Shown here piece by piece: positions 1 through 64,000 of a stretch of DNA of 64,000 bases; position 1 is the stretch's first letter, and every line of letters starts with the position of its first letter. The stretch spans positions 105,408 through 169,407 of the forward strand of contig CAYOLW010000001.1 of NCBI GenBank assembly GCA_964404925.1, given 5' to 3'. The position numbers and the translations under genes are program-made. The notes below the pieces were generated by a model. The model made no database searches and was not told where the DNA came from. It worked only from the letters and a program-made list of their open reading frames with translations. This stretch comes from an uncultured Candidatus Saccharibacteria bacterium (GTDB lineage Bacteria; Patescibacteriota; Minisyncoccia; Phycocordibacterales; UBA9973).

Positions 1-357
1 AGAGCAGAATAGATGTGTCCTTCCATGTGGTTGATACCTATTAAAGGTTTATTATATTTTTCCGCCAATTCTTTTGCTTTATTAATACCAACACCAAGAG
101 CAATAGCCAGTCCGGGTCCATAGGTTACTGCTATTGCATCGATTTCTTCTATTTTTACTTTCGCACCTTCGAGTGCTGCTTCGATAACAAAATCAATATT
201 TTCCTCGTGCATGGTGCGAGCAATACCTGGTACAACTCCACCCCATTTTTTATGAATCTCAATCTGAGAAGAAATTTTATTAGTTAAAACCCGAGTGCCG
301 TTTGTTATGGCAACAGAAGTTTCATCACAGGATGTATCAATGGCTAATATATACATG
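1..357 (-). CDS. tsaD: tRNA N6-adenosine threonylcarbamoyltransferase TsaD (Kae1/YgjD family), N-terminal part. The gene continues beyond the window start.
   Basis: The minus-strand translation begins [20 protein letters not shown]...[19 protein letters not shown]...GINHMEGH, with ATG at 355-357. These are typical TsaD N-terminal motifs. Confidence 0.8.
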
Positions 358-1458
358 TTAGTTTGAATAATCGCTTACTGTAATTATCCTCTCATTTTCG
401 TGCGGTCCGTGCTCTATTTTAACCCAAATAATAATGGCGTTTTCAGAAGCTTTGCTCAAGAAGCCTGGAACTTTGTTAGCCCATTCGATCGAGAAGACAT
501 GCCCTTCGTTTATTTTATCCAAAAGACCTAATTCTTCTAGTTCATTTTCATCTGTTAGTCTCCAGGTATCGAGATGGTATAGCTTTGGATTTTTTTCTGC
601 ACTGTATGATCCGGCTACTGTTTCTATACTATATTCTTTTTCAATTATGAAAGTGGGGGATTGCACTGCACCTTTAATGCCGAGTGCGCTAGCAATACCT
701 TTCGTCATTTCTGTTTTGCCTGCGCCGAGCTCACCCTCAAGTGCTAAAATGACTGATTTGTATCCTAAATAATGTTTATACTTACTGATCAATTTAGCAC
801 CGAAAGATTGTGTTTCTTCACCATTCTCGGTTTTGAGTTTTTCTACTTCGGTTAACTTCATGTCGCCTTGGCGTAAAACCACCTCGCCACCTAATGTTGT
901 GTCTACAACAGTAGAAGGTTCACGTTTTGGTAGTTCTCCAGCGTCAATAATTAGATCAATTAATTCTTTTTGTTTATCTGAGATGTTTTCTAGGATATCA
1001 GAAATATCGTAGGGTTTTTTCTTGTACGATGCGTTAGCTGATGTGGCGGTAATAGGGTAACCAAGAGTGGATACAATTTTGCGTACAAGCTCGTAGTCAG
1101 GTATTCGTATACCTAAGGTTCCAGTTTCAGATTCAACCCCGGATGCTACAGTGTGTAGTCCACGAGAAACTACAGTGAGCGGTCCGGGCAAGAAGTTTTC
1201 GTACAAGTTGCGGGCAGTTTCGTTAATCTCAACATACTTTTGCGCCATGTCGATAGAATCAACAGCAATAGAAAGAGGCTTGCCTTCACGTCTGGTCTTG
1301 TATGAGAGTAATTTATTCACTGCTTCTTGGTTGGTAGCCATTGCACCGATTCCATAAACAGTTTCTGTAGGGAAAATGACCAATCCGCCACTTTGTAGTG
1401 TTAGGACAGCAGCTTCTATCACAGCTTCTTCATTGTCTATTTTTAGCACTTTCGGCAT
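358..1458 (-). CDS. tsaC/tsaE: Fusion protein: an N-terminal YrdC/Sua5 (TsaC) threonylcarbamoyl-AMP synthase domain and a C-terminal TsaE (YjeE) P-loop ATPase domain.
   Basis: The N-terminal half carries the YrdC motifs ([25 protein letters not shown]). The C-terminal half carries the TsaE motifs (GELGAGKT Walker A, SPTF, HLDTWRL). It lies immediately upstream of tsaD. Confidence 0.8.
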
Positions 1459-1534
1459 GTCTGGTTATTATACATTTTATACACAATTCGCAACTATTAT
1501 TGAAGTTAAAGCATTTTTTGTTTATTATGTGTAT

Positions 1535-2068
1535 ATGGAAGAAAGTAAACATGCTTCGTTTGTTAGAAACCTATTTGAGGAGAAGGCTGAACCACGACGG
1601 AAGATATATCACAGTATCAAGGCTAAGATAAATGCTCGCAGGACGTACATGGAAAAAGTAGCCGATGCAATGACCTCAAAATTCGGTAGTAATATATTCT
1701 TGCTAGCTAACGTGTGTCTTTTTGTTTGTTGGATTTTGATAAACACAGGGCAAATACAAAGCATCCCTGCGTTTGATCCATTTCCTTTTAGTCTACTTAC
1801 CACTATAGTTTCACTAGAAGCAATCATATTGGCTATCTTTGTTTTAATTTCTCAAAACAGAACTGCTAAAGTCGACGACCTGCGGGAAGAAATACACTTA
1901 CAACTTAACATTATTGCTGAACGGGAAATAACCAAGTTAATAAAGATGACTGCAATTTTACTTGAAAAACAGGGAGTAGATTTATCTAAAGACCCAGAAC
2001 TAAAAAAGATGATTCATCCAGTTGATGAGGCAGAAATACAAAGACAGTTAGAGAAAGAAATCTTGTAA
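1535..2068 (+). CDS. DUF1003-family small membrane protein
   Basis: It has two predicted TM helices and the motifs FDPFPF..LL...VSLEAI and SQNR that are typical of DUF1003. The start was chosen at the internal ATG at 1535 to avoid overlap with the tsaC/E gene. Confidence 0.7.
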   Translation: MEESKHASFVRNLFEEKAEPRRKIYHSIKAKINARRTYMEKVADAMTSKFGSNIFLLANVCLFVCWILINTGQIQSIPAFDPFPFSLLTTIVSLEAIILAIFVLISQNRTAKVDDLREEIHLQLNIIAEREITKLIKMTAILLEKQGVDLSKDPELKKMIHPVDEAEIQRQLEKEIL

Positions 2069-2069
2069 A

Positions 2070-3101
2070 ATGGAAATTTTAGAAAACGTAGATTTAACAC
2101 CTTACAACACTTTCGGTGTTAGAGCTCAAGCAAAATTTTTTTGTGTTCTTGAAAGCACGAGCGATATACCAAGACTTTTTACACACAAGGAGTTTATTCA
2201 GAATAAAAGGCAATTCTTGGGTGGTGGAAGCAATGTTCTGTTCGTGCAGGATTTTCCAGGTCTGGTTATTTTAAACAAGCTAACAGGTATAGAAATATTA
2301 AAGGAAGAAAGGGAGGATGTTTTTATTCGAACCTTAAGCGGTACAAATTGGCATGAGTTTGTTCTGTTTGCGGTAGATCATAATTGGTGGGGGGTCGAAA
2401 ACCTGTCATTGATACCAGGTACTGTAGGTGGTGCGCCGATGCAGAATATAGGTGCGTACGGGGTAGAAGTTAAAGAAAGTGTATATGAAGTAGAAGCTTA
2501 CAATATATCTACTGGAGAAAAGAAGATTTTTCCAAATTCAGAATGCCAGTTTGGCTATAGAGACAGTATATTTAAACAAGAATTAAAAGAAAAGTATTTT
2601 ATTTCTGCAGTGGTTTTTAAACTAAGTAAAATTCCTAGAATCAATACTTCTTATCGAATATTAGCTGATTACCTGGATAAAAATAACATTAATATAAAAA
2701 CACCCAAAGACATTAGTGACGTAGTTATTGCTATTAGAGAGAGTAAATTACCAAATCCAAAAATAATTGGTAATGCCGGAAGTTTCTTTAAAAATGTTTA
2801 TGTAGAAAAAGAAAAATTAACAGAGCTTTTAAAAACTTTTCCAGACATGCCTTTTTTTGACGAGGATCAAAAAATTAAAATTCCAACAGGCTGGTTAGTC
2901 GAACAATGTGGACCTGAAGATGGTGTGAGCTGGAAGGGGTCTCGAGTTGGTAATGTGGGTGTACACGACAAACAAGCTTTGGTTTTAGTAAACCATGGTG
3001 GTGGAACTGGTATGGAACTTTATGATCTAGCGCAGCTTATTATATCTAGTGTGTATACTAAATTTGGTTTAAATATTGCTCCAGAGGTTAATATTGTTTA
3101 G
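2070..3101 (+). CDS. murB: UDP-N-acetylenolpyruvoylglucosamine reductase (MurB)
   Basis: A 343-aa protein with an FAD-binding N-terminus (GGGSNVLF) and MurB-like N- and C-terminal regions. Confidence 0.85.
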   Translation: MEILENVDLTPYNTFGVRAQAKFFCVLESTSDIPRLFTHKEFIQNKRQFLGGGSNVLFVQDFPGLVILNKLTGIEILKEEREDVFIRTLSGTNWHEFVLFAVDHNWWGVENLSLIPGTVGGAPMQNIGAYGVEVKESVYEVEAYNISTGEKKIFPNSECQFGYRDSIFKQELKEKYFISAVVFKLSKIPRINTSYRILADYLDKNNINIKTPKDISDVVIAIRESKLPNPKIIGNAGSFFKNVYVEKEKLTELLKTFPDMPFFDEDQKIKIPTGWLVEQCGPEDGVSWKGSRVGNVGVHDKQALVLVNHGGGTGMELYDLAQLIISSVYTKFGLNIAPEVNIV

Positions 3102-3165
3102 TTTGGTTAAATAAGTTCCTCGCGGTATAATATTGTTGCATTATTAACGATAATTTATTTTTTTT

Positions 3166-3636
3166 ATGAAAAACAAGATGTGGCTTTGGATATTAATAGT
3201 AGTCGTAGTTGTGGCTGGTTTGGTCTTTGTGACCTATAGAGGCTATAACTCAAAAGAAAATAGTATGGTAGAAGGAGTAAAGATAACAATATTACAAGAA
3301 GGTAGTGGTGATGTGGCTAAATTCGGCGACCGAGTTTCCATGAACTATACGGGTAAATTAACCAACGGAACTGTGTTTGATTCAAACATAGATCCTAAGT
3401 TTAACCATCCGGTACCATTTGAGTTTACATTAGGTGGAGGCGAGGTTATAAAAGGCTGGGATAACGGTATCGATGGAATGAAGGTTGGAGAGAAAAGAAC
3501 TTTAGAGATTGAACCTGCATATGCCTACGGCGAGCGTGGTATCGGACCCATTCCTCCAAATTCAACTTTAGTTTTTGATGTTGAACTATTATCAATTAAT
3601 AAAGCTAGTGAAGGTGCACAAGATGCAGCTAACTAA
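3166..3636 (+). CDS. FKBP-type peptidyl-prolyl cis-trans isomerase with an N-terminal membrane anchor
   Basis: It has an N-terminal hydrophobic helix and an FKBP domain (FDS...F.F.LG.G.VI.GWD.G..GM..GE.R.L.IP...AYG). Confidence 0.85.
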   Translation: MKNKMWLWILIVVVVVAGLVFVTYRGYNSKENSMVEGVKITILQEGSGDVAKFGDRVSMNYTGKLTNGTVFDSNIDPKFNHPVPFEFTLGGGEVIKGWDNGIDGMKVGEKRTLEIEPAYAYGERGIGPIPPNSTLVFDVELLSINKASEGAQDAAN

Positions 3637-3645
3637 TAAAAATAT

Positions 3646-4449
3646 ATGGAAATAGAAACAAAACAAAAAAATAGAATTCTACGTTCATTTTGGATTTTAC
3701 TTATAATTTTGTGTGTATATTTTGGTGTGTTGACCGCCAAGTCTATGGATAATGGACCAAAAGATGTTCAGAACACTATTACTGTGACTGGTCACGGGGA
3801 AGTAACCGCTGTGCCTGATTTGGCTACTATTTACTTCACCGTAGAGTCTAGTAAAGACACCCAGAAAGCAGCTGGTGAAGAAGTAAACGGTAAAGTAAAA
3901 AACATTTTAGCTTTCTTGAAAGACAATGACATTGCTGACAAGGATATCAAGACTGATGCATATAATTCATATCCAAAATACTCACAACAAAGACCATGCC
4001 CTGTGTACTATGGTGCGCCTGTTGACGTAGCGCCATGTGAAGTAGGAGAATCAAAAATTATTGGATATACCGTATCTCAAAGCATAACAGTAAAAATTAG
4101 AAAGATTGATGATAGTTTGTCTACTGTTATTGATGGTATAAATAAATTTGGTGTAACCAACATGAATGGTCCTTCAATGACCATCGACAAGCAAGATGAT
4201 CTAAAAGTTGAAGCTCGCAAGAAAGCTATAGATGAGGCAAAAAAGAAAGCTAAGGTTTTAGCAAAAGACTTGGGTGTTAGGTTGGGCGATGTCACATCTT
4301 TTAGCGAAAATGGAGGTGGATACCCTATGTATTTCGCAAAAAGTGAAGTAATGATGGATAGTGCTGCAGGTTCCGCCCCAACTCCAGAACTTCCAAAGGG
4401 CGAGAACACTATTTCCTCTGATATAACTATTGTTTACGAAATCAAGTAA
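3646..4449 (+). CDS. SIMPL-domain (DUF541) secreted or periplasmic protein
   Basis: It has an N-terminal TM or signal anchor. The TVTGHGEVTAVPDLA... region and the lysine-rich coiled region resemble the SIMPL/26 kDa periplasmic immunogenic protein family. Confidence 0.65.
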   Translation: MEIETKQKNRILRSFWILLIILCVYFGVLTAKSMDNGPKDVQNTITVTGHGEVTAVPDLATIYFTVESSKDTQKAAGEEVNGKVKNILAFLKDNDIADKDIKTDAYNSYPKYSQQRPCPVYYGAPVDVAPCEVGESKIIGYTVSQSITVKIRKIDDSLSTVIDGINKFGVTNMNGPSMTIDKQDDLKVEARKKAIDEAKKKAKVLAKDLGVRLGDVTSFSENGGGYPMYFAKSEVMMDSAAGSAPTPELPKGENTISSDITIVYEIK

Positions 4450-4495
4450 TTAAGAGGGGTCTCGTTTGACTAATTCGTAAAAAAAGAGTATATTT

Positions 4496-4522
4496 AAAGA
4501 GCCCCCTAAAAGGGCTTTTTAA
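4496..4522 (+). terminator. Intrinsic terminator-like hairpin (agagcccc...gggcttttt)
   Basis: A GC stem followed by a T-run, seen directly in the sequence. Confidence 0.5.
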
Positions 4523-4540
4523 ATAACAGAAAAATTTAAA

Positions 4541-4729
4541 ATGTCTAAAATCACTGAATATTTTAAGGAAACAAAGACTGAATTAACACACGTTGTGTGG
4601 CCGACAAGGAGTTTGACCATTTTTTACACTATTGTGGTTATTATTTTGTCTGTTTTGGTGGCTTATTTCTTGGGTGCATTTGATGCATTATTCTCATTCG
4701 GACTTAAGCAAATTATTTTCTTTAGATAA
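4541..4729 (+). CDS. secE: Preprotein translocase subunit SecE
   Basis: A 62-aa protein with a single C-terminal TM helix, located directly upstream of nusG in the conserved secE-nusG-rplK order. Confidence 0.85.
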   Translation: MSKITEYFKETKTELTHVVWPTRSLTIFYTIVVIILSVLVAYFLGAFDALFSFGLKQIIFFR

Positions 4730-4742
4730 TTATTTTTTAAAT

Positions 4743-5288
4743 ATGGCAAAACAAGAAGAACAAGGTAAAAGGAATTGGTATGCAATCCACACTTATGCTG
4801 GTTATGAAAATGTGGTTTTGCGTAATCTAAAACAGCGTACTGAATCCCTGGGCATGCACGATAAGATTTTTAATGTGATTGTACCAGTTGAGAAGAAAAT
4901 CAAAATTAAAGCTGGTAAAAGAGTAGAAGTGGAAGAAAAGATATACCCTGGCTATGTGCTCGTAGACATGATTGTAACCGATGATTCTTGGTATGTAGTA
5001 CGTAATACACCTCGTGTGACAGGATTCGTTGGTGCAGGAGTTAATCCTGTTCCACTTGCTAAAGAAGAAGTTGATTATCTCTTTAAGAAAATGGAAGGCA
5101 ACCAAACTAAACACAATATTGATTTGGCTATTGATGAATCAGTGCTTATTACCGACGGACCGTTTAAAGATTTAGAAGGTAAGGTAAATACAGTTGATAA
5201 CGAACGCGGCAAGGTAAAAGTATTAGTATCAATGTTCGGTCGTGAGACACCAGTAGAACTTGATTTCTTGCAAGTTAAGAAGATATAA
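4743..5288 (+). CDS. nusG: Transcription termination/antitermination factor NusG
   Basis: It begins MAKQEEQGKRNWYAIHTYAGYENVV, has an NGN domain and a C-terminal KOW motif (GKV..V...ERGKVKVLVSMFGRETPVEL). The start is the ATG at 4743. Confidence 0.9.
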   Translation: MAKQEEQGKRNWYAIHTYAGYENVVLRNLKQRTESLGMHDKIFNVIVPVEKKIKIKAGKRVEVEEKIYPGYVLVDMIVTDDSWYVVRNTPRVTGFVGAGVNPVPLAKEEVDYLFKKMEGNQTKHNIDLAIDESVLITDGPFKDLEGKVNTVDNERGKVKVLVSMFGRETPVELDFLQVKKI

Positions 5289-5354
5289 AACCATATATTT
5301 AACTAGCTTCTAAGTTAAATTATGTATAAAGATTAAAAAAGTAATAAAAAAGAT

Positions 5355-5780
5355 ATGGCAAAGAAAGTAACAAAAAAGATTAAATTACAGATTGAAGCAG
5401 GTAAAGCAACCCCAGCTGGAAAGCTTGGTCCTGCGCTTGGTCAGGCTGGTATTAACATCGGAGACTTCGTAACTAAATTCAACGCAGCTACTTCTAAGAT
5501 GATGGGACACGTGGTATCAGTAGTTATATCAGTTTTCGAAGACCGAACATATGATTTCATAGTAAAGACTCCTCCAGCTACTGGACTAATACTGAAGGCT
5601 GCTGGCATAACCAAAGGTTCAGGTAAAAATGCAGTTTCTAAAGTTGGTAAAATTACCCGCGCTCAAGCATTGGAAATCGCAAATTTCAAAGGTGCTGACA
5701 TAAACGCAAAAGACGACGAAGGTAAGATAGCTATTATTGCTGGATCTGCTCGAAGTATGGGCATCGAAGTTAAAGACTAA
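5355..5780 (+). CDS. rplK: 50S ribosomal protein L11
   Basis: MAKKV...KLQIEAGKATPAGKLGPALGQAGINI is canonical L11. Confidence 0.95.
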   Translation: MAKKVTKKIKLQIEAGKATPAGKLGPALGQAGINIGDFVTKFNAATSKMMGHVVSVVISVFEDRTYDFIVKTPPATGLILKAAGITKGSGKNAVSKVGKITRAQALEIANFKGADINAKDDEGKIAIIAGSARSMGIEVKD

Positions 5781-5784
5781 CAAC

Positions 5785-5866
5785 AAAAACCAAAGATAGT
5801 AAAATTTTCGAGGGTATAGGGCCAATTCTAGAGACCATTCAAAAATTTTCTATCTTTGGTTTTTTA
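5785..5866 (+). terminator. Long hairpin terminator after rplK. Its loop carries a conserved motif (CAATTCTAGAGACCA) that is also found in the hairpin after rpsG.
   Basis: A 24-bp stem (aaaaaccaaagatagtaaaatttt / aaaattttctatctttggtttttt) followed by a T-run. The loop motif recurs at 12455-12495. Confidence 0.6.
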
Positions 5867-5879
5867 ATTTCTAATTTAT

Positions 5880-6416
5880 TTAGAACTCATTCTTCCACAT
5901 CATGGACTCGCGAGGGAGGTGTTCTTGATTTACGTATTTTGGATTCTTTTTCTTGCTATATAGTCGGTCTACTTTACCATCTACTTTATAGTAAATAAGC
6001 TGCCCGATAGGCATGCCGGCATAAATGCGGACTGGCTTTGAAGTTGAAAGTTCAAGTGTCCAGTAGCCACAGAATCCTACATCACCTTTACCAGCGGTGG
6101 CATGAATGTCTATACCAAGTCTGCCGGTGGAAGACTTACCTTCAACGAAAGGAACGTGTTCATGCGTTTCAGTGTATTCTAGTGTTGATCCAAGGTAGAG
6201 TTGTCCTGGTTTTAAAACAAATCCGGATTTTGGTATTTTGAAATGTTTAATTTTATTGTGCTTTTTAGCATCCAGTGTTTTGTCGGTGTATTGGGCTAGG
6301 TGAGGGGAAAGGTGTACATCGTAGGAATTGCTACCCATATTCTCCACATCAAAAGGGGTAATAACTATTGTGCCTTTTTTAATTTCGGACAAGATTTTTT
6401 TATCAGATAAAATCAT
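5880..6416 (-). CDS. dcd: dCTP deaminase
   Basis: A 178-aa dUTPase-superfamily protein (MILSDKKI...GRLGIDIHATAG...GYWTLEL) matching the dCTP deaminase architecture. Confidence 0.8.
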   Translation of the reverse strand: MILSDKKILSEIKKGTIVITPFDVENMGSNSYDVHLSPHLAQYTDKTLDAKKHNKIKHFKIPKSGFVLKPGQLYLGSTLEYTETHEHVPFVEGKSSTGRLGIDIHATAGKGDVGFCGYWTLELSTSKPVRIYAGMPIGQLIYYKVDGKVDRLYSKKKNPKYVNQEHLPRESMMWKNEF

Positions 6417-6428
6417 GGTGTTAGTTTC

Positions 6429-6914
6429 TCATATTCGCTCATATTCCGCAAACTCCATATCGTATGGATTTTCTGCGTCTTTTGCACGGAAAGTGCTTTT
6501 TATTTTTTTCCATTTGGTGATATCGATAACGGGTAAGAAGACATCAGATTCTTTGAATTCTCCGTTTACGTGTGTGATATATAATTTATCTGCATTTTCT
6601 ATCGATTCTTTATAAATCTCTGCACCACCGATTATAAACACTTCTTCTTTTTCGTCTGTTAGTCTCAATGCTTCTTTAAGGGTGTGAGATACCTCGACGT
6701 TTTCAAATTTATATTCAGGGTTTCGAGTAATTATTATATTTTTCCTATTTGGTAGCGCTTTGCCAATACTTTCAAAAGTTTTGCGACCCATGATGACGGA
6801 GTGTCCACGAGTAGTGTCACGAAAATGCTGCATATCAGAAGGCAGATGCCACAGCAGGGAATTATTACCACCTAGTTCGTTATTTTTACCAATTGCTGCA
6901 ATAAGAGAAATCAT
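6429..6914 (-). CDS. folA: Dihydrofolate reductase
   Basis: MISLIAAIGKNNELG...LPW...IMGRKTF.SIG..LP.R.NII.TR is the DHFR signature. Confidence 0.9.
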   Translation of the reverse strand: MISLIAAIGKNNELGGNNSLLWHLPSDMQHFRDTTRGHSVIMGRKTFESIGKALPNRKNIIITRNPEYKFENVEVSHTLKEALRLTDEKEEVFIIGGAEIYKESIENADKLYITHVNGEFKESDVFLPVIDITKWKKIKSTFRAKDAENPYDMEFAEYERI

Positions 6915-6916
6915 AA

Positions 6917-7927
6917 TTATACAGCTATGGGAGCCTTAATACTTTCATGCGGATTATAATCGACTAATTCAAAATCCTCGATAACAAAATCCTCTATATT
7001 CTTTTTATCCGGATTTATTTTAATTGTTGGCAATTTACGAATGTCTGACTTGCGTGATATTTGCAAACGAGCTTGCTCGAAGTGGTTGGAGTATAAATGC
7101 ACATCGCCTCCGGTCCAGACGAATTCACCTGGTGTGAGCCCGGTGATTTGAGCTATGATCATGACCAGTAGGGCATATGACGCTATGTTGAAGGGTAATC
7201 CAAGGAATGTGTCACAACTCCTTTGATATAGCTGGCAGGAGAGTTTACCATCCGCTACATAGAACTGAAAGAAGCAATGACACGGCGGAAGACCAGACTT
7301 GGCCATCTCGTCTATGTCCGCCACATTCCAAGCAGAGACTATCATCCGGCGAGAGTCAGGAGTATTTTTTATTTGTTCTATTACATTTTTTAGCTGGTCT
7401 ATGTGACCACCATTCGGTGTCGGCCAGTTTCTCCACTGATATCCATAGATGGGTCCAAGATTACCGTATTTTTTTGCAAAGTCTTCGTCTTCTTTTATTT
7501 TTTCAATAAAGACCTTAAGACCTTCTTTCCATTCCAAGCTATCACTTTTTGGTACTGGTAAATTGTTTTTTATTAAGTAAGCCTTGTAAGGCCATTCATC
7601 CCATATGTGCACATTGTTGTCTGCTAGATATTTTAAATTGGTGTCTCCACGCAGGAACCAGAGTAGTTCATGAATAATTGCCTTTATAGGCACCTTCTTG
7701 GTGGTGAGTAGGGGAAAGCCATCTGCTAAATTAAATCGTATTTGATAACCTAAAACACTCTTTGTCCCAGTGCCAGTGCGGTCTGTTTTGTCGGCACCAT
7801 TTTTTAAAATATGTTCCAGTAGTTCAATATAGGACTCATCTGCATGTTTACCCGAAAGACCATTTTGCATGTATTCATTATGCCCGACTAAGAAAGCATT
7901 TACAAATTTGACAATTTTTGTAATCAA
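6917..7927 (-). CDS. thyA: Thymidylate synthase (ThyA) with an N-terminal extension and an internal insertion of about 50 aa
   Basis: It has DRTGTGT and LPPCH..FQFYV, and the C-terminal ThyA motifs ([21 protein letters not shown]). The true start may be an internal Met. Confidence 0.85.
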
Positions 7928-8138
7928 TGCTATTCTTTAAACATCATTCTCAATCCCTATCGAAAGGGAACAGTCCTGCATTAGGTAGGACAACTTATTT
8001 ATAAAGAGACTGACATTCCCACTACGCTTACAGCTACGCGGGATAAGTGTGGAGATCATTTATGACTTTTGTGTTCGCCCGGCCAAAGCCCTTGGCGACG
8101 GCGGGTCGTGGTGATGATATCCAGACACAAAAAATTAT

Positions 8139-9503
8139 ATGATGAAAACACGCAGTCATGCGGGACAGAAATCTTCTGGTCCACGCAAATCTTCTCATGC
8201 TATTGGCGGGGGAAGCTACAGGTTTGGGGGCACTGGTTCAAAACCAGCACCATCAAGACCAGCTTATAAAGGAGGAGGCTCCGCTCATGCGGCTTCTTTT
8301 TCTAGTAGACCAAAACCAAGTTTTAATGTATCTACTCGTCCATTTCGTGGTAAAGGTGGAGCAGGTTTTGGAGGTGGTCGCGGCCGGGGTAAAGCTCGTG
8401 GTGAGCGTATCGACTTTTCTCGCTTTATTCAAAAGGCAGTTTATGTAGAAGAAAAGCCTTACGTTTCAAAGCATACTTTTGCAGACTTTCCCTTTGATGC
8501 TCATTTGAAGAAAAATATTGAAAAGAAGGGTTATGTAAGCCCACGTCCAATTCAAGATCAATCGATTCCTTCTGTTTTAGAGGGTAAGGACGTTTTCGGT
8601 ATGGCAAACACAGGTACAGGTAAAACCGCAGCATTCTTACTGCCGCTTGTAGACAAAGTGATGAAGAATAAAAGCGAGAAAGTTCTCGTACTTGCACCGA
8701 CACGCGAACTGGCTATTCAAATAGAAGAAGAACTACGTTCACTTGCAACTGGTACTGGATTCTACGGAGTATGTGTGGTGGGAGGCATGCCTATTAATAA
8801 ACAGATTAATGAAATAAAACGTGGAGTGTCTTTTGTCATTGGTACTCCAGGACGAGTAACAGACTTGATCAAAAGGAAGATTCTAGATTTATCTAATTAT
8901 AGATCTGTTGTATTAGACGAAGCAGACCGAATGCTTGATATGGGATTCCGTGAAGACATGGTTTCTATATTAGGTAAAATGCATGCAGATAGGCAGACAC
9001 TTTTCTTCTCGGCGACTCTCTCACCTGAGATTAAGAAATTAACAAATGATTTCTTGAAAGACCCAGTATTCATATCCGTTATCAAGGGTGAAACTGCAAA
9101 AAATATTGATCAAGATGTAGTCCGAGTAAAAACCGAACAAAAATTCGACAAGCTTTGCGAAGTCCTAAAGGAAGAAGGCACAGACAAAATTCTAATTTTC
9201 CGGGAAATGAAACACGCTGTAGATACCTTAACCAAAGACTTGCACAAGGCTGGTTTTAAGGTTGGATGTATTCATGGTGATAAACGAAGCCGCGAGAGAT
9301 TGCGAACACTCGACCTATTCAAGAAAGATCAGATCAATATTCTAATCGCTACTGATGTGGCCGCTCGCGGACTTGATATCCCAGACGTGACTCACGTTAT
9401 CAATTACGATGTGCCGCAGACTTACGACACCTATGTGCACCGCATCGGCCGAACCGGACGTGCCGGCAAAAAGGGAACTGCACTAACTTTCGTCCCTGCG
9501 TAA
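8139..9503 (+). CDS. DEAD-box ATP-dependent RNA helicase with a Gly/Arg-rich (RGG-like) N-terminal extension
   Basis: It has the Q-motif, GTGKT (motif I), VLDEADRMLDMGF (motif II), SAT and HRIGRTGRAG (motif VI). The N-terminal ~95 aa are rich in G, R, S and K. Confidence 0.9.
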   Translation: MMKTRSHAGQKSSGPRKSSHAIGGGSYRFGGTGSKPAPSRPAYKGGGSAHAASFSSRPKPSFNVSTRPFRGKGGAGFGGGRGRGKARGERIDFSRFIQKAVYVEEKPYVSKHTFADFPFDAHLKKNIEKKGYVSPRPIQDQSIPSVLEGKDVFGMANTGTGKTAAFLLPLVDKVMKNKSEKVLVLAPTRELAIQIEEELRSLATGTGFYGVCVVGGMPINKQINEIKRGVSFVIGTPGRVTDLIKRKILDLSNYRSVVLDEADRMLDMGFREDMVSILGKMHADRQTLFFSATLSPEIKKLTNDFLKDPVFISVIKGETAKNIDQDVVRVKTEQKFDKLCEVLKEEGTDKILIFREMKHAVDTLTKDLHKAGFKVGCIHGDKRSRERLRTLDLFKKDQINILIATDVAARGLDIPDVTHVINYDVPQTYDTYVHRIGRTGRAGKKGTALTFVPA

Positions 9504-9545
9504 AATTTCATATAATACCAGTATTACCAATTCACATTTTTATAT

Positions 9546-9743
9546 ATGGCAAAAGGAATGGAGAGAGGTTGGGATCCAGGAATGAAGAAACCTAAGCATG
9601 ATACTGGTGGAGTCAAGGTAAATCAAGATGGTAGCCTGGAGGAGAAAAAAAGAATAATGCCTTGTGGTGCACAAGTGGCAGATACCGAAGAAGCTGAATA
9701 CAGTTACAGATCTAACTGTGATAAGTGTACAACATTATTTTAA
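9546..9743 (+). CDS. Small hypothetical Cys-containing protein of 65 aa
   Basis: An ORF with ATG, followed by the rho-independent terminator at 9751-9775. No recognisable family. Confidence 0.4.
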   Translation: MAKGMERGWDPGMKKPKHDTGGVKVNQDGSLEEKKRIMPCGAQVADTEEAEYSYRSNCDKCTTLF

Positions 9744-9750
9744 GTAACTA

Positions 9751-9775
9751 AAAACACCCCTCGGGGTGTTTTTAG
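9751..9775 (+). terminator. Intrinsic terminator (aaaacacccctcggggtgttttt)
   Basis: A perfect GC hairpin plus a T-run. Confidence 0.7.
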
Positions 9776-9817
9776 TTTGACAAATCATGATTATTCATGT
9801 ATATTGATTTTGAATCG

Positions 9818-9846
9818 AAGAACGCACCGTGCGTTCTTTTTTATTG
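9818..9846 (+). terminator. Second tandem intrinsic terminator (gaagaacgcaccgtgcgttcttttttatt)
   Basis: A hairpin plus a T-run located 40 nt after the first terminator. Confidence 0.6.
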
Positions 9847-9871
9847 TTGTACATTTAAAAATTTATTCTCA

Positions 9872-10285
9872 ATGAGGAAAGAAAAGTCCATTTACAACCT
9901 CTCTCCAGGTTGGTTGATGCATCGTTTGACCTTGAAGAAAACATTACAAAACACAGAACTCTTTAATCAGATTTGCATTCTTGTGTCCAGGAGATTGCAA
10001 GAGCGAAAGAGGCATTATAAAAAACCTTTTCCGGATGGAGAGTATAGGTTTTCTGTGTCTTTAAGTGGAACAACTTTTGACGGTTGTATTTTTAAAGAAA
10101 GTTTTGAAGATATTTCATTATTGTCTGGCAACAGGAAACAAATAGCAGTGTTTTTGATTGAAATCCAGGGCAATAATGTGGTGTTTCAGGACTTAGAGTC
10201 AAAAGGTTCAAAACTTAGTCCGATAACATGTAAAGAAATTGGGATAGTGATTCTTAAGCAAATGGGATTTAAAATTTTAAACTAG
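9872..10285 (+). CDS. Hypothetical protein
   Basis: The ORF was re-started at the ATG at 9872, because the longer ORF-track start at 9797 would include the terminator hairpin. No family recognised. Confidence 0.4.
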   Translation: MRKEKSIYNLSPGWLMHRLTLKKTLQNTELFNQICILVSRRLQERKRHYKKPFPDGEYRFSVSLSGTTFDGCIFKESFEDISLLSGNRKQIAVFLIEIQGNNVVFQDLESKGSKLSPITCKEIGIVILKQMGFKILN

Positions 10286-10438
10286 TTCGTCATGGCAAAA
10301 CACTCGCACATTTTTTACTTCACAGGCACAACTAAGCCTGGCATGTTTGGAACCCTAAAATTGTATGCATGTAGCTACCCAGGCTGCAACAAAACCGATT
10401 GGAAATACTATTAGTGTTTAGACCCGCATAAATAACTT

Positions 10439-10473
10439 GGCCGGTGCTCAATCGAGAGCACCGGCCTTTTTAA
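10439..10473 (+). terminator. Intrinsic terminator (ggccggtgctcaatcgagagcaccggcc+ttttt)
   Basis: A 10-bp GC-rich stem plus a T-run. Confidence 0.65.
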
Positions 10474-10490
10474 TTTAATATGAATAGATA

Positions 10491-10522
10491 AAAAAACTCC
10501 GACGTAACGTCGGAGTTTTTTT
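10491..10522 (-). terminator. Bidirectional intrinsic terminator serving rpmB on the minus strand (aaaaaactccgacgtaacgtcggagttttttt)
   Basis: A perfect hairpin flanked by an A-run on one side and a T-run on the other. Confidence 0.7.
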
Positions 10523-10536
10523 ATTGTAAGTTTTAA

Positions 10537-10779
10537 TTATTTGATCAATCCGGCTTTTTTGAGGGTAGGGTAAACTCCGTTTTTCTTGATGGTTTTGAAT
10601 CCTCGAGTAGTAGCTTCAACGATTACAGTTTTGCCTAATTCTGGCACAAACAATCGTTTCTTTTGCAGATTAATATGTTTCCTGACCTTGCCGGTAGGAT
10701 TGAATTTGGTAGCACGGGTTCTGTTTGAATATCCGCCGCCCACTACACTTGTCTTTTTGGTTATTGCACATGTTTTCAT
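10537..10779 (-). CDS. rpmB: 50S ribosomal protein L28
   Basis: MKTCAITKK...GGYSNRTRATKFNPTGKVRK resembles the L28 consensus. Confidence 0.85.
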   Translation of the reverse strand: MKTCAITKKTSVVGGGYSNRTRATKFNPTGKVRKHINLQKKRLFVPELGKTVIVEATTRGFKTIKKNGVYPTLKKAGLIK

Positions 10780-10810
10780 AACAGTGTTTGCATGCTATCA
10801 TAGAATCTAC

Positions 10811-11428
10811 ATGAACGCAATAGATACCATATTCTTCCTGGCCGTACTTATAATGTCAGTGGTTATACACGAAGTCTCTCACGGCTTTATGGCAGAATAC
10901 CTGGGGGACAAGACTGCTCGTTTGGCCGGCCGTTTGACCCTGAACCCTATTCGCCATTTAGACCTATTTGGTTCTGTTATACTACCTGCAATCTTGTATT
11001 TTAGTACTGGTTTTGCCTTTGGTTGGGCGAGGCCTGTACCATATAACCCAGCAAATCTAAGGAATGAAAGGTGGGGTACGGTGGCGGTGGCTGCAGCTGG
11101 GATACTGGCCAATATTTTTATTGCTTTATTTTTTGGATTAATGCTACGGGGTTTATACCCAGGTTACGCATCAGAGAATTTAGTTTCTTTTGTTTCGTCT
11201 ATAGTTTTCGTAAATTTAGCCCTGGCTTTCTTTAACCTGGTGCCGATTCCTCCGCTTGATGGATCTAAGATTCTTTTTGGTATACTGCCATTTCGCTTTT
11301 CTGCTGCCGTAAACGTAATTGAGCGTTACTCTTTGTTTTTGTTAATAGCGTTCATTTTCTTTTTTTCTCAATACTTATCCCCAATTATAATTCATGCTTT
11401 TCAACTAATAACAGGGATTAACCTGTAG
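10811..11428 (+). CDS. Site-2 protease family (peptidase M50) integral membrane zinc metalloprotease
   Basis: It has an HEVSHGF (HExxH) motif in the first TM region and multiple TM helices. The start is the ATG at 10811; the longer ORF-track start overlaps rpmB. Confidence 0.75.
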   Translation: MNAIDTIFFLAVLIMSVVIHEVSHGFMAEYLGDKTARLAGRLTLNPIRHLDLFGSVILPAILYFSTGFAFGWARPVPYNPANLRNERWGTVAVAAAGILANIFIALFFGLMLRGLYPGYASENLVSFVSSIVFVNLALAFFNLVPIPPLDGSKILFGILPFRFSAAVNVIERYSLFLLIAFIFFFSQYLSPIIIHAFQLITGINL

Positions 11429-11537
11429 GCCCAGACTAAAGGGGACTTGCAATTTTTTCTAACCTATAGTAGATTACTTGCGTGCACATAGAGTCCTTGA
11501 GACTCTTTTAATTTACATACACATACACAAACACAGA

Positions 11538-11957
11538 ATGCCAACAATTAATCAATTAGTCAGAAAAAGCCGCAAGGCACCAAAAGGTAAAGACAAGACT
11601 GTGGCTTTAACTCGCGGATTTAACCTGCTTAAGAACAAGCCGGTTTATTACTCTTCACCATTTAAAAGAGGTGTTTGTACCAAAGTTACAACTACCACTC
11701 CAAAAAAGCCTAACTCTGCTCTCCGAAAGATTGCTCGTGTACGATTAACTAACGGTATGGAAGTTACTGCTTATATTCCAGGTGAAGGACACAACCTACA
11801 GGAACACTCAGTGGTTATGCTTCGAGGAGGTCGTGTTAAAGACTTGATTGGAGTACGTTATCACATCGTTCGTGGTGTATTAGATACCCAAGGTGTAGAA
11901 AAACGACGACAAGGACGATCTCTATACGGTAACAAGAAACCAAAAGATAAAAAATAA
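11538..11957 (+). CDS. rpsL: 30S ribosomal protein S12 with a short basic C-terminal tail
   Basis: [10 protein letters not shown]...[10 protein letters not shown]...[14 protein letters not shown] is canonical S12. Confidence 0.95.
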
Positions 11958-11963
11958 AATTAT

Positions 11964-12434
11964 ATGCGACGTAAAGTAAAAAATCGAAATAAAGTAAATC
12001 CAGACTTCGTTTACAACTCACCAAAGCTTGAGAAGTTTATCAACTACATGATGATTGCTGGCAAGAAGGAAACTGCTCGCAAGATCGTTTATGGAGCTTT
12101 TGAAGTAATCAAAGAAAAGACTGGTAATCCAAATCCTCTAGAAGTTTTTGACCTAGCAATGAAAAACGCTGGCCCCCTCACAGAAGTACGATCCAAGCGT
12201 ATCGGTGGTGCAAACTACCAGGTACCCCGAGAAGTACGTGCTGAACGCAGACTTGCGCTCGCTATGCGATGGATTCGTGATGCTGCTCGCGGCAAGAAGG
12301 GAAGTCCAATGCATATCAAACTAGCTGACGAATTAATTGCTGCATCTAAGAACGAAGGTTCTGCTGTGAAGAAGAAAGACGATACTCACAAGATGGCAGA
12401 TGCCAACAAAGCCTTCGCCCACTTCGCTTGGTAA
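11964..12434 (+). CDS. rpsG: 30S ribosomal protein S7
   Basis: Follows rpsL and shows the S7 consensus (…DPVY.S..L.KFIN..M..GKK..A..IVY.A). Confidence 0.95.
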   Translation: MRRKVKNRNKVNPDFVYNSPKLEKFINYMMIAGKKETARKIVYGAFEVIKEKTGNPNPLEVFDLAMKNAGPLTEVRSKRIGGANYQVPREVRAERRLALAMRWIRDAARGKKGSPMHIKLADELIAASKNEGSAVKKKDDTHKMADANKAFAHFAW

Positions 12435-12436
12435 TT

Positions 12437-12508
12437 GAAACATTCAAAAGCCCTGTTGTTTTTCTCGGGTCCTCGGGTCAATTCTAGAGACCACTCGAAA
12501 AACAACAG
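12437..12508 (+). terminator. Hairpin terminator after rpsG that shares the conserved loop motif (CAATTCTAGAGACCA) with the rplK terminator
   Basis: The stem is aaaagccctgttgtttttctcgggt / accactcgaaaaacaacagggctttttt, followed by a T-run. Confidence 0.6.
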
Positions 12509-12526
12509 GGCTTTTTTCTTTGCTAG

Positions 12527-12555
12527 TTCATTTTGTTTGCAAAAAGTAGCTTTGT
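12527..12555 (+). promoter_or_regulatory. Sigma70-like promoter candidate for fusA (TTGCAA -17- TATATT), followed by a small hairpin and T-run (12562-12586) that could act as an attenuator
   Basis: Hexamers with 17-bp spacing, about 65 nt upstream of the fusA ATG. Confidence 0.45.
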
Positions 12556-12619
12556 AGGTTATATTGCACTTAGCGCTAGGACGCGCTTTTTTATTAGTTG
12601 TTATTAATTTTAATTATAT

Positions 12620-14770
12620 ATGGAAAGAGATTATCCACTAGAGAAAGTTAGAAATTTCGGGATTATTGCACACATCGATGCTGGTAAGACTACCACTACC
12701 GAGCGCGTGCTTTTTTATACAGGTGTGTCACATAAAATAGGTGAAGTTCACGATGGTGAAACCACTACCGACTGGATGGAACAGGAGCGAGAGAGAGGTA
12801 TCACTATTACCTCCGCTGCGGTAACCTGTTTCTGGACACCAACTTATGCTGCGCCGACAGATAAGAAATTGAAACATCGTTTCAACATCATCGATACTCC
12901 TGGGCACATTGACTTTACTGTTGAGGTAAAGCGTTCACTTCGCGTACTTGACGGTGCGGTTGTTGTGTTTGACGGTGTGGCTGGTGTAGAACCTCAGTCT
13001 GAAACCAACTGGCGTTATGCTGATGAAGCTAATGTTCCACGTATTTGTTTTATCAACAAGCTCGACCGAACAGGCGCGTCCTTTGAACACTCATATAAAA
13101 CGATCTTAGATCGTCTAACCAAAAAAGCAGTTCGTTTACAAATACCTATTGGACTTGAAGATAAACACGAAGGTGTTATTGATCTTTTGAAAATGAAGGC
13201 CTTCTATTTCGAAGGAGATATGGGTAACCAAGTTCTTGAAAAAGATATTCCAGAAGAATACAAAAAAGAAGCAGAAGGTTATCACGCAGAACTTATTGAA
13301 AAGATTGTTGAGCAAGATGATGCTTTAATGACTGAATACCTAGAAGGTATTGTGCCAAGCGCAGATACTCTTAAAAAAGTATTGCGTAAAGCTGTAATTG
13401 CTAACAATATTTTCCCAGTTTTTGCTGGTAGCGCTCTTAAAAACAAGGGAGTGCAGTTAGTGCTTGATGCTGTTGTAGACTACCTACCGGCACCAACTGA
13501 TATTCCACCTATCCCTGGTATTGACCCGAACACAGAAGAACCAACAGTTCGTAAAGCCTCAGATGCAGAACCTTTCTCAGCACTTGCTTTCAAGGTTGCT
13601 ACCGATCCATTCGTAGGACAGATTATTTTCTTCCGAGTATATTCTGGTTCTCTTTCTGCTGGAAGTTATATTTATAACCCCCGAACTAGAAACAAAGAAA
13701 GAATTGGACGTATTCTGCGAATGCACGCTAATGATCGAGAAGAAGTAAAGAAAGTATATGCAGGAGAAATTGCAGCTGCTGTAGGACTTAAAGACACCAT
13801 TACTTCTGATACTATTTGTGATGAAAATGCACCAGTAGAATTGAACAGAATAGTTTTCCCAGAGCCTGTTATTTCTTTGCGTATTGAACCAAAGACAAAA
13901 GCTGACCAAGAAAAAATGGGTATGGCACTTAACCGCCTTGCTCAAGAAGACCCAACCTTTAGAGTTACAACTGATCAAGAAACAGGGGAGACAATCATCG
14001 CAGGTATGGGAGAACTACACCTTGAAATTATCGTTGATCGTCTGAAGCGCGAGTTTACAGTAGAAGCAAATGTTGGTAAGCCACAGGTTGCATACCGAGA
14101 AACTATTAACGGAAACTCTGAAACTGAAGGTAAATACATCAAACAGTCTGGTGGACGTGGTAACTACGGTCATGTGAAGATTAAGGTTAAGCCAATGGTT
14201 GCTTTAACCAAAGAAGAAATCGAAGACCTGCCAAAGAACACCAAGCGATCTGAAGGATTCGAATTCATCAACAGTATCAAAGGAGGTGCTATTCCTCAGG
14301 AATATATTGCCCCTTGTGAAAAAGGCTTCAAAGAAGGACTTGATCGAGGTATCTTGGCTGGATTTAAAATGGTTAATGTTTCAGTAGAACTTTGGGACGG
14401 ATCTTTCCACGAAGTGGACTCCAACGAAATGGCTTTCAAAATCGCAGCTTCTATGGCTATCCAAGATGCATGTCGTGCTGCTCGTCCAGTAATACTTGAA
14501 CCGATGATGAAGGTTGAAGTAGTAACTCCAGATAAATTCATGGGTGATGTTACAGGAAACTTGTCATCTAAACGTGGACTTATCGAAGGTATGGAAGACC
14601 GAGGAATGAATAAGGTTGTTAAGGCTGTAGTACCATTATCTGAAATGTTCGGTTACATGACAGGCTTGCGTTCTATGACCGAAGGACGTGCGTCTTTCAC
14701 AATGGAATTCCTAAGGTATGATATCGTGCCTCAAAACGTAGCTGACACTATAATTGCAGCTAGAAAGTAA
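12620..14770 (+). CDS. fusA: Translation elongation factor G
   Basis: [25 protein letters not shown] and full-length EF-G domains across 716 aa. Confidence 0.95.
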
Positions 14771-14793
14771 TCTTTTAAAAATCTTAAAGATGA

Positions 14794-14817
14794 AAAAAGA
14801 GCCCCAGGCTCTTTTTT
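14794..14817 (+). terminator. Intrinsic terminator (aaaaaagagccccaggctctttttt)
   Basis: A hairpin plus a T-run immediately after the fusA stop codon. Confidence 0.7.
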
Positions 14818-14818
14818 C

Positions 14819-16366
14819 ATGTATGCTATAATCAACAATATGTTAGAAAAAATAAAAAGTTTTATAATTCGTAAGAAATTACTAGTGCTTGTTGTTGTAG
14901 TTTTGCTGGTTGCTGGTTATTTCGTTTTAAACGAAAACAACACTTCAAACTATGCTTTTATAACACCAACCAAAGGCACCTTGACTCGCACAGTACGAGC
15001 AACTGGTCAGGTGGTATCAGCTGTGGACTTGGACCTTTCTTTTTCAAAGTCTGGTTTTGTTAGTCTGGTTAAAGTAGCTGTGGGGGATAAGGTTAAAAAA
15101 GGTGATGTATTGCTTAGCCTAGATGCGGGTGGTGATTTGGCTAATGTAACTAAAGCCCGAGCAGCCTTGCTGGGGGCTGAAGCTAAGCTCAAGAAGACAA
15201 TTGACGGAGCTTCAAATGAAGAAATTTCTCTGGCACGAGTTAATTTAGAAAACGCTAAACAAGATTTAATTAACACAAAAAATACACAAAACACTCTTGT
15301 ATCAAATGCTTATAGTAAACTGCTGAACTCTACTCCAGAGGCATTGCCTGGAGGTTCTCAGAGTACTACCGTTATAGCACCAACCATTAGTGGTACTTAT
15401 AATCTATCTAAAGAATCATCAATCAATATCAATATTTACACTACTGGCAACGGTTTGATGTTTTCTACTAGTGGTGCTGTTGCAAGTGAGGGGGTTGTTA
15501 GCACTACCACACCGCAACCCATAGGTAATTCTGGTCTATACATTCTATTTTCTTCAACATCTAATATTAGTAACTCTAATTGGGTGCTTAATTTTCCCAA
15601 CAAAAAAGCAGCTGATTACCTCACCAATGAAAATGTATATCAATCTGCGTTAAATACCAAAGAAGCAGCTATATCTAGTGCGCAGTCTTTGGTAAATCAG
15701 CGTGAAGCAGAACTTAATCTGAAGCTAGCTGCGGCCCGTGATGCAGATATAGATTTGGCCAAGGCAGATGTCCTGTCTGCTCAAGGTGGGTTAGAACAAG
15801 CACAAAATACTTATAGCGATAATATAATTAAAGCTCCAGCTAACGGAACTATTACAAAGCTTGATACAAAGTATGGTGAATTGGCTACTTCAAACTCACC
15901 AGTTATCACTCTTGAAGACATTGATAATTTGTACGTTGAAGCTTTAATCAATGAATCAAATATTTCTGAAATAGCGCTTAATCAATCTGTGAGTGTTGTT
16001 TTTGATGCTTTGCCTGGCCAACAATTTACAGGCACTGTGTACCACATCGACCCTTCTTCTCTGACTTCTGATGGGGTAGTGAACTACAAAATTAAAGTTT
16101 TATTGAATGACAAGAACCCAAACATACGATCTGGCATGAATGCTGAAATTGCCATTACAATTAAAAGTAAAGAAAACGTACTTTCAATACCTGAGGCTTC
16201 TATCAAAAACGTAGATGGTAAAAAATTTGTTGATGTTGCGACTGGAAAAGATAAAAGTGATTTAACCCAAACAGAGATTGTAACCGGTGAAAGCGGTGAC
16301 GGTAATATGATTGAAGTAGTGTCTGGTTTGACTGAGGACGCTAGCATAGCAATTGTCGAAAAATAA
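14819..16366 (+). CDS. Efflux transporter periplasmic adaptor (HlyD/MacA-like membrane fusion protein) with a long Ser/Thr/Asn-rich insertion
   Basis: It has an N-terminal TM helix, a biotinyl/lipoyl-like hairpin (VKVAVGDKVKKGDVLLSLD), coiled-coil stretches and a C-terminal beta-barrel. It is followed by the MacB-like permease and ATPase. Confidence 0.75.
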   Translation: MYAIINNMLEKIKSFIIRKKLLVLVVVVLLVAGYFVLNENNTSNYAFITPTKGTLTRTVRATGQVVSAVDLDLSFSKSGFVSLVKVAVGDKVKKGDVLLSLDAGGDLANVTKARAALLGAEAKLKKTIDGASNEEISLARVNLENAKQDLINTKNTQNTLVSNAYSKLLNSTPEALPGGSQSTTVIAPTISGTYNLSKESSININIYTTGNGLMFSTSGAVASEGVVSTTTPQPIGNSGLYILFSSTSNISNSNWVLNFPNKKAADYLTNENVYQSALNTKEAAISSAQSLVNQREAELNLKLAAARDADIDLAKADVLSAQGGLEQAQNTYSDNIIKAPANGTITKLDTKYGELATSNSPVITLEDIDNLYVEALINESNISEIALNQSVSVVFDALPGQQFTGTVYHIDPSSLTSDGVVNYKIKVLLNDKNPNIRSGMNAEIAITIKSKENVLSIPEASIKNVDGKKFVDVATGKDKSDLTQTEIVTGESGDGNMIEVVSGLTEDASIAIVEK

Positions 16367-17637
16367 TGTCATTAAATACTAAAAATTCTTTTAAAAGAAA
16401 TGTCCGAGTTGGTTGGTTTCTAGCTAGACGTGAGTTAAAACGTGCCAATATATGGACCACCACCCTTATTGTAGCGGTGATGACCTTAACCTTTCTGAAT
16501 TTGGTTGTAGTTTCAGGTATTCTGATTGGGCTTATTCAAGGTTCTGAAGATGCACAGAAGAAATACGCTATTGGTGATATCATCATTTCTCCTTTCTTGA
16601 GTCGTACTACAATTCTACAAACTCCCGAAGTTGAAAGCATTGTAAAAACAATCCCAGGTTATAGAAATCATACTGTACGGTATGCGGGCTCAGCTAGGGT
16701 AGAGGACACCTATCGTGAGACCACCAAACCTGGTGAGAAGAAGGGTGGAGCAGGCGCACCTATTTTAGGTATTGATCCAAAAGAAGAAGATAAATTTTCT
16801 GGAGTTTCTAAATTTGTTCTGCGTGGTGAGTACTTGGACGAGAACGATGCAGACAGTATTCTGATTGGTAAGAATTTTCTTTATGAATTTACCCCGATTG
16901 ATGCACCTGGATTTGAGAGTTTGAAAAACACTGATGTTGGTTCTAGAGTAAAACTCACTTCTGGAAATTTAGAAAAAGAATATTTCGTCAAAGGTATTCT
17001 AAGTTCTAAAGTAGATACTTTTGACTTTTCGGTAGTGATGCTTGCCAGCGAAGCCAGAAAGTTATCAAATCAAACTGATTTAAACGCAGGTTCAATAGCA
17101 ATACAATTACAACCAGGCGTTGACCCAAATGTAGCAAAACAATTCTTGTTAGACAGTGGAGTGGGGGATTGGGCTCGAGTACAGACGGCTGAAGAAGCTT
17201 TCCCTAAATTCTTGAAAGATATTAAAGCAACTTTCGGTATATTGGGTTCAGCTATATCTGGTATTGGTTTGGTTGTAGCATCTATCACAATATTTATTGT
17301 TATATTCGTGAACGCGATAACTCGCCGAAGGTATATTGGTATATTGAAAGGTATCGGTATTAACAAGCAAGCCATATTGTTTTCCTATATGTATCAGGCA
17401 ACCATCTATGCTTCGCTTGGTATCTTGTTCGGTATGGTCTTAACTTTTGGATTAATCAAACCTTATTTCACTGAAAATCCGATAGACTTCCCATTCTCAG
17501 ATGGAATTTTAGTAGCCACTCTGTCTGGAACTATGACTCGTGCTTTTATCCTACTTATAACCACCATGATTGCCGGTTATATACCAGCTAGAATCGTTAT
17601 TAAACAAAACACATTATCAGCAATCTTAGGAAGATAA
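16366..17637 (+). CDS. ABC transporter permease (FtsX/MacB-like)
   Basis: It has an N-terminal TM helix, a large periplasmic domain and C-terminal 3-TM FtsX-like helices. It overlaps the adaptor gene stop codon. Confidence 0.75.
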   Translation: MSLNTKNSFKRNVRVGWFLARRELKRANIWTTTLIVAVMTLTFLNLVVVSGILIGLIQGSEDAQKKYAIGDIIISPFLSRTTILQTPEVESIVKTIPGYRNHTVRYAGSARVEDTYRETTKPGEKKGGAGAPILGIDPKEEDKFSGVSKFVLRGEYLDENDADSILIGKNFLYEFTPIDAPGFESLKNTDVGSRVKLTSGNLEKEYFVKGILSSKVDTFDFSVVMLASEARKLSNQTDLNAGSIAIQLQPGVDPNVAKQFLLDSGVGDWARVQTAEEAFPKFLKDIKATFGILGSAISGIGLVVASITIFIVIFVNAITRRRYIGILKGIGINKQAILFSYMYQATIYASLGILFGMVLTFGLIKPYFTENPIDFPFSDGILVATLSGTMTRAFILLITTMIAGYIPARIVIKQNTLSAILGR

Positions 17638-17639
17638 AA

Positions 17640-18317
17640 ATGATTCAAATTAAAAATCTAACGAAAATATTTCAAAGTGGAGATGCTGAGATTATTGCTT
17701 TAAACAATCTTACTTTTTCTGTACCAGAAGGGCAGTTCCTGACAGTTACTGGCAAATCAGGTAGTGGTAAATCAACCTTGCTTTATCAGCTTGGGCTACT
17801 TGATTTACCAACCTCTGGAGATGTGTATATAGACGGTATTGAATACACTAAACTTGATGAGAATTCTCGCACACTGTCGCGTTTAAATGACCTGGGGTAT
17901 ATATTCCAAGACTATGCTATTTTGCCTTCACTCACGGCGCTTGAGAACACAATGCTGCCACTCCTCATGCAGGGGTACGATATGAAAGAATCAGAAGAAA
18001 AGGCGAAAAAGGCACTAGACAAGGTTGGATTGCTTGACCGTATGAATAATTTGCCTTCGGCCCTATCCGGAGGTCAGCAGCAGCGTGTATCTATTGCACG
18101 AGCGATATCGCACGAGCCGAAAATTATCTTTGCTGATGAACCAACAGCGAACCTGGACTCTGAGACATCCAAGCACGTCATTGATGCTTTTGTAAAATTA
18201 AACCAAGAAGGGCAGACCATAATTATGGTAACCCACGAAGAAGAATATGCCCGCCTGGCACACCGCACCATCACCATGGCTGATGGAAGTATTGTTTCTG
18301 ATACAATGAACCGCTAA
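17640..18317 (+). CDS. ABC transporter ATP-binding protein (MacB/LolD-like)
   Basis: GKSGSGKST (Walker A), LSGGQQQRVSIARA (ABC signature) and IIFADEPTANLD (Walker B). Confidence 0.9.
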   Translation: MIQIKNLTKIFQSGDAEIIALNNLTFSVPEGQFLTVTGKSGSGKSTLLYQLGLLDLPTSGDVYIDGIEYTKLDENSRTLSRLNDLGYIFQDYAILPSLTALENTMLPLLMQGYDMKESEEKAKKALDKVGLLDRMNNLPSALSGGQQQRVSIARAISHEPKIIFADEPTANLDSETSKHVIDAFVKLNQEGQTIIMVTHEEEYARLAHRTITMADGSIVSDTMNR

Positions 18318-18332
18318 GCCCATAGGCTAAAT

Positions 18333-19133
18333 CTATTTAGAAATATTGCAGACAACAGCCATGTGGTCGCTGACTCCGTCTTTTAATACAACGTTTGTTA
18401 CTGTGTAAGTAGGAGTAGTAAAAACCACATCTACCATGAGAGGTAAAGATCCGGCTCTGTGTAAAGACCCATCAATGCTTGTTTTGTAGATTTCTGGAAT
18501 ATTATCCTTTAATTTTTCAGCAAACAAAGCAAAGTTCTTCTGCCCTCGGGGGCAATTAGTGTCTGCACAGAAAACAAATTCACCCATATTGGAAAATATT
18601 TCGAGGAGTCTTGTTGCATCCTCAGATTGTTGTGTTGTTGAAGGTTCATCTATATCCCAAACAAATTCGTCCGTTACCTGGTTCATGTATCCATAATATG
18701 CCCAAGTGAAGTGTGTATTCGCGAAAACAAATTCTTCTTCACCTTTATTTATTTTTACAAAAAGAACTTTTCTGGCGTATTGTGAATTTGCACTATTTTT
18801 GTTTTCTTTTTTCTCTGAATGTGTTTTTGTCTCTATTGGATCTAGGCTTGCAATCTGGTTTGTATAAGGGATAGATTCGTGAGATAAAATGGGGCAGCGT
18901 GATAGTACGGCTACTCCTTGGTTGTGTACTGCACCACCAGCGTCTTTAAATATTAACTGGGAGTCAAATACTCCTGTTAAGTTAAGTTCCTTAGTCAGTA
19001 ATTCAAAATCAGGTTGGAAAATTTCTTGAAGGCAGATCACATCAGGATCCTCGTTTTTTAGAAAAGATAAAACCGCTGGGATGTGTTTATTTGTTTGAAT
19101 GTTTAAAGAAACTAGTTTTAAATTTGTGGACAT
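18333..19133 (-). CDS. Endonuclease/exonuclease/phosphatase (EEP) family protein
   Basis: VSLNIQ...VICLQEI at the N-terminus and DHMAV at the C-terminus are typical EEP fold motifs. Confidence 0.7.
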   Translation of the reverse strand: MSTNLKLVSLNIQTNKHIPAVLSFLKNEDPDVICLQEIFQPDFELLTKELNLTGVFDSQLIFKDAGGAVHNQGVAVLSRCPILSHESIPYTNQIASLDPIETKTHSEKKENKNSANSQYARKVLFVKINKGEEEFVFANTHFTWAYYGYMNQVTDEFVWDIDEPSTTQQSEDATRLLEIFSNMGEFVFCADTNCPRGQKNFALFAEKLKDNIPEIYKTSIDGSLHRAGSLPLMVDVVFTTPTYTVTNVVLKDGVSDHMAVVCNISK

Positions 19134-19365
19134 TAGATATGATTTTATACCATCCAGTACTGTTTAATCAAATTGCGCACTAAGATTAATCTATGCCCAA
19201 GACGAACCAAATCATTTTTCTAACTACCAAAGCACCGTCGAGCCGCGCGGGGACTGCATTGAGGTTTTAAACACCTCACAATTCTTCGCCGGTGAATTCG
19301 GTGGTAATAACGGTACGGCATCAATCTGTTTTGAGTTTCCATCTACTTGTGGAGCAGAGATCCAC

Positions 19366-20616
19366 TTGAACAGTAACCACGTAGTTGATTTCTTGCAATT
19401 TACAAGAGAAGACGGAACTAAATCAGGAATTATTGGGGTTGGTAAATCCGATTTTAACCCAATTGAAAATTTGGTCGTTGGTGAAGTTACCATATTTCCT
19501 TTTAATTTTTCGTCAGCCAGAGTATTCCAAGGACCAATTCAAGTAGATGTTTCAGAAGACGGGTTTATTGTTGAAAAACTTGCAGACGGTGCAGTGGGGG
19601 ACATGTTTGTAAATGCTGACCTGTATAATTTCACTGCTACAGTTTTATCAAACCAGTCTAATTTCACAAATTGGTCGGTGGAATGCAAACCAGTAAATAT
19701 CTGTTTAGATTATCAGTCCGTTCAGTATGCCGTTGCCTGTCCTGGCGAAGACCTTTTTCTCGTGTCCAAATGTTACGATCAAGATTATAAAACCACATGG
19801 TTAAATCCGTACGGTGATACCATTATCTGTGACAAAGACACGCTTAGAGTCAATAACCCAGTTCCGGTAGGTTTGTATCAATGGATAACCCCATGCAATA
19901 AGGGGTATGTATTGGTCTACCATCCAGACTCAATCCGTATAGAGGCGAAACAAGTTTTTTGTTCGTCAAAACAAAAACTTTTTCTGCCTACGGGGCTAAA
20001 AGGCGATTGGTCTAGCAGCGCTAAAAACGTTAATTACATTTATGTTAGTCAGCCTGGATGGTATTTTGTCACAGTTTCCGATTGCCTTATTGATTCTATT
20101 TTTGCGGAACCACAGTATAAGGCTATTGATCTCGAATTAAACTTTGCGCCGAACGTTGACACTTTATTGTTCAATAAAGAACTAGATATCTCTGTCGATG
20201 CAATTAGTAATGTAAATATTATGTGGTACAAAGATGGCAGTCCCGTTGGAGGCTATCTCAGAAGACCAGGCCTGTACACTATTATTGGTACATTGGATGA
20301 ATGCCGAGAGTATGACACTCTTCTCATGATCCCGCATTTGTTTTCTGAATGCGATTGGGATGTCTATAAACCTAATGTTTTTTCCCCAAATGATGACGGG
20401 GACAATGATCTGTTTCAGGTATTTGGACCCGACGGATCAGTTTCAGAAATATGGGTTTATAACAGGTGGGGAGGGTTAATATACTCTGGCCATGCTTGGG
20501 ACGGTACTTGTGGTGGTAAAGAGCTTCAACCCGATGTATATACATTTCGTGCTCATGTTGTTTGGAAATTCGAAGAGTGTAATAAAATCTACGGAGACGT
20601 TACCCTGATTAGGTGA
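19366..20616 (+). CDS. Cys-rich protein with a C-terminal T9SS type-B sorting / gliding-motility C-terminal domain (CHU_C-like). The N-terminus is undefined: no in-frame ATG or GTG and no signal peptide were found.
   Basis: The C-terminal ~80 aa read YKPNVFSPNDDGDNDLFQVFGPDGSV.EIWVYNRWGGLIYSGHAWDGTCGGKELQPDVYTF...GDVTLIR, which matches the PN.F.PN.DG.ND.F...I.NRWG.L...WDG...GK.L....Y consensus. The open frame extends upstream to 19168 without a canonical start. Confidence 0.6.
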   Translation: MNSNHVVDFLQFTREDGTKSGIIGVGKSDFNPIENLVVGEVTIFPFNFSSARVFQGPIQVDVSEDGFIVEKLADGAVGDMFVNADLYNFTATVLSNQSNFTNWSVECKPVNICLDYQSVQYAVACPGEDLFLVSKCYDQDYKTTWLNPYGDTIICDKDTLRVNNPVPVGLYQWITPCNKGYVLVYHPDSIRIEAKQVFCSSKQKLFLPTGLKGDWSSSAKNVNYIYVSQPGWYFVTVSDCLIDSIFAEPQYKAIDLELNFAPNVDTLLFNKELDISVDAISNVNIMWYKDGSPVGGYLRRPGLYTIIGTLDECREYDTLLMIPHLFSECDWDVYKPNVFSPNDDGDNDLFQVFGPDGSVSEIWVYNRWGGLIYSGHAWDGTCGGKELQPDVYTFRAHVVWKFEECNKIYGDVTLIR

Positions 20617-20647
20617 CAAAAAAAGAAAAAATGGAACCAATAACTTA

Positions 20648-20694
20648 GGCCCGGTACGCGCAGATCAATCATTGCGTATCGGGCCTTTAAATTT
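20648..20694 (+). terminator. Long hairpin terminator (ggcccggtacgc...gcgtatcgggcc + T-rich tail)
   Basis: An inverted repeat plus tttaaatttt downstream of the 19366-20616 gene. Confidence 0.5.
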
Positions 20695-21510
20695 TCCCAT
20701 ATGTCCGATAGGAAAGCGGGGTTATGTCCTTTATGTGTTTTATTTATTCTTGGCAAATATCAATGTTCGGGAAAGATTCGGAAAAAGCTTTTTTTAAAGC
20801 CTCTTTATGACTCATACTTCGAGAATTGTGTATTGCCTTGTCTTTAAAAGAATCTAAGGCTTCCATAAAGGTATCATCTTCTAGGGTTGGTGGCATTAAC
20901 TTTTTTTCAAATTTTTGTTCATTCATAGATTAATTATATACCTATAAAAAATTTTTGCGACATTACAAAAAAACTATAAGTTCTTGTTTTTCCGCTCAAA
21001 TGTACTATAGTGAGCGAAATAATTCATTGAAATAAAATAACATATCTCATCTCATGGACAATAAAAGCGCTCAGTACTGGCTTCCGGTGATCCTGCTAGA
21101 TCTAAGGAAGCCCGAGAACATGGACAAGGGGAGAGAATTTTTCTCCGAATATGCCAAAAAATACGTTCTTCCGATTAGTGTTCAGTACGCTACTCTAAAA
21201 CATAGAAATATGTTGAAAGAACGATTTTTTGTGACACTTGGCCCAATTCGGCATATTTTCGAACGCACAGTCACCTCAATGCTTTTTTCTTTTCACGTAA
21301 GTGAGTGGGAAAAAGTCTCATCTTAAATTTTTAGTGTATGCTCAATTCTAAAAAGAAAAAAAGGCGCATCTGGCTTATACAGTTATTGGTATGGGCAGGC
21401 AGGATTGCAAATCCCAAAAAACGTAAAAAAACACAGCAAAACATCATTCAAAAAATCCATCCACCAAAAACAGACTAAAATGCTTATTTCATAAAAACAT
21501 TTTTCACCAT

Positions 21511-21546
21511 AAACCCCCGGACTTAAAACTCCGGGGTGTATTTTTT
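21511..21546 (+). terminator. Intrinsic terminator (aaacccccggacttaaaactccggggtgtatttttt)
   Basis: A GC stem plus a T-run upstream of the tuf promoter. Confidence 0.65.
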
Positions 21547-21558
21547 AGGGTAGTGTGT

Positions 21559-21586
21559 TTGACATTAAAAATTTATCTGCTAATAT
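21559..21586 (+). promoter_or_regulatory. Strong sigma70-like promoter for tuf (TTGACA -16- TAATAT with an extended -10 TGCTAATAT)
   Basis: The sequence is TTGACATTAAAAATTTATCTGCTAATATGAG. The ATCTGCTAATAT motif recurs upstream of rpsS and ndk. Confidence 0.65.
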
Positions 21587-21730
21587 GAGTGGCAACTGCA
21601 CTTTCGCAGTTTTTTCGTTGCTAATTTATAAATTATTAATAATTCTTTAGTAATCGAGCCTTAGTAAATTCTCGTATACCAAGTCTCAGTTATTAAAACC
21701 ACCCGACGCCAGAGGCGCGGGAAAAATCAT

Positions 21731-22924
21731 ATGGCAGAAGAATTTAAAAGAGATAAGCCACACGTAAACGTAGGTACCATCGGTCACGTTGACCATGGAA
21801 AGACCACTTTAACTGCGGCTATTTTGAATTGTCTTAATTTGGCAGGTAACACTGTTCGAATGAAGAGTGTTGACCAAATCGACGGTGCTCCAGAAGAAAA
21901 AGCTCGTGGTATCACCATTAACATTTCCCACAACGAGTACGAAACAGCTGCTCGCCACTATGCTCACATTGATGCTCCTGGTCACGCTGACTACATCAAG
22001 AACATGATCACCGGTGCTGCTCAGATGGACGGTGCTATCCTTGTGGTGGCTGCTACTGACGGTGCTATGCCTCAGACTCGTGAACACGTTCTTTTGGCAA
22101 AACAAGTTGGTGTGCCAAAAATCATTGTTTTCCTTAACAAATGTGACATGGTTGACGACAAAGACATGATCGACCTTGTTGAAGAAGAAATCCGTGAACT
22201 CCTTACAAAACAAGGCTTTGATGGTGCAGCTTGCCCGGTTATCCGTGGTTCTGCTCTTAAGGGTCTTGAAGCTTCAGACGCTTCAGATGAATGGGCAAAG
22301 AAGATTCTTGAACTTACAAATGCTCTTGATACTTACATCCCAGTTCCAGAACGCGATACTGCAAAGCCATTCTTGATGCCTGTAGAAGACATCTTCTCAA
22401 TCGAAGGCCGCGGTACAGTTGTTACTGGTAAAATCGAAAGAGGTATCGTAAAGGTTGGTGAAGAAATCGAAATCGTGGGTGTTAAAGCAACTGCGAAGAC
22501 CACTGTTACTGGTATTGAAATGTTCAACAAGAACCTTCAAGAAGGTATGGCTGGAGACAACGCTGGTATATTGCTACGAGGTCTTAAGAAAGACGACATC
22601 ACTCGAGGACAGGTTCTTGCAAAGCCAGGTACTGTTACTCCTCATGATAGCTTTACTGCTGAAGTTTACGTTCTAAAGAAGGAAGAGGGAGGTCGTCACA
22701 CACCATTCTTCAAGGGTTACAAGCCTCAATTCTACATCCGAACCACTGACGTAACTGGAGAAGTTGTACTAGAAGAAGGCACAGAAATGGTTATGCCAGG
22801 AGATACAGTTAAGATAACTGTAACATTGGTTACTCCAGTTGCCCTAGAAGAACAACAGAGATTTGCTATCCGAGAAGGAGGTAAGACTGTAGGTGCTGGT
22901 GTTGTAACAAAGATATTGAAATAA
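21731..22924 (+). CDS. tuf: Translation elongation factor Tu
   Basis: [26 protein letters not shown] and full-length EF-Tu across 397 aa. Confidence 0.97.
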
Positions 22925-22942
22925 TTATTTTAGATTAAATTC

Positions 22943-23305
22943 ATGGCGAAAGAAGCGACAAATAAAAAGTCCAAGACTGAACCAAAGAAAAAGGACGATC
23001 GTGTGGTGCTACGTATACGAGTGCGAGCTTATGAGAGTAAAATTCTCGACGCATCAGTCAAGCAGATCATTGATACTGCTATTCGTCACGACGCTACTGT
23101 CTTGGGCCCAGTTCCACTACCAACTGAAATTAAGAAATACACTGTGAACCGCGCTTCTTTTGTCTACAAGAACGCTCGTGAACAGTTCGAAATACGAGTC
23201 CACAAAAGACTTATTGACATAGTTAATCCAAATCCAAAAACTGTTGAAGCGCTAACCAATCTTTCTCTCCCTTCAGGAGTTGATATTGATGTAAAGATGC
23301 TCTAG
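22943..23305 (+). CDS. rpsJ: 30S ribosomal protein S10 with a short basic N-terminal extension
   Basis: The [23 protein letters not shown]... core matches S10. Confidence 0.93.
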
Positions 23306-23324
23306 TTTGGAGAATTAGAAAATC

Positions 23325-23933
23325 ATGAAATTCATTCTGGGAACAAAAGAAGAAATGACCGAATACTTTACCGAAGATGGTAAGGTAGTTCCGGTAACGG
23401 TTGTCGTAACTGGTCCGCACATCGTGACTCAGGTCAAGACAAAGGCAAAGGACGGCTACGACGCTGTGCAGGTTGGTTTCGGTACTCGAAATGCTAAAAA
23501 AATTTCCAAGGCTGTAAAAGGTCACCTTAAAGATTTAGGTAGTTTCCGATATTTGCGTGAATTTACAGCAAATAGCGAACACAAAGTTGGAGACACTTTA
23601 AATCCTAGTGAAGTTTTTGCTGCAGGGGAGAAGGTAACAATATCTGGTACCTCAAAAGGTAAAGGATTCCAAGGTGTTGTAAAACGTCATGGTTTTAAAG
23701 GAGGACCTCGAACTCACGGACAGAAACACTCTGAACGAGAACCAGGATCTATTGGTGGCGGTCTCCGTACACACGTACCAAAAGGTATGCGTATGGCTGG
23801 TCGCATGGGTAGTGATCGAATCACAGAAAAGAACAAAGAAATTGTAGCAATTGATACTGAACAAAATGTTATCTTAATTAAGGGTGCGCTACCAGGTCGC
23901 CGCGGAACCCTGCTTGAAATCTGCGCAAAATAA
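23325..23933 (+). CDS. rplC: 50S ribosomal protein L3
   Basis: GTKEEMTEYFTEDGKVVPVTVV and GKGFQGVVKRHGF are L3 motifs. Confidence 0.95.
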   Translation: MKFILGTKEEMTEYFTEDGKVVPVTVVVTGPHIVTQVKTKAKDGYDAVQVGFGTRNAKKISKAVKGHLKDLGSFRYLREFTANSEHKVGDTLNPSEVFAAGEKVTISGTSKGKGFQGVVKRHGFKGGPRTHGQKHSEREPGSIGGGLRTHVPKGMRMAGRMGSDRITEKNKEIVAIDTEQNVILIKGALPGRRGTLLEICAK

Positions 23934-23934
23934 A

Positions 23935-24597
23935 ATGGAAGCAAAAATCTACAATCAAAAAGGTGAAGTGGCTGGTAGTATTAAATTACCTGAAAGAGTT
24001 TTCGCTGCAAAGTGGCGCTCTGACTTAGTACACCAGGTAGTCGAAGGCATGCGTTCAAACAAGCGTGCTGGAACAGCTGACACTAAAGACCGAGGTGAGG
24101 TTTCTGGTGGTGGTAAAAAGCCTTGGAAACAAAAAGGAACTGGACGAGCACGACATGGATCTACTAGAAGTCCAATCTGGGTTGGTGGTGGTGTGGCACA
24201 CGGTCCTTTGTCTGACAAAAACTACAAGAAAAAGATATCTAAGAAAATGCGTGCACAAGCTTTGTTCTCAGTACTTTCTCGCAAGTTCAAAGAAGGTGAA
24301 ATACTATTCGTTGATAAACTTGCAGGAGCTAAAATCAAAACTAAGGATGCTATCATTGTGACTGAAAAACTAGGCAAGGCATCAGGTTGGAACGACTTAG
24401 CTAAGGCTAAGAAGGCAAAGGCACTTATGGCCTTAGATGGACGCAACGAAATTGCTGAGAAGAGTTACCGCAATATCCCTGCATTTGATATAGTCTTCCT
24501 GAAGAATTTGAACCCACTTGAAGTTTTGAATCATAAATATTTAATAATCGAAAATCCAGAAGAATCAATTAAATTCTTGGATACTCGAGGAATATAA
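23935..24597 (+). CDS. rplD: 50S ribosomal protein L4
   Basis: The start is the ATG at 23935 (MEAKIYNQKGE...). The KPWKQKGTGRAR motif is present. Confidence 0.93.
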   Translation: MEAKIYNQKGEVAGSIKLPERVFAAKWRSDLVHQVVEGMRSNKRAGTADTKDRGEVSGGGKKPWKQKGTGRARHGSTRSPIWVGGGVAHGPLSDKNYKKKISKKMRAQALFSVLSRKFKEGEILFVDKLAGAKIKTKDAIIVTEKLGKASGWNDLAKAKKAKALMALDGRNEIAEKSYRNIPAFDIVFLKNLNPLEVLNHKYLIIENPEESIKFLDTRGI

Positions 24598-24602
24598 AAA
24601 TT

Positions 24603-24920
24603 ATGGCTAAAGAAAAGAAAACAAAAGAAAAAAAAGAAGCAAAGAAAGAGCTATCAAAGCCAATCATTTCTCCTCGAGTTACTGAAAAAGCTTCAATGTT
24701 AGCAGAAGGTAATATATATACTTTTAATGTTGAAAAGGGTGCTACTAAAAATGAAGTGGCTAAAGCAATTTTTGCTTCATTTAAAGTAAAGCCAGTCCGA
24801 GTAAATATATTAGCTATTGAAAAGAAAACTGTTCGTTTCCGAGGTAGACCAGGAGTTCGTGGAGGAGGTCGCAAAGCTCTGGTTTATTTGAAAAAAGGAG
24901 ATAAAATCGAATTTGTATAA
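24603..24920 (+). CDS. rplW: 50S ribosomal protein L23
   Basis: Assigned by operon position and an L23-like core (...IISPRVTEKASMLAEGNIYTFNV...). Confidence 0.9.
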   Translation: MAKEKKTKEKKEAKKELSKPIISPRVTEKASMLAEGNIYTFNVEKGATKNEVAKAIFASFKVKPVRVNILAIEKKTVRFRGRPGVRGGGRKALVYLKKGDKIEFV

Positions 24921-24929
24921 TACAAGACC

Positions 24930-25778
24930 ATGAAGAAATATAAACCAACAAGTAAATCTCGTCGAAACATGACTACCGTGACATATCGCGGAGTCATCAC
25001 TACATCAACCCCAGAAAAGTCCCTTACCTATGGTAGGAAGCGATCTGTCGGACGTAACAGCTTTGGCCGTATTACTACACGCCACAAGGGTTCTGGACAC
25101 AAGAAACTATATCGTGCTGTAGACTTTTTATACGACAAGAAAAACATTCCAGCTAAAATAAAAAGTGTTGAGTATGATCCAAACCGAACTGCTTTTATCG
25201 GATTAGCTGTTTACCAAGATGGAGAAAAGAGGTATGCAATAGTACCAAAATCAGTTAAACCAGGTGATACATTTATCGTTTCTGAGAAAGCTGATTTGAA
25301 TCCTGGAAATCGAATGATGTTGAAAAACATCCCAGTTGGTACATTTGTATACAACATCGAACTTAAACCGAATGGTGGTGCCAAAATAGCCCGATCTGCT
25401 GGTATTGCAGCTCAGGTGGTAGCTAATGCTGACGGTTACACTAATTTAAAAATGCCTTCTACCGAAGTTCGTAAGGTAAGTGAAAACTGCTACGCATCTA
25501 TCGGTAATGTATCAAACGAAGAACATCACCTTGAGAACCTTGGTAAAGCTGGACGCAGTCGCTGGAAAGGTATCCGCCCAACAGTTCGTGGTACTGCCAT
25601 GAACCCAGTTGACCACCCATATGGTGGTGGTGAAGGACGACAAGGCCGAGGTACCAAGCGACCGAAGACTCTATGGGGTAAAGTAACTGGTGGACGCAAG
25701 ACCAGAACTCCAAAGAAATACTCAAATGTATTTATCGTATCTCGAAGAAAGGTTGGGAAAGGAAAAAAATCAAAATAA
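24930..25778 (+). CDS. rplB: 50S ribosomal protein L2
   Basis: GRNSFGRITTRHKGSGHK and GTAMNPVDHPYGGGEGR are L2 motifs. Confidence 0.96.
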   Translation: MKKYKPTSKSRRNMTTVTYRGVITTSTPEKSLTYGRKRSVGRNSFGRITTRHKGSGHKKLYRAVDFLYDKKNIPAKIKSVEYDPNRTAFIGLAVYQDGEKRYAIVPKSVKPGDTFIVSEKADLNPGNRMMLKNIPVGTFVYNIELKPNGGAKIARSAGIAAQVVANADGYTNLKMPSTEVRKVSENCYASIGNVSNEEHHLENLGKAGRSRWKGIRPTVRGTAMNPVDHPYGGGEGRQGRGTKRPKTLWGKVTGGRKTRTPKKYSNVFIVSRRKVGKGKKSK

Positions 25779-25785
25779 ATAACAA

Positions 25786-25814
25786 TAAAAAATCCCCGAA
25801 AGGGGATTTTTTAT
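25786..25814 (+). terminator. Intrinsic terminator inside the ribosomal cluster, between rplB and rpsS (aaaaaatccccgaaaggggatttttt)
   Basis: A perfect hairpin plus a T-run. Confidence 0.7.
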
Positions 25815-25823
25815 TGTTATCAT

Positions 25824-25852
25824 TTGACATTGATAAAAAATCTGCTAGTATA
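25824..25852 (+). promoter_or_regulatory. Sigma70-like promoter for rpsS-rplV-... (TTGACA -17- TAGTAT; TTGACATTGATAAAAAATCTGCTAGTAT)
   Basis: It shares the TTGACATT...ATCTGCTA(A/G)TAT architecture with the tuf promoter. Confidence 0.55.
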
Positions 25853-25923
25853 GGCAAAAGCTCGGTTAGAGCTTTTTGTTTATCAGTTTTTCTATTACAA
25901 AGGCTGATAACATTAAATAATTT

Positions 25924-26280
25924 ATGACAAGATCAGTTAAAAAAGGACCATACGTAGACGAGAGAGTACTCAAGAAAGTACTAGGCAAAAGCCCGCTTCA
26001 AACCCCACCAATTAAGACTTGGATTCGAGCATGTGTTATATCTCCAGAAATGGTAGGTTTCACTTTTGCTGTTTATAACGGCAAGAATTTTATTGAGGTA
26101 CTAGTAAACGAAGACATGATTGGACACAGACTAGGTGAATTCTCTCCAACCAAGAAGTTTATTAAGCACGGAGGTAAAATGCAGAAAGAATTAGAAGCCA
26201 AGAAGAAAGAGACTGAAATAGCTCAGGCTAAGGCTGCAACTGCGGCTACCACCGGAGCAGCTGGTGCCAAAAAGAAATAA
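25924..26280 (+). CDS. rpsS: 30S ribosomal protein S19 with an Ala/Lys-rich C-terminal extension
   Basis: [12 protein letters not shown]... and NGK.FI.V.V.E.M.GH.LGEF match S19. Confidence 0.93.
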
Positions 26281-26308
26281 TCTCAGAGTTTACCAATAAT
26301 TAACAATC

Positions 26309-26716
26309 ATGAAAGCATTTTTAAAAAATTACAGACAATCACCACGTAAAGTACGCTTAGTTGCAACACTAGTAAAAGGCAAGCCTGTTGCTGATGCTTT
26401 GATTTCTTTGCAAATGCTTACTAAAAGAGCAAGTACTCCTTTGCACAAATTACTACTATCTGCTGTAGCTAACGCTAAGTCACAAGGCCTTGATGTAGAA
26501 AATCTATTCATTAAAGAATTTTCAGTTGACAAAGGAATAGTTATGAAACGCATGATGCCGAGAGCTATGGGCCGTGGTGCTAGAATCAACAAAAGAACTA
26601 GCCACGTTACCGTTGTGTTAGGGGAGCGTGCCGTAAAAACAAAAAAAGTAAAAGCAGAAAAAGCCCCAAAGTCGAAAGTTGTAACCAAAAAGCCAAAAGC
26701 AAAAGCTAATAAATAA
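26309..26716 (+). CDS. rplV: 50S ribosomal protein L22 with a Lys-rich C-terminal tail
   Basis: Assigned by operon position and an L22-like core (...QSPRKVRLVA..VKGK.V..AL..L). Confidence 0.92.
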   Translation: MKAFLKNYRQSPRKVRLVATLVKGKPVADALISLQMLTKRASTPLHKLLLSAVANAKSQGLDVENLFIKEFSVDKGIVMKRMMPRAMGRGARINKRTSHVTVVLGERAVKTKKVKAEKAPKSKVVTKKPKAKANK

Positions 26717-26717
26717 T

Positions 26718-27383
26718 ATGTCTAAAATCGTTCATCCTTATGCACACAGATTGGTAATCCTAAGAGACTGGAAAAGTCGCTGGTTTGCTGACCCAAAGAA
26801 ATACCCAACCTATTTAAAGGCTGATGTATTACTACGAGAATGGCTAGAAAAGAAACTACGAGGTTTGTACGTATCTTCTATCGAAATCGAACGAAATCGT
26901 AAGATGACACGTTATATCCTAAAGACTTCACGACCAGGTCTTCTAATCGGAAGATCAGGTGAGGGCGCAACTAAACTCAAAGAAGAAATTGTAAAAAAGA
27001 TGGCAAAGCTTGGACTACCTAAGATTGAAGATTTTAAGCTTGAAGTAGTAGAAGTAACCAACCCTGAATCTGATGCATCTATCGTTGCTTATATGATTGC
27101 TGAAGGTTTAGAAAAAAGAATTACCTACCGACGTGTTATGAAACAAACTGTAGAGAAGGTGATGGCTGCTCCAGGAGTACAAGGAGTACGTATAGTTCTA
27201 TCAGGACGTCTAGGTGGTGCTGAAATTGCTCGAACCGAAGAATTGAAGCGTGGTTCTATCCCTCTTCAGACTTTCCGTGCAGATATCGATTTCAAGCGTG
27301 AAAGAGCAACCCTTTCCTACGGTACCATTGGTATCAAGGTTTGGATTTATCGAGGTAAAATCTTTGCTAAAAAAGAAGCATAA
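26718..27383 (+). CDS. rpsC: 30S ribosomal protein S3
   Basis: It has a KH domain and the GRLGGAEIARTE motif. Confidence 0.95.
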   Translation: MSKIVHPYAHRLVILRDWKSRWFADPKKYPTYLKADVLLREWLEKKLRGLYVSSIEIERNRKMTRYILKTSRPGLLIGRSGEGATKLKEEIVKKMAKLGLPKIEDFKLEVVEVTNPESDASIVAYMIAEGLEKRITYRRVMKQTVEKVMAAPGVQGVRIVLSGRLGGAEIARTEELKRGSIPLQTFRADIDFKRERATLSYGTIGIKVWIYRGKIFAKKEA

Positions 27384-27392
27384 TAAAATCCC

Positions 27393-27818
27393 ATGTTAAT
27401 ACCTAAAAAAGTAAAATTCAGAAAGTGGCAGTCTGGCAGGTCCAAGAACAAGCTAACGACTCCAGAGACCCGAGGAACTAAAATTTCTTTTGGATCTTTT
27501 GGATTGAAAGCTGAATCTGGTGCTCGTGTTAAATCTAATCAGATTGAGTCTGCACGTAAGGCTATGTCTCGACAGTTAACTAAAACTGGTAAGTATTGGA
27601 TTCGCATTTTCCCTGATCGACCTTATACTCAGAAAGCTGCACAGGTAGGTATGGGTAAGGGTAAAGGTGATCCACAAGGATATGTTTTTGAAGTACAACC
27701 TGGACGCGTTATTTTTGAAGTAGATGGCGTAGACGAATCAGTTGCTCGCGAAGCATTGCGCAAAGCAGGCAGCAAGTTACCAGTTAAGACTCGAGTTGTT
27801 GCTCGCGCTAATAAATAA
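27393..27818 (+). CDS. rplP: 50S ribosomal protein L16
   Basis: MLIPKKVKFRK... and ARKAMSR.L are L16 motifs. Confidence 0.95.
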   Translation: MLIPKKVKFRKWQSGRSKNKLTTPETRGTKISFGSFGLKAESGARVKSNQIESARKAMSRQLTKTGKYWIRIFPDRPYTQKAAQVGMGKGKGDPQGYVFEVQPGRVIFEVDGVDESVAREALRKAGSKLPVKTRVVARANK

Positions 27819-27823
27819 TTTAT

Positions 27824-28084
27824 ATGCCAAAGAAGAAAGTTGAAAAAAAAGAAGTTAGTGTAAAGGGTACTCTAGAAGGAACTGTGTTTTCTGCTAAAAT
27901 GCAGAAAACAATCGTTGTAGAAGTATCCAGATTCGTGAAGCATCCAAAATACGGAAAGTACTACAAAATCAGCAAGAAATATAAGGTGCACGATGAAAAT
28001 AATAAATTCAAGGTTGGTGACAAAGTTTCCATTGTTCCAACTCGCCCGATTTCAAAAGATAAAAAGTTTAAAGTTTTAGATTAA
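27824..28084 (+). CDS. rpsQ: 30S ribosomal protein S17. It directly follows rplP with no rpmC (L29) gene in between.
   Basis: GTVFSAKMQKTIVVEV.R...HPKYGK is an S17 motif. The rplP-rpsQ gap is only 5 nt. Confidence 0.92.
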   Translation: MPKKKVEKKEVSVKGTLEGTVFSAKMQKTIVVEVSRFVKHPKYGKYYKISKKYKVHDENNKFKVGDKVSIVPTRPISKDKKFKVLD

Positions 28085-28088
28085 TAAC

Positions 28089-28460
28089 ATGATACAACAC
28101 GGAACATTAGTAAAAATAGCAGATAACTCAGGTGGAACATTGGCCCAGGTTTTCAAGGTCCTTGGTTCTTCCAAGAAGCGTTATGCATCAATCGGTGAGA
28201 AGGTTATTATTGCTGTAAAAGTTGCAACTCCTCGCAAGGCAGTAAAGAAGAAGGATGTGCATCAAGCTGTGGTAGTAAGGACTCGTCAGGCATATCGCCG
28301 ACGCGATGGTTCATATATTCGTTTTGATGACAATGCGGTGGTAATACTCGAAAAAGGTAAACTTGACCCTAAGGCAGGACGTGTATTCGGACCAATGCCT
28401 CGAGAACTTTCTGAAATGGGTTACCAGAAAATTATTTCTCTAGCTCCAGAAGTTATTTAA
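28089..28460 (+). CDS. rplN: 50S ribosomal protein L14
   Basis: MIQHGTLVKIADNSGG and AVVVRT are L14 motifs. Confidence 0.96.
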   Translation: MIQHGTLVKIADNSGGTLAQVFKVLGSSKKRYASIGEKVIIAVKVATPRKAVKKKDVHQAVVVRTRQAYRRRDGSYIRFDDNAVVILEKGKLDPKAGRVFGPMPRELSEMGYQKIISLAPEVI

Positions 28461-28475
28461 TTTCAATTCAAAATC

Positions 28476-28781
28476 ATGAAACTAAAAAAAGGAGACAATG
28501 TAATAGTGATAGCTGGTCGCGATAATGGCAAAAAGGGAACAATCGCACGAGTTTTATCCAAAGAAAATAAAGTTGTAATCGAAGGTATCAACTTGGTCAA
28601 GAAGCATCAGAAACCACGAAAAGGAGGTGAGAAGGGCAGTACTATTACTATAGCTATGCCTATCAATGCTTCTAATGTAATGGCACTTGATCCAAAAGGA
28701 GGAAAACGTACACGAGTAGGTTATAAGACTGTTGGCGATAAAAAGGTTCGAATCGCCCGAAAAAGCGGACAGGAAATTTAA
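28476..28781 (+). CDS. rplX: 50S ribosomal protein L24
   Basis: MKLKKGDNVIVIAGRDNGKKGTI contains a KOW motif. Confidence 0.95.
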   Translation: MKLKKGDNVIVIAGRDNGKKGTIARVLSKENKVVIEGINLVKKHQKPRKGGEKGSTITIAMPINASNVMALDPKGGKRTRVGYKTVGDKKVRIARKSGQEI

Positions 28782-28790
28782 GCTAAAAAT

Positions 28791-29351
28791 ATGGCATACA
28801 AAACTGTAAAAGAAAAAGAACAAATGGCGTACGAAGTGTTGAAAGGCACTTTTGGCTACAAGAACAAAATGGCAGCACCTCGATTGTCCAAGGTTGTTGT
28901 AAACGTTGGTACTGGTACCTACATGAAAAAGGACAAGAATAAGAATACCGACATCGCAGCTCGCTTGGCCAAAATAACCGGACAAAAGCCAGCTTTGCGT
29001 GGAGCCAAGAAATCTATTGCTACCTTCAAAATTCGCCAGGGTGACCCTGTAGGTATAACTATTACTCTACGTGGTTCTCGCATGTATGGATTCTTGGAGA
29101 AGCTTTTCAATGTGGCATTACCTCGAACTAAAGACTTCCGTGGAGTGAACAAATCAGGAGTTGATAATATTGGTAATTTCACAATGGGTATCAAAGAACA
29201 CACAATTTTCCCAGAAACTGCTGATGAAGATATCAAAGACGTTTTCGGTCTTGCTATCACTATTGTATCTACCGCTAAAAATAAAAAAGAAGCTACAAAT
29301 TTCTTTGAACTCCTTGGTGTTCCGTTTAAAAAAGAAGAAGGAAAGAGATAG
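28791..29351 (+). CDS. rplE: 50S ribosomal protein L5
   Basis: Assigned by operon position and an L5-like core (...PRLSKVVVNVG..., FNVALPRTKDFRG). Confidence 0.93.
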   Translation: MAYKTVKEKEQMAYEVLKGTFGYKNKMAAPRLSKVVVNVGTGTYMKKDKNKNTDIAARLAKITGQKPALRGAKKSIATFKIRQGDPVGITITLRGSRMYGFLEKLFNVALPRTKDFRGVNKSGVDNIGNFTMGIKEHTIFPETADEDIKDVFGLAITIVSTAKNKKEATNFFELLGVPFKKEEGKR

Positions 29352-29357
29352 TTTTAT

Positions 29358-29408
29358 CCGCACACTTATTTTACTGAGACTCTCGGTGTTAGTAAAATAA
29401 GTGTGCGG
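29358..29408 (+). other. Strong 16-bp stem-loop between rplE and rpsN (ccgcacacttatttta...taaaataagtgtgcgg). It has no T-run, so it may be an RNA stability, processing or protein-binding element.
   Basis: A perfect inverted repeat with a 19-nt loop, seen directly in the sequence. Confidence 0.5.
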
Positions 29409-29409
29409 A

Positions 29410-29438
29410 TTGACATTATAAAAGTTTTTAGTTAGTAT
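29410..29438 (+). promoter_or_regulatory. Sigma70-like promoter for rpsN-rpsH-... (TTGACA -17- TAGTAT)
   Basis: TTGACATTATAAAAGTTTTTAGTTAGTATGG has the same TTGACATT...TAGTAT architecture as the rpsS promoter. Confidence 0.5.
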
Positions 29439-29557
29439 GGGGCGCAGGGTAGGAGGTTTGGATTGAATCCGCTTTTCTCCTTAAGTCTTTATAGATTTAA
29501 GAAAAGAAGCGAGATATTCCCAAGCAAAGTACCCAGATTATTTTTTAATATTTATTT

Positions 29558-29743
29558 ATGGCAAAAACATCAGTCATAGCACGATCACAAAAGAAACCGA
29601 AATTTAGTACACGAGCTAAGAATCGTTGTTTTCGTTGCGGACGCGGTAAGGCATTTATGAGAGATTTCGATTTGTGTCGTATCTGTTTCCGTGAATTAGC
29701 CAATGAAGGCAATTTGCCTGGCGTTAGGAAGTCAAGTTGGTAA
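29558..29743 (+). CDS. rpsN: 30S ribosomal protein S14, type Z (zinc-binding, 61 aa)
   Basis: CFRCGR...CRICFRE are the four Cys of the zinc ribbon. Confidence 0.93.
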
Positions 29744-29768
29744 ATCTACTATTCAATAGAAAAAACAT

Positions 29769-30158
29769 ATGGATCAAATAGCAAACATGATAATAGCCAT
29801 CAAGAATGCCAGCCTAAGAGGCAAGACTGATGTTTCTGTACCTTACTCAAAACTGAAGGAGGCAATAGCTGCTTGCTTGGTGAAAGAAGGTTACTTAACT
29901 TCTGCAACTAAAAAAGTAAAGAAAGGCAAGAACGAATTGGAATTAGGTTTAGTTTATTCTGAAGCTGGTAAGCCAAAAGTAGCCAACGTAGAACGTATTT
30001 CCAAGCAGTCACGACGAGTTTATTTCGGTACAAAAGACATTAACAAGGTTCGTGGTGGCACAGGTCTTTTGGTTCTTTCAACACCAAAAGGTATCCTAAG
30101 TGGCGCCAACGCACGTCGCGAACAAGTTGGTGGAGAAGCATTATTCAAAATTTGGTAA
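29769..30158 (+). CDS. rpsH: 30S ribosomal protein S8
   Basis: MDQIANMIIAIKNA and the C-terminus LSTPKGILSG...GGE.L match S8. Confidence 0.95.
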   Translation: MDQIANMIIAIKNASLRGKTDVSVPYSKLKEAIAACLVKEGYLTSATKKVKKGKNELELGLVYSEAGKPKVANVERISKQSRRVYFGTKDINKVRGGTGLLVLSTPKGILSGANARREQVGGEALFKIW

Positions 30159-30164
30159 AATATC

Positions 30165-30698
30165 ATGTCAAGAATAGGAAAAAAAGAAATTTTAATACCA
30201 AAGACAGTCAAGATCACTTTTGATTCTGGCGTTATGACTGTAACCGGTTCAAAAGGTGCAGTGAAGAAAATCTTCCGAGATGATATTGCTATCACTATGG
30301 ACGGAGACAAGGTGGTTTTAACTCCAAAGCGTAACGATAAATTTTCAAAAGCTTTGTGGGGTACTTACGCTTCTCATATCATGAATATGATCACTGGCGT
30401 AGAAACACCATATCAAAAGAAATTAATTTTAGAAGGTGTCGGATTTAAATCAGAAGTAAAAGGCAAGGACTTGAATCTAGCTTTAGGTTTCTCTCACCCT
30501 GTTATAGTTGCTATCCCAGAAGGACTTACTGTTACAGCTGAAAAGAACTTGATAACTGTTACTGGTATCGACAAAGAATTAGTTGGTTCATTTACTGCTG
30601 CACTCAGAGCTCGCAAGAAGCCAGAACCATATAAGGGTAAAGGTTTCCGTTACGATGATGAGGTTATTCGTCGCAAGCAGGGTAAGAAAACTGCATAA
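30165..30698 (+). CDS. rplF: 50S ribosomal protein L6
   Basis: MSRIGKK.I.IP..V and the two-domain L6 architecture. Confidence 0.95.
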   Translation: MSRIGKKEILIPKTVKITFDSGVMTVTGSKGAVKKIFRDDIAITMDGDKVVLTPKRNDKFSKALWGTYASHIMNMITGVETPYQKKLILEGVGFKSEVKGKDLNLALGFSHPVIVAIPEGLTVTAEKNLITVTGIDKELVGSFTAALRARKKPEPYKGKGFRYDDEVIRRKQGKKTA

Positions 30699-30708
30699 TT
30701 AAAAAGCC

Positions 30709-31050
30709 ATGCAAAACAAACAAGATAAAAGAATAAGACTAAAGAAAAAAATTCGATCTAAGATTAATGTATCTGGACTCCGATTACGTCTTTCAGTTTT
30801 CCGATCAAACAAATTTATTTATGCACAGATTATTGATGACCAAAAGGGTGTTACTTTGGTTTCTGCAAATGACGTAAAGGCAAGTACTGGTACTAAACTA
30901 GAAAGAGCCAAAATGGTAGGCAAGACTATAGCTGAAGCTGCTTTAGCAAAAAAGATAAACGAAGTTGTTTTTGATCGTAATGGTTTTAAATACACAGGCC
31001 GAGTAAAATTAGTAGCCGAAGCAGCTCGCGAGGCAGGATTAAAATTTTAA
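30709..31050 (+). CDS. rplR: 50S ribosomal protein L18
   Basis: LRLSVFRSNKFIYAQIIDD matches L18. Confidence 0.93.
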   Translation: MQNKQDKRIRLKKKIRSKINVSGLRLRLSVFRSNKFIYAQIIDDQKGVTLVSANDVKASTGTKLERAKMVGKTIAEAALAKKINEVVFDRNGFKYTGRVKLVAEAAREAGLKF

Positions 31051-31059
31051 TAAGAAATT

Positions 31060-31614
31060 ATGGATAAAAGAGAAGGAAAAAAAAATAATCACAAATCATC
31101 CTTTGCTAGACCAAAGCCTGAGTTCGATCAGAAGATTGTAAGTATCAGACGTGTAACTCGTGTTGTGGCTGGTGGACGACGTTTCTCATTTTCAGTTGCA
31201 CTAGTTGCAGGGGACAGGAAAGGTGCTGTGGGCTTGGGCTTGGGTAAAGCAGGTGATACTTCTCTGGCTATTAACAAAGCTTTAAGAGACGCTAAGAAAA
31301 GAATGGTTAAACTTAGCTTGAACAAGAACCAATCTATTCCTCACCAAGTTTTTGCTAAATTCGGAAGTTCTAAGGTTATGATTATGCCGAATAAAGGTAA
31401 AGGTTTAGTGGCTGGTACTGTTGTTCGCGACATTTTGAAGTTAGCTGGTGTAAAAGATGCAACTGCTAAAGTTCTCGGCGGAACCAAGAATCGACTAAAC
31501 AACTCTAAGGCAGTTATGGCAGCTTTGTCTGAAATATCCAGTCCCTACCAAAAAGTTACCAAATTACCTGAGGATAGTATTAAAACACTAGCTCAGAGTG
31601 AAGCAAATAATTAA
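31060..31614 (+). CDS. rpsE: 30S ribosomal protein S5
   Basis: IRRVTRVVAGGRRFSFSVALVAGD..G.VG.G.GKA matches S5. Confidence 0.95.
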   Translation: MDKREGKKNNHKSSFARPKPEFDQKIVSIRRVTRVVAGGRRFSFSVALVAGDRKGAVGLGLGKAGDTSLAINKALRDAKKRMVKLSLNKNQSIPHQVFAKFGSSKVMIMPNKGKGLVAGTVVRDILKLAGVKDATAKVLGGTKNRLNNSKAVMAALSEISSPYQKVTKLPEDSIKTLAQSEANN

Positions 31615-31626
31615 TTTTGAAGTGTC

Positions 31627-31932
31627 ATGCAAATCAATACATTAAAACGAGTACATAAGAACAGAAAAGACCGAGTAATCGGTCGTGGTGGTAAACACGC
31701 TAAAACATCTGGACGTGGAGGTAAAGGTCAGACTGCTCGTGCTGGTAACAAGAGACGACCAGAGTTACGTGATATAATTAAGAAGCTGCCAAAGCTTCGA
31801 GGTTATGCTTTTAATTCTCGAATTAAAGCCGTAGAAATAAAAGAAAAAGACCTAGCTAAAAAAGACGAAAAATTCAGCGAGATTCGCAAGCGAACAGGCA
31901 TGAAGGGTGGCAAGATTGTTATCAGGAAGTAA
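31627..31932 (+). CDS. rplO: 50S ribosomal protein L15, short form of 101 aa. There is no L30 gene between rpsE and rplO.
   Basis: It has the Gly/Arg-rich N-terminus (GRGGKHAKTSGRGGKGQTARAG) of L15, but the C-terminal half is truncated. The gap to rpsE is 12 nt. Confidence 0.85.
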   Translation: MQINTLKRVHKNRKDRVIGRGGKHAKTSGRGGKGQTARAGNKRRPELRDIIKKLPKLRGYAFNSRIKAVEIKEKDLAKKDEKFSEIRKRTGMKGGKIVIRK

Positions 31933-33204
31933 ATGCAAAATTTTTGGAATAAAATTAAATTAGTTTGGGTTGATAAGGGTCTACGATCTAGGGTTTTTGC
32001 TGTGTTAGGTTTTTTAATTATATTCCGTTTATTAGCAGCTATTCCAATTCCAGGAGTAGACACAGCTGCCTTAAATAGATTTTTGAACAATAACCAGTTT
32101 TTCGGAATATTAAACCTTTTCTCTGGTGGTGGATTATCTAACCTTTCAATAATTATGCTTGGTGTTGGTCCATATATTACTGGATCTATCATTATGCAGC
32201 TTCTCACTATTATGGTTCCTTCGCTAAAGCGTATGTACCAAGAAGAAGGCGAACTAGGACGCCGGAAGTTTACTCAATATTCAAGGCTTCTTACTGTGCC
32301 GCTAGCTATTATTCAGGGTTACAGTCTACTCACTGTATTGGGTTCACAAGGTATTTTAGTAGACCTGACTGCTTTCGAAAAAATAGTTAACCTGATTATC
32401 GTTGTTGCTGGTTCTATTCTAATAATGTGGATTGGAGAATTGATGTCAGAGTTCGGTATCGGTAATGGTCTATCTATGATAATCTTTGCAGGTATTGTTT
32501 CTCAAATCCCTACAGAGATCGGTCAATTAGTTTATACTTTTGATGTTTCCCAGATCCCACTATACATTGCCTTTGCTGTTGTCGGTATATTGGTTGTAGC
32601 TGGAGTGGTTGTGGTTACTGAGGCTGAACGACCTATACCAGTCACATACGCTAAAAGAGTTCGTGGTAATAAAGTTTATGGAGGAGGTTCTACCTATCTA
32701 CCACTACGTGTAAACCAGGCTGGAGTTATACCAATTATTTTCGCACTTTCAATATTACTGTTCCCAACCATGATTGGTAATGCATTGTCTGGGGCAACCA
32801 ATCCATTTGTTGCTAAAGTCGCTACTGCATTAGCTAACTTCTCACAAACATCAGTACTTTATGGTGTACTATACTTCGTGCTAGTTTTCTTGTTTACATA
32901 TTTTTATACTGCTGTTACCTTTGATCCACACGCATTGGCTGAGAACCTACAGAAAAATGGTGCATTTATTCCAGGTATCAGACCAGGTGTTTCAACTGAA
33001 ACTTATATTTCAAAAGTGCTAGGACGTATTACTCTACTCGGTGCACTCTTCCTCGGATTTATCGCTGTTTTACCTATAATTATGCAGAGTATCACTGGTA
33101 TTACAGCTTTAGCACTTGGTGGTACAGCTTTACTTATCGTCGTGTCTGTATTACTTGATTTGATTAAAAAGGTTGATGCTCAGGTATCAATGCGAGAATA
33201 CTAA
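31933..33204 (+). CDS. secY: Preprotein translocase subunit SecY
   Basis: A 423-aa protein with 10 TM helices. It follows rplO directly, as in the spc operon. Confidence 0.95.
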   Translation: MQNFWNKIKLVWVDKGLRSRVFAVLGFLIIFRLLAAIPIPGVDTAALNRFLNNNQFFGILNLFSGGGLSNLSIIMLGVGPYITGSIIMQLLTIMVPSLKRMYQEEGELGRRKFTQYSRLLTVPLAIIQGYSLLTVLGSQGILVDLTAFEKIVNLIIVVAGSILIMWIGELMSEFGIGNGLSMIIFAGIVSQIPTEIGQLVYTFDVSQIPLYIAFAVVGILVVAGVVVVTEAERPIPVTYAKRVRGNKVYGGGSTYLPLRVNQAGVIPIIFALSILLFPTMIGNALSGATNPFVAKVATALANFSQTSVLYGVLYFVLVFLFTYFYTAVTFDPHALAENLQKNGAFIPGIRPGVSTETYISKVLGRITLLGALFLGFIAVLPIIMQSITGITALALGGTALLIVVSVLLDLIKKVDAQVSMREY

Positions 33205-33216
33205 AAGAATTTAAAA

Positions 33217-33247
33217 CAAAAACCCCGACATAATGTCGGGGTTTTTG
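33217..33247. terminator. Bidirectional intrinsic terminator between secY (+) and cmk (-) (aaaaaccccgacataatgtcggggttttt)
   Basis: A perfect hairpin flanked by an A-run and a T-run. Confidence 0.7.
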
Positions 33248-33248
33248 T

Positions 33249-33827
33249 TTAGTTCTTAAGCCAATTTTTGTATTCAGTTAGTATTTTTTCTGCGGTTTGT
33301 TCGATACTGTTAGCGTGAGTATCTATAACTAAATTATAGTTCTGTAAGTCTGTATTATTGATTTGATATAAATCCCAGTAACGTTTTTGCTCACTTTCAA
33401 ATCTCTTGACCATATTTGCATAAACTTCTTCTGAGGTGCCGCTTTGTTCACTTTTTTTACGCATCTCGTCTTCAGATAAACTTCGGATAATTCTCTCCTT
33501 GGCAATTTCTCGGGGTAGGGTAAGGTATACCTTAAAAGACTCTGGTATCCAATGGTAAGCAGTACGTGAGTCTATGACCACATCATGCGCATTTCGCATG
33601 CCACGAAGCTTGTCATCGGTCATAACATCTATTTGGGGGTCTGTTTCGGCTCGAATGTTTAGTTCGGTTACAGTGATACCCAAATCCATACCTACTTGTC
33701 TAAAAAAATCTCCAGATGAGAAGTGTTGATAGCCAAGTTCTTTAGCTATTCTTTTGGCAGTAGTAGACTTTCCGCTACCGAGCCACCCATTAATAGTTAT
33801 TATTGTCTTCTTGTTTTGCTGCTCCAT
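33249..33827 (-). CDS. cmk: Archaeal-type cytidylate (CMP) kinase
   Basis: TINGWLGSGKST (P-loop), then SSGDFFR and a short (192 aa) architecture that resembles the archaeal/short CMK family rather than bacterial Cmk. Confidence 0.65.
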   Translation of the reverse strand: MEQQNKKTIITINGWLGSGKSTTAKRIAKELGYQHFSSGDFFRQVGMDLGITVTELNIRAETDPQIDVMTDDKLRGMRNAHDVVIDSRTAYHWIPESFKVYLTLPREIAKERIIRSLSEDEMRKKSEQSGTSEEVYANMVKRFESEQKRYWDLYQINNTDLQNYNLVIDTHANSIEQTAEKILTEYKNWLKN

Positions 33828-33899
33828 GCCACATTAAAGCATATTTGGCTTAAAAAATAAAATTTGATTTTATGGCCTTTTTGCTGTAATGTAGGAATC

Positions 33900-34490
33900 A
33901 TGAGTCAGCCTAAAACATATGTATTTTTTGGCATTATTGGTTCCGGCAAAGGAACTCAAATAGACCTCCTTAAAAAGTTTTTTAAAGATAAATATAATCA
34001 AGAAAACGTATATGCGTACCCCGGGGCAATGTATCGCAAACTAGTTGGGGAGGGTAATCACTTCGGAAATCTTGTTAAAGCTTCTTTGGATCGTGGTGAA
34101 TTACAACCTGATTTACTAACCACTTCACTGGTGGTAAATGTTTTAATAAATTCTTATACCCCGGAGAAGGTGTTGTTTTTTGACGGATATCCAAGAACCA
34201 TAGAACAATCGAAGAGTTTTGAAACATTGTTAGATATTTTAAAAATTACAGAAGTCGAAATTATTTATATTGAATTGAGTAAGGAAGAAGCCATGCGTAG
34301 GAATCTGGCTCGAGGAAGAACCGACGATACAATTGATGCAATAAATAAACGTTTTGACGAGTATATAAACAATGTCGTTCCAGCAATGAAATATTTTGAG
34401 AATATGTCGAACTATTCTATTCATAAAATAAATGGTGAACAAAGCATTGAAGCAGTCCATGCGGATATTATTAAATCTCTAAATATCTAA
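33900..34490 (+). CDS. adk: Adenylate kinase
   Basis: GIIGSGKGTQ (P-loop), FDGYPRT and an AK-like LID/NMP layout. The start is the ATG at 33900. Confidence 0.8.
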   Translation: MSQPKTYVFFGIIGSGKGTQIDLLKKFFKDKYNQENVYAYPGAMYRKLVGEGNHFGNLVKASLDRGELQPDLLTTSLVVNVLINSYTPEKVLFFDGYPRTIEQSKSFETLLDILKITEVEIIYIELSKEEAMRRNLARGRTDDTIDAINKRFDEYINNVVPAMKYFENMSNYSIHKINGEQSIEAVHADIIKSLNI

Positions 34491-34491
34491 T

Positions 34492-35181
34492 ATGGAAGAA
34501 GAAAGAATTGTTATTTCATTAGGAGGGTCGCTCATCGTGCCAGAAAACATAGACTCTGATTTCGTTAAGAAATTTAAAGAAACAATTCTTTCTCACGTTA
34601 AGGAGGGAAAAAAATTCGTTATTATAACTGGTGGTGGCAGGACTAGTCGTAAATACACAGATGCCCTTTCTGTTATTATGCAAGATGTAACTACTAAGCA
34701 ATTAGATTGGTTGGGTATTTATGCGACTAGATTAAATGCACATATGTTGCAGATGGCTATAGGTGAGGATTTTGCCAAAAGGGAAATAATAGAAAATTTA
34801 GACGAAGATATAGATTTTTCTACGCCAATTCGTATTGGTGGTGGTACAAAACCAGGACACAGTTCCGATGGTGCAGCGGTTGAAATAGCTAAAAAGATTG
34901 GTGCAAAGAAAATAATAAACTTATCAAACATAGATCATGTTTATGATTCTGACCCACGCAAAAACAGCAATGCTAAAAAGTTTGAAAAAATTTCTTGGAG
35001 TCAATATTTGGATTTAATTCCAAAAGAATGGACTCCTGGTCTATCAACCCCATTTGACCCAATCGCTTCCAAAGAAGCACAGGAGTCTGGTATACAGGTC
35101 ATAATAATGAATGGTAAACCCACAAGTAATCTAGATACTTATTTATCTGGCGGTGAATTAGATGGTACTTTAATTGGTTAA
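34492..35181 (+). CDS. pyrH: Uridylate (UMP) kinase, archaeal-like short form (amino-acid kinase fold)
   Basis: VISLGGSL, ITGGG and IGGGTKPGHSSD are carbamate/UMP kinase family motifs in a 229-aa protein. Confidence 0.75.
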   Translation: MEEERIVISLGGSLIVPENIDSDFVKKFKETILSHVKEGKKFVIITGGGRTSRKYTDALSVIMQDVTTKQLDWLGIYATRLNAHMLQMAIGEDFAKREIIENLDEDIDFSTPIRIGGGTKPGHSSDGAAVEIAKKIGAKKIINLSNIDHVYDSDPRKNSNAKKFEKISWSQYLDLIPKEWTPGLSTPFDPIASKEAQESGIQVIIMNGKPTSNLDTYLSGGELDGTLIG

Positions 35182-35182
35182 T

Positions 35183-35953
35183 ATGGCAATAATTATAAAA
35201 ACTAAAAAAGAAATAGAGAATTTACGCGTTGCGGGAAAGCATTTAGCCCAAGTATTGCAAAAAGTAAAAGCAAAAGTGGCACCTGGTGTATCAACTTTAG
35301 AACTTGACCAATATGCTGAAAAACTAATTCGTGAACTTGGTGATACTCCAGCTTTTTTAAATTATCGACCAGTCGGAGCGCGGACTCCTTTTCCAGCAAC
35401 ACTTTGTGTATCAATTAATGATGAAGTTGTACATGGTATCCCAAAAGCAAATAGAATACTAAAAGAAGGAGATATTATTTCTATCGATCTTGGGCTTAAA
35501 CACGAAGGAGTATTTACCGACCATGCGATGACTGTACCAGTAGGGAAGATAGATTCTGTGTCAAAAAAACTACTTGAAATTACGGAGAAAGCTTTAGAAG
35601 TAGGTATCGCTGCAGCTCAGTCGGGTTTCCATACAGGTGATATTGGTGCAGCTATTGAACAGTTTGTAAAAGTACACAAATACGGCATAGTTGATATTTT
35701 AGCGGGACACGGGGTAGGTAGATATATTCATGAAGATCCATATATTCCAAATTTTGGTAAACCAAGTACCGGAGCAAAGCTTGTGCCGGGTATGGTAATA
35801 GCCATAGAACCGATGCTTAACATCGGAACTAAGAATGTTTTCCTGGAAAAAGATGATTGGACTTTTAAAACAGCTGATGGTAAACGCAGTGCTCATTTTG
35901 AACACACTGTTTTGATAACCGAAGAAGGTCCAGAGATTTTAACTCTACCGTAA
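35183..35953 (+). CDS. map: Type I methionine aminopeptidase
   Basis: MAIIIKTKKEIENLRVAG..., and the metal ligands D...D...H...E...E (pita-bread fold) across 257 aa. Confidence 0.9.
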   Translation: MAIIIKTKKEIENLRVAGKHLAQVLQKVKAKVAPGVSTLELDQYAEKLIRELGDTPAFLNYRPVGARTPFPATLCVSINDEVVHGIPKANRILKEGDIISIDLGLKHEGVFTDHAMTVPVGKIDSVSKKLLEITEKALEVGIAAAQSGFHTGDIGAAIEQFVKVHKYGIVDILAGHGVGRYIHEDPYIPNFGKPSTGAKLVPGMVIAIEPMLNIGTKNVFLEKDDWTFKTADGKRSAHFEHTVLITEEGPEILTLP

Positions 35954-35984
35954 ACTATAAAATTTTGATGTATAATATAGAGTA

Positions 35985-38771
35985 ATGGATATACTTTCAT
36001 TTAAAGGTGTACCAAAATTCAAAACAGCTGAAGAAGAACTGCATTTTTTACGTAATCAAGTAGCTGAAAAAGAGAAGGCTTTGATCGAGCAAGGTCATTT
36101 TGAACACGCACAAGAAAAAGCTATAACCAGTACAATTGCTGAATATAAAAATATTCCAGTAGACGATGTTGTCCATAAAGAGAATGCAATCAAAGAAGAA
36201 GATACTGAAAACATTGTACTTAAGCTAAGACCTGAAACACACGATACCGTTATGGAAGAACTGTTAGGTTTAATGATTACTAAGGGTATTAGGAATGTGA
36301 TGTCTGTGGTTGAGTCAATGAATGATCCACATATTGATGATGACTTCCACAGATTACTGATTCAATATTTAAAAACTGGCCAAGCAATCCCAGGCATGAT
36401 TGATGGTTCACCTCTTTGGAAGCAGCTCAACATGACTCTTTTTGAAGTTACGTTACCAGCGCCTAAGGATGAGGCAGATAAAAGCAAAGGATTTAAAGAA
36501 TTCATTGGTGCCATGGAGCAGTTCTATGCTGGTATGCACTCCATATCTGGAGACCCACGTAATTTAAAAGAAAACTATTTTACTTTAGAAATTGCACTTT
36601 CTAGTTCTTCGGATCAGGTGGTGGTATATGCGGCTGTGCCGAATAAGTATTTAGCTTTGTTTGAAAAACAAGTGCTAGCTTTCTATCAAGATGCCAAGGT
36701 AGAGGAAGTGAATGATGACTATAATGTGTTTAGTAGTGGTGGGGTTTCCGTCGGTGCTTATGCGACATTTTCTGAAAAACCAGTTTTACCTATTAAGACC
36801 TATGATGTGATTGATCATGATCCGATGAATACTCTTTTAAATGTATTCTCTAAATTAAAAACCCATGGCGAGGGTGCAGCTATTCAATTAGCTATTGCAC
36901 CGGCTGGAGATAAATTTATTAATGATTTTACTTCTATCTTGCGTGAGGTTAAAAAGGGTACTTCCGTTAAATATGCATCAGACGAATTTTATAAATTCAG
37001 CGCAGCTTTTATCAAGGTTGGACGAGAGATATTTATGGGACATGAGAAGAAAAATGAAGACGGTGAAAAAGCCATGCCGGGACGCCGATCTGTAGATGAA
37101 GGAGCGGCCGAGAAAATAGCTAATAAAATAAAAAGCAGCATCATGCGAGCGAATATTAGATTCGTTGCTTCAGCAGAGACCAAGGAAAGGGCAGAAGCTA
37201 TCCTGGCAGAAATTGAATCTTCTTTCAATCAGTTTACTGAACCAGCTAGTAATTCTTTCTTGTTTGAGAAGTTGAAGGGTAGCGATTTGAAAAAGCTATT
37301 CCACGACTACTCATACCGTGCCTTTAATCCAGATAAAGTAATGCCAATGAACCTAAAAGAGCTTGCTTCAGTTTTCCACTTCCCAGTTGGTATTGGTTCA
37401 CAACCTGCACTTAAAGAAGCAAAGGCTGGTATGGCACCTGCGCCTATGGAGCTGTCTACTGGTCCAGCCAAGGATGGTATATTGCTCGGTATTAATAGTT
37501 ATCGAGGTAAAGATACAGAGATTTGGATGTCTAGAGAAGATCGTATGCGTCATATGTATGTAATCGGACAGACCGGTACCGGTAAGACCACCATATTGAA
37601 AAACATGATTGCTCAAGATATCAAAAACGGCGATGGTTGCTGTTTTATTGATCCGCACGGTACGGATGTTCAGGAAATATTGTCTTATGTTCCCAAAGAA
37701 CGTATGGATGATGTTATCTACTTTGACCCTGCCTACACAGCTCGTCCGATGGGACTTAACCTACTTGAGTATGATCCAAATTACCCTGAACAGAAAACAT
37801 TCGTGGTAAACGAACTTATGGGAATTTTCAATAAACTTTTTGATATGAAAGTTGGTGGTGGTGCGATGTTTGAACAGTATTTCCGTAACAGTGCATTTCT
37901 AGTGATGGAAGATCCAGATTCAGGTTCAACATTGCTTGAAATTACTCGGGTCCTGGCCGACAAAAACTTCCGTGACATGAAACTCGCCAAGTGTAAAAAT
38001 CCAATCATCAAACAATTCTGGATTTCAGCTGAGGAGACTACTGGTGATCAATCATTGGCAAACTTCGTTCCATATATTTCTTCAAAGTTTGATAACTTTA
38101 TTTCTAACGACATTATGCGTCCGGTGGTATTGCAGCAGAATTCTGTATTTGATTTTCGTAAGATTATGGATGAGAAGAAAATACTCTTGGTAAACCTCTC
38201 AAAGGGTAGACTAGGGGACATTAATGCGAACCTGATTGGTCTTGTGCTAGTGGGTAAGATTCAGATGGCTGCACTTTCTCGTGTGGACATGTTTGGTAAG
38301 AAGATGAATGACTTCTATCTATATATCGACGAGTTCCAGAACGTAACAACTGATTCTATTGCTTCTATACTTTCTGAAGCTCGTAAATACCGCCTGTCAC
38401 TCAACGTTGCCCACCAGTATATTTCTCAGCTTGAGGATAATATTAAAAATGCTGTTTTCGGTAACGTAGGATCTATGGCTATATATCGTATTTCGCCAGA
38501 GGACGCTAATTTCGTGGAGCCTAAATTTAAACCAATGTTTACTGCGAATGATATTACTAAACTTGATAACTTTAATTCTTATGTAAACATGTTGGTGCGA
38601 GGTACACCAGTAAAACCATTCTCGATGACGTCCCACTGGACACTCCTCGGAGATAAGGGAAATCCAGATATTGTTGAGCCACTCAAAGAACTTTCGTATT
38701 TAAAATACGGTCGTCCTCGAGAAGAGGTCGAGTCAGAAATATTAGCACGATACGATTCGTTGAAATCGTAG
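35985..38771 (+). CDS. Large (928 aa) P-loop NTPase. The C-terminal half resembles a TraD/TraG/VirD4 (type IV coupling protein, AAA_10-like) ATPase. The ~500-aa N-terminal region has no recognised family and no predicted TM helices.
   Basis: Walker A is HMYVIGQTGTGKTT, followed by DPHG. Walker B plus the sensor reads LYIDEFQN...ARKYRLSLNVAHQYISQL, which fits the T4CP DEF..QL pattern. Confidence 0.55.
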   Translation: MDILSFKGVPKFKTAEEELHFLRNQVAEKEKALIEQGHFEHAQEKAITSTIAEYKNIPVDDVVHKENAIKEEDTENIVLKLRPETHDTVMEELLGLMITKGIRNVMSVVESMNDPHIDDDFHRLLIQYLKTGQAIPGMIDGSPLWKQLNMTLFEVTLPAPKDEADKSKGFKEFIGAMEQFYAGMHSISGDPRNLKENYFTLEIALSSSSDQVVVYAAVPNKYLALFEKQVLAFYQDAKVEEVNDDYNVFSSGGVSVGAYATFSEKPVLPIKTYDVIDHDPMNTLLNVFSKLKTHGEGAAIQLAIAPAGDKFINDFTSILREVKKGTSVKYASDEFYKFSAAFIKVGREIFMGHEKKNEDGEKAMPGRRSVDEGAAEKIANKIKSSIMRANIRFVASAETKERAEAILAEIESSFNQFTEPASNSFLFEKLKGSDLKKLFHDYSYRAFNPDKVMPMNLKELASVFHFPVGIGSQPALKEAKAGMAPAPMELSTGPAKDGILLGINSYRGKDTEIWMSREDRMRHMYVIGQTGTGKTTILKNMIAQDIKNGDGCCFIDPHGTDVQEILSYVPKERMDDVIYFDPAYTARPMGLNLLEYDPNYPEQKTFVVNELMGIFNKLFDMKVGGGAMFEQYFRNSAFLVMEDPDSGSTLLEITRVLADKNFRDMKLAKCKNPIIKQFWISAEETTGDQSLANFVPYISSKFDNFISNDIMRPVVLQQNSVFDFRKIMDEKKILLVNLSKGRLGDINANLIGLVLVGKIQMAALSRVDMFGKKMNDFYLYIDEFQNVTTDSIASILSEARKYRLSLNVAHQYISQLEDNIKNAVFGNVGSMAIYRISPEDANFVEPKFKPMFTANDITKLDNFNSYVNMLVRGTPVKPFSMTSHWTLLGDKGNPDIVEPLKELSYLKYGRPREEVESEILARYDSLKS

Positions 38772-38779
38772 TTGTATAA

Positions 38780-39310
38780 ATGAAGAAAGTCGTTATTGCA
38801 TCGGAAAACCCAACCAAGATTGAAGCAGCTAGGCTGACTTTTGCTGCTGTATTTCCGGATGAGGTTTTTGAATTTGTTGGGGTTAAATCTGATTCTGGTG
38901 TTCCAGATCAACCAATGAATGAGCAAACTCGAAAAGGCGCTGAAAACAGATTGGCTTTTATTCGTGAAAAATATCCAGATGCAGACTATTGGATGAGCCA
39001 AGAAGGTGGAACTTTTGAAGAAGGGGATAAACTGTATAACCGAGCTTGGATTATGGTATGTGATAAAGATGGTTTTGTGGGCGAAAGTTCTACTTCTCAT
39101 TTTTATTTACCAACTGAGATGGTTAGCCATATTCGTAATGGCTTAGAAATGGGTCATGCTGGAGATAAATTTTTTAATACCCAGAATATAAAACACTCAA
39201 ATGGAGTTGTTGGTGAATTAACCCGCGGTGTGTATTCTAGAGCAGAATACTACTCACAGGCAGGGATAATCGCACTATCTACAGTGGTGCATAAAGAATG
39301 GTTTAACTAA
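38780..39310 (+). CDS. yjjX: Non-canonical purine NTP phosphatase (inosine/xanthosine triphosphatase, YjjX family)
   Basis: SENPTKI, GVPDQP, TRKGAENR and GELTRGVYSRAEYYSQAGIIALS closely parallel YjjX. Confidence 0.75.
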   Translation: MKKVVIASENPTKIEAARLTFAAVFPDEVFEFVGVKSDSGVPDQPMNEQTRKGAENRLAFIREKYPDADYWMSQEGGTFEEGDKLYNRAWIMVCDKDGFVGESSTSHFYLPTEMVSHIRNGLEMGHAGDKFFNTQNIKHSNGVVGELTRGVYSRAEYYSQAGIIALSTVVHKEWFN

Positions 39311-39311
39311 G

Positions 39312-39340
39312 TTGTAGAATATAGATAAATCTGCTAATAT
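39312..39340 (+). promoter_or_regulatory. Promoter candidate for ndk (TTGTAG -17- TAATAT; extended -10 ATCTGCTAATAT)
   Basis: The AAATCTGCTAATAT stretch is identical to the tuf promoter -10 region. Confidence 0.5.
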
Positions 39341-39368
39341 AGCGTTATTATTAACTATTTTTAAAGTT

Positions 39369-39884
39369 ATGCAATTAGAACGTACGCTTATTGTTTTTAA
39401 ACCAGATGCTGTGTCTCGTGGGGTTGTTGGAGAAATTTTAGCTCGTTTTGAAAAAGTTGGGCTCAAAATCATTGGATCAAAAATGCTGAAACCAGATTAT
39501 GATCACTTCTTTCATCACTACGAAAACATTGGGAAAGTTATATCTCGCCGTGGGCAGAAAGTTTTTGATATAACCCTTGAAATGATGACCACTGGTCCTG
39601 TTATCGCTTTTGTGCTTGAAGGTATTGAAGCAGCAGCCCTTGTACGCAAGATGGTTGGTGCTACAGAACCTAAGTCAGCTTTGCCTGGAACTATTCGTGG
39701 AGATTATTCACATATTAGTTACGGTTATGCAGATCAAAACGAGGTAGGTATACCTAATTTGATTCATGCTTCTGGTGATGCAGAAGAAGCCAAGCAAGAA
39801 ATCGCTCACTGGTTTTCAGAAAATGAATTATTCGACTACGAAACAGTGCACGAGAAGTTTACTCAAGTGAAAAAGAAAAACTAG
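39369..39884 (+). CDS. ndk: Nucleoside diphosphate kinase
   Basis: ERTLIVFKPDAV.RG..G.I..RFE..GL and the GSD...A..E C-terminal region match NDK. Confidence 0.9.
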   Translation: MQLERTLIVFKPDAVSRGVVGEILARFEKVGLKIIGSKMLKPDYDHFFHHYENIGKVISRRGQKVFDITLEMMTTGPVIAFVLEGIEAAALVRKMVGATEPKSALPGTIRGDYSHISYGYADQNEVGIPNLIHASGDAEEAKQEIAHWFSENELFDYETVHEKFTQVKKKN

Positions 39885-40089
39885 TTTTATCTTGTCAACT
39901 TGTTTTTTAAATATTTCGTGTTTTTTTAAAAAATTTTCTTGCAAAATTTTTTGCAGTAGGTAATATACAAGTAGGGTTATTTTTGATTATTACCTAGAAC
40001 ACTTTTTTCAGGGAGAATCGATCGAATATGACTTTGGTCACATACGTCTTTCACCCACTTAGCTTAAAACGCTATGGTAATAAGTTGAA

Positions 40090-40170
40090 GATAGCCCTAA
40101 GAAACATCCGCCTCAATGGCGGATTTTTCTTTGCGCCTCCTCGGTGCATTCGCCGTTGAGGCGAATTGAT
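40090..40170 (+). promoter_or_regulatory. Candidate structured leader or attenuator upstream of the membrane protein gene. A terminator-like hairpin (atccgcctcaatggcggat+ttttt) has alternative pairing partners (cgcctcaatggcg versus cgccgttgaggcg).
   Basis: The hairpin and the mutually exclusive complementary segments can be seen directly in the sequence. Confidence 0.35.
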
Positions 40171-40193
40171 AATTGGGATATAATTAAAAGTAT

Positions 40194-40613
40194 ATGAATC
40201 GGAAGAAGTTGTTTAATCGTCTGGCAAGTCTCGTGATTTTTATATCACTCATTAATTTTCTAGCGATAAAATTTCATTGGTACTACTCTATCTGGTGGTT
40301 TGATATGCCGATGCATTTCCTTGGAGGTATGTGGGTAGGACTTTTCCATATATGGTATTTAATACACCGAGAACTCTCGGCTAAGGAGATTGGGCAAGTT
40401 ATTCTGGGTGTGTTTATTGTAGCTTTCGCTTGGGAGGCTTTTGAATTTATTTTAAATGCTCAAACGGTAAAAAATGCCTTTGATTTACGGGATACAGTAT
40501 CTGACCTGTTCTTTGGTCTATCGGGTGGATTTACTGCAATATTCTATGTGTTTCTAAGGATTATGAACATTCCAAAAAGTACGCTACAATTCTATAATGC
40601 AGAAAAAAATTAA
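40194..40613 (+). CDS. Hypothetical integral membrane protein, possibly VanZ-like
   Basis: A 139-aa protein with 3-4 TM helices and an FDLRD...SD...G.SGG motif reminiscent of the VanZ family. Weak assignment. Confidence 0.4.
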   Translation: MNRKKLFNRLASLVIFISLINFLAIKFHWYYSIWWFDMPMHFLGGMWVGLFHIWYLIHRELSAKEIGQVILGVFIVAFAWEAFEFILNAQTVKNAFDLRDTVSDLFFGLSGGFTAIFYVFLRIMNIPKSTLQFYNAEKN

Positions 40614-41961
40614 GATAACCTTTTGCGGCGGAGCAGGATCAGTAACTGGCGCCAATTTTTTAATAGAAGTTGAAAATAAAAAAATTCTTGTAGACTGTGG
40701 ATTACAGCAGGGGACAAAAATGGCCGATGAAGTAAACTGGCAGCCATTTGCCTATGACGCACACTCTATTGATATTTTGTTTGTTACGCATGCTCACATA
40801 GACCACTTGGGCAGGGTACCGAAATTAATTGAGGATGGTTTTGCTGGCAAAATATATTCCACATTACCGACCAAAGCACTCGCTTTGCCTATGCTTGAAG
40901 ACACTGCTTTTATTCTAGGACATAATCACGAACTTAATTTGGGTGAGATTTATAGTGATCATAATTTAAAAACGGCATTGTCCCTATGGGAAGGCTTTCC
41001 ATACTACGAGAAGACTGAGATAACACCAGAATTATCTTTCACCTTATACAATGCTGGGCACATATTGGGTTCTGCGATGATTGCTTTTGACTACAATGGT
41101 AAAAGAATTTTGTTTACTGGAGATTTGGGTAATAGTCCTTCACCAATTTTACCAGACACTGATAAGGTGGAAAACGTAGATTACTTGATTATGGAATCCG
41201 TATATGGAGACAGAAATCATGAATCAAGAGACGAACGTAAAAAAATGCTTGAAACGGTTATTGAAGATAACTATAAACGTAAGGGTACACTCATGCTACC
41301 AACTTTCTCACTAGAGCGTTCACAAGAATTACTCTTTGAACTTAATGATTTGGTAGAAAACAAACGAATTCCAATGATGCCGATATTTTTTGATTCTCCT
41401 CTGGCTATTCGTTTGACCGAGATATTTAAACAATTCAAAGACTATTTCAATGAAAATGCACAGAAAGCTATGGTGCATGACAAGTATATTTTTGAATTTC
41501 CAGGCTTAAAAACAACATTAAAAACCGAGGAATCAAAAATGATTGTGAATACCCCAGATCCAAAGGTCATCATTGCTGGTAGTGGTATGTCCAATGGTGG
41601 TAGAATAGTGCACCACGAGAAGGAATACTTACCAAGTGCTAAAAATACGTTGTTGTTAACTGGTTACCAGTCAGCAGGAACCTTGGGTAGACTTATTCAG
41701 GAAGGTGTAAAAACCGTTAGAATAGCCGGTGAAGAGGTTAAGGTAAAAGCCAATATTGTTACCATACTTGGATATTCTGGGCACAAAGATTCTGATGGAT
41801 TGGTTAATTTTGTCTCAGATATGCAGGATACTCTGCAGAAAGTTTTTGTTGTAATGGGTGAACCTAAATCCTCGATGTTCTTGGTTCAAAAGTTGAAAGA
41901 CAACTTAGGACTTGATGCGGTTATGCCACAAGAAGGCGATAGTATTACGCTCGAGTTATAA
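40597..41961 (+). CDS. MBL-fold metallo-hydrolase of the beta-CASP ribonuclease type (CPSF/RNase J-like)
   Basis: VDCG, THAHIDHLG (HxHxDH), GD..N and H..D in a 454-aa protein typical of bacterial beta-CASP RNases. Confidence 0.7.
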   Translation: MQKKIKITFCGGAGSVTGANFLIEVENKKILVDCGLQQGTKMADEVNWQPFAYDAHSIDILFVTHAHIDHLGRVPKLIEDGFAGKIYSTLPTKALALPMLEDTAFILGHNHELNLGEIYSDHNLKTALSLWEGFPYYEKTEITPELSFTLYNAGHILGSAMIAFDYNGKRILFTGDLGNSPSPILPDTDKVENVDYLIMESVYGDRNHESRDERKKMLETVIEDNYKRKGTLMLPTFSLERSQELLFELNDLVENKRIPMMPIFFDSPLAIRLTEIFKQFKDYFNENAQKAMVHDKYIFEFPGLKTTLKTEESKMIVNTPDPKVIIAGSGMSNGGRIVHHEKEYLPSAKNTLLLTGYQSAGTLGRLIQEGVKTVRIAGEEVKVKANIVTILGYSGHKDSDGLVNFVSDMQDTLQKVFVVMGEPKSSMFLVQKLKDNLGLDAVMPQEGDSITLEL

Positions 41962-41983
41962 TATTAATATATAATATTCAAGA

Positions 41984-42589
41984 ATGGACGCACTAAAGAA
42001 AAATCCATACGACAAACACGGACATCAACAGATTAAAATTTGTGTAGCTGGTGCAGCGGAAACAGGTATCTGTGGTATTGATGCGTTAGACAAAGCCAAG
42101 GACTTGGGTAAAGAAATAGCTCGCAGTGGTGCCATACTCATAACCGGGGCTACTGGGGGTTTCCCGATGTGGGTGGCTATGGGTGCCAAGGAAGTTGGTG
42201 GATTGGTTATTGGCTTTTCTCCAGCAGCCAATGAGAACGAACATGCGAATATATACAAGCTTCCATTAGATTATCTAGATTTGGTTGTTTATACTGGGTT
42301 TGGTTATCCTGGACGAGATATACTAATGACTCGTTCTGCTGATGCTGTTATTTGCGGTTGTGGACGCATTGGTACAGTGCATACATTCACTGTAGCTTTC
42401 GAAGAAAATAAACCTATTGGTATTTATAAGGGACCTTGGGAGACCGGGGAGGAGCTTGAAGAAATACTAAAGAAGAGTCAGCATAGCAGAGAAAAAATAT
42501 TTACCGGCGATGAACCTAAAAAATTACTACAAGATATAATAACGGCTGTCCGTAAAGAAAAGGTAGAGGAATATAAAATAGTAAATTAA
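41984..42589 (+). CDS. LOG/TIGR00725-family Rossmann-fold nucleotide-binding protein
   Basis: GAAETG...ITGATGGFPMWVAMGAKEVGGLVIGFSP is a SLOG/LOG-like signature. Confidence 0.6.
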   Translation: MDALKKNPYDKHGHQQIKICVAGAAETGICGIDALDKAKDLGKEIARSGAILITGATGGFPMWVAMGAKEVGGLVIGFSPAANENEHANIYKLPLDYLDLVVYTGFGYPGRDILMTRSADAVICGCGRIGTVHTFTVAFEENKPIGIYKGPWETGEELEEILKKSQHSREKIFTGDEPKKLLQDIITAVRKEKVEEYKIVN

Positions 42590-42617
42590 ACCCCGTCGCT
42601 CGCGAGCGACGGGGTTT
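42588..42617. terminator. Bidirectional intrinsic terminator (aaaccccgtcgctcgcgagcgacggggttt)
   Basis: A perfect 12-bp palindrome flanked by an A-run and a T-run, between convergent genes. Confidence 0.7.
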
Positions 42618-42648
42618 AATTGGGTGGTGGTGAATTAATCAGATATTA

Positions 42649-42993
42649 TTACTTCGCCTTGATCAGAACTCTTTTGAATGTTTCTGGATTGTTTTCGGCT
42701 AGGTTGGCTAGGATTTTGCGATCAAGGGCGATTTTGTTTTTCTTTAAAGCGGCGATAAGCTTGGAGTAGGTAATACCGTTCTCTCGGCCAGCTGCGTTAA
42801 TCTTTAGATTCCATAGCTTACGGAAGTCTGACTTCTTGTCCTTGCGGTGAGCGAAAGCATAGGTACCAGCGTGCAGTAATCCTTCTTTTGCTTGTCGTTC
42901 CTTGCTACTGCGTCCGTGCCTAAAGCCTTTTGCCTGCTTTAGAATACTTCTCCTTCTTTTTAATGCGTGAACTCCTTTCTTAACTCTTGTCAT
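42649..42993 (-). CDS. rplT: 50S ribosomal protein L20
   Basis: MTRVKKGVHALKRRRSILKQAKGFRHGRS matches L20. Confidence 0.93.
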   Translation of the reverse strand: MTRVKKGVHALKRRRSILKQAKGFRHGRSSKERQAKEGLLHAGTYAFAHRKDKKSDFRKLWNLKINAAGRENGITYSKLIAALKKNKIALDRKILANLAENNPETFKRVLIKAK

Positions 42994-43011
42994 GGTAGAT
43001 TTCTACTGTTT

Positions 43012-43197
43012 TTAGCTAAATGGTAATAAATGGCTTTTTGGCTTGTTCTTCATTATGAAGTTGGTGCCTTTCTTGCCGGCTAATTGGGTACTGCGAGATT
43101 GCTTGGCGTTAAAGTGGTTAAAGCCAGGCTTTCGTGCAATCAATTTTCCCGTTTTTGTTAACTTCAGTCTTTTTGTAAATGACTTATTTGTTTTCAT
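43012..43197 (-). CDS. rpmI: 50S ribosomal protein L35
   Basis: A 61-aa basic protein (MKTNKSFTKRLKLTKTGKL..RK) located between infC and rplT, as in the conserved infC-rpmI-rplT operon. Confidence 0.85.
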   Translation of the reverse strand: MKTNKSFTKRLKLTKTGKLIARKPGFNHFNAKQSRSTQLAGKKGTNFIMKNKPKSHLLPFS

Positions 43198-43205
43198 AAA
43201 AAATA

Positions 43206-43712
43206 TTATTTGGCTTTCTCGATTGTTATTGTTAGCCCTTTTGGACCTTTTTTATAATTTTCTGCTATCTTGTAGTTTTCTGTAATTAAATGTAGTACTC
43301 TATCCAACCTTTCTCTTAGGAACCTTTCATCCATGAATTTGGTACGGCCGGTTAGATACAATTCTATTTTTATTCGATGACCTTCTTTAATCCACTTAGA
43401 AGCAGTTTTGGCTTTAAGTCCTAAATCGTGATCACCGGTACCGATTTTAATCTGAATAGATTTGGTTTCGGTTGGCTTTGCGCCTTGTTTGTTTTTCTTT
43501 AATTTTTTGCTTTGTTCGTATTGATACTTACCAAAATCCATTATCTTCGCAACTGGAGGAAGGGCATTAGGCGATATTTCAATAAGGTCTAAATCAGCCG
43601 CCTGGGCTTGTTCCAATGCTTCTTTGAGACTCAAAAGGCCAATATTTTCATTGTTTGGACCGATGACTCGAAGTTCCGCTGCTCGTATTTGGTTGTTGAT
43701 TCGTTCACGCAA
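43206..43712 (-). CDS. infC: Translation initiation factor IF-3
   Basis: RINNQIRAAELRVIGPNNENIG... and a C-terminal IF3 domain. The true start codon may be non-AUG. Confidence 0.9.
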   Translation of the reverse strand: MRERINNQIRAAELRVIGPNNENIGLLSLKEALEQAQAADLDLIEISPNALPPVAKIMDFGKYQYEQSKKLKKNKQGAKPTETKSIQIKIGTGDHDLGLKAKTASKWIKEGHRIKIELYLTGRTKFMDERFLRERLDRVLHLITENYKIAENYKKGPKGLTITIEKAK

Positions 43713-43800
43713 GGCAATAAGCTAAAGCTAGCTAGATATTATCTTAGATTCAAGCGAAAGTCAATAAGCGCAACTTGCTAAACTATGCTAAGCTCAAAGC

Positions 43801-44502
43801 ATGGATAGCCGGTTTCATAAAGACGAAAAAGTGCTTATTTTAGACTTTGACCATACACTGTATGACACAGATGCATTACTACTGTTTGAAATGAGACACC
43901 GGATACTTGATCTGTTTAAAATAAACCAAGAAGTGTGGGAGAGCACTTACGAGGCCGCTGTGATGCGTGGATACACCCTCAAGGTCCACGGTGAGGAAAT
44001 AGCCAAGGTTTTGGGCAAAGACGCTTTGCCGGAGGAAGCTATAGAGAAGCTTGAAGAAGCGATGGATTTCTCAAAATATTTGTATCCGGACACAGTAGAA
44101 TTTATAAACAAGGCCAAGGAGGCAGGATACAAAACCATGATTTTGTCTTTTGGTGCAGAAAGTTGGCAGAAAAAGAAAATACATGCCACTGGGCTTGATT
44201 CGATAGTAGATGTTATTAAATACACTCGTGAACAGGGAGGTAAGGTTGGTGTAATTGGTAAATATACTGAAGGTTGCCGCAAGGTTATGTTCATAGATAA
44301 TTCTGCACGAGAGATAGACAATGTCCGCAGATTCTTGCCCTATATCGAAACATATATCATGAACAGGGTTCCACCTGTGCCTCGGAATAAAGATGAAGAA
44401 AAGTATATGCAAATGCGCTACATGGAATCTAGAAAAATGTCAGAAAAGAAACCTGCCTTTTTGCATAAAAAATGCAAGGATTTAAACGAAGTTAAAATAT
44501 AA
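43801..44502 (+). CDS. HAD-superfamily hydrolase
   Basis: ILDFDHTLYDTD is HAD motif I (DxDxT), and downstream HAD motifs are present. Confidence 0.6.
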   Translation: MDSRFHKDEKVLILDFDHTLYDTDALLLFEMRHRILDLFKINQEVWESTYEAAVMRGYTLKVHGEEIAKVLGKDALPEEAIEKLEEAMDFSKYLYPDTVEFINKAKEAGYKTMILSFGAESWQKKKIHATGLDSIVDVIKYTREQGGKVGVIGKYTEGCRKVMFIDNSAREIDNVRRFLPYIETYIMNRVPPVPRNKDEEKYMQMRYMESRKMSEKKPAFLHKKCKDLNEVKI

Positions 44503-45492
44503 ATGAATCCAGCAGAAGTTTTAAAAAAATATCCAAATTTTGAAAAAGATTTTTCTATCCACGAATTCGGTGTGGGTGCGACGAACACAACCTATCGAGT
44601 AGACAGAGGAGGTGAATTATTTATTTTACAAAAAATGCATGCTGTGTTTAGCAGAGAATTAATAGAGGACATAGATACTGTCACCAAGCATTTAGCAGGG
44701 CAGGGTATTTTAACAGGGCAGGTGATCCGGACCCTAGACGGAAGGCTGTTCGTAGAAGACGCAGATTCTTGGTGGAGAATGTTTACTTATGTAACAGGGA
44801 ATATTTTTACTGCAATTGAAGGTGAACAAATGGCAGAGAGTGCGGGCAGACTGATTGGTACTTGGCATCAGGCTTTAGCTAATCTGGAATATGATTTCAA
44901 ATTTCAAATTCCTGATTTTCATAATGTTGAATTAACTCTTGAAAAGCTTGCAGAAATACTTATAGAGTGTGTGCACGATGCTAAATATGAATCATTAAAA
45001 CCCTTGGCTTTGAATGTACTAAAAGACTATAAATCCTTACCGAAAATTGATAACCTACCGATCCGTATTATTCACGGAGACTTGAAAATTAGTAATGTTG
45101 TTTTTGATGAAAATGGTGAAGCTGTTTCAATCATCGACCTTGATACATTTATGCATTCGACTATTGCCATCGAGATGGGGGATGCGCTACGCAGCTGGTG
45201 CATGCCGGGTGGGGAGGATACCGACTATGTCAGGTTTGACCGGGGGATATATGACGCAGCGCTTAAAGGGTATTTTGAAACAGCAGAATTCTTAACAGAA
45301 GAAGAAAAAGCATCTATACCTTATGGAGTAAAATTAATTACACTTGAGTTAACAGCGAGATTCATCATTGATGCTTTCACCGAAAGTTATTTCAAATTGA
45401 ATAGCAGCTACCCGAGCCTGTACGAGCAAAACAAAAAACGCGCAGAGAATCAATACGCGTTTTTCCAATCTTTTAGCGAAGCAGAAATGTAG
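44503..45492 (+). CDS. Phosphotransferase of the APH/choline-kinase-like kinase fold
   Basis: The HGDLKISNVVFD catalytic loop and the IIDLD motif are present. Confidence 0.65.
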   Translation: MNPAEVLKKYPNFEKDFSIHEFGVGATNTTYRVDRGGELFILQKMHAVFSRELIEDIDTVTKHLAGQGILTGQVIRTLDGRLFVEDADSWWRMFTYVTGNIFTAIEGEQMAESAGRLIGTWHQALANLEYDFKFQIPDFHNVELTLEKLAEILIECVHDAKYESLKPLALNVLKDYKSLPKIDNLPIRIIHGDLKISNVVFDENGEAVSIIDLDTFMHSTIAIEMGDALRSWCMPGGEDTDYVRFDRGIYDAALKGYFETAEFLTEEEKASIPYGVKLITLELTARFIIDAFTESYFKLNSSYPSLYEQNKKRAENQYAFFQSFSEAEM

Positions 45493-45583
45493 CTTTTCTC
45501 CAGTACGGAATTTTTGAAGCTTAAAAATTCCTGAAGTTGGCTCGCCGTCGCTCGCCAAACCCCTCCGAAAAGCTACATTTCTG
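45482..45583. repeat. Complex palindromic region between convergent genes. It comprises a 17-bp perfect inverted repeat (cagaaatgtagcttttc / gaaaagctacatttctg) spanning both stop codons, an inner 25-bp palindrome (ggaatttttgaagcttaaaaattcc) and a gctcgcc direct repeat.
   Basis: All three elements can be seen directly in the sequence. The region probably acts as a bidirectional terminator. Confidence 0.55.
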
Positions 45584-46342
45584 CTAGCTCATTTCCTGAA
45601 TAATTTGATCCATCATGAGTGCTGCCGGGAGGCGAGCGACATCAAGCGGTACAAAGTAATCTCCTTCAACCTTGCTTGCGTCCGCTGATACGGATATACC
45701 TGCAGCATCAATCATTTCTTTATCATTTAGATTGTCTCCAATAGCCAGCACTTCACCCTCGGCCAAGCCCAGGTAGTTCCTGTATGCAGAGAGGCCCACT
45801 GCTTTGTTCTGAATTCCTTTGACCCCGATGTCATATGCTTCGCCGTTCCAGATGGCATACAGGCGGTCATTCTCGGCGACGATGTTTTCAATCTCTGGGA
45901 CTCTATCTGTACAATGGATGGTGATTATTAATTCTTTGGGTTCAAAGCCTTTCACGTTTTCGTGTCTGGACTCGATGCCGCGTAATTTCAAAAAAGTTTC
46001 TTGCAAATGGTCAAAGCTGTTCACGTGCTGGATTATTTCTCCGCGGTGCCAGGTGGCGCTGCCGTTCTCGTATGTGAGACTGGTAAAGGGAAGTATGTCT
46101 CGGAAAACTTCTTGCAGCATATACAACCCGCGTCCAGAATTGATATTGATCATGAACCCTAGTTCTTTTAATTTCTTGATCTGCTCAATCTGCTCGGGGG
46201 CGATGTGTTTCGTCTCGAGTGTTGTAATGTTATTTGATTGTTTTATATTCGTTCCACGGGGGACCAATACTCCATCTACATCGAAAACTATTAGTTTAAT
46301 ATTTTTCAAAACATCCTTCGTTAGTTCCTCAATTGGTTTCAT
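45584..46342 (-). CDS. HAD-IIB (Cof-like) hydrolase
   Basis: LIVFDVDGVL (motif I) and GDNLNDKEM (motif IV) are present. Confidence 0.7.
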   Translation of the reverse strand: MKPIEELTKDVLKNIKLIVFDVDGVLVPRGTNIKQSNNITTLETKHIAPEQIEQIKKLKELGFMININSGRGLYMLQEVFRDILPFTSLTYENGSATWHRGEIIQHVNSFDHLQETFLKLRGIESRHENVKGFEPKELIITIHCTDRVPEIENIVAENDRLYAIWNGEAYDIGVKGIQNKAVGLSAYRNYLGLAEGEVLAIGDNLNDKEMIDAAGISVSADASKVEGDYFVPLDVARLPAALMMDQIIQEMS

Positions 46343-46376
46343 GAGTTAATTCTAAGCTTTTTATTCCTAGCGTCAA

Positions 46377-47570
46377 ATGGGAAAATTATGTTATTATAAC
46401 AATATGCAAAAGGAAACTGTTCCATTTGTGAATAAAAATAATCTAGTTTGGTGTCGAGAAAAATCTGGTTTAACTATTAATCAGGTCTATGAAAAAGCTA
46501 AGTGGTCATCAAAAACTCATAAAATTGAAAAATGGGAAGCCGGTTCAGATTTTCCTACCATAGATGACTTAAAAAAGCTTGGTAAAATTTACAAAAAGGC
46601 TTGGACACTTTTTGTTTTTGAGCAAGATTTGAAAAATTTAGATTTCATGGTAATGAAAGATTTTCGTGGCTGTATCTCAGATTCTAAAGGGGAAGAAAAG
46701 AGTGAAATAATTCAGTTTCTAAATGAAATAGAACGTCGACAACTATTTGTCATTGAATTCTCTAATGCCCTTGAAATTATCGGTAATAAAAGTTTTGGTT
46801 CGTTGACTGAAGTAAAGGATGTTAATGTCGTTGCGAATAAAATAATCCAAAATCTTAATCTTAATATGGAAGAATTTCGCAGAAAGAAAACAAGATTAGA
46901 AGCCTTAAATTTCTTGCAAGAAGAATTGGGGCGAAATAATATATTTGTTTCTTTTTCTAGCACCAATCCACATAAAAAAATAAGTCTTGAACATATGCGT
47001 GGGGTTTTAATGAGGTCTTTTCTGGCACCAATTATTGGTATTAATTCTGCAGAAAAGTCGGTGGGCGCTAAGATTTTTACTATTTTTCATGAGCTTGCAC
47101 ACCTGTACACAGAAAAGGTTGATCATGATGTTTTAATTGACACTATTAATTTTCGAGATTTAGGTAAGCGTAATACAAAAGAGGGCTTGTGTGATCAGAT
47201 AGCTGCAGAAATATTAGTACCCCGTAATATTCTTGTTGAATTAAAAGGCACTTCATTCAATCCAGAGATTGTTAAGAAATATTGTATTTATTTGAAAGTT
47301 AATCGTGAGCCTTTTTTAATACGTGCAAAAGAACATGGTTTAATTAGTGAACAAGAATTTAACTCATTAAAAAATATTTCGGTTGAAGAACAAATTAAAA
47401 AAAATAAAAAAGGTAATCCGGATGGCGGTTTATTGCATATTTTGAAAAATGGCAAGTCTTTTATGCGGCTTGTTAATTCTCTTTACTCAACAGGCCTAAT
47501 ATCATATTCACAAGCACTAGGTGCTTTAAATACAAAATCCAATGCTTTTAATAAATATGTAATTAGATAG
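46377..47570 (+). CDS. XRE-family HTH domain fused to an ImmA/IrrE-family (COG2856, DUF955) zinc metallopeptidase
   Basis: The N-terminal HTH reads LVWCREKSGLTINQVYEKA. HELAHL (HExxH) lies in the C-terminal domain. Confidence 0.7.
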   Translation: MGKLCYYNNMQKETVPFVNKNNLVWCREKSGLTINQVYEKAKWSSKTHKIEKWEAGSDFPTIDDLKKLGKIYKKAWTLFVFEQDLKNLDFMVMKDFRGCISDSKGEEKSEIIQFLNEIERRQLFVIEFSNALEIIGNKSFGSLTEVKDVNVVANKIIQNLNLNMEEFRRKKTRLEALNFLQEELGRNNIFVSFSSTNPHKKISLEHMRGVLMRSFLAPIIGINSAEKSVGAKIFTIFHELAHLYTEKVDHDVLIDTINFRDLGKRNTKEGLCDQIAAEILVPRNILVELKGTSFNPEIVKKYCIYLKVNREPFLIRAKEHGLISEQEFNSLKNISVEEQIKKNKKGNPDGGLLHILKNGKSFMRLVNSLYSTGLISYSQALGALNTKSNAFNKYVIR

Positions 47571-47574
47571 ATTT

Positions 47575-48063
47575 ATGGAAGTAAACAAATCAGCACTATA
47601 TGTTTTCGATAGTAACTGTTTTATTGAGCCTTGGAATAAGTTTTATTCTTACGAATTTTTTGAGCAATACTGGGATAAGTTTTTAAAAAAAAGTTTAAGC
47701 GATTGCACAGTCTTAATTCAAGAAGAAGTTTATAATGATATTCTAAAAAAAGATGATGGTCTTAATCGTTGGTTGAAAGGTTTTAAGATAGAAATTGTTA
47801 AAACTGATATAAGTATAACTCGAGAAGTTGCGGCTATAAATAATAAATTCCCAAAGTTGACAAAAGAATATAGTGGTAGATCTTTTTCAGATCCTTTTGT
47901 AATAGCACTAGCTAGGTTTCGTAAGGCAACAGTTGTAACCATGGAAGATTTCGGTAGTGAAAATAAACCAAAAATACCATTTGTATGTGACCAAATGGGT
48001 GTTAAATGTATTGATTTATTTAAGTACTTAAAGATTGAAGGCGTATCTTTTTCAATCAAATAA
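47575..48063 (+). CDS. DUF4411-like PIN-like nuclease-fold protein, partner of the ImmA/IrrE gene
   Basis: YVFDSNCFIE, SDPFVIALA and VVTMED fit the PIN-like acidic-residue pattern. It lies 4 nt downstream of the ImmA-HTH gene. Confidence 0.6.
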   Translation: MEVNKSALYVFDSNCFIEPWNKFYSYEFFEQYWDKFLKKSLSDCTVLIQEEVYNDILKKDDGLNRWLKGFKIEIVKTDISITREVAAINNKFPKLTKEYSGRSFSDPFVIALARFRKATVVTMEDFGSENKPKIPFVCDQMGVKCIDLFKYLKIEGVSFSIK

Positions 48064-48239
48064 TTTTTTGTTGTGGACTTAGTAGCGAAAAGTGCGAACC
48101 AAATGAGAGCCTTTATAAATCAATGGTCAGAGTTCTTTAAACATAACAAACCAAACTTTCAAACAACCTAAAACCTTTATTTTAAAACATTTTATTGCTT
48201 ATTAGATATCACAATAAGAGTATTGAATACTATCTATTA

Positions 48240-49517
48240 CTACAGGTTCTTAAAATAAAAGTCTGGCAGAACAACTTTTAATTCTTCGTTAGCTGCACGA
48301 TAGCGATCTGGCGAGTGCGGAGTTGATGGATATTTATCAACGTCTTGAGGATTAGGTCTTTCTATTAGTTTTATGTCAAAAGTATTAAGTATTTCCTTGT
48401 CTTCACCGACAACTAACCTGTTTGTATATTGTAAGTAGGAATTGTTTGTTATTAATATAAGTCTAGCTATTTCATTTCCAGCACTAATAGCTTTTACCTT
48501 AACAAACTGTTTAAAGTAAGAGTAATTATCTTGGACATTAATGTATTTTGATGCTGTAACAGCAATACATATAAGTCTATTAGGTTTATATCCCAGCCTT
48601 GATAGTTCAATGTAATCAAGATTGGCTTGTCTTAATATGAGCTTTATTTTTCTCATAGTCATTTCGGGATATCTTATGTGTATGTACTCTAAAAACTCAG
48701 TAAGTTTTTTATCTTCACCTATAGTGTCAGTTGGATCAGCTTCAAATACATCAGCTACAAAATCTTGTAAATTACTCTCACTTTTTTTATTAAAAAACTC
48801 AATATAATCAAAACATTTTAAGTATGTTTCAATGTTGTCTTCATAACTTTTATTTGATACAGCAACAATAACGGTAACTTGTTTTTGTAAGGTATTTTTA
48901 GTTAAAAACTGTCTAAATGTTTCTAAAAAGAAAAGTCCATCTGGTCCTGATCTATCTATGTCTTCAATAACAAAAACTATCTTATCTTTATCCACTGCAT
49001 TAATAAGTGAGGTAAAAATATCTTGTATTTCAAACACTCGTCTTGCTGGAGACTTATCAGCAAAGTATTCAAGATTTTTTACAAGTCCAAATAGTGGTTC
49101 AAGTAACTTAGGTAACCCAAAAGCAGTAGTTGCAACATTCAAGATAGAACCAGCGGTATTTATTCCTAGTTTCTTGTCTTTACCAGATTGCCCATCAACT
49201 TCTCGTTTAACTTTTTCAAGCATACTTAGTTGTCTAGCTGTTTCAAGGATTAGCCCGTCCCATAATTCTTTGCGCTCTGGAAATTGCCAAGCATCAAAAT
49301 GGACCCACTGCTCAGTTGTTTCTTTTTGTTTTCTAATCTGTTCAATCAAGGTACTCTTTCCAACACCAAAAGGTCCGATAATTCCTATTATTTGAGAACC
49401 TTTCTTTGATTGCAACTTCTCAGTTAGCGTACTTACCGAAGAAGAGATATTAAGATAGTCTTTATCAGAAACTTTTTCTTCTAGTAAATCAACATTTTTT
49501 ATAAAACCATTTTTCAT
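48240..49517 (-). CDS. KAP-family P-loop NTPase
   Basis: IGIIGPFGVGKSTL (Walker A) and IVFVIEDIDRSGPD (the KAP-type DDLDR Walker B) are present. It lies 15 nt downstream of the Abi-alpha::Nudix gene. Confidence 0.7.
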   Translation of the reverse strand: MKNGFIKNVDLLEEKVSDKDYLNISSSVSTLTEKLQSKKGSQIIGIIGPFGVGKSTLIEQIRKQKETTEQWVHFDAWQFPERKELWDGLILETARQLSMLEKVKREVDGQSGKDKKLGINTAGSILNVATTAFGLPKLLEPLFGLVKNLEYFADKSPARRVFEIQDIFTSLINAVDKDKIVFVIEDIDRSGPDGLFFLETFRQFLTKNTLQKQVTVIVAVSNKSYEDNIETYLKCFDYIEFFNKKSESNLQDFVADVFEADPTDTIGEDKKLTEFLEYIHIRYPEMTMRKIKLILRQANLDYIELSRLGYKPNRLICIAVTASKYINVQDNYSYFKQFVKVKAISAGNEIARLILITNNSYLQYTNRLVVGEDKEILNTFDIKLIERPNPQDVDKYPSTPHSPDRYRAANEELKVVLPDFYFKNL

Positions 49518-49532
49518 AACGCCTAAATCTTA

Positions 49533-50933
49533 TTAATTAGATTTAATTATTAAAGTATTTTTTACTTCTTTAAAAATAGCCAACATATCATCACTTAAAA
49601 TTAAATTTATGAACTTCTTTTTGTCTTCTTCAGATAAGTTTGGTAAATCGTCAATTTTCCAAGCTTCAAAACCTTCTGCTTTACCTTCTTCAACTTTTAG
49701 ATCTGAGATAGGACCTTCATAAAGATAGGCATACTGGCTACGGATTGTGTTATTAGTAAGTTTAGTTACCTCATCAAAACTTTCCTTTCTCATTTTTCTT
49801 AGAAAAGTTAGCTTTGAAAGATCAATATCAATACCTGTTTCTTCTTTGCATTCTTTTACAGCGGTTTCTTCATATGACATTTTGGGTTCAACGTGTCCTC
49901 CAACAGTAGCGTCTAATTTATCAGGATAGGTATCTTTGTTTTTTGCTCTATGTTGAAAAATAATCTCTCCTTGAGGCGTAATAAACCAGATATGTATTTC
50001 CCGATGGAGAAGTCCGTCTTTGTGTATTTTTGAACGAGTTTGAAGACCCACTACTTTATCATCCTCATCAATTACCTCAAGGATTTCTTGGTATTTATAA
50101 TTTGATATTGAGTAGTGTTCTTTTAACCACTCAGTATACCCATCAACCTTTTTTGTTTTCAGATGTTGCAATATTTCTTTACCAGCAACAGAAATTGCAT
50201 AAAAAGTAGGTATTCTTAAATCTGCATTATTTTCTATGATTGGTTCAAAAACAATTTGCTCATCAAAGTAATCAATTATATACGGTAAGCCATCAGGGTT
50301 AGATATATTTCTAGTCATATCGTTTGGTAAAAATAAGCCTAAACTTTGCAGTGCTTGGAGACTACCAAAATGTAAACCTAATCCAGACATCATTTCTTTA
50401 ACATTTTCACTGCCACTGAATAAATCTTTTGGAAGTTGCTCATTATTTAACAATAGCCCAGATATTTTTTCAAAAAGCTCTAGTTCTTTTTTACCTATGG
50501 ATTTTAATGTTTGCAAAGTGCTCATTGAATAAGTTTCAGGATTGTTGTATTCTCCAGCGATTATTTTTGCAATCAAATCTTGAACCTCTTCATTTGAAAC
50601 TTCTTTTGCGTGTTCAAGAAGTCCCCAGAAGACGTCATTGTCATCTTTTATATTATTTTCAGAACTCGTAATCAAGTCTTTGGTTTTAAGTAAAGCATTA
50701 CCCAAGTTGGCATATTGGCGACCCATTTTTTGAGCTTCCGCTTGTAACCAAAAAGGTTTTTCTAAAAGTTCCCATTTTGTTTTAACCTTGTCAGCTTCAA
50801 TATCTCCCTCAGCTTCAAAAACTTTTATGGATTTACCTGTATACTTTGTAATTACAAAATCAACAAACTTATCAGCCACCTTTGTTAAGGTCGCTTTTCC
50901 TAGATCTTTTAATGGTTGAGGTAAATCGCTCAT
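49533..50933 (-). CDS. Fusion protein: an N-terminal Abi-alpha-like (DUF4393-like) domain and a C-terminal Nudix hydrolase domain
   Basis: The N-terminal region has ...DVFWGLLEHAKEVSNEEVQDLIAKIIAGEYNNPETYSMSTLQTLKSIGKKELELFEKISGL, which resembles Abi-alpha. The C-terminus has the Nudix box GGHVEPKMSYEETAVKECKEETGI. The start is the ATG at 50933, preceded by an extended -10 TGTTAGAAT. Confidence 0.6.
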   Translation of the reverse strand: MSDLPQPLKDLGKATLTKVADKFVDFVITKYTGKSIKVFEAEGDIEADKVKTKWELLEKPFWLQAEAQKMGRQYANLGNALLKTKDLITSSENNIKDDNDVFWGLLEHAKEVSNEEVQDLIAKIIAGEYNNPETYSMSTLQTLKSIGKKELELFEKISGLLLNNEQLPKDLFSGSENVKEMMSGLGLHFGSLQALQSLGLFLPNDMTRNISNPDGLPYIIDYFDEQIVFEPIIENNADLRIPTFYAISVAGKEILQHLKTKKVDGYTEWLKEHYSISNYKYQEILEVIDEDDKVVGLQTRSKIHKDGLLHREIHIWFITPQGEIIFQHRAKNKDTYPDKLDATVGGHVEPKMSYEETAVKECKEETGIDIDLSKLTFLRKMRKESFDEVTKLTNNTIRSQYAYLYEGPISDLKVEEGKAEGFEAWKIDDLPNLSEEDKKKFINLILSDDMLAIFKEVKNTLIIKSN

Positions 50934-50998
50934 AATTGCTATTCTAACATTTTTAAGATTAAAAAATAAGTCTAAAAATGGTATAATTAGGTGTATAA

Positions 50999-51370
50999 AT
51001 GGTGGAAAAAACATATAACTTTAATAATCTTAAAATCCGATCAAAAGCTATTGCAAAAGCTCGTATTTCAACTCGTCCAAAGACATATAACTCTAAGAAA
51101 AAACGCTTGGAAGACATACAAAGAGAACTGATAAAATCAGAACTTATAAAAGAAGGATTTTTAGACCAATTAAAGCCACATATGCCAAAAATAACAGAGG
51201 CTGTTATTCAGAGTGCTTGTGATCCAAGCTCTAAGGGTACAAGTGACAGGAGAATTATATTTCAAGCGGTTGGTATTTTAGGAAAAGATACTCAAGTAGA
51301 GCCAAGCCAGACAATAGCGGATGTGTTAGCTGAGATTTTTAGTGAAGAAGTAGTAAACAGTAAAAGCTAG
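50999..51370 (+). CDS. Hypothetical protein (island cargo)
   Basis: An ORF with ATG, transcribed divergently from the Nudix gene and preceded by TGGTATAAT. No family recognised. Confidence 0.4.
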   Translation: MVEKTYNFNNLKIRSKAIAKARISTRPKTYNSKKKRLEDIQRELIKSELIKEGFLDQLKPHMPKITEAVIQSACDPSSKGTSDRRIIFQAVGILGKDTQVEPSQTIADVLAEIFSEEVVNSKS

Positions 51371-51418
51371 GAAAATCTAGGGAATTATAAATATATCCCT
51401 TGATATGCTATAGGTAGT

Positions 51419-51634
51419 CTATGTTTTTTCTTTATTAGAAGTTATTTTGTAATAATTTGGAAATAGAACTTTAACTTTGTCTTTTTTAGTGGCTAATTTA
51501 GCCAAAAATGGCTTCATAACGAGCTTTGGACGCTCAGATATAGATTTGTTCCATAACCACTTTTTATAGCTATTTATGACTATTTTACTTAAGAAACTAG
51601 TCATACGACTATTTCTTAGATCTAAGCTTTTCAA
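51419..51634 (-). CDS. Hypothetical small basic protein
   Basis: The ORF overlaps the upstream membrane-protein ORF by 26 nt in another frame. It could be real or a frameshift remnant. Confidence 0.25.
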   Translation of the reverse strand: MKSLDLRNSRMTSFLSKIVINSYKKWLWNKSISERPKLVMKPFLAKLATKKDKVKVLFPNYYKITSNKEKT

Positions 51635-52007
51635 CTTTATAAGCTTTATATAAGAAAAATACGGTAAGCCCAGTAAAAAAGATTATAAAGTAAAGGATAT
51701 CTGGACTACTTGAAAAGTCACCATTTATATCTCTTCTACTTTCAACATATCTAGCTAAAATAATAAAACCTAAAATAATAGAATATATTTTTGTTGTGAT
51801 AACCAAACCAACACTAGCTTTCTTGATAAGTAGGTAAGAAAATATAAATCCTAAAATAGTAAAGACTAAAGGTGCAGCTAAGGATAAGAGTATTAAAAAA
51901 ATAGCTGCAACACCTCTGTTTGTTTTGTGCCATTTAAGACTTTTGTATTGTTCTACTTGCTTTATAAAAGAACTTTCTTTTTGCTTGATTTCTTCAGTTG
52001 TGATCAT
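51609..52007 (-). CDS. Hypothetical membrane protein
   Basis: A 132-aa protein with 3-4 predicted TM helices. Confidence 0.4.
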   Translation of the reverse strand: MITTEEIKQKESSFIKQVEQYKSLKWHKTNRGVAAIFLILLSLAAPLVFTILGFIFSYLLIKKASVGLVITTKIYSIILGFIILARYVESRRDINGDFSSSPDILYFIIFFTGLTVFFLYKAYKVEKLRSKK

Positions 52008-52671
52008 ATTTTTTGTATAAAAAATAGGCTAATAATTTAGCCTATAAACAAATATAGGCAACCCAGTGGGTGCTCACAAAACCAATAGACAAGCTACTGA
52101 TTATGCTTCCCACATAGGTCGCCTATGCTTGGCACAATCAGTAACTAACCCTTTTTAAGGGTTCGCTTGATGTCTTTTTATTGGTTTTGTGAGCAAGTTA
52201 ATGATAACATAATTTGATTTTATTTTTAAGTTATAAATGTTATAATGTACCTAACTAGAGATTTTCTAGTTAGGTCTGACACAACCTTAAGCTCAAAAAA
52301 GACACTTTTTAATTTTTACAATAGTCTTGAGAGTAATAATGTGATTAAGCTAGTTTTGAAACATAAAAATGTACCCACTAGTTAAAAGAAAGCTAGCCGA
52401 GTTGTATGCTTTATTTATGTTAGAAAATGCACAAAGTAGCTTAGTGTGAAGTTGCAACTTATCACCTCGTGATATTTCCAATCAAGTACACAGAGTAAAT
52501 AAATAAATCCTCCTGCCTCTTACAGGAAATCCTTGAAGATAGTATCTCCAAGCCGATTAAGGGTTTATTTGCCACTCTGTCTAGCTGATTAGACGTATCG
52601 CAAAGACACAGCCTTTATGGGCTGTTTTTTTGTTTTATTAGGTGTCACACAAACCCACTATGCCAAACTAA

Positions 52672-52830
52672 AATGACATTAGAGGAGTTTAAAAAACATT
52701 TTAAAAACAAAAATGTAAATGATGAGCGTATAAAAGAAATACGCGATTATTTGTATGCAATTTCAAGAGAAATTGTCTTAAACAATTTAAACGAATACGA
52801 AAAACAGATAAAAGAAAAAGGTGTAAAGTA
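52672..52830 (+). CDS. Small ORF (52 aa) immediately upstream of the recombinase. It could be a recombination directionality factor or Xis-like helper, or a spurious ORF.
   Basis: It runs from an ATG at 52672 to a TAG at 52828-52830 (MTLEEFKKHFKNKNVNDERIKEIRDYLYAISREIVLNNLNEYEKQIKEKGVK). The assignment rests on position only. Confidence 0.25.
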
Positions 52831-52843
52831 GTATAATGAATAT

Positions 52844-54490
52844 ATGAGTAAGCATAAAAAAACTATTGTTAAAAACCCAAAACAGCAATTTTCTCTTGAT
52901 GGATATGTAGGTTTGCCTTATTTACGTGTTTCAAGTAAGAGACAAGAAATTGAGGGTACTGGCTTACAAAGCCAAGAAAAAAGATGTTTAATGGAGCTTT
53001 CTAATATAGGTATTCCTCACGAGAAAAGTTTTTTTGATAGCTATACAGGGGGTGGGGATTTTATGAACCGACCAGCAATGAGATCTTTACTTGCGTATGT
53101 TGATGCGCATCCTCATAAAAAGTTTGTAGTCATTTTTGATGATTTAAAAAGATTTGCTAGAGATACCGAATTCCACTTAAAGCTTAGACTGGCTTTTAAA
53201 AATAGAGGTATAGTTCCAAAATGTTTAAACTATAATTTTGACGACAGTCCAGAAGGGATGTTTGTTGAAACTGTTTTGGCTGCATCAAATGAATTAGAAA
53301 GAAAACAAAACGCTAGACAGGTAGTGCAGAAACAAAAAGCACGACTTGAGGCTGGGTATCGCGCGTTTCCGTCTGTTAAAGGGTACACAAGAGTAAAAGA
53401 TCCTATTCACGGAAAGATTGATATTCAGAACGAACTTGCTATATATGTAAAAGAAGCTTTAGAAGGATTTGCAAGTATGCGTTTTGTTCACAAAATTGAT
53501 GGGGCTAAGTTCTTACAAGAAAAAGGAGTAATAAGTAAAAAACAAAATGCTGATAAAGCAATTTCTACTTTTGATAAGATGCTAAGAGAAGTCTTCTATG
53601 CTGGATACATAGAATACGAGCCTTGGGAGGTAAATAGAAGGGTTGGACACCATAAGAGCTTGATTGGTCTTGATACTTTTAATAAAAACCAAAATAGGCT
53701 GATTAAAAACGCAGTTTCTTTTACTAGGCAAGATATACGAGAAGGGTTTGAGTTAAGGGGATTAATAAACTGTGCATACTGTAATAAAAAGTATACTGGT
53801 GGACCTTCAACTGGTAGGAGTGGTAAAAAATATAATCTATATAAATGCCCAACAGTAGGCTGTGAAAGATATGGTAAAAGTATAAGTACAAAAATTGTTC
53901 ACACGCATTTTGAAGACTTATTAAAAAATATAAAACCGTGCGAAGAAATAATTGATCTAGCTAAGAGTGTTTTTGAAGAAGTGTGGAACGAGGAAATTAA
54001 AAACAGATCAAGCCTGCATAGTTCAATCATTAAGCATAAAAATGATTTAGAAAATGATATCTCAACTTTTACTGACAGAATATCAAAAGCAGTAGAAACA
54101 GGGGCAAGTGAACTTGTAATAAAACAATATGAAAAGCAAATACATAAAATTGCCACTGAATTAGAAGATCTTGAAGAAAACATAAGCTTAGCGTATGACT
54201 ACAGTATTCCTTATAGAACCGCTAGTGAAGAAGTGTTAGGTGTGTTAAAAAGCCCTTATGCTGTATGGAAAAATTACAATCCAGCACAAAAACAAAGGTT
54301 CTTCTCTTTTATATTTGAGACTAATTTAATTTATAGTAAAGAAGAGGGTTATAGAACACCAAGTTATTCTTTACCTATAAGGATATTTGAGGAAATAAGT
54401 ACCTCAAAACCCCTTGATGTGGAACTGGGGGGAATTGAACCCCCGTGCAGAAAGTGTGTGCCAAGAAATCTACATGTGTATTTTGTTTAA
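52844..54490 (+). CDS. Large serine recombinase (resolvase/integrase family). The last ~23 codons are read across the antisense of the tmRNA 3' end.
   Basis: It has an N-terminal resolvase catalytic domain (YLRVSSKRQE with the catalytic Ser; FDDLKRFARD), then a recombinase domain, a zinc-ribbon-like CxxC...CxxC region (CAYCNK...CPTVGC) and a coiled-coil. Confidence 0.8.
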   Translation: MSKHKKTIVKNPKQQFSLDGYVGLPYLRVSSKRQEIEGTGLQSQEKRCLMELSNIGIPHEKSFFDSYTGGGDFMNRPAMRSLLAYVDAHPHKKFVVIFDDLKRFARDTEFHLKLRLAFKNRGIVPKCLNYNFDDSPEGMFVETVLAASNELERKQNARQVVQKQKARLEAGYRAFPSVKGYTRVKDPIHGKIDIQNELAIYVKEALEGFASMRFVHKIDGAKFLQEKGVISKKQNADKAISTFDKMLREVFYAGYIEYEPWEVNRRVGHHKSLIGLDTFNKNQNRLIKNAVSFTRQDIREGFELRGLINCAYCNKKYTGGPSTGRSGKKYNLYKCPTVGCERYGKSISTKIVHTHFEDLLKNIKPCEEIIDLAKSVFEEVWNEEIKNRSSLHSSIIKHKNDLENDISTFTDRISKAVETGASELVIKQYEKQIHKIATELEDLEENISLAYDYSIPYRTASEEVLGVLKSPYAVWKNYNPAQKQRFFSFIFETNLIYSKEEGYRTPSYSLPIRIFEEISTSKPLDVELGGIEPPCRKCVPRNLHVYFV

Positions 54491-54812
54491 AGTTTTAAAC
54501 TCATAGATTATTAAACGAACAAAATATCTTTGAGTCGATTCCTAAGTTTTCGTGAGTTGTGCGGACGGGCAACTCCTTATTCCGATAATATTACACCTTA
54601 ACCCATGCATCGGAAGTCGATGGGCAAGACGCCAGATTCGACTAAGCGAAAGCTGGAGCAAAAGCGAAATCCTTCATACCGAAGTATGGAGATTTCATTC
54701 CTGCCTTAGATGCTAATTTTGCAATTAGACTTTGAACGCTTATTAACGAGCATGCGTTCATCCTCGACATGCATCAAGACACGACGGCTTACTGTCTATG
54801 CCTGGCAGTCCC
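54419..54812 (-). ncRNA. ssrA: tmRNA (ssrA)
   Basis: On the minus strand the 5' end is GGGACUGCCAGG and the 3' end is GGGGGUUCAAUUCCCCCCAGUUCCAC (tRNA-like T-arm). The acceptor stem has the G3:U70 wobble typical of Ala charging. The conserved UGCAUGUCGAGG box and PK1 are present, followed by an internal ORF ending GCU UUC GCU UAG. It is adjacent to smpB. Confidence 0.85.
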
Positions 54813-54831
54813 ATATTTTTTTCTCAATGTT

Positions 54832-55281
54832 CTACCTCTTATACTGACGGCGAATGTCTATATCCGTTTCACGTTTCTTGATAGTCTCGCGTTTATCGAA
54901 CTTCTTTTTACCGCGAGCAACCGCAATTTCTAATTTAACTTTGCGGTTTTTACTATACAACGAAAGTGGCACTATCGTCAAACTTTTGTTTGCTTCTGTT
55001 TCAGATAATTCTTTGATTTCTTTTTTGGTTAAAAGTAGCTTACGATTACGCAATGGATCATATCCCTGTGGTGCATTGATTTCTTGGTAAGGTTGTATAT
55101 TAGCATTGATTATAAAAGCTTCTCCTCCGCGAATAATGACAAAAGCACCCAAGAGGGATACCTTGCCTGCGCGGATGGCTTTAACCTCGGTGCCGATTAG
55201 TTCGATACCGCATTCGTATTTTTCCTGTATTTCATAGTCAAACCAGGCTTTTTTGTTTTCAGCATATACTGCCATAGTCAT
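54832..55281 (-). CDS. smpB: SsrA-binding protein SmpB
   Basis: A 149-aa protein (...NKKAWFDYEI...GIEL.GTEVK) with a basic C-terminal tail. Confidence 0.9.
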   Translation of the reverse strand: MTMAVYAENKKAWFDYEIQEKYECGIELIGTEVKAIRAGKVSLLGAFVIIRGGEAFIINANIQPYQEINAPQGYDPLRNRKLLLTKKEIKELSETEANKSLTIVPLSLYSKNRKVKLEIAVARGKKKFDKRETIKKRETDIDIRRQYKR

Positions 55282-55350
55282 ATTTTAACACAAAGAATCG
55301 CACTACTAAATAATTTTCTAAAAGTTGATTTTGTTTGATATAATTATTAT

Positions 55351-55755
55351 ATGAGTTTTTTCAAATTTGAAGGTAAAAATACAATAAAGGAAGGAGAAGA
55401 ACACACACCTATTAATGAGATTTTATCTTATGGAGTAATGAAAGATAACTTACATATACATTTAATTCCAACTTATTCTTTTAGCCGACAGGATAAAGTA
55501 GATTACCTGCGTTCGGGGATTGTCCCTAATAATTTAATTGATGGTCTGAAAAAGTTGGCTATTATTGTGCAAGGCGATAATAAGATTAAAAAAATATCAG
55601 CCACATCTCCCGTTGTTTCTAATCATCCAGAAATTTTTGAAAAATTAGGTTTTAAGTATCATGGAAAAGTTGAATACAAACAGTATAACAATCTTGGTTA
55701 TGCGGAAATTTCTAGAGAGGATTTTTTAAAAAAATATTGTTTAGAACAACAATAG
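55351..55755 (+). CDS. Hypothetical protein
   Basis: An ORF with ATG. No family recognised. Confidence 0.35.
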   Translation: MSFFKFEGKNTIKEGEEHTPINEILSYGVMKDNLHIHLIPTYSFSRQDKVDYLRSGIVPNNLIDGLKKLAIIVQGDNKIKKISATSPVVSNHPEIFEKLGFKYHGKVEYKQYNNLGYAEISREDFLKKYCLEQQ

Positions 55756-55792
55756 AATTCCAATTCTTGTTTTTTTGTGTTAACATTTCCAC

Positions 55793-57700
55793 ATGGAATT
55801 TAAATTTTTAAACCAAGAAGAATCAAAAGAAAAAGGAAAAGGGAAGAAGAAGCCTAATGAGCCCAAGTTTATGGGTAGCATTGCTTCCACTGTCCTGATT
55901 TTCATGATTTTAACTGCATTATACCTAGTACTATCTGGTTCTGGTGCGGAAAAAACAACTCAAGTACCCATCTCGGCTGTTGCCGGTGAGGTCGCCGCAG
56001 GACAGGTGCAGGGAATAGTGGTTGAAGGCGAATCCCTCAAAGTTTCCTTAAACGACGGTTCTATTCAAGAATCTAAAAAAGAAGCCGAGGCTTCACTTTC
56101 AGAAACATTATCTAATTATGGAGTTACCAGAGAAGAACTATCAAAAGTAAAAATTGAAATCAAAAATGAATCCGGATGGGGATTCTGGCTCGGCAATATT
56201 CTGCCTTTTGCTTTGCCGATAATATTTATTGTCTTTTTCTTCTGGTACATGTCTCGCAGTGTGAAGGGTGCTGGTATGCAAGCGTTTACCTTCGGCCAAT
56301 CCAAGGCTCGCATAACGGATCCGGATGATAAAAATAATCGAGTAACTTTCAAAGACGTGGCTGGCTGCAAAGAAGCTAAAGAAGAATTAAAAGAAATCGT
56401 AGACTTCCTGAAAAGTCCAAAAAAGTTCCTAGATATTGGCGCCCGTATTCCCAAGGGTGTGATTCTAACTGGTGGCCCAGGTACTGGTAAAACATTGCTT
56501 GCCCGCGCTGTAGCGGGGGAGGCATCGGTTCCATTCTTTCATTTGTCTGGTTCTGAATTCGTAGAAATGTTCGTGGGTGTGGGTGCATCTCGAGTACGCG
56601 ATTTGTTCAAGATGGCTAAGAGGTCAGCCCCAGCAATAATATTCGTCGACGAAATAGACGCTATTGGACGTACTCGTGGAGGGGGATTCGGTGGAGGAAA
56701 CGACGAACGCGAGCAGACCCTAAACCAAATATTGGTTGAAATGGATGGATTTGAACCCAATGACAAGGTGATAGTGATGGCCGCTACCAACAGACCGGAT
56801 GTTCTCGACCCGGCGCTTGTGCGCCCAGGACGTTTTGACCGCAAAGTAATACTTGATTTACCGGACCGTGCTGACCGTGAAGCTATACTTGGAATTCATG
56901 CACTTAAAAAGCCTTTGGCTGAAGATATAAATTTGAAATTAATTGCTGAGCGTACTCCGGGGTTCTCGGGCGCGGATTTGTATTCTGTGATGAACGAAGG
57001 TGCTATTTTAGCCGCTCGCGAGAACAGGAAAAAGGTTTCTCAATTTGACTTAATTCGTGCAATTGAAAAGGTGATGCTGGGCCCTGAGAGAAAGAGTCAT
57101 CTACTCAGTGATATGGAAAAGAAAATCACTGCCTACCATGAGGCCGGCCATGCATTGGTTGCCTCTGTGCTGCCGTATGCAGATCCAGTGCACAAGGTTT
57201 CTATTGTAGCTCGTGGTTCAGCTGGTGGATATACGCTGAAGCTTCCACTCGAAGATCGCAAACTACAATCTAAAAAAGAATTCCTAGACGACATCGCAAT
57301 GTCTTTGGGTGGTTATGTGGTGGAAAAAATGATTTTCGGCGATGTGACTACCGGCCCTTCTTCTGATCTACAAGTAGCTTCCAACTTAGCTCGCGCTATG
57401 GTTACCCGCTGGGGTATGTCGGATTTGATTGGTCCAGTGGCTCTTTCCGAAGGTAGCAAGAATCCATGGTCTGATCACACAGACAAAGAGTACTCCGAAG
57501 CATTGGCGGAGAAAGTTGACTCTGAAGTTTCTAAGATTATCCAAGGAGGGCTCCAGTCTGCAGAGCAGGTTGTAAATGATAATCGCAAGGCTCTGGATGC
57601 GATAGCCGCGAAACTAATTGAAGTTGAAACCCTAGAACAAGAAGAATACGAAAAGATAATTATTGCCCACGGAATATTACCAAAGAAAAAAGCCGAGTAA
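55793..57700 (+). CDS. ftsH: ATP-dependent zinc metalloprotease FtsH
   Basis: Two TM helices, then an AAA module (GPPGTGKT Walker [10 protein letters not shown] Walker B), an SRH, and the HEAGHA zinc-binding motif. Confidence 0.95.
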
Positions 57701-57712
57701 TCGGCTTTTTTC
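57686..57712 (+). terminator. Intrinsic terminator after ftsH (aaaaaagccgagtaatcggcttttttc)
   Basis: A hairpin plus a T-run that overlaps the ftsH stop codon. Confidence 0.7.
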
Positions 57713-57721
57713 TTTCTATTG

Positions 57722-57795
57722 TCCACCCTCATGGATTCGAACCATGGACCCCAGAGGTATAAGCTCTGTGCTCTAACCAACTGAGCTAAGGGTGG
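57722..57795 (-). tRNA. tRNA-Ile with anticodon UAU (74 nt; CCA not encoded; C1:G72; discriminator A)
   Basis: A cloverleaf can be drawn by eye: acceptor CCACCCU/AGGGUGG, D-arm GCUC/GAGC, anticodon stem CAGAG/CUCUG with loop CUUAUAC, and T-arm CAUGG-UUCGAAU-CCAUG. Confidence 0.7.
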
Positions 57796-57821
57796 AAGAG
57801 TAAGTAATTTATACTACAAAT

Positions 57822-60038
57822 TTACTCAAAATGGAAATCCAAATTCTTTTTCTCCACTTTTTCTTTGAGGAAGGGGTATTCGGTAAGTAATGGGTCCTCA
57901 GATATCATGCGTACAGCTTCGGTGCGAGCGGCTTCAACCATTTTGATATTTTTGATTGCTTCCATCCCGAGGTCGGATATACCCCATTGCTTGGTCCCGG
58001 CCAGTTCACCAGATCCGCGCAGTGCCAGGTCGAGCTCGGAAAGCTCAAATCCATTTTTGGCAGTTTTGAGTGCATTTAACCGGTCCATGGTTTTGTCACT
58101 TTTTGCATCAGCGAACACATAGCAGTATGCCTGGTGGTTGCTGCGGATAACTCGTCCACGAAGTTGGTGTAGTTGAGCCAATCCGAATCGTTCTGCGCCC
58201 TCGATAATTATCACGGTAGCATTCGGTACATTAACCCCAACCTCAACCACCGAGGTAGCCACCAATATATCAATTCCTTTATTGGCGAATTTCTGCATCA
58301 CTTCTTCTTTTTTTTGTTTGCTCATTTTACTATGCAGGATTCCTATTTCGTATTTTTGGAAAACTTCTTTCTTGAGTCTTTTTGCTTCTGAGGTAACAGA
58401 TTTCATTTCGAGCGCGGCTTCTTCATCGTCTGCAATACGTGGACATATTACATATAATTGTCTTCCAGCTGCGAGCTCGATGTGGATTTTTTCATATACA
58501 TTTTCGCGTTTGTCTGGAGATACTATATCGGTCAGTACTTGTTTGCGTCCAGCCGGCATTTCCGCAAGCAAAGATAAATCCAAGTCACCGTATATAGTAA
58601 GCGCCAGTGTGCGTGGAATGGGCGTGGCAGTCATCGATAGGAGGTGTGGGGCAGTATTGTCCTTCCTAACTAATTTTTGTCTCTGGGCTGTGCCGAATCG
58701 GTGCTGTTCATCTATAATTACGAGTCCCAAGTCTTTAAATTTGACTGACTTTTGAATCAGCGCATGTGTGCCGACGACGATTGGAACCTCACCATTAGCT
58801 ACCCATTTTAAAAGCTGACTCCTTGAAATATCAGTCCAAGATTTAGGATTAATTTTAGAAGGGAATTTACGGCAGCCGCTGCCGGTGATTAGTCCAACAT
58901 TTATATTTAAGTATTCAAAATATTTAATGAAAGATTCGAATTGCTGCACAGCCAATATCTCTGTTGGTGTCATATAGGCTACCTGCAGATTTCCAAAAGT
59001 TTGTTTTCCGGGTCGGGTATTTACTGTGGCATATGCGGCGGCTGCAGCGACGAGTGTCTTGCCGGAACCCACATCACCTTCGAGTAATCGAGACATTGGA
59101 TAGTCGCGTGTCATGTCTGACAATATCGTGTCTATGGATTTTCCTTGTGAATCAGTAGGTTTAAAAGGGAAGCGTTTCAGAAATTCATCAGCATTGTTTT
59201 GTGACACCTTAAAGCTTTTGTGTTTTTTATATGCATTTTTATCTTGCTGTCGCCCGAGCTGGATTAGGAATACGTCTTCAAAGGCAAACCTTTTGCGGGC
59301 GGCTATTGCGTCGGACTCTTTGCGTGGGCGATGAATCCAAACTAGGGCAGTGGATAGAGTTGGCAGGTTGTATTTAGTAAGTATGTCTTTAGGTATGTAA
59401 TCCTCCATTCCATCAATGGTTTTTTCTTTCAGTATTTTTTCTACAGCATGATAAAACCATTTAGAAGTAATACCACGACTCTCTCGGTAAATTGGGTAGG
59501 AGAGACCACTCGTATACACAGGATTTTTCTGTGTTCCTCGCACACTTACCGCCTTGTCGGTAGAAAAATCCTGTGTATTCTCGTTACTATTTTTTTGTTG
59601 AAATAATGAATTGTGCAGATCAATCGGTAGGTCAGGTATCCGCTCGAATTCTGGGTTGGTTAGATAGTCTCCATTTTTACCGCCAGCTACCTTGCCGGTC
59701 ATTTTTACAGATTCTCCATCATGTAGCATTTTGGCTAGATATGCCTGGTTGAACCACATTATTTTTATCCGCCCAGACGTGTCCTCAATATAGCCTTCGG
59801 CCATAGGTATTTTAGATTTCCATGCTTTTTTAGTTTTAAGTCCAGAGACTTTGCCGAATACTGTGGCAACTTCTCCGGAGACGAGCTCATTAATTCTTTT
59901 GACTGTACTGATGTCGCTATAACGAGTAGGGAAGTAAAACAGGAGGTCCGCCACACTAAAAATGCCAAGACGCTTCAAAGCAGACTTGGCACCATCGTCG
60001 AGGCGAAAGTGATTTTCTAATTTATCACTGAGCTTCAT
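57822..60038 (-). CDS. recG: ATP-dependent DNA helicase RecG
   Basis: An N-terminal wedge/OB region, then the helicase motifs (GDVGSGKT, DEQHRFG, the SMTATPIPRT region) and the C-terminal QLHQLRGRVIR motif. Confidence 0.9.
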   Translation of the reverse strand: MKLSDKLENHFRLDDGAKSALKRLGIFSVADLLFYFPTRYSDISTVKRINELVSGEVATVFGKVSGLKTKKAWKSKIPMAEGYIEDTSGRIKIMWFNQAYLAKMLHDGESVKMTGKVAGGKNGDYLTNPEFERIPDLPIDLHNSLFQQKNSNENTQDFSTDKAVSVRGTQKNPVYTSGLSYPIYRESRGITSKWFYHAVEKILKEKTIDGMEDYIPKDILTKYNLPTLSTALVWIHRPRKESDAIAARKRFAFEDVFLIQLGRQQDKNAYKKHKSFKVSQNNADEFLKRFPFKPTDSQGKSIDTILSDMTRDYPMSRLLEGDVGSGKTLVAAAAAYATVNTRPGKQTFGNLQVAYMTPTEILAVQQFESFIKYFEYLNINVGLITGSGCRKFPSKINPKSWTDISRSQLLKWVANGEVPIVVGTHALIQKSVKFKDLGLVIIDEQHRFGTAQRQKLVRKDNTAPHLLSMTATPIPRTLALTIYGDLDLSLLAEMPAGRKQVLTDIVSPDKRENVYEKIHIELAAGRQLYVICPRIADDEEAALEMKSVTSEAKRLKKEVFQKYEIGILHSKMSKQKKEEVMQKFANKGIDILVATSVVEVGVNVPNATVIIIEGAERFGLAQLHQLRGRVIRSNHQAYCYVFADAKSDKTMDRLNALKTAKNGFELSELDLALRGSGELAGTKQWGISDLGMEAIKNIKMVEAARTEAVRMISEDPLLTEYPFLKEKVEKKNLDFHFE

Positions 60039-60039
60039 T

Positions 60040-60411
60040 TTAGCTAACTAGGGATTTAACGCGTTCAGCGAGTTGGTCTAGGGTAAAATTGGATTTAACC
60101 ATAAATTCACTAATGCCGAGTTCGTTGGCTTTTTTGATATCTTTTTCTTCTGAGAGGTTAGAGAAAACAATAACTGGAGTTTTAGCATGTTTAGGCTCTT
60201 CTCGCATTTTCTCAAGCACTCCAAATCCATCTACTCCCGGCAGCATAAGGTCGAGCAATACAATATCTATGTGTACGTTTTTAGCAAAGAGTTCTAAGGC
60301 TTCTTCTCCATTATTGGAAGTCAAAACTTCATAACCTTCTTTGGTCATTTTCTTGGCTTCTAGCCCTTGTAGGAAATTGTCGTCTTCAACTATTAAAACT
60401 GTTTTAGCCAT
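60040..60411 (-). CDS. Single-domain response regulator (CheY-like receiver only)
   Basis: The acidic pocket is DD...D (VEDDNF...LLDLMLPGVDG) and the conserved K is in FMVKSNF. There is no output domain. Confidence 0.85.
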   Translation of the reverse strand: MAKTVLIVEDDNFLQGLEAKKMTKEGYEVLTSNNGEEALELFAKNVHIDIVLLDLMLPGVDGFGVLEKMREEPKHAKTPVIVFSNLSEEKDIKKANELGISEFMVKSNFTLDQLAERVKSLVS

Positions 60412-60412
60412 A

Positions 60413-60787
60413 TTAGTTTATTAACATTTTTATCTTCTCTACTAGTTCGTCTAGAGTGAAGTTGGATTTAACCATAAAGTTGGAAATACCAAGCTTGGTA
60501 GCTTCTTTCACGTCTTTCTCTTCGTATAGGTTAGAGAATACAATAACAGGCACCTTACCAATAACCTCGTCTTTGCGGATAGTGCGTAAAATCTCGAATC
60601 CATCTACTCCCGGCAGCATAAGGTCGAGCAATACCAAATCAACCTCGCCCTTGCGGTCAGCAATAGCTTTGAATGCTTCATCGCTGTTTGAAGCGGTGAG
60701 CACTTCGTAACCTTTCTCTTTAAGTTTTTTTGCTTCTAGACCGGAGAGGAAATTATCATCTTCGATCACAAGTATTGTTTTAGCCAT
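60413..60787 (-). CDS. Single-domain response regulator (receiver only), a tandem paralogue of the downstream gene
   Basis: It is about 60% identical to the adjacent RR, and the two genes share an exact 26-nt DNA repeat (cccggcagcataaggtcgagcaatac). Confidence 0.85.
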   Translation of the reverse strand: MAKTILVIEDDNFLSGLEAKKLKEKGYEVLTASNSDEAFKAIADRKGEVDLVLLDLMLPGVDGFEILRTIRKDEVIGKVPVIVFSNLYEEKDVKEATKLGISNFMVKSNFTLDELVEKIKMLIN

Positions 60788-60826
60788 ATGATAATTATAC
60801 TAATAATAGGGACTAGCGCAAGGATG

Positions 60827-61579
60827 CTATTTATATACTGGTAGGGTAAAGAAGAAAGTGGTGCCTTCGCCATGATTACTTTCAAACCATATTTTACCGT
60901 TGTTATCCTCGATTATTTTCTTGCTGGTAAACAGTCCAATGCCAGAACCCATGATTTCTTTTTTCTCAGCTTCTGGATCGCGGTAAAACTTTTGGAAAAT
61001 TTTGCTTTTACCTTCTGCAGATATACCAACTCCGGTATCTTTAACCGAAACTTGCATCATGCCATCAAGTTCTTTAATAGTGACGAAAATCTTGCCATGC
61101 ATATCACTGTATTTGACCGCATTTTCTATTAAGTTTTGTAAAACAACTCGCACTTTTTCTTTATCAGCATTTACTGCATGTAAGCGCTCAGGTTTTAGGA
61201 ATATTATTTCTACACCCTTGGCATAGGCTTCGCCGGTAAAGTCGAATATTACTCCATTGATGAGTTCAGATAAATCTACTTTACTAAATACATATTTTTT
61301 ATCTAGGATGTCTTCTGTTTTATTCGCTAGCAAAAGCTCGCTCACTATGCCGATAGCTCGGTCGTTGCCTTCGTAGGCTTTGCGCATTAGGTTTTCTTGC
61401 TCAGGGGTCATTTTGCCCAAATCGCCATCTAAGAACATTTTGATTATCCATTTAAGCGCAGAAAGGGAAGTACGCACTTGGTGCGCTGCAATAGACACAA
61501 TATCTGATTTGACTGAGTGGACTTCTTTTAAGTGTCCAACTTCTTCTTCTAATTTCTTTATCTGCTCGTCTTTTTCCAT
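60827..61579 (-). CDS. Cytoplasmic sensor histidine kinase (HisKA + HATPase_c). It has no TM or sensor domain, only an N-terminal coiled-coil.
   Basis: The H-box is SIAAHQVRTSL. The N-box is LIENAVKYS. G1 is VKDTGVGI and G2 is GSGIGL. Confidence 0.85.
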   Translation of the reverse strand: MEKDEQIKKLEEEVGHLKEVHSVKSDIVSIAAHQVRTSLSALKWIIKMFLDGDLGKMTPEQENLMRKAYEGNDRAIGIVSELLLANKTEDILDKKYVFSKVDLSELINGVIFDFTGEAYAKGVEIIFLKPERLHAVNADKEKVRVVLQNLIENAVKYSDMHGKIFVTIKELDGMMQVSVKDTGVGISAEGKSKIFQKFYRDPEAEKKEIMGSGIGLFTSKKIIEDNNGKIWFESNHGEGTTFFFTLPVYK

Positions 61580-61611
61580 AGACTATATTATAGCATTAGT
61601 TTTGTTTGGTG

Positions 61612-61698
61612 CGGATAGGGTGGGATTCGAACCCACGGTTCTTTTTACAGAACGGCGGTTTAGTAAACCGCTGCCTTAAGCCTCTCGGCCACCTATCC
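61612..61698 (-). tRNA. Class-II tRNA-Ser (G73 discriminator, long variable arm) with an apparent anticodon ACU
   Basis: The acceptor is GGAUAGG/CCUAUCC. The D-arm GCC-GAGAGGCUUAA-GGC is nearly identical to E. coli tRNA-Ser. The anticodon stem is GCGGU/ACCGC with loop UUACUAA. The variable arm is GUUCU-GUAAAA-AGAAC, and the T-arm is GUGGG-UUCGAAU-CCCAC. Confidence 0.7.
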
Positions 61699-61784
61699 GT
61701 CCACCCAATATACAACAAGATTATTTTTTCACAAAGGCTCAATGGAAAATATAAATATATATGCTAAACTAACCACGTCTAAAC

Positions 61785-61876
61785 GGAGACGTGTCAGAGT
61801 GGTCTAACGTACCTCTTTGCTAAAGAGGCAGGGGCTTCAAAACCCCTCGGGAGTTCGAATCTCCCCGTCTCCGCCA
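61785..61876 (+). tRNA. Class-II tRNA-Ser(GCU)-like gene with encoded CCA and a non-canonical D-arm
   Basis: The acceptor GGAGACG/CGUCUCC and the G73-CCA end are perfect. The anticodon stem is CCUCU/AGAGG with loop UUGCUAA. The variable arm is GGGG-CUUCAAAA-CCCC and the T-arm is GGGAG-UUCGAAU-CUCCC. No standard 3-4 bp D-stem can be drawn; the D region instead folds as a 6-bp stem with a 4-nt loop. Confidence 0.55.
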
Positions 61877-61960
61877 GAATTGACACATATATTTTATTGT
61901 GTTATTAATAAAAGAGATACACCTTTGTTTTTTTCACCTTTTAACCTTTTCAGTTTTCAG

Positions 61961-62111
61961 CATGAAAGGTACATTAATATTTTGCACCCTCGCTCTCGCT
62001 GCCTTATCTTTTATTGGCAAAATCGCTTTGCGTAGAAAGAAAAATTCTTCCATAAGAGAAGAACCGACGGATAATACTGGCACATTTATAGGGAGCGCAG
62101 GGCCCCAATAA
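61961..62111 (+). CDS. Small putative secreted or membrane peptide (49 aa) with a signal-peptide-like N-terminus
   Basis: MKGTLIFCTLALAALSFIGKIALRRKKN.... It is followed by a hairpin at about 62139-62166. Confidence 0.3.
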
Positions 62112-62183
62112 CAAAAAAACATTCAAAAACATTTAGCGGCCCACCTTCGGTGTCCGCTTTTTTATTTATGTTATAATTCCGAA

Positions 62184-62675
62184 ATGGAAGAAGAAATGTT
62201 AAACAGAAAGCAAAATCGTTTGTATTCTATATTTAAAAAATTACAAAAATTATTACACAAGACAAAAATACTTAAATACCCAGGTCGGCAGCCGTACCAT
62301 GTGGGGTGGTTAGCTCCGGGCAAATCTTTGGGTGACCTCAGGTTGTATTTGCATGCTAACTGGGGTTTCGGTGGTAAATTCATGTCTTTTGAGGATGCCG
62401 AGCAGGTTTTGAGTTGGCGTAAAATAGAACCACATGGTGGACAGTATCATATACGAGTTTTCAAAGACGGAGAAATTCGCGGTCACTATGAAAAAATGCC
62501 AGAAACTGGAGTGCTTGAACATCTGTCCGAGAGGGGTCAGCATGAAGCAAAAGAAGATTTTGTTAAATTCTTAGGGGACTGTATGGTAGAGAAAAAACAT
62601 TTGTCCAATATAACCAGAGACCCAAATGCTCTTGAACCAGAAGCTGAGATTCTGGAACCTAGTGAGCAAAAGTAA
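62184..62675 (+). CDS. Hypothetical protein
   Basis: An ORF of 163 aa. No family recognised. Confidence 0.4.
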   Translation: MEEEMLNRKQNRLYSIFKKLQKLLHKTKILKYPGRQPYHVGWLAPGKSLGDLRLYLHANWGFGGKFMSFEDAEQVLSWRKIEPHGGQYHIRVFKDGEIRGHYEKMPETGVLEHLSERGQHEAKEDFVKFLGDCMVEKKHLSNITRDPNALEPEAEILEPSEQK

Positions 62676-63306
62676 AAGCAATTACTTTTCGGGCACCATG
62701 TTTCTTTAAAGTTTTTTTAGCCTCGGCTAGTGTAGCCCCTGTAGTGGTTACATCATCTATCAATATAATATTTTTGCCTTTAACTAATTCCTGATTAGTG
62801 ATAGTAAATGTGTCTACTAGGTTTCTCATTCTTTCAGTTTTATTCTTGATGCGTGCTTGGTGTTCTGTTTCTCGAGTTTTTACTAAAGCATTATATATGG
62901 GTTTAAAATTAGTATTTTTGTCTAACTTCATTAACTCTCTTACTATTATTTCTGTTTGATTATATCCACGCTCGCGGAGTCGTTTTCTGGACAAGGGGAT
63001 GGGTATTATATATGGTTCACGAAAATTTTCTATTAAGTATAAATCTGATAAAGTTGGCAGCATAATACTGTATATTGATAGGGCTATAGTCTCAGCAAGT
63101 ACTTTACAGTGTTTGTATTTCAAGAACCAAACTATTTTTTTAATTTTTGCATCGCGATAGTCATAAACAGAAAATATCCATTCCAGGTTTTCTCGTTCAG
63201 CCGGCCGGCATTCTGAAATACACTTCCTGCATACAGCACCTTGTTTTCCACAGAAAAGACACCTCAATGGTAGTAGTATGTTTAATATAGCGTCTAATAT
63301 TTTCAT
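62659..63306 (-). CDS. comF: ComF-family protein (competence-associated, phosphoribosyltransferase-like)
   Basis: The N-terminal zinc finger reads CLFCGKQGAVCRKC. The C-terminal PRTase motif reads IILIDDVTTTGATL. The start is the internal ATG at 63306, to avoid overlap with pilM. Confidence 0.75.
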   Translation of the reverse strand: MKILDAILNILLPLRCLFCGKQGAVCRKCISECRPAERENLEWIFSVYDYRDAKIKKIVWFLKYKHCKVLAETIALSIYSIMLPTLSDLYLIENFREPYIIPIPLSRKRLRERGYNQTEIIVRELMKLDKNTNFKPIYNALVKTRETEHQARIKNKTERMRNLVDTFTITNQELVKGKNIILIDDVTTTGATLAEAKKTLKKHGARKVIAFTFAH

Positions 63307-63343
63307 TATGCTATAATTATAAAGCATTTTAGCAAGATCAATT

Positions 63344-64000
63344 ATGGATATTTTTAAGAAAATTTTTGGCACCGCTTCATCGATGATGGGCGGAGGGCAA
63401 GGGGATGCAGCACTTGGGATAGATATAGGCACGTCAGCTATCAAAGTCGTAGAAATAAAAAAGAAAGGAGGTAAAGCCATGCTTGAAACATATGGTGCAA
63501 TTTCTCTTGGCCCGTATGCTGAAATGGATATGGGGAAGGTGACAAATCTAAGTGAAGAAAAAATAGCCGAAGCGCTCAAAGAAGTATTAAAGCAATCAAG
63601 TGCAATGACCAAAAGCGCAGTTGTGGCGATACCTGTTCAATCAAGTTTGATTTTCAATATTGCTTTGCCTCCGCATGTGAATCCAAGTGAGATGGATCAG
63701 GTGATTAGAACCGAAGCACGTAAATACATACCGGTACCAATGGATGAAGTAAGTTTAGATTATTTCGTACTTCCAGAAAAAGAACCTTCCTTTGAAGAAT
63801 CTAACAATCCAGATCACATAGAAGGTGCCAAGCATACTGAGGTCCTATCAGTAGCCATTCAAAATGAAGCAGTAAATCGTATACGCAATATCACCACTCA
63901 AGCCGAAGTTGAATCTTCGGAAATGGAAGTGGAGATTTTCTCTTCAATCAGGGCGAATTTTGAACACGAGCTTTCTCCTGTATTGTTGGTTGATTTTGGT
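63344..64000 (+). CDS. pilM: Type IV pilus assembly ATPase-like protein PilM (actin-like), N-terminal part. The gene runs off the window end.
   Basis: The translation MDIFKK...ALGIDIGTSAIKVVEI... is an actin-fold phosphate-1 motif typical of PilM. Confidence 0.7.
   Translation, partial: MDIFKKIFGTASSMMGGGQGDAALGIDIGTSAIKVVEIKKKGGKAMLETYGAISLGPYAEMDMGKVTNLSEEKIAEALKEVLKQSSAMTKSAVVAIPVQSSLIFNIALPPHVNPSEMDQVIRTEARKYIPVPMDEVSLDYFVLPEKEPSFEESNNPDHIEGAKHTEVLSVAIQNEAVNRIRNITTQAEVESSEMEVEIFSSIRANFEHELSPVLLVDFG

Follow-up and report, generated by a model that had tools for sequence, protein, structure and literature searches.

A probable mobile defence islet in an uncultured Candidatus Saccharibacteria bacterium carries a singleton DUF2806::Nudix fusion beside a compact KAP-family NTPase

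Within a 64,000-nucleotide stretch of the genome of an uncultured Candidatus Saccharibacteria bacterium (hereafter, the window), the region at 46-54.5 kb is probably a small mobile defence islet in which two adjacent genes, one encoding a DUF2806 protein fused to a Nudix domain and the other a KAP-family P-loop NTPase, serve as independent single-gene modules. The initial annotation had put these genes forward as a novel defence operon, a pairing that recurred at none of the ~13 DUF2806 and ~84 KAP loci surveyed, and any claim that the parts themselves are undescribed is weakened too, as both families are known single-gene defences (Belisama; the KAP class, PMC13552941). What is new is the Nudix domain added to DUF2806, which is seen nowhere else among the matches listed and is best read as a lineage-specific capture by the DUF2806 gene.

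Both genes lie on the minus strand, the fusion gene at 49533..50933 (466 aa) and the KAP NTPase gene at 48240..49517 (425 aa), with exactly the 15-nt spacing originally reported between them. The spacer (49518..49532, minus strand) holds a weak Shine-Dalgarno AGG ~7 nt upstream of the KAP ATG, as read directly from the sequence, and no terminator-like site was found in it; the two genes are probably co-transcribed. This arrangement is compatible with a functional operon and in that respect speaks against autonomy. A longer reading of the fusion gene, of 493 aa, begins at 51014, and the start was placed at the Met at 50933 because homologues align from there.

The surroundings are AT-rich, as first noted, with a GC content of 0.29-0.35 across ~46-55 kb versus 0.38-0.45 in the flanks, and their defence-related character has stood up to closer inspection. 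On the plus strand, a gene for an HTH and Peptidase_M78 (ImmA/IrrE-type) protein (46377-47570; Pfam PF06114, E=2.7e-6) is followed by one for a DUF4411 (PIN-like) protein (47575-48063; PF14367, E=5e-31), which together form the predicted ImmA/DUF4411 pair and show weak RmrA-like and CapP-like matches in PADLOC (46377..48063). At the other end lies a large serine recombinase gene (52844..54490, plus strand; Resolvase PF00239, E=1.4e-15, and Zn_ribbon_recom), with CcrB/XisF-like NCBIfam matches under the cutoff, whose 3' end overlaps that of the tmRNA gene (54417..54812, minus strand; ARAGORN; Rfam RF00023, 120 bits), the presumed integration site. The description of the island as recombinase-bounded is thus true of this end only, the opposite end having no recombinase. 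No att direct repeats were found for the islet, as expected with a serine recombinase, so its left edge (~46.35 kb) is set by GC and gene content only. A separate Logan assembly (run SRR12762285) also contains this 466-aa ORF, identical in sequence and flanked by the same genes.

The first part of the fusion protein belongs to a family with known anti-phage members. Briefly, Belisama is a single-gene DUF2806 anti-phage cassette from the Vibrio cholerae chromosomal integron, which is toxic and, at high MOI, brings about lysis (bioRxiv 10.1101/2024.07.02.601686), and AbiAlpha, from Enterococcus faecalis prophage 6, causes premature lysis and resembles PF10987 (PMC6356687); homology between DUF2806 and Abi-alpha has been reported in both studies (PMC6356687; bioRxiv 10.1101/2024.07.02.601686). 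In the window protein, residues 1-283 (50085..50933, minus strand) match PF10987 with E=1e-18 to 3e-19 (68-70 bits versus a gathering score of 24.5) over model positions 12-220 of 221, are 67% identical to a stand-alone protein of 286 aa (P0005), and are modelled by AF2 with pLDDT > 90 at residues 70-280. Some 400 relatives of this part are stand-alone proteins of ~285 aa, with a uniform clade length of 280-313 aa, and residues 1-283 are the equivalent of a whole stand-alone DUF2806 protein. The likeness to Belisama, judged at the level of the Pfam family, covers the whole PF10987 model, the stand-alone ~285-aa relatives and their place as cargo of mobile or defence loci; the window protein differs from Belisama, where the stand-alone protein suffices, in the Nudix domain at its C-terminus, which no other member has, and its clade is typical of Patescibacteria-type genomes.

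The N-terminal region had originally been called Abi-alpha-like, which holds at the superfamily level, through bridging proteins, and not at the level of the family, as the direct match is to DUF2806 (PF10987) and not to Abi_alpha (PF14337, DUF4393). Direct membership was ruled out, since at E<=10 hmmscan matched PF14337 to neither the window domain nor any of seven further clade members, eight proteins in all; the transitive link holds. The bridges are DUF2806 proteins, p58 of phage phi3LM21 (L101) and a Legionella plasmid protein (L102), which match PF10987 at ~1e-31 and PF14337 at 6e-6 and 2e-5 (25-27 bits versus a gathering score of 29), and which match the window domain by tblastn at 6e-6 and 4e-9. 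A 229-aa viral protein also resembles the domain in Foldseek (2.6e-10, TM-score 0.67). The window domain is a remote relative within the Abi-alpha superfamily, not an Abi_alpha family member. Among 50,697 phage records there is a single distant DUF2806 protein, Legionella plasmids have three, and IMG/VR yielded no relatives of the DUF2806 or KAP families.

The second part of the fusion, residues 284-466 plus the stop codon (49533..50084, minus strand), contains the C-terminal Nudix domain recognized at the outset, with PF00293 matching residues 310-442 (E=1.9e-12; 47.8 bits versus a gathering score of 21.1). Set against the consensus GX5EX7REUXEEXGU, its Nudix box reads G346...K360-E361-C362-x-E364-E365-x-G367-I368 and retains the catalytic E, EE and G; the Lys in place of Arg is as initially described, and a second substitution that had gone unmentioned, Met for the first conserved Glu, accompanies it, both being common to the nearest relative, P0115. 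The latter is a Ser_hydrolase::Nudix protein of 373 aa, to residues 185-370 of which the Nudix part is 62% identical. With 26 of the 29 clade-conserved residues kept, including E361, E364, E365 and G367, the domain is genuine and, in its catalytic residues, intact.

As the AF2 model of this part is poor, owing to a shallow alignment, its subfamily was assigned from sequence alone, and the matches point to a YfcD/DR0079-like domain, the closest solved relatives being E. coli YfcD (2FKB, 1.5e-8) and Deinococcus DR0079 (1Q27, 1.6e-7). A housekeeping identity, which the initial annotation had wanted checked, is not indicated, as no NCBIfam equivalog cutoff is reached for YfcD, NudI, NudB or type 1 IPP isomerase: the YfcD model gives E=5e-16 and 58.8 bits versus a cutoff of 152, and Idi 50.2 versus 127. 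The window protein differs from YfcD and DR0079 both in this large shortfall and in the K for R and M for first E of its box, and where IPP isomerase has its catalytic Cys, in the motif CGH, it reads GGH (residues 345-347). It shares with the Nudix effectors of conflict systems (the 2TM-Nudix of CBASS and those associated with UG23; PMC9226505) the theme of an exchangeable Nudix domain at or near a defence protein, and differs from them in being YfcD/DR0079/IDI-like, in having no TM helices and in lacking a link to a cyclic-nucleotide synthase or reverse transcriptase; among PADLOC Nudix effectors there was no significant match, the best being PDC-S07 (E=0.017).

The junction between the two parts is sharp. 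Homology to DUF2806 runs through residues 1-283 and gives way to Nudix homology at ~283; DUF2806 loses only its last 3-5 codons and stop, and on the other side the join falls in the linker between the two domains of the Ser_hydrolase::Nudix parent. Two word-index searches, with 120 listed matches each, returned both Pfam domains together only in the window protein itself (P0001), and among the best 150 phmmer matches from 1.84 billion representatives (103 of them below 1e-30) none spans both domains; among the matches listed from ~15 billion proteins, the DUF2806::Nudix fusion is a singleton, unique to this genome. Such a singleton could be a neutral or recent accident, in which a deletion joined neighbouring genes of the island, leaving a normal DUF2806 protein with a Nudix passenger that has no part in defence. 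The modest loss of codons at the parent's linker is what a simple deletion would produce, and elsewhere the same Nudix clade occurs in fusions with a range of unrelated proteins (VTT, Wzy_C, PemK, MazG, FtsY). We nevertheless consider an accident rather unlikely, as the domain, with its conserved residues and whole catalytic box, shows no decay, the frame is open throughout and the second assembly has the identical sequence.

The second gene encodes a member of a family in which transmembrane helices, inserted in or ahead of the P-loop domain, are a classical hallmark. The window protein matches KAP_NTPase (PF07693) with 32.3 bits versus a gathering score of 20 and has the Walker A motif GPFGVGKST and the Walker B motif VIEDIDR, upholding its designation as a KAP NTPase with DIDR. 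Its P-loop domain (~29-242) precedes a conserved stretch of ~180 aa at the C-terminus without a recognisable domain, and in the alignment of the family, which has more than 120 full-length homologues, the Walker residues G51, G53, K54, S55, E185, D186, D188 and R189 are invariant, as are R289, R296, P312 and Y421 of the C-terminal region. No TM helix is predicted, the hydropathy peak (a maximum 19-residue Kyte-Doolittle score of 1.25 at 128-146) lying below the TM threshold in a poorly conserved stretch. Gene 2 thus encodes a KAP-family P-loop NTPase that is short and, by its hydropathy, soluble.

KAP NTPases whose C-terminal regions are of unknown type have recently been shown to act as single-gene defences, in a set comprising EF_KAP and three metagenomic KAP proteins, which depend on the C-terminal region as well as on the Walker B motif and in which the KAP domain is proposed to regulate linked modules (PLoS Biol 2026, PMC13552941). 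The window protein resembles these in its P-loop with a DxDR-type Walker B, its C-terminal region without a recognisable domain, its link to a serine-recombinase island and its autonomy as judged by comparative genomics. It differs, by description, from EF_KAP in being shorter (425 aa) and lacking the two TM helices, and from the set as a whole in that its recombinase is large where theirs is small. Only weak matches, confined to the P-loop, connect it to other defence ATPases in PADLOC (PifA 1.4e-10, QatA 3.5e-9): some 60-160 residues align with proteins of ~600-720 aa, the NCBIfam QatA score is 29 bits against a cutoff of 600, and QatB, QatC and QatD genes are not in the islet, from which QueC-like and TatD-like genes are absent.

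Whether the two genes belong together was addressed by a survey of neighbourhoods, covering a limited sample of ~84 KAP-family loci, many on short contigs, and ~13 stand-alone DUF2806 loci; the DUF2806 contexts sampled are seven distinct ones plus one seen in 24 contigs. None of the DUF2806 loci has a KAP or Nudix neighbour and none of the KAP loci a DUF2806 or Abi_alpha neighbour, an absence of co-occurrence in either direction which speaks against a two-gene system, recurrence elsewhere being a test that the initial annotation had itself set. The DUF2806 clade is recurrent cargo beside tRNA or tmRNA genes or serine recombinases and near defence genes. A 68% identical member (P0011) stands in 24 contigs in the order SmpB-tmRNA-GIY-YIG-small ORFs-DUF2806-FtsH, another locus (L002) combines a serine recombinase, tRNA-Asn, a C5-methylase, an NgoFVII-type restriction enzyme and a MORC-like HATPase, and further loci have a Schlafen-type helicase (L007), DUF3800 (L004) or a LexA-fused C5 methylase (L006). 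The neighbours of the KAP family vary and often belong to type I R-M systems, with HsdS upstream and HsdR downstream at several loci; others are an SF1 helicase-nuclease, PIN_12, DUF4145, Fic, DUF3800, Bro-N, an integrase, a rhomboid protease (by Pfam) and a GlyRS-like protein (sequence read by eye). In about half of the KAP relatives the gene upstream lies tightly against them, at <=20 nt, co-directional examples being an SF1 helicase-nuclease (L010, 3 nt), PIN_12 (L027, 9 nt) and Fic (L087, 1 nt), while others, such as L013, L039 and L044, have no co-directional upstream gene.

From the half with such short gaps, the KAP protein could work with whichever gene is upstream. It might then form a genuine two-gene system here, as an NTP-driven switch or sensor for the DUF2806::Nudix effector or, generally, for an adjacent upstream effector, a reading consistent with the short, terminator-free spacer, with the lack of a recognisable effector domain in the window KAP protein and with the regulatory role proposed for KAP domains (PMC13552941). 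We hold this to be distinctly unlikely, as the pairing is unrepeated in the survey, the upstream partners include non-effectors (HsdS, the rhomboid protease, the GlyRS-like protein) or are missing altogether, validated KAP defences act as single genes (PMC13552941) and stand-alone DUF2806, as Belisama, acts alone (bioRxiv 10.1101/2024.07.02.601686). A very unlikely elaboration would make the KAP protein a portable NTP-driven switch on adjacent upstream genes, coupled elsewhere to type I R-M subunits, helicase-nucleases, PIN and Fic, and here controlling a unique DUF2806::Nudix effector of abortive infection, the Nudix domain of which destroys an essential diphosphate-linked metabolite. That metabolite might be a prenyl-diphosphate precursor of the cell-wall lipid carrier, its loss leading to lysis, an idea that arises because the Nudix clade is IDI/NUDX1-like and is fused to VTT/DedA and Wzy_C.

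The same Nudix affinities, with a clade that is YfcD/DR0079/IPP-isomerase-like and a Ser_hydrolase::Nudix relative standing among housekeeping genes (L009), would also suit a locus with no defence role, in which the Nudix domain serves nucleotide sanitation or isoprenoid or lipid-carrier turnover and the KAP protein, some relatives of which follow housekeeping genes (rhomboid protease, GlyRS-like), has another cellular role. This is highly improbable given the low-GC islet with its serine recombinase at tmRNA and ImmA/DUF4411 alongside, the recurrence of both families in defence islands and R-M operons, the unreached housekeeping cutoffs and the missing IPP isomerase Cys. The chance that the fusion, a singleton from a metagenome-assembled genome, is an assembly or sequencing artefact, whether a chimeric join or a frameshift masking a stop codon, is practically negligible, as the ORF and its neighbours recur in the Logan assembly, the in-frame join falls exactly at the domain boundary and the window contains no Ser_hydrolase remnant or second DUF2806 copy.

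On our preferred reading of independent modules, a large serine recombinase would have inserted the islet at the 3' end of the tmRNA gene with several such modules aboard. In this lineage only, a DUF2806 protein of the Belisama/Abi-alpha superfamily has lost its last few codons and stop and reads on, in frame, into what was the Nudix half of a Ser_hydrolase::Nudix gene. Its DUF2806 part is presumed to sense and to kill unaided, like the stand-alone proteins of the superfamily, members of which cause premature lysis or abortive infection (bioRxiv 10.1101/2024.07.02.601686; PMC6356687), and the appended Nudix domain may bring in, or tune, the hydrolysis of a small metabolite with a diphosphate linkage, either a nucleotide derivative or, perhaps, a prenyl diphosphate. 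The KAP protein would separately belong to the single-gene KAP defence class, its NTPase activity controlling the fused C-terminal module.

Should the Nudix domain have a part in the phenotype, the fusion would be a natural experiment in which a Belisama/Abi-alpha killing module is combined with a small-molecule hydrolase, and a way into the mechanism of DUF2806. The survey itself identifies DUF2806 genes as recurrent cargo of tmRNA- and tRNA-adjacent islets in Patescibacteria-type genomes, and finds a compact, TM-less KAP family repeatedly inside type I R-M operons, which supports the proposed KAP defence class; on present evidence, the pair is not one to list as a two-gene system in defence catalogues.

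Nudix genes do stand beside NTPase genes elsewhere. Two Nudix-KAP adjacencies encountered in the survey (L035, L042) were put down to chance, one involving an unrelated Nudix subfamily and the other a gene on the opposite strand 2.5 kb away. At L100, however close the match to chance in those two cases, the closest Nudix relative (P0095) follows the gene of a Ppl-like defence ATPase after 13 nt; the view of the Nudix parent as a housekeeping gene, taken from L009, was dropped after this locus was found, and the position of a Nudix domain next to an NTPase may not be wholly accidental.

The initial annotation had proposed a novel two-gene defence operon, pairing an Abi-alpha-like::Nudix fusion with a KAP NTPase, and the gene calls agree with it in describing two ORFs, 15 nt apart, within an AT-rich island: gene 1 (49533..50933, minus strand), encoding 466 aa, and gene 2 (48240..49517, minus strand), encoding 425 aa. 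A longer reading of gene 1 from 51014 was rejected in favour of the Met at 50933, where the alignments with its homologues begin. An AGG lies ~7 nt ahead of the gene 2 ATG, no terminator-like hairpin was found in the spacer and the two genes are probably carried on a shared transcript. GC content is 0.29-0.35 over ~46-55 kb, compared with 0.38-0.45 in the flanks.

In Pfam searches, gene 1 matches DUF2806 (PF10987) at residues 72-270 (E=1e-18) and NUDIX (PF00293) at residues 310-442 (E=2e-12). The description of its N-terminal part as Abi-alpha-like holds at the superfamily level but not for the precise family, which is DUF2806; Abi_alpha (PF14337) did not match gene 1 or seven relatives even at E<=10. 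The connection is made by bridging proteins from a Sinorhizobium phage and a Legionella plasmid, which match the DUF2806 domain in tblastn (6e-6 and 4e-9, respectively) and score ~1e-31 against PF10987 and also 6e-6 and 2e-5 against PF14337, the latter values being just below its gathering score. In a Foldseek comparison, a 229-aa viral protein was similar to the predicted model of the DUF2806 domain (E=2.6e-10, TM-score 0.67). The relationship to Abi-alpha is thus real at this level, and the homology is also described in two papers (PMC6356687; bioRxiv 10.1101/2024.07.02.601686). Among characterized proteins, AbiAlpha leads to premature lysis (PMC6356687), while Belisama, a DUF2806 single-gene integron cassette, is protective in Vibrio cholerae, toxic when over-expressed and associated with unrecoverable lysis at high MOI (bioRxiv 10.1101/2024.07.02.601686).

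The alignments show a clean fusion junction, and in the searches below no second protein shares the domain architecture. Residues 1-283 of gene 1 correspond to the entire length of stand-alone DUF2806 relatives (282-290 aa; 67% identity), and from ~residue 283 the protein aligns instead with Ser_hydrolase::Nudix proteins of 373 aa (their residues 185-370; 62-68% identity), so that a complete DUF2806 gene has taken the place of the hydrolase half in such a gene. The window's own protein was alone in carrying both domains among the matches listed when 5.8 billion clusters were searched by word index; no protein spanned both halves in the best 150 phmmer matches (103 below 1e-30) of an exhaustive search of 1.84 billion representatives; and the best 120 of 396 matches to a DUF2806 profile were all 280-313 aa, the window protein excepted. 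An assembly artefact is unlikely, since the identical gene pair was found in a separate Logan assembly and no remnant of the hydrolase half was found in the window.

The captured Nudix domain is intact: of 29 positions with 80% or higher conservation across 101 members of its clade, it keeps 26, the catalytic E361, E364, E365 and G367 among them. Its nearest relatives are YfcD of E. coli, DR0079 of Deinococcus and the IPP isomerases; the catalytic Cys of the isomerases is absent from it, and it reached none of the NCBIfam equivalog cutoffs. Elsewhere, this YfcD-like clade is fused to VTT/DedA, Wzy_C (O-antigen ligase-like), PemK/MazF toxin, MazG and FtsY/SRP54 domains (proteins P0264, P0300, P0287, P0308 and P0310). 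The two envelope-related partners, VTT/DedA and Wzy_C, might point to a lipid carrier or prenyl diphosphate as substrate; with the IDI/NUDX1-like affinities, they allow a speculative and improbable link to prenyl-diphosphate or envelope metabolism. The parent gene is not clearly housekeeping: at locus L009 its surroundings are housekeeping genes, yet its neighbours include a PemK toxin gene and a fragment of a transposase; at L100 it follows, after a 13-nt gap, the gene for an ATPase of 929 aa with a PADLOC match to the defence protein Ppl (6.6e-40). The latter locus (L100 1-7191), which encodes the closest relative of the gene 1 Nudix domain, a 373-aa Ser_hydrolase::Nudix protein, is a co-directional cluster comprising, in order, an N6/N4 DNA methyltransferase, two unknown proteins, the ATPase (ABC/SMC-type), the Ser_hydrolase::Nudix protein, a 153-aa ORF and an isochorismatase-like protein, and may be an undescribed defence cluster. 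Interchangeable Nudix effector modules are known from CBASS and UG23 loci (PMC9226505). The captured domain may add an activity, temper DUF2806 toxicity or be a passenger.

Gene 2 scores 32.3 bits against KAP_NTPase (gathering score 20), with Walker A GPFGVGKST and Walker B VIEDIDR, no predicted transmembrane helix and a conserved C-terminal region of ~180 aa without a domain match; its weak similarity to PifA and QatA is confined to the P-loop. KAP NTPases whose C-terminal regions have no assigned function act as single-gene defences, for which Walker B and the C-terminal region are both needed (PMC13552941). At 79 metagenomic loci and five others carrying KAP relatives, a clade HMM detected no DUF2806 neighbours, and Pfam found none among 20 KAP-flanking proteins. 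Two Nudix genes lay near KAP relatives, about the chance expectation: the first, at the edge of a contig, falls in a Nudix subfamily unrelated to that of gene 1, and the second is 2.5 kb away on the opposite strand. The sole recurrent context was the type I R-M operon, with hsdS upstream at five loci (L018, L021, L022, L023, L030) and hsdR downstream at eight (L018, L022, L023, L027, L030, L048, L066, L069); soluble KAP NTPases of ~425 aa repeatedly lie between the two, with gaps of a few nt. Other bacteria carry PrrC-type abortive-infection genes embedded at this position. Further neighbours include SF1 helicase-nuclease, PIN_12, DUF4145, Fic, DUF3800, Bro-N and integrase genes, alongside housekeeping genes for a rhomboid protease (Pfam) and, by reading of the sequence, a putative glycyl-tRNA synthetase. 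At L013, a KAP-carrying island, the Rfam model for group I introns (RF00028) matches 654-913 with 76.6 bits, overlapping the end of the serine recombinase gene region.

Stand-alone DUF2806 genes were sampled at L002-L008, seven distinct loci, and in another setting shared by 24 contigs, and none had KAP or Nudix neighbours. The genes around them are those usual in defence islands: at L002, next to a serine recombinase at tRNA-Asn, a MORC-like HATPase with an NgoFVII-type restriction enzyme and a C5-methylase; elsewhere a DUF3800 protein (L004), a LexA-fused methylase (L006) and a Schlafen-type helicase (L007). The L002 island also carries a LOOT RNA (RF03000, 55 bits; 4998-5125). A search of IMG/VR viral contigs found no member of the DUF2806 or the KAP family. 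With no DUF2806/KAP co-occurrence at the sampled loci of either family, the proposed two-gene system is not borne out; gene 1 is a unique domain architecture on a known kind of single-gene defence, and gene 2 a member of another known kind.

Most economically, the islet would have arisen at tmRNA by integration and its defence modules would be independent, the DUF2806 abortive-infection protein and the compact KAP NTPase being two such modules adjacent by happenstance; nothing in it is unusual except that, in this lineage alone, the DUF2806 gene has captured an intact Nudix domain. A large serine recombinase gene (52844..54490, plus strand) marks the edge of the low-GC stretch, and its final ~72 nt (54419-54490) overlap the 3' end of the opposite-strand tmRNA gene (54417..54812, minus strand), which is followed by smpB, so that the islet seems to supply, or overlap, the tmRNA 3' end. 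Neither att-like direct repeats nor a displaced tmRNA fragment at the islet's other end were found. Among DUF2806 relatives present in many contigs, P0011 is the closest (68% identical); its gene is invariably part of an islet that directly follows the tmRNA gene and precedes ftsH, comprising a GIY-YIG gene, four small ORFs and the DUF2806 gene, without a recombinase gene (at least 24 metagenomic contigs; L094 2700-5287, L097 3274-5861); the two islets occupy the same kind of site.

On the side away from the recombinase, the islet carries an HTH+Peptidase_M78 (ImmA/IrrE-type) gene and a DUF4411 gene (Pfam). Of two other islet ORFs, one encodes a basic 123-aa protein (50999-51370, plus strand), runs divergently from the fusion gene and is accompanied by a good promoter-like site (50959-50987); the other, of 132 aa (51609-52007, minus strand), looks membrane-embedded by sequence. 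Neither could be assigned to a family with Pfam, NCBIfam, PADLOC or PHROGs. Upstream of the recombinase gene, ~840 nt (52008-52843) matched no Rfam family at gathering score; the longest ORF there is at most 52 aa, and the region contains several terminator-like hairpins, including 52509-52552 (minus strand) and 52608-52625 (plus strand).

Follow-up and report, generated by a model that had tools for sequence, protein, structure and literature searches.

The locus and its two divergent serine tRNA genes

The analyzed stretch of 64,000 nucleotides (the window) is part of the chromosome of a candidate-phyla-radiation bacterium with a G+C content of about 38%. It encodes EF-Tu, EF-G, SmpB together with tmRNA, FtsH, and RecG, as well as a ribosomal-protein operon with SecY at its end. 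ARAGORN detected four RNA genes in the window, namely tmRNA, a tRNA-Ile(UAU) at 57722-57795, a tRNA-Ser(ACU) on the minus strand at 61612..61698 (61611-61698 according to ARAGORN), and a tRNA-Ser(GCU) on the plus strand at 61785..61876. The two serine tRNA genes were also recognized by the Rfam model RF00005, with 55.7 bits (E=2.8e-09) for the ACU gene and 44.5 bits (E=3.2e-06) for the GCU gene at a gathering score of 29, and both have orthologues in related genomes. The preliminary description of the locus, which had placed two class II tRNA-Ser genes here, was thus confirmed by two methods. In antisense orientation to both tRNAs, Rfam also gave sub-threshold matches to the model of a plastid psbI-rps4 element. 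These were dismissed as an artefact, as that model covers an antisense trnS.

The two genes diverge from an A+T-rich spacer of 86 bp (61699..61784), in which the promoters of both are presumably located. Directly upstream of the ACU gene, a consensus scan alone picked up the promoter-like arrangement TTGTGA-16-TATATT on the minus strand (61734..61707), which we regard as a weak candidate.

The ACU gene has an acceptor stem of 7 bp followed by G73, a variable stem of 5 bp, a standard T-arm, and a D-arm of the ordinary bacterial serine type with 3 bp plus G13·A22. The serine identity that had been assigned to it because of G73, the long variable arm, and this D-arm is visible in the sequence. 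CCA does not directly follow G73, which is followed by CACCA. The anticodon stem of 5 bp carries the loop UUACUAA (U32 U33 A34 C35 U36 A37 A38), and the resulting ACU anticodon is located at 61662..61664 on the minus strand (A34 at 61664, C35 at 61663, U36 at 61662). In the GCU gene, every position of the acceptor, anticodon, variable, and T stems is paired and CCA is encoded (61874-61876), as initially described. Its loop is UUGCUAA, and the anticodon G34 C35 U36 is found at 61819..61821 on the plus strand both by eye and by ARAGORN. As a fused TsaC/Sua5-TsaE gene is present in the window, A37 is probably modified to t6A in both tRNAs.

Conservation, origin, and distribution of tRNA-Ser(ACU)

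Using RecG as an anchor, we collected 80 loci from species-representative genomes, all of them Paceibacteria/Patescibacteria metagenome-assembled genomes, with RecG identities to the window of 77-55%. ARAGORN found tRNA-Ser(ACU) in 35 of these 80 loci, which together with the window gives 36 ACU genes, and the carriers include Nomurabacteria, Tayloriibacteriota, and Kaiserbacteria. The anticodon and its loop UUACUAA are invariant in all 36 genes, which correspond to 33 distinct aligned sequences. In this alignment, pairing is complete (100%) in the acceptor, anticodon, and T stems and at the three standard D positions, 94.6% of all cells are paired, and double-sided changes occur in 18 pairs, which was not reached by any of 500 shuffles. 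The ACU and the GCU family both have a variable stem of 4-5 bp in which compensatory changes occur, and G73 is invariant in both alignments. The invariant loop and the compensated stems indicate that the ACU tRNA is under purifying selection. It had also been considered that one gene of the pair might be a degenerate tRNA or a regulatory tRNA-like element, but this idea fails, as both families preserve all of their stems by numerous compensatory changes.

To trace the backbone, we scanned metagenomes for the anticodon arm of the ACU gene with either A or G at position 34. Among the 120 matches listed, at least 103 were ordinary tRNA-Ser(GCU) genes with the same design of D-arm and anticodon arm, and at least 10 were ACU genes. 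This shared design indicates that the ACU gene is a mainstream bacterial tRNA-Ser(GCU) backbone with a single G34-to-A exchange. Both have in common the D-arm, the anticodon stem, U32/U33/A37/A38, the long variable arm, and G73, whereas the mainstream tRNA has G34 and is the sole AGY reader in most bacteria, and the ACU tRNA has A34 and a divergent GCU partner gene. The Paceibacteria ACU genes cluster together and share 81-89% identity with the closest viral or non-syntenic sequence. There are two exceptions: the ACU gene of locus L075 shares 96% identity with a sequence from the IMG/VR "viral" contig L229, and about 14 are 90-98% identical to a sequence on the metagenome contig L147, which, from its set of G2-type GCU, ACU, and tRNA-Ile(UAU) genes, looks like a Paceibacteria relative. 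As they cluster with each other, the chromosomal ACU genes do not resemble recent phage insertions.

ACU genes are nevertheless found in viruses. A search of IMG/VR with the same anticodon arm carrying A34 gave 120 listed matches, of which 116 were tRNA-Ser(ACU) according to ARAGORN, so that there are at least 116 viral genes, with 76 distinct sequences. Among these listed matches, at least 70 lie within arrays of four or more tRNAs. The contigs are up to 323 kb long and have a median G+C content of 0.376. Apart from Arg(ACG), which occurs in 17 of the listed viral ACU loci, and one Ser(AGA), no A34 tRNA other than ACU was present in these loci. Four cultured jumbo phages, namely the Salmonella phages 7t3 and Munch, Klebsiella phage fENko-Kae01, and Erwinia phage Hallingskeid, each have a tRNA-Ser(ACU), annotated only as "tRNA-Ser", whose anticodon loop is CUACUAA. 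When whole tRNAs were compared by BLAST with cultured phages, the hits were mostly other serine isoacceptors (UGA and GCU), with the exception of the 7t3 group, and for two abundant IMG/VR ACU sequences BLAST found no close cultured phage relative.

The phage copies raise the question of whether the ACU variant serves to escape or replace a tRNA-Ser(GCU) that is hit by an anticodon nuclease or another tRNA-directed toxin, with decoding of AGU as a by-product. Phage tRNAs have been proposed to counter host tRNA cleavage, and both the strong presence of ACU genes in phage tRNA arrays and the near absence of an accompanying GCU gene (Ser(GCU) in just 3 of the 116 listed viral loci) would fit such a function. 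However, in Paceibacteria the gene lies on the chromosome in synteny with recG and is vertically conserved, and the codon usage of the highly expressed genes, described below, speaks for routine translational use. No nuclease specific for tRNA-Ser(GCU) was identified in this analysis. We therefore regard nuclease escape as an improbable explanation.

A34 in a split codon box has been reported as universally missing (PMC8007984), which bears out the initial remark that this base is unusual and made an artefact the prior expectation. Under this heading, we considered that one of the genes is a pseudogene, that position 34 was misread in sequencing, or that the genetic code had changed from AGR-Arg to AGR-Ser. 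As to the base itself, ARAGORN read the anticodon as act, the loop had not been mis-delimited, and the same A34 rather than a G34 is present in 36 independent assemblies. Together with at least 10 metagenome and at least 116 viral contigs and with the covariation in the stems, this ruled out a sequencing error or a pseudogene.

The code was analyzed with codon-aware alignments of RecG, FtsH, and SmpB. AGA aligned with CGN in 44.5%, with AGA in 22%, with lysine codons in 13%, and with serine codons in only 1.6% of the cases, and the pattern of AGG was similar, whereas AGY aligned with TCN in 21%. In the two metagenome contigs L125 and L153, a tRNA-Arg(UCU) gene directly adjoins the ACU gene. 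By these alignments, the genetic code is standard, with AGA/AGG for arginine and AGY for serine, and a change of AGR to serine was rejected because AGA and AGG align with arginine and lysine codons and not with serine codons. Taken as a group, these explanations have a negligible probability in our view.

The partner tRNA-Ser(GCU) and its D-arm

The GCU genes near recG, 50 in total, fall into two types. The G2 type, to which the gene of the window belongs, was found in 40 loci (36 distinct sequences) and has the loop UUGCUAA and an odd D-arm. The G1 type (10 loci) has a canonical D-arm and C32, with the loop CUGCUAA in 9 of the 10 genes and a variant in the remaining one (L055). ACU and G2 genes co-occur in 34 of the 36 ACU loci, and in all 34 ACU loci that have a GCU gene, this gene is of the G2 type. 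Divergent orientation of the pair is seen in 25 of these 34 loci, and the gap between the two genes has a median of 181 bp and measures 86 bp in the window. In contrast, none of the 10 loci with the canonical GCU type has an ACU gene (Fisher p = 8e-7). This distribution fits the suggestion that the role of Ser(GCU) is split between two genes.

The two groups of loci also differ in composition. GC3 is 0.46 in canonical-GCU loci and 0.32 in ACU loci, and the AGU share of AGY codons is 0.56 and 0.70, respectively (p = 8e-5). In a neighbour-joining tree of RecG, the canonical-GCU loci are scattered among the ACU carriers (for example L014, L025, and L034, the first two of which have the highest GC3 of the set). 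This scatter could stem from a second copy that was already resident, from horizontal replacement, or from errors of a tree built on a single gene. The idea that U32 as compared to C32 limits the partner GCU tRNA to AGC (based on PMC10853795) was dropped, as mainstream GCU tRNAs that are sole readers also have U32.

In the standard register, the D-stem of the GCU gene contains C11-G24 as the sole Watson-Crick pair, and the other positions are U10·U25, A12·C23, and G13·A22. The preliminary description had drawn this region as a stem of 6 bp with a 4-nt loop and had likened it to tRNA-Sec. If the GCU tRNA indeed adopted such an extended D-arm, it could have a special, non-canonical role. A stem with a 4-nt loop can indeed be drawn, and folding the GCU gene of the window by minimum free energy produces it. 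In the G2 family, 75% of the D-region cells are paired in the 6-bp register as compared to 44% in the standard register, and RNAalifold kept the inner hairpin of 3 bp, and only this part.

The covariation, however, favors the standard register. Throughout the G2 family, pairing is complete (100%) in the acceptor, anticodon, variable, and T stems, and 19 pairs show double-sided changes. In the D region, a single double-sided change supports the 6-bp register, as opposed to three pairs that changed in this way in the standard one, and the 6-bp register is broken in several species, with pair 11-22 unpaired in 34/36 and pair 10-23 in 12/36 sequences. In the standard register, none of the 36 sequences leaves 11-24 unpaired, and four pair types occur there (CG 29, GC 4, UA 2, AU 1). 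Positions 12-23 hold A·C in 22 sequences and otherwise AU (5), GC (5), or UG (4), and pair 10-25 is mostly U·U but GU or UA in seven sequences. Some G2-type genes, for example those of L024, L058, and L061, even have fully canonical D-stems. Moreover, the inner hairpin is built from A14 and the G18/G19 region, residues that are present in any tRNA D-loop. Folding by free energy was discarded as evidence on the D-arm, as the canonical ACU tRNA also yields a spurious hairpin with a 4-nt loop.

A tRNA-Sec is furthermore characterized by the anticodon UCA and by an 8-bp acceptor stem combined with a 5-bp T stem, whereas in all 36 distinct G2 sequences the anticodon is GCU and an acceptor stem of 7 bp is combined with a T stem of 5 bp, so that the GCU gene does not encode a tRNA of the Sec type. 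With tRNA-Sec (selC), it shares only that a long D-stem with a 4-nt loop can be drawn. The extended stem stands as a possible drawing and as the calculated fold, but the Sec-like reading of it is not supported by the covariation, and we consider such a D-arm unlikely.

A further parallel is the metazoan mitochondrial tRNA-Ser(GCU), the same isoacceptor, which has no D-arm. A weakened D-arm and an A+T-rich, compact genome are common to both cases. Unlike the mitochondrial tRNA, the GCU gene keeps the D-loop, G18/G19, and its length, and only the stem pairs are replaced (U·U, A·C). Compared with the canonical type, both partners of pairs 10-25 and 12-23 are altered, and the resulting non-Watson-Crick combinations are conserved.

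Proposed decoding of AGU and AGC by two tRNAs

In our view, tRNA-Ser(ACU) is probably a functional elongator tRNA whose A34 stays unmodified and reads AGU by Watson-Crick pairing, with the GCU partner covering AGC. AGU would be recognized by an A·U pair, and the divergent plus-strand tRNA-Ser(GCU) would read AGC and would still be able to wobble to AGU. Charging with serine by SerRS is to be expected from the identity elements in the sequence. The conserved U10·U25 and A12·C23 pairs in the D-stem of the partner may be a co-adaptation to this division of labor.

SerRS recognizes its tRNAs by G73 and the long variable arm, irrespective of the anticodon, whereas the synthetases of Asn, Asp, His, Tyr, Phe, and Cys, which belong to the other NNY split boxes, and that of Ile use anticodon bases. 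As SerRS is blind to the anticodon, no NNY split box other than that of serine AGY would allow a G34-to-A exchange without a cost for aminoacylation. This property of SerRS would explain why, of the "forbidden" ANN anticodons of split boxes, ACU alone has evolved.

There is an experimental precedent for the proposed decoding. An orthogonal tRNA with the ACU anticodon in E. coli reassigned AGU at 9.4%, with AGC and AGA below detection and AGG at 0.36% (PMC11066159). The same study found inosine at only 3 of 15 A34 anticodons and counted both serine A34 anticodons as authentic A34; E. coli TadA left the ACU anticodon unmodified, and changes at position 32, 37, or 38 blocked marginal substrates (PMC11066159). 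The engineered tRNA has the same anticodon, is AGU-specific with authentic A34, and thus behaves as we propose for the tRNA of the window, but it is an artificial construct with an archaeal tRNA-Tyr body that carries another amino acid, whereas the tRNA of the window is a natural, conserved serine tRNA.

An alternative to unmodified A34 is deamination to inosine by TadA or a relative, which would produce an ICU anticodon that reads AGU, AGC, and marginally AGA and would make the tRNA a broad reader of AGY, comparable to the I34 tRNAs of eukaryotes. The gene-encoded A34 and the U33-A34-C35 core of the TadA substrate are shared with tRNA-Arg(ACG), which is converted to ICG by TadA and is the only widespread bacterial A34 tRNA. 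In addition, at least 17 viral ACU loci also hold tRNA-Arg(ACG), so that their hosts presumably have TadA, and the loop CUACUAA of phage 7t3 is only one base off that of tRNA-Arg2. However, tRNA-Arg(ACG) serves a four-codon box in which I34 reads synonymous U-, C-, and A-ending codons, as is required for an I34 tRNA, whereas the A-ending codon of the ACU box, AGA, encodes arginine. Inosine would therefore place serine at AGA, which is not avoided (155 codons in the window and 0.31 of the arginine codons in ACU carriers).

A tRNA with ICU that reads AGC would also make the GCU gene redundant, but this gene is kept beside ACU in 34/36 loci. The loop UUACUAA of the Paceibacteria tRNA differs from the TadA substrate (C32 U33 A34 C35 G36 A37 A38) at positions 32 and 36, and the ACU anticodon was, as mentioned, not modified by the E. 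coli enzyme (PMC11066159). A TadA-like deaminase motif was not found in the open reading frames of the window and the 80 loci (about 1.3 Mb), which is a weak negative result. In view of the E. coli TadA specificity and the codon usage, A34 is probably left unmodified, and inosine appears improbable to us.

To see whether the proposed AGU reader is reflected in codon usage, we compared a set of highly expressed genes of the window (EF-Tu, EF-G, S12, S7, and the S10-spc ribosomal-protein genes; 3,982 codons) with the rest of the window. In the six NNY boxes that are read by G34 tRNAs, the T-ending share decreased to 0.475 in these genes as compared to 0.65 in the rest of the window (p = 8e-16). 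Within the block of EF-Tu and ribosomal-protein genes, five of the six boxes were individually significant, the exception being Cys (p = 0.25). In the AGY box, however, the T-ending share was 0.68 (25:12) in the test set and 0.67 in the rest of the window (p = 1.0), and AGY differed from the other NNY boxes within the test set with p = 0.018, a value that is based on 37 AGY codons of one genome. AGY was the sole NNY box without a shift toward the C-ending codon in these highly expressed genes, which is what a Watson-Crick reader of AGU predicts.

A gene-level (quartile) test across loci pointed weakly in the predicted direction and was confounded by local G+C content. In whole ACU loci, AGU was not enriched beyond other NNU codons (0.70 as compared to 0.69), and the same was true for the phage loci, which indicates that the ACU tRNA tracks A+T richness and not a special demand for AGU. 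The fact that other NNY boxes manage with G34 alone counts against the need for a separate AGU reader.

Natural tRNAs with unmodified A34 are rare, and the described cases comprise Mycoplasma tRNA-Thr(AGU), yeast mitochondrial tRNA-Arg(ACG), and extra A34 tRNAs of Leuconostocaceae (PMC11066159, PMC8007984). As in the present case, A34 is genomically encoded and the genomes are A+T-rich or reduced, but the described unmodified-A34 tRNAs all belong to four-codon boxes, whereas ACU belongs to the serine/arginine split box. This sets it apart, because misreading of purine-ending codons in a split box would change the amino acid. With the exception of Ile, split-box ANN anticodons are reported to be universally missing, phage tRNA sets are described as lacking the same ANN genes, and this has been used to argue that A34 is incompatible with split boxes (PMC8007984). 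The conserved ACU genes contradict the stated rule that tRNA-Ser(ACU) is missing from all life (PMC8007984).

A search of open-access papers and bioRxiv did not reveal any report of a natural tRNA-Ser(ACU). We rate the ACU tRNA as an ordinary member of the tRNA-Ser family with an anticodon class that has not previously been recognized in nature. The more general view that Paceibacteria and, independently, many phages possess a natural tRNA with unmodified A34 in a split box, with a separate Watson-Crick reader for AGU and for AGC, is one that we hold with moderate confidence. If it is true, it would be the first cellular exception to the absence of ANN anticodons from split boxes, and it would suggest that the rule rests less on infidelity of A34 decoding than on synthetases that need G34, with serine and its anticodon-blind synthetase as the one place where it can be broken.

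Because so few natural examples exist, studies of unmodified A34 have depended on engineered tRNAs (PMC11066159). The ACU genes of Paceibacteria and cultured phages offer a natural system for studying how decoding by A34 works, whether this base is ignored by TadA, and for what reason the anticodon is otherwise avoided. Models of codon adaptation in which AGY is taken to be read by G34 wobble would be incorrect for genomes with ACU genes. A similar logic is known from the tRNA-Ile(UAU) of Mycoplasma mobile, in which a Watson-Crick reader of an A/U-ending codon in a split box replaces wobble or modification (PMC3575796), although that tRNA differs from the ACU tRNA in its codon box and in having U34 instead of A34. 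A tRNA-Ile(UAU) gene, as found in the window, was present in 56 of the 81 sequences made up of the window and the 80 loci.

Phage-borne tRNA-Ser(ACU) genes

A tRNA-Ser(ACU) with the anticodon loop CUACUAA is encoded by four cultured jumbo phages, namely Salmonella phages 7t3 and Munch, Klebsiella phage fENko-Kae01 and Erwinia phage Hallingskeid. The genes lie at 1494-1584 of locus L325 (MK773491.1, 329274-329364) and at 194-284 in each of the other three phage loci (L328, L329 and L330), and the existing annotation names them only as 'tRNA-Ser'. These phages provide an experimentally tractable system for tRNA-Ser(ACU). Among the matches listed from uncultivated, A+T-rich phages (IMG/VR contigs L201-L320), tRNA-Ser(ACU) is frequent in tRNA arrays, where its companions mostly carry U34, including Thr(UGU), Gln(UUG), Glu(UUC), Arg(UCU), Lys(UUU) and Ile(UAU). 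The top serine codon in these listed contigs is AGU (3,472 of 11,713).

Surroundings and variants of the serine tRNA genes

Directly downstream of the window's GCU tRNA, the plus strand carries an ORF of 49 codons (61963-62112) whose N-terminus is hydrophobic; the ORF is followed by a terminator-like hairpin and T-run at about 62137-62170. At L011, one of the recG-anchored Paceibacteria loci, an incomplete second copy of the ACU tRNA, 46 nt long and with the anticodon arm included (4511-4556), sits between the complete ACU gene and the complete GCU gene. On one metagenome contig, L153, the neighbor of the ACU gene is an aberrant, short GCU tRNA of 84 nt with the loop CUGCUAU (3801-3884), and a tRNA-Arg(UCU) is located alongside.

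Three loci (L014, L025 and L034) that have a canonical GCU gene and no ACU gene are nested among ACU carriers in the RecG tree. In two of them, L014 and L025, GC3 is higher than in any other locus of the set. The canonical GCU genes resemble one another too closely between distant lineages to have arisen by reversion from the window's GCU type with its odd D-arm.

Sua5/TsaC and TsaE both belong to t6A37 biosynthesis, and in the window the two domains are fused in a single minus-strand ORF (358-1458). This fusion is pertinent to the ACU and GCU serine tRNAs, both of which carry U36-A37.

Decoding of AUA

A tRNA-Ile(UAU) gene (57722-57795, minus strand; Rfam 68.6 bits) adjoins recG and is present in 56 of the 81 sequences (window and 80 loci). 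As this gene recurs in relatives and AUA is very frequent in the window (n = 394), the sequence data suggest that AUA is decoded by a U34 tRNA and not by TilS and lysidine, as is likewise the case in Mycoplasma mobile.

The tmRNA gene and the adjacent low-G+C region

The tmRNA gene (54417-54812, minus strand) is predicted to encode an unusually long tag peptide, AKLASKAGMKSPYFGMKDFAFAPAFA, with 26 residues. Tags in most relatives have 18-27 residues and share an SPY core; in one case, the Paceibacteria locus L061, the predicted tag has 10 residues. At its 3' end, the tmRNA gene overlaps with a large serine recombinase gene (52844-54490, plus strand), close to which a KAP/NB-ARC-type NTPase, a DUF2806-NUDIX protein and an M78 peptidase-domain protein are encoded. 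G+C is 0.31-0.33 across about 46000-54490, compared with about 0.38-0.40 in the remainder of the window, and the region resembles a mobile island that has inserted at ssrA.
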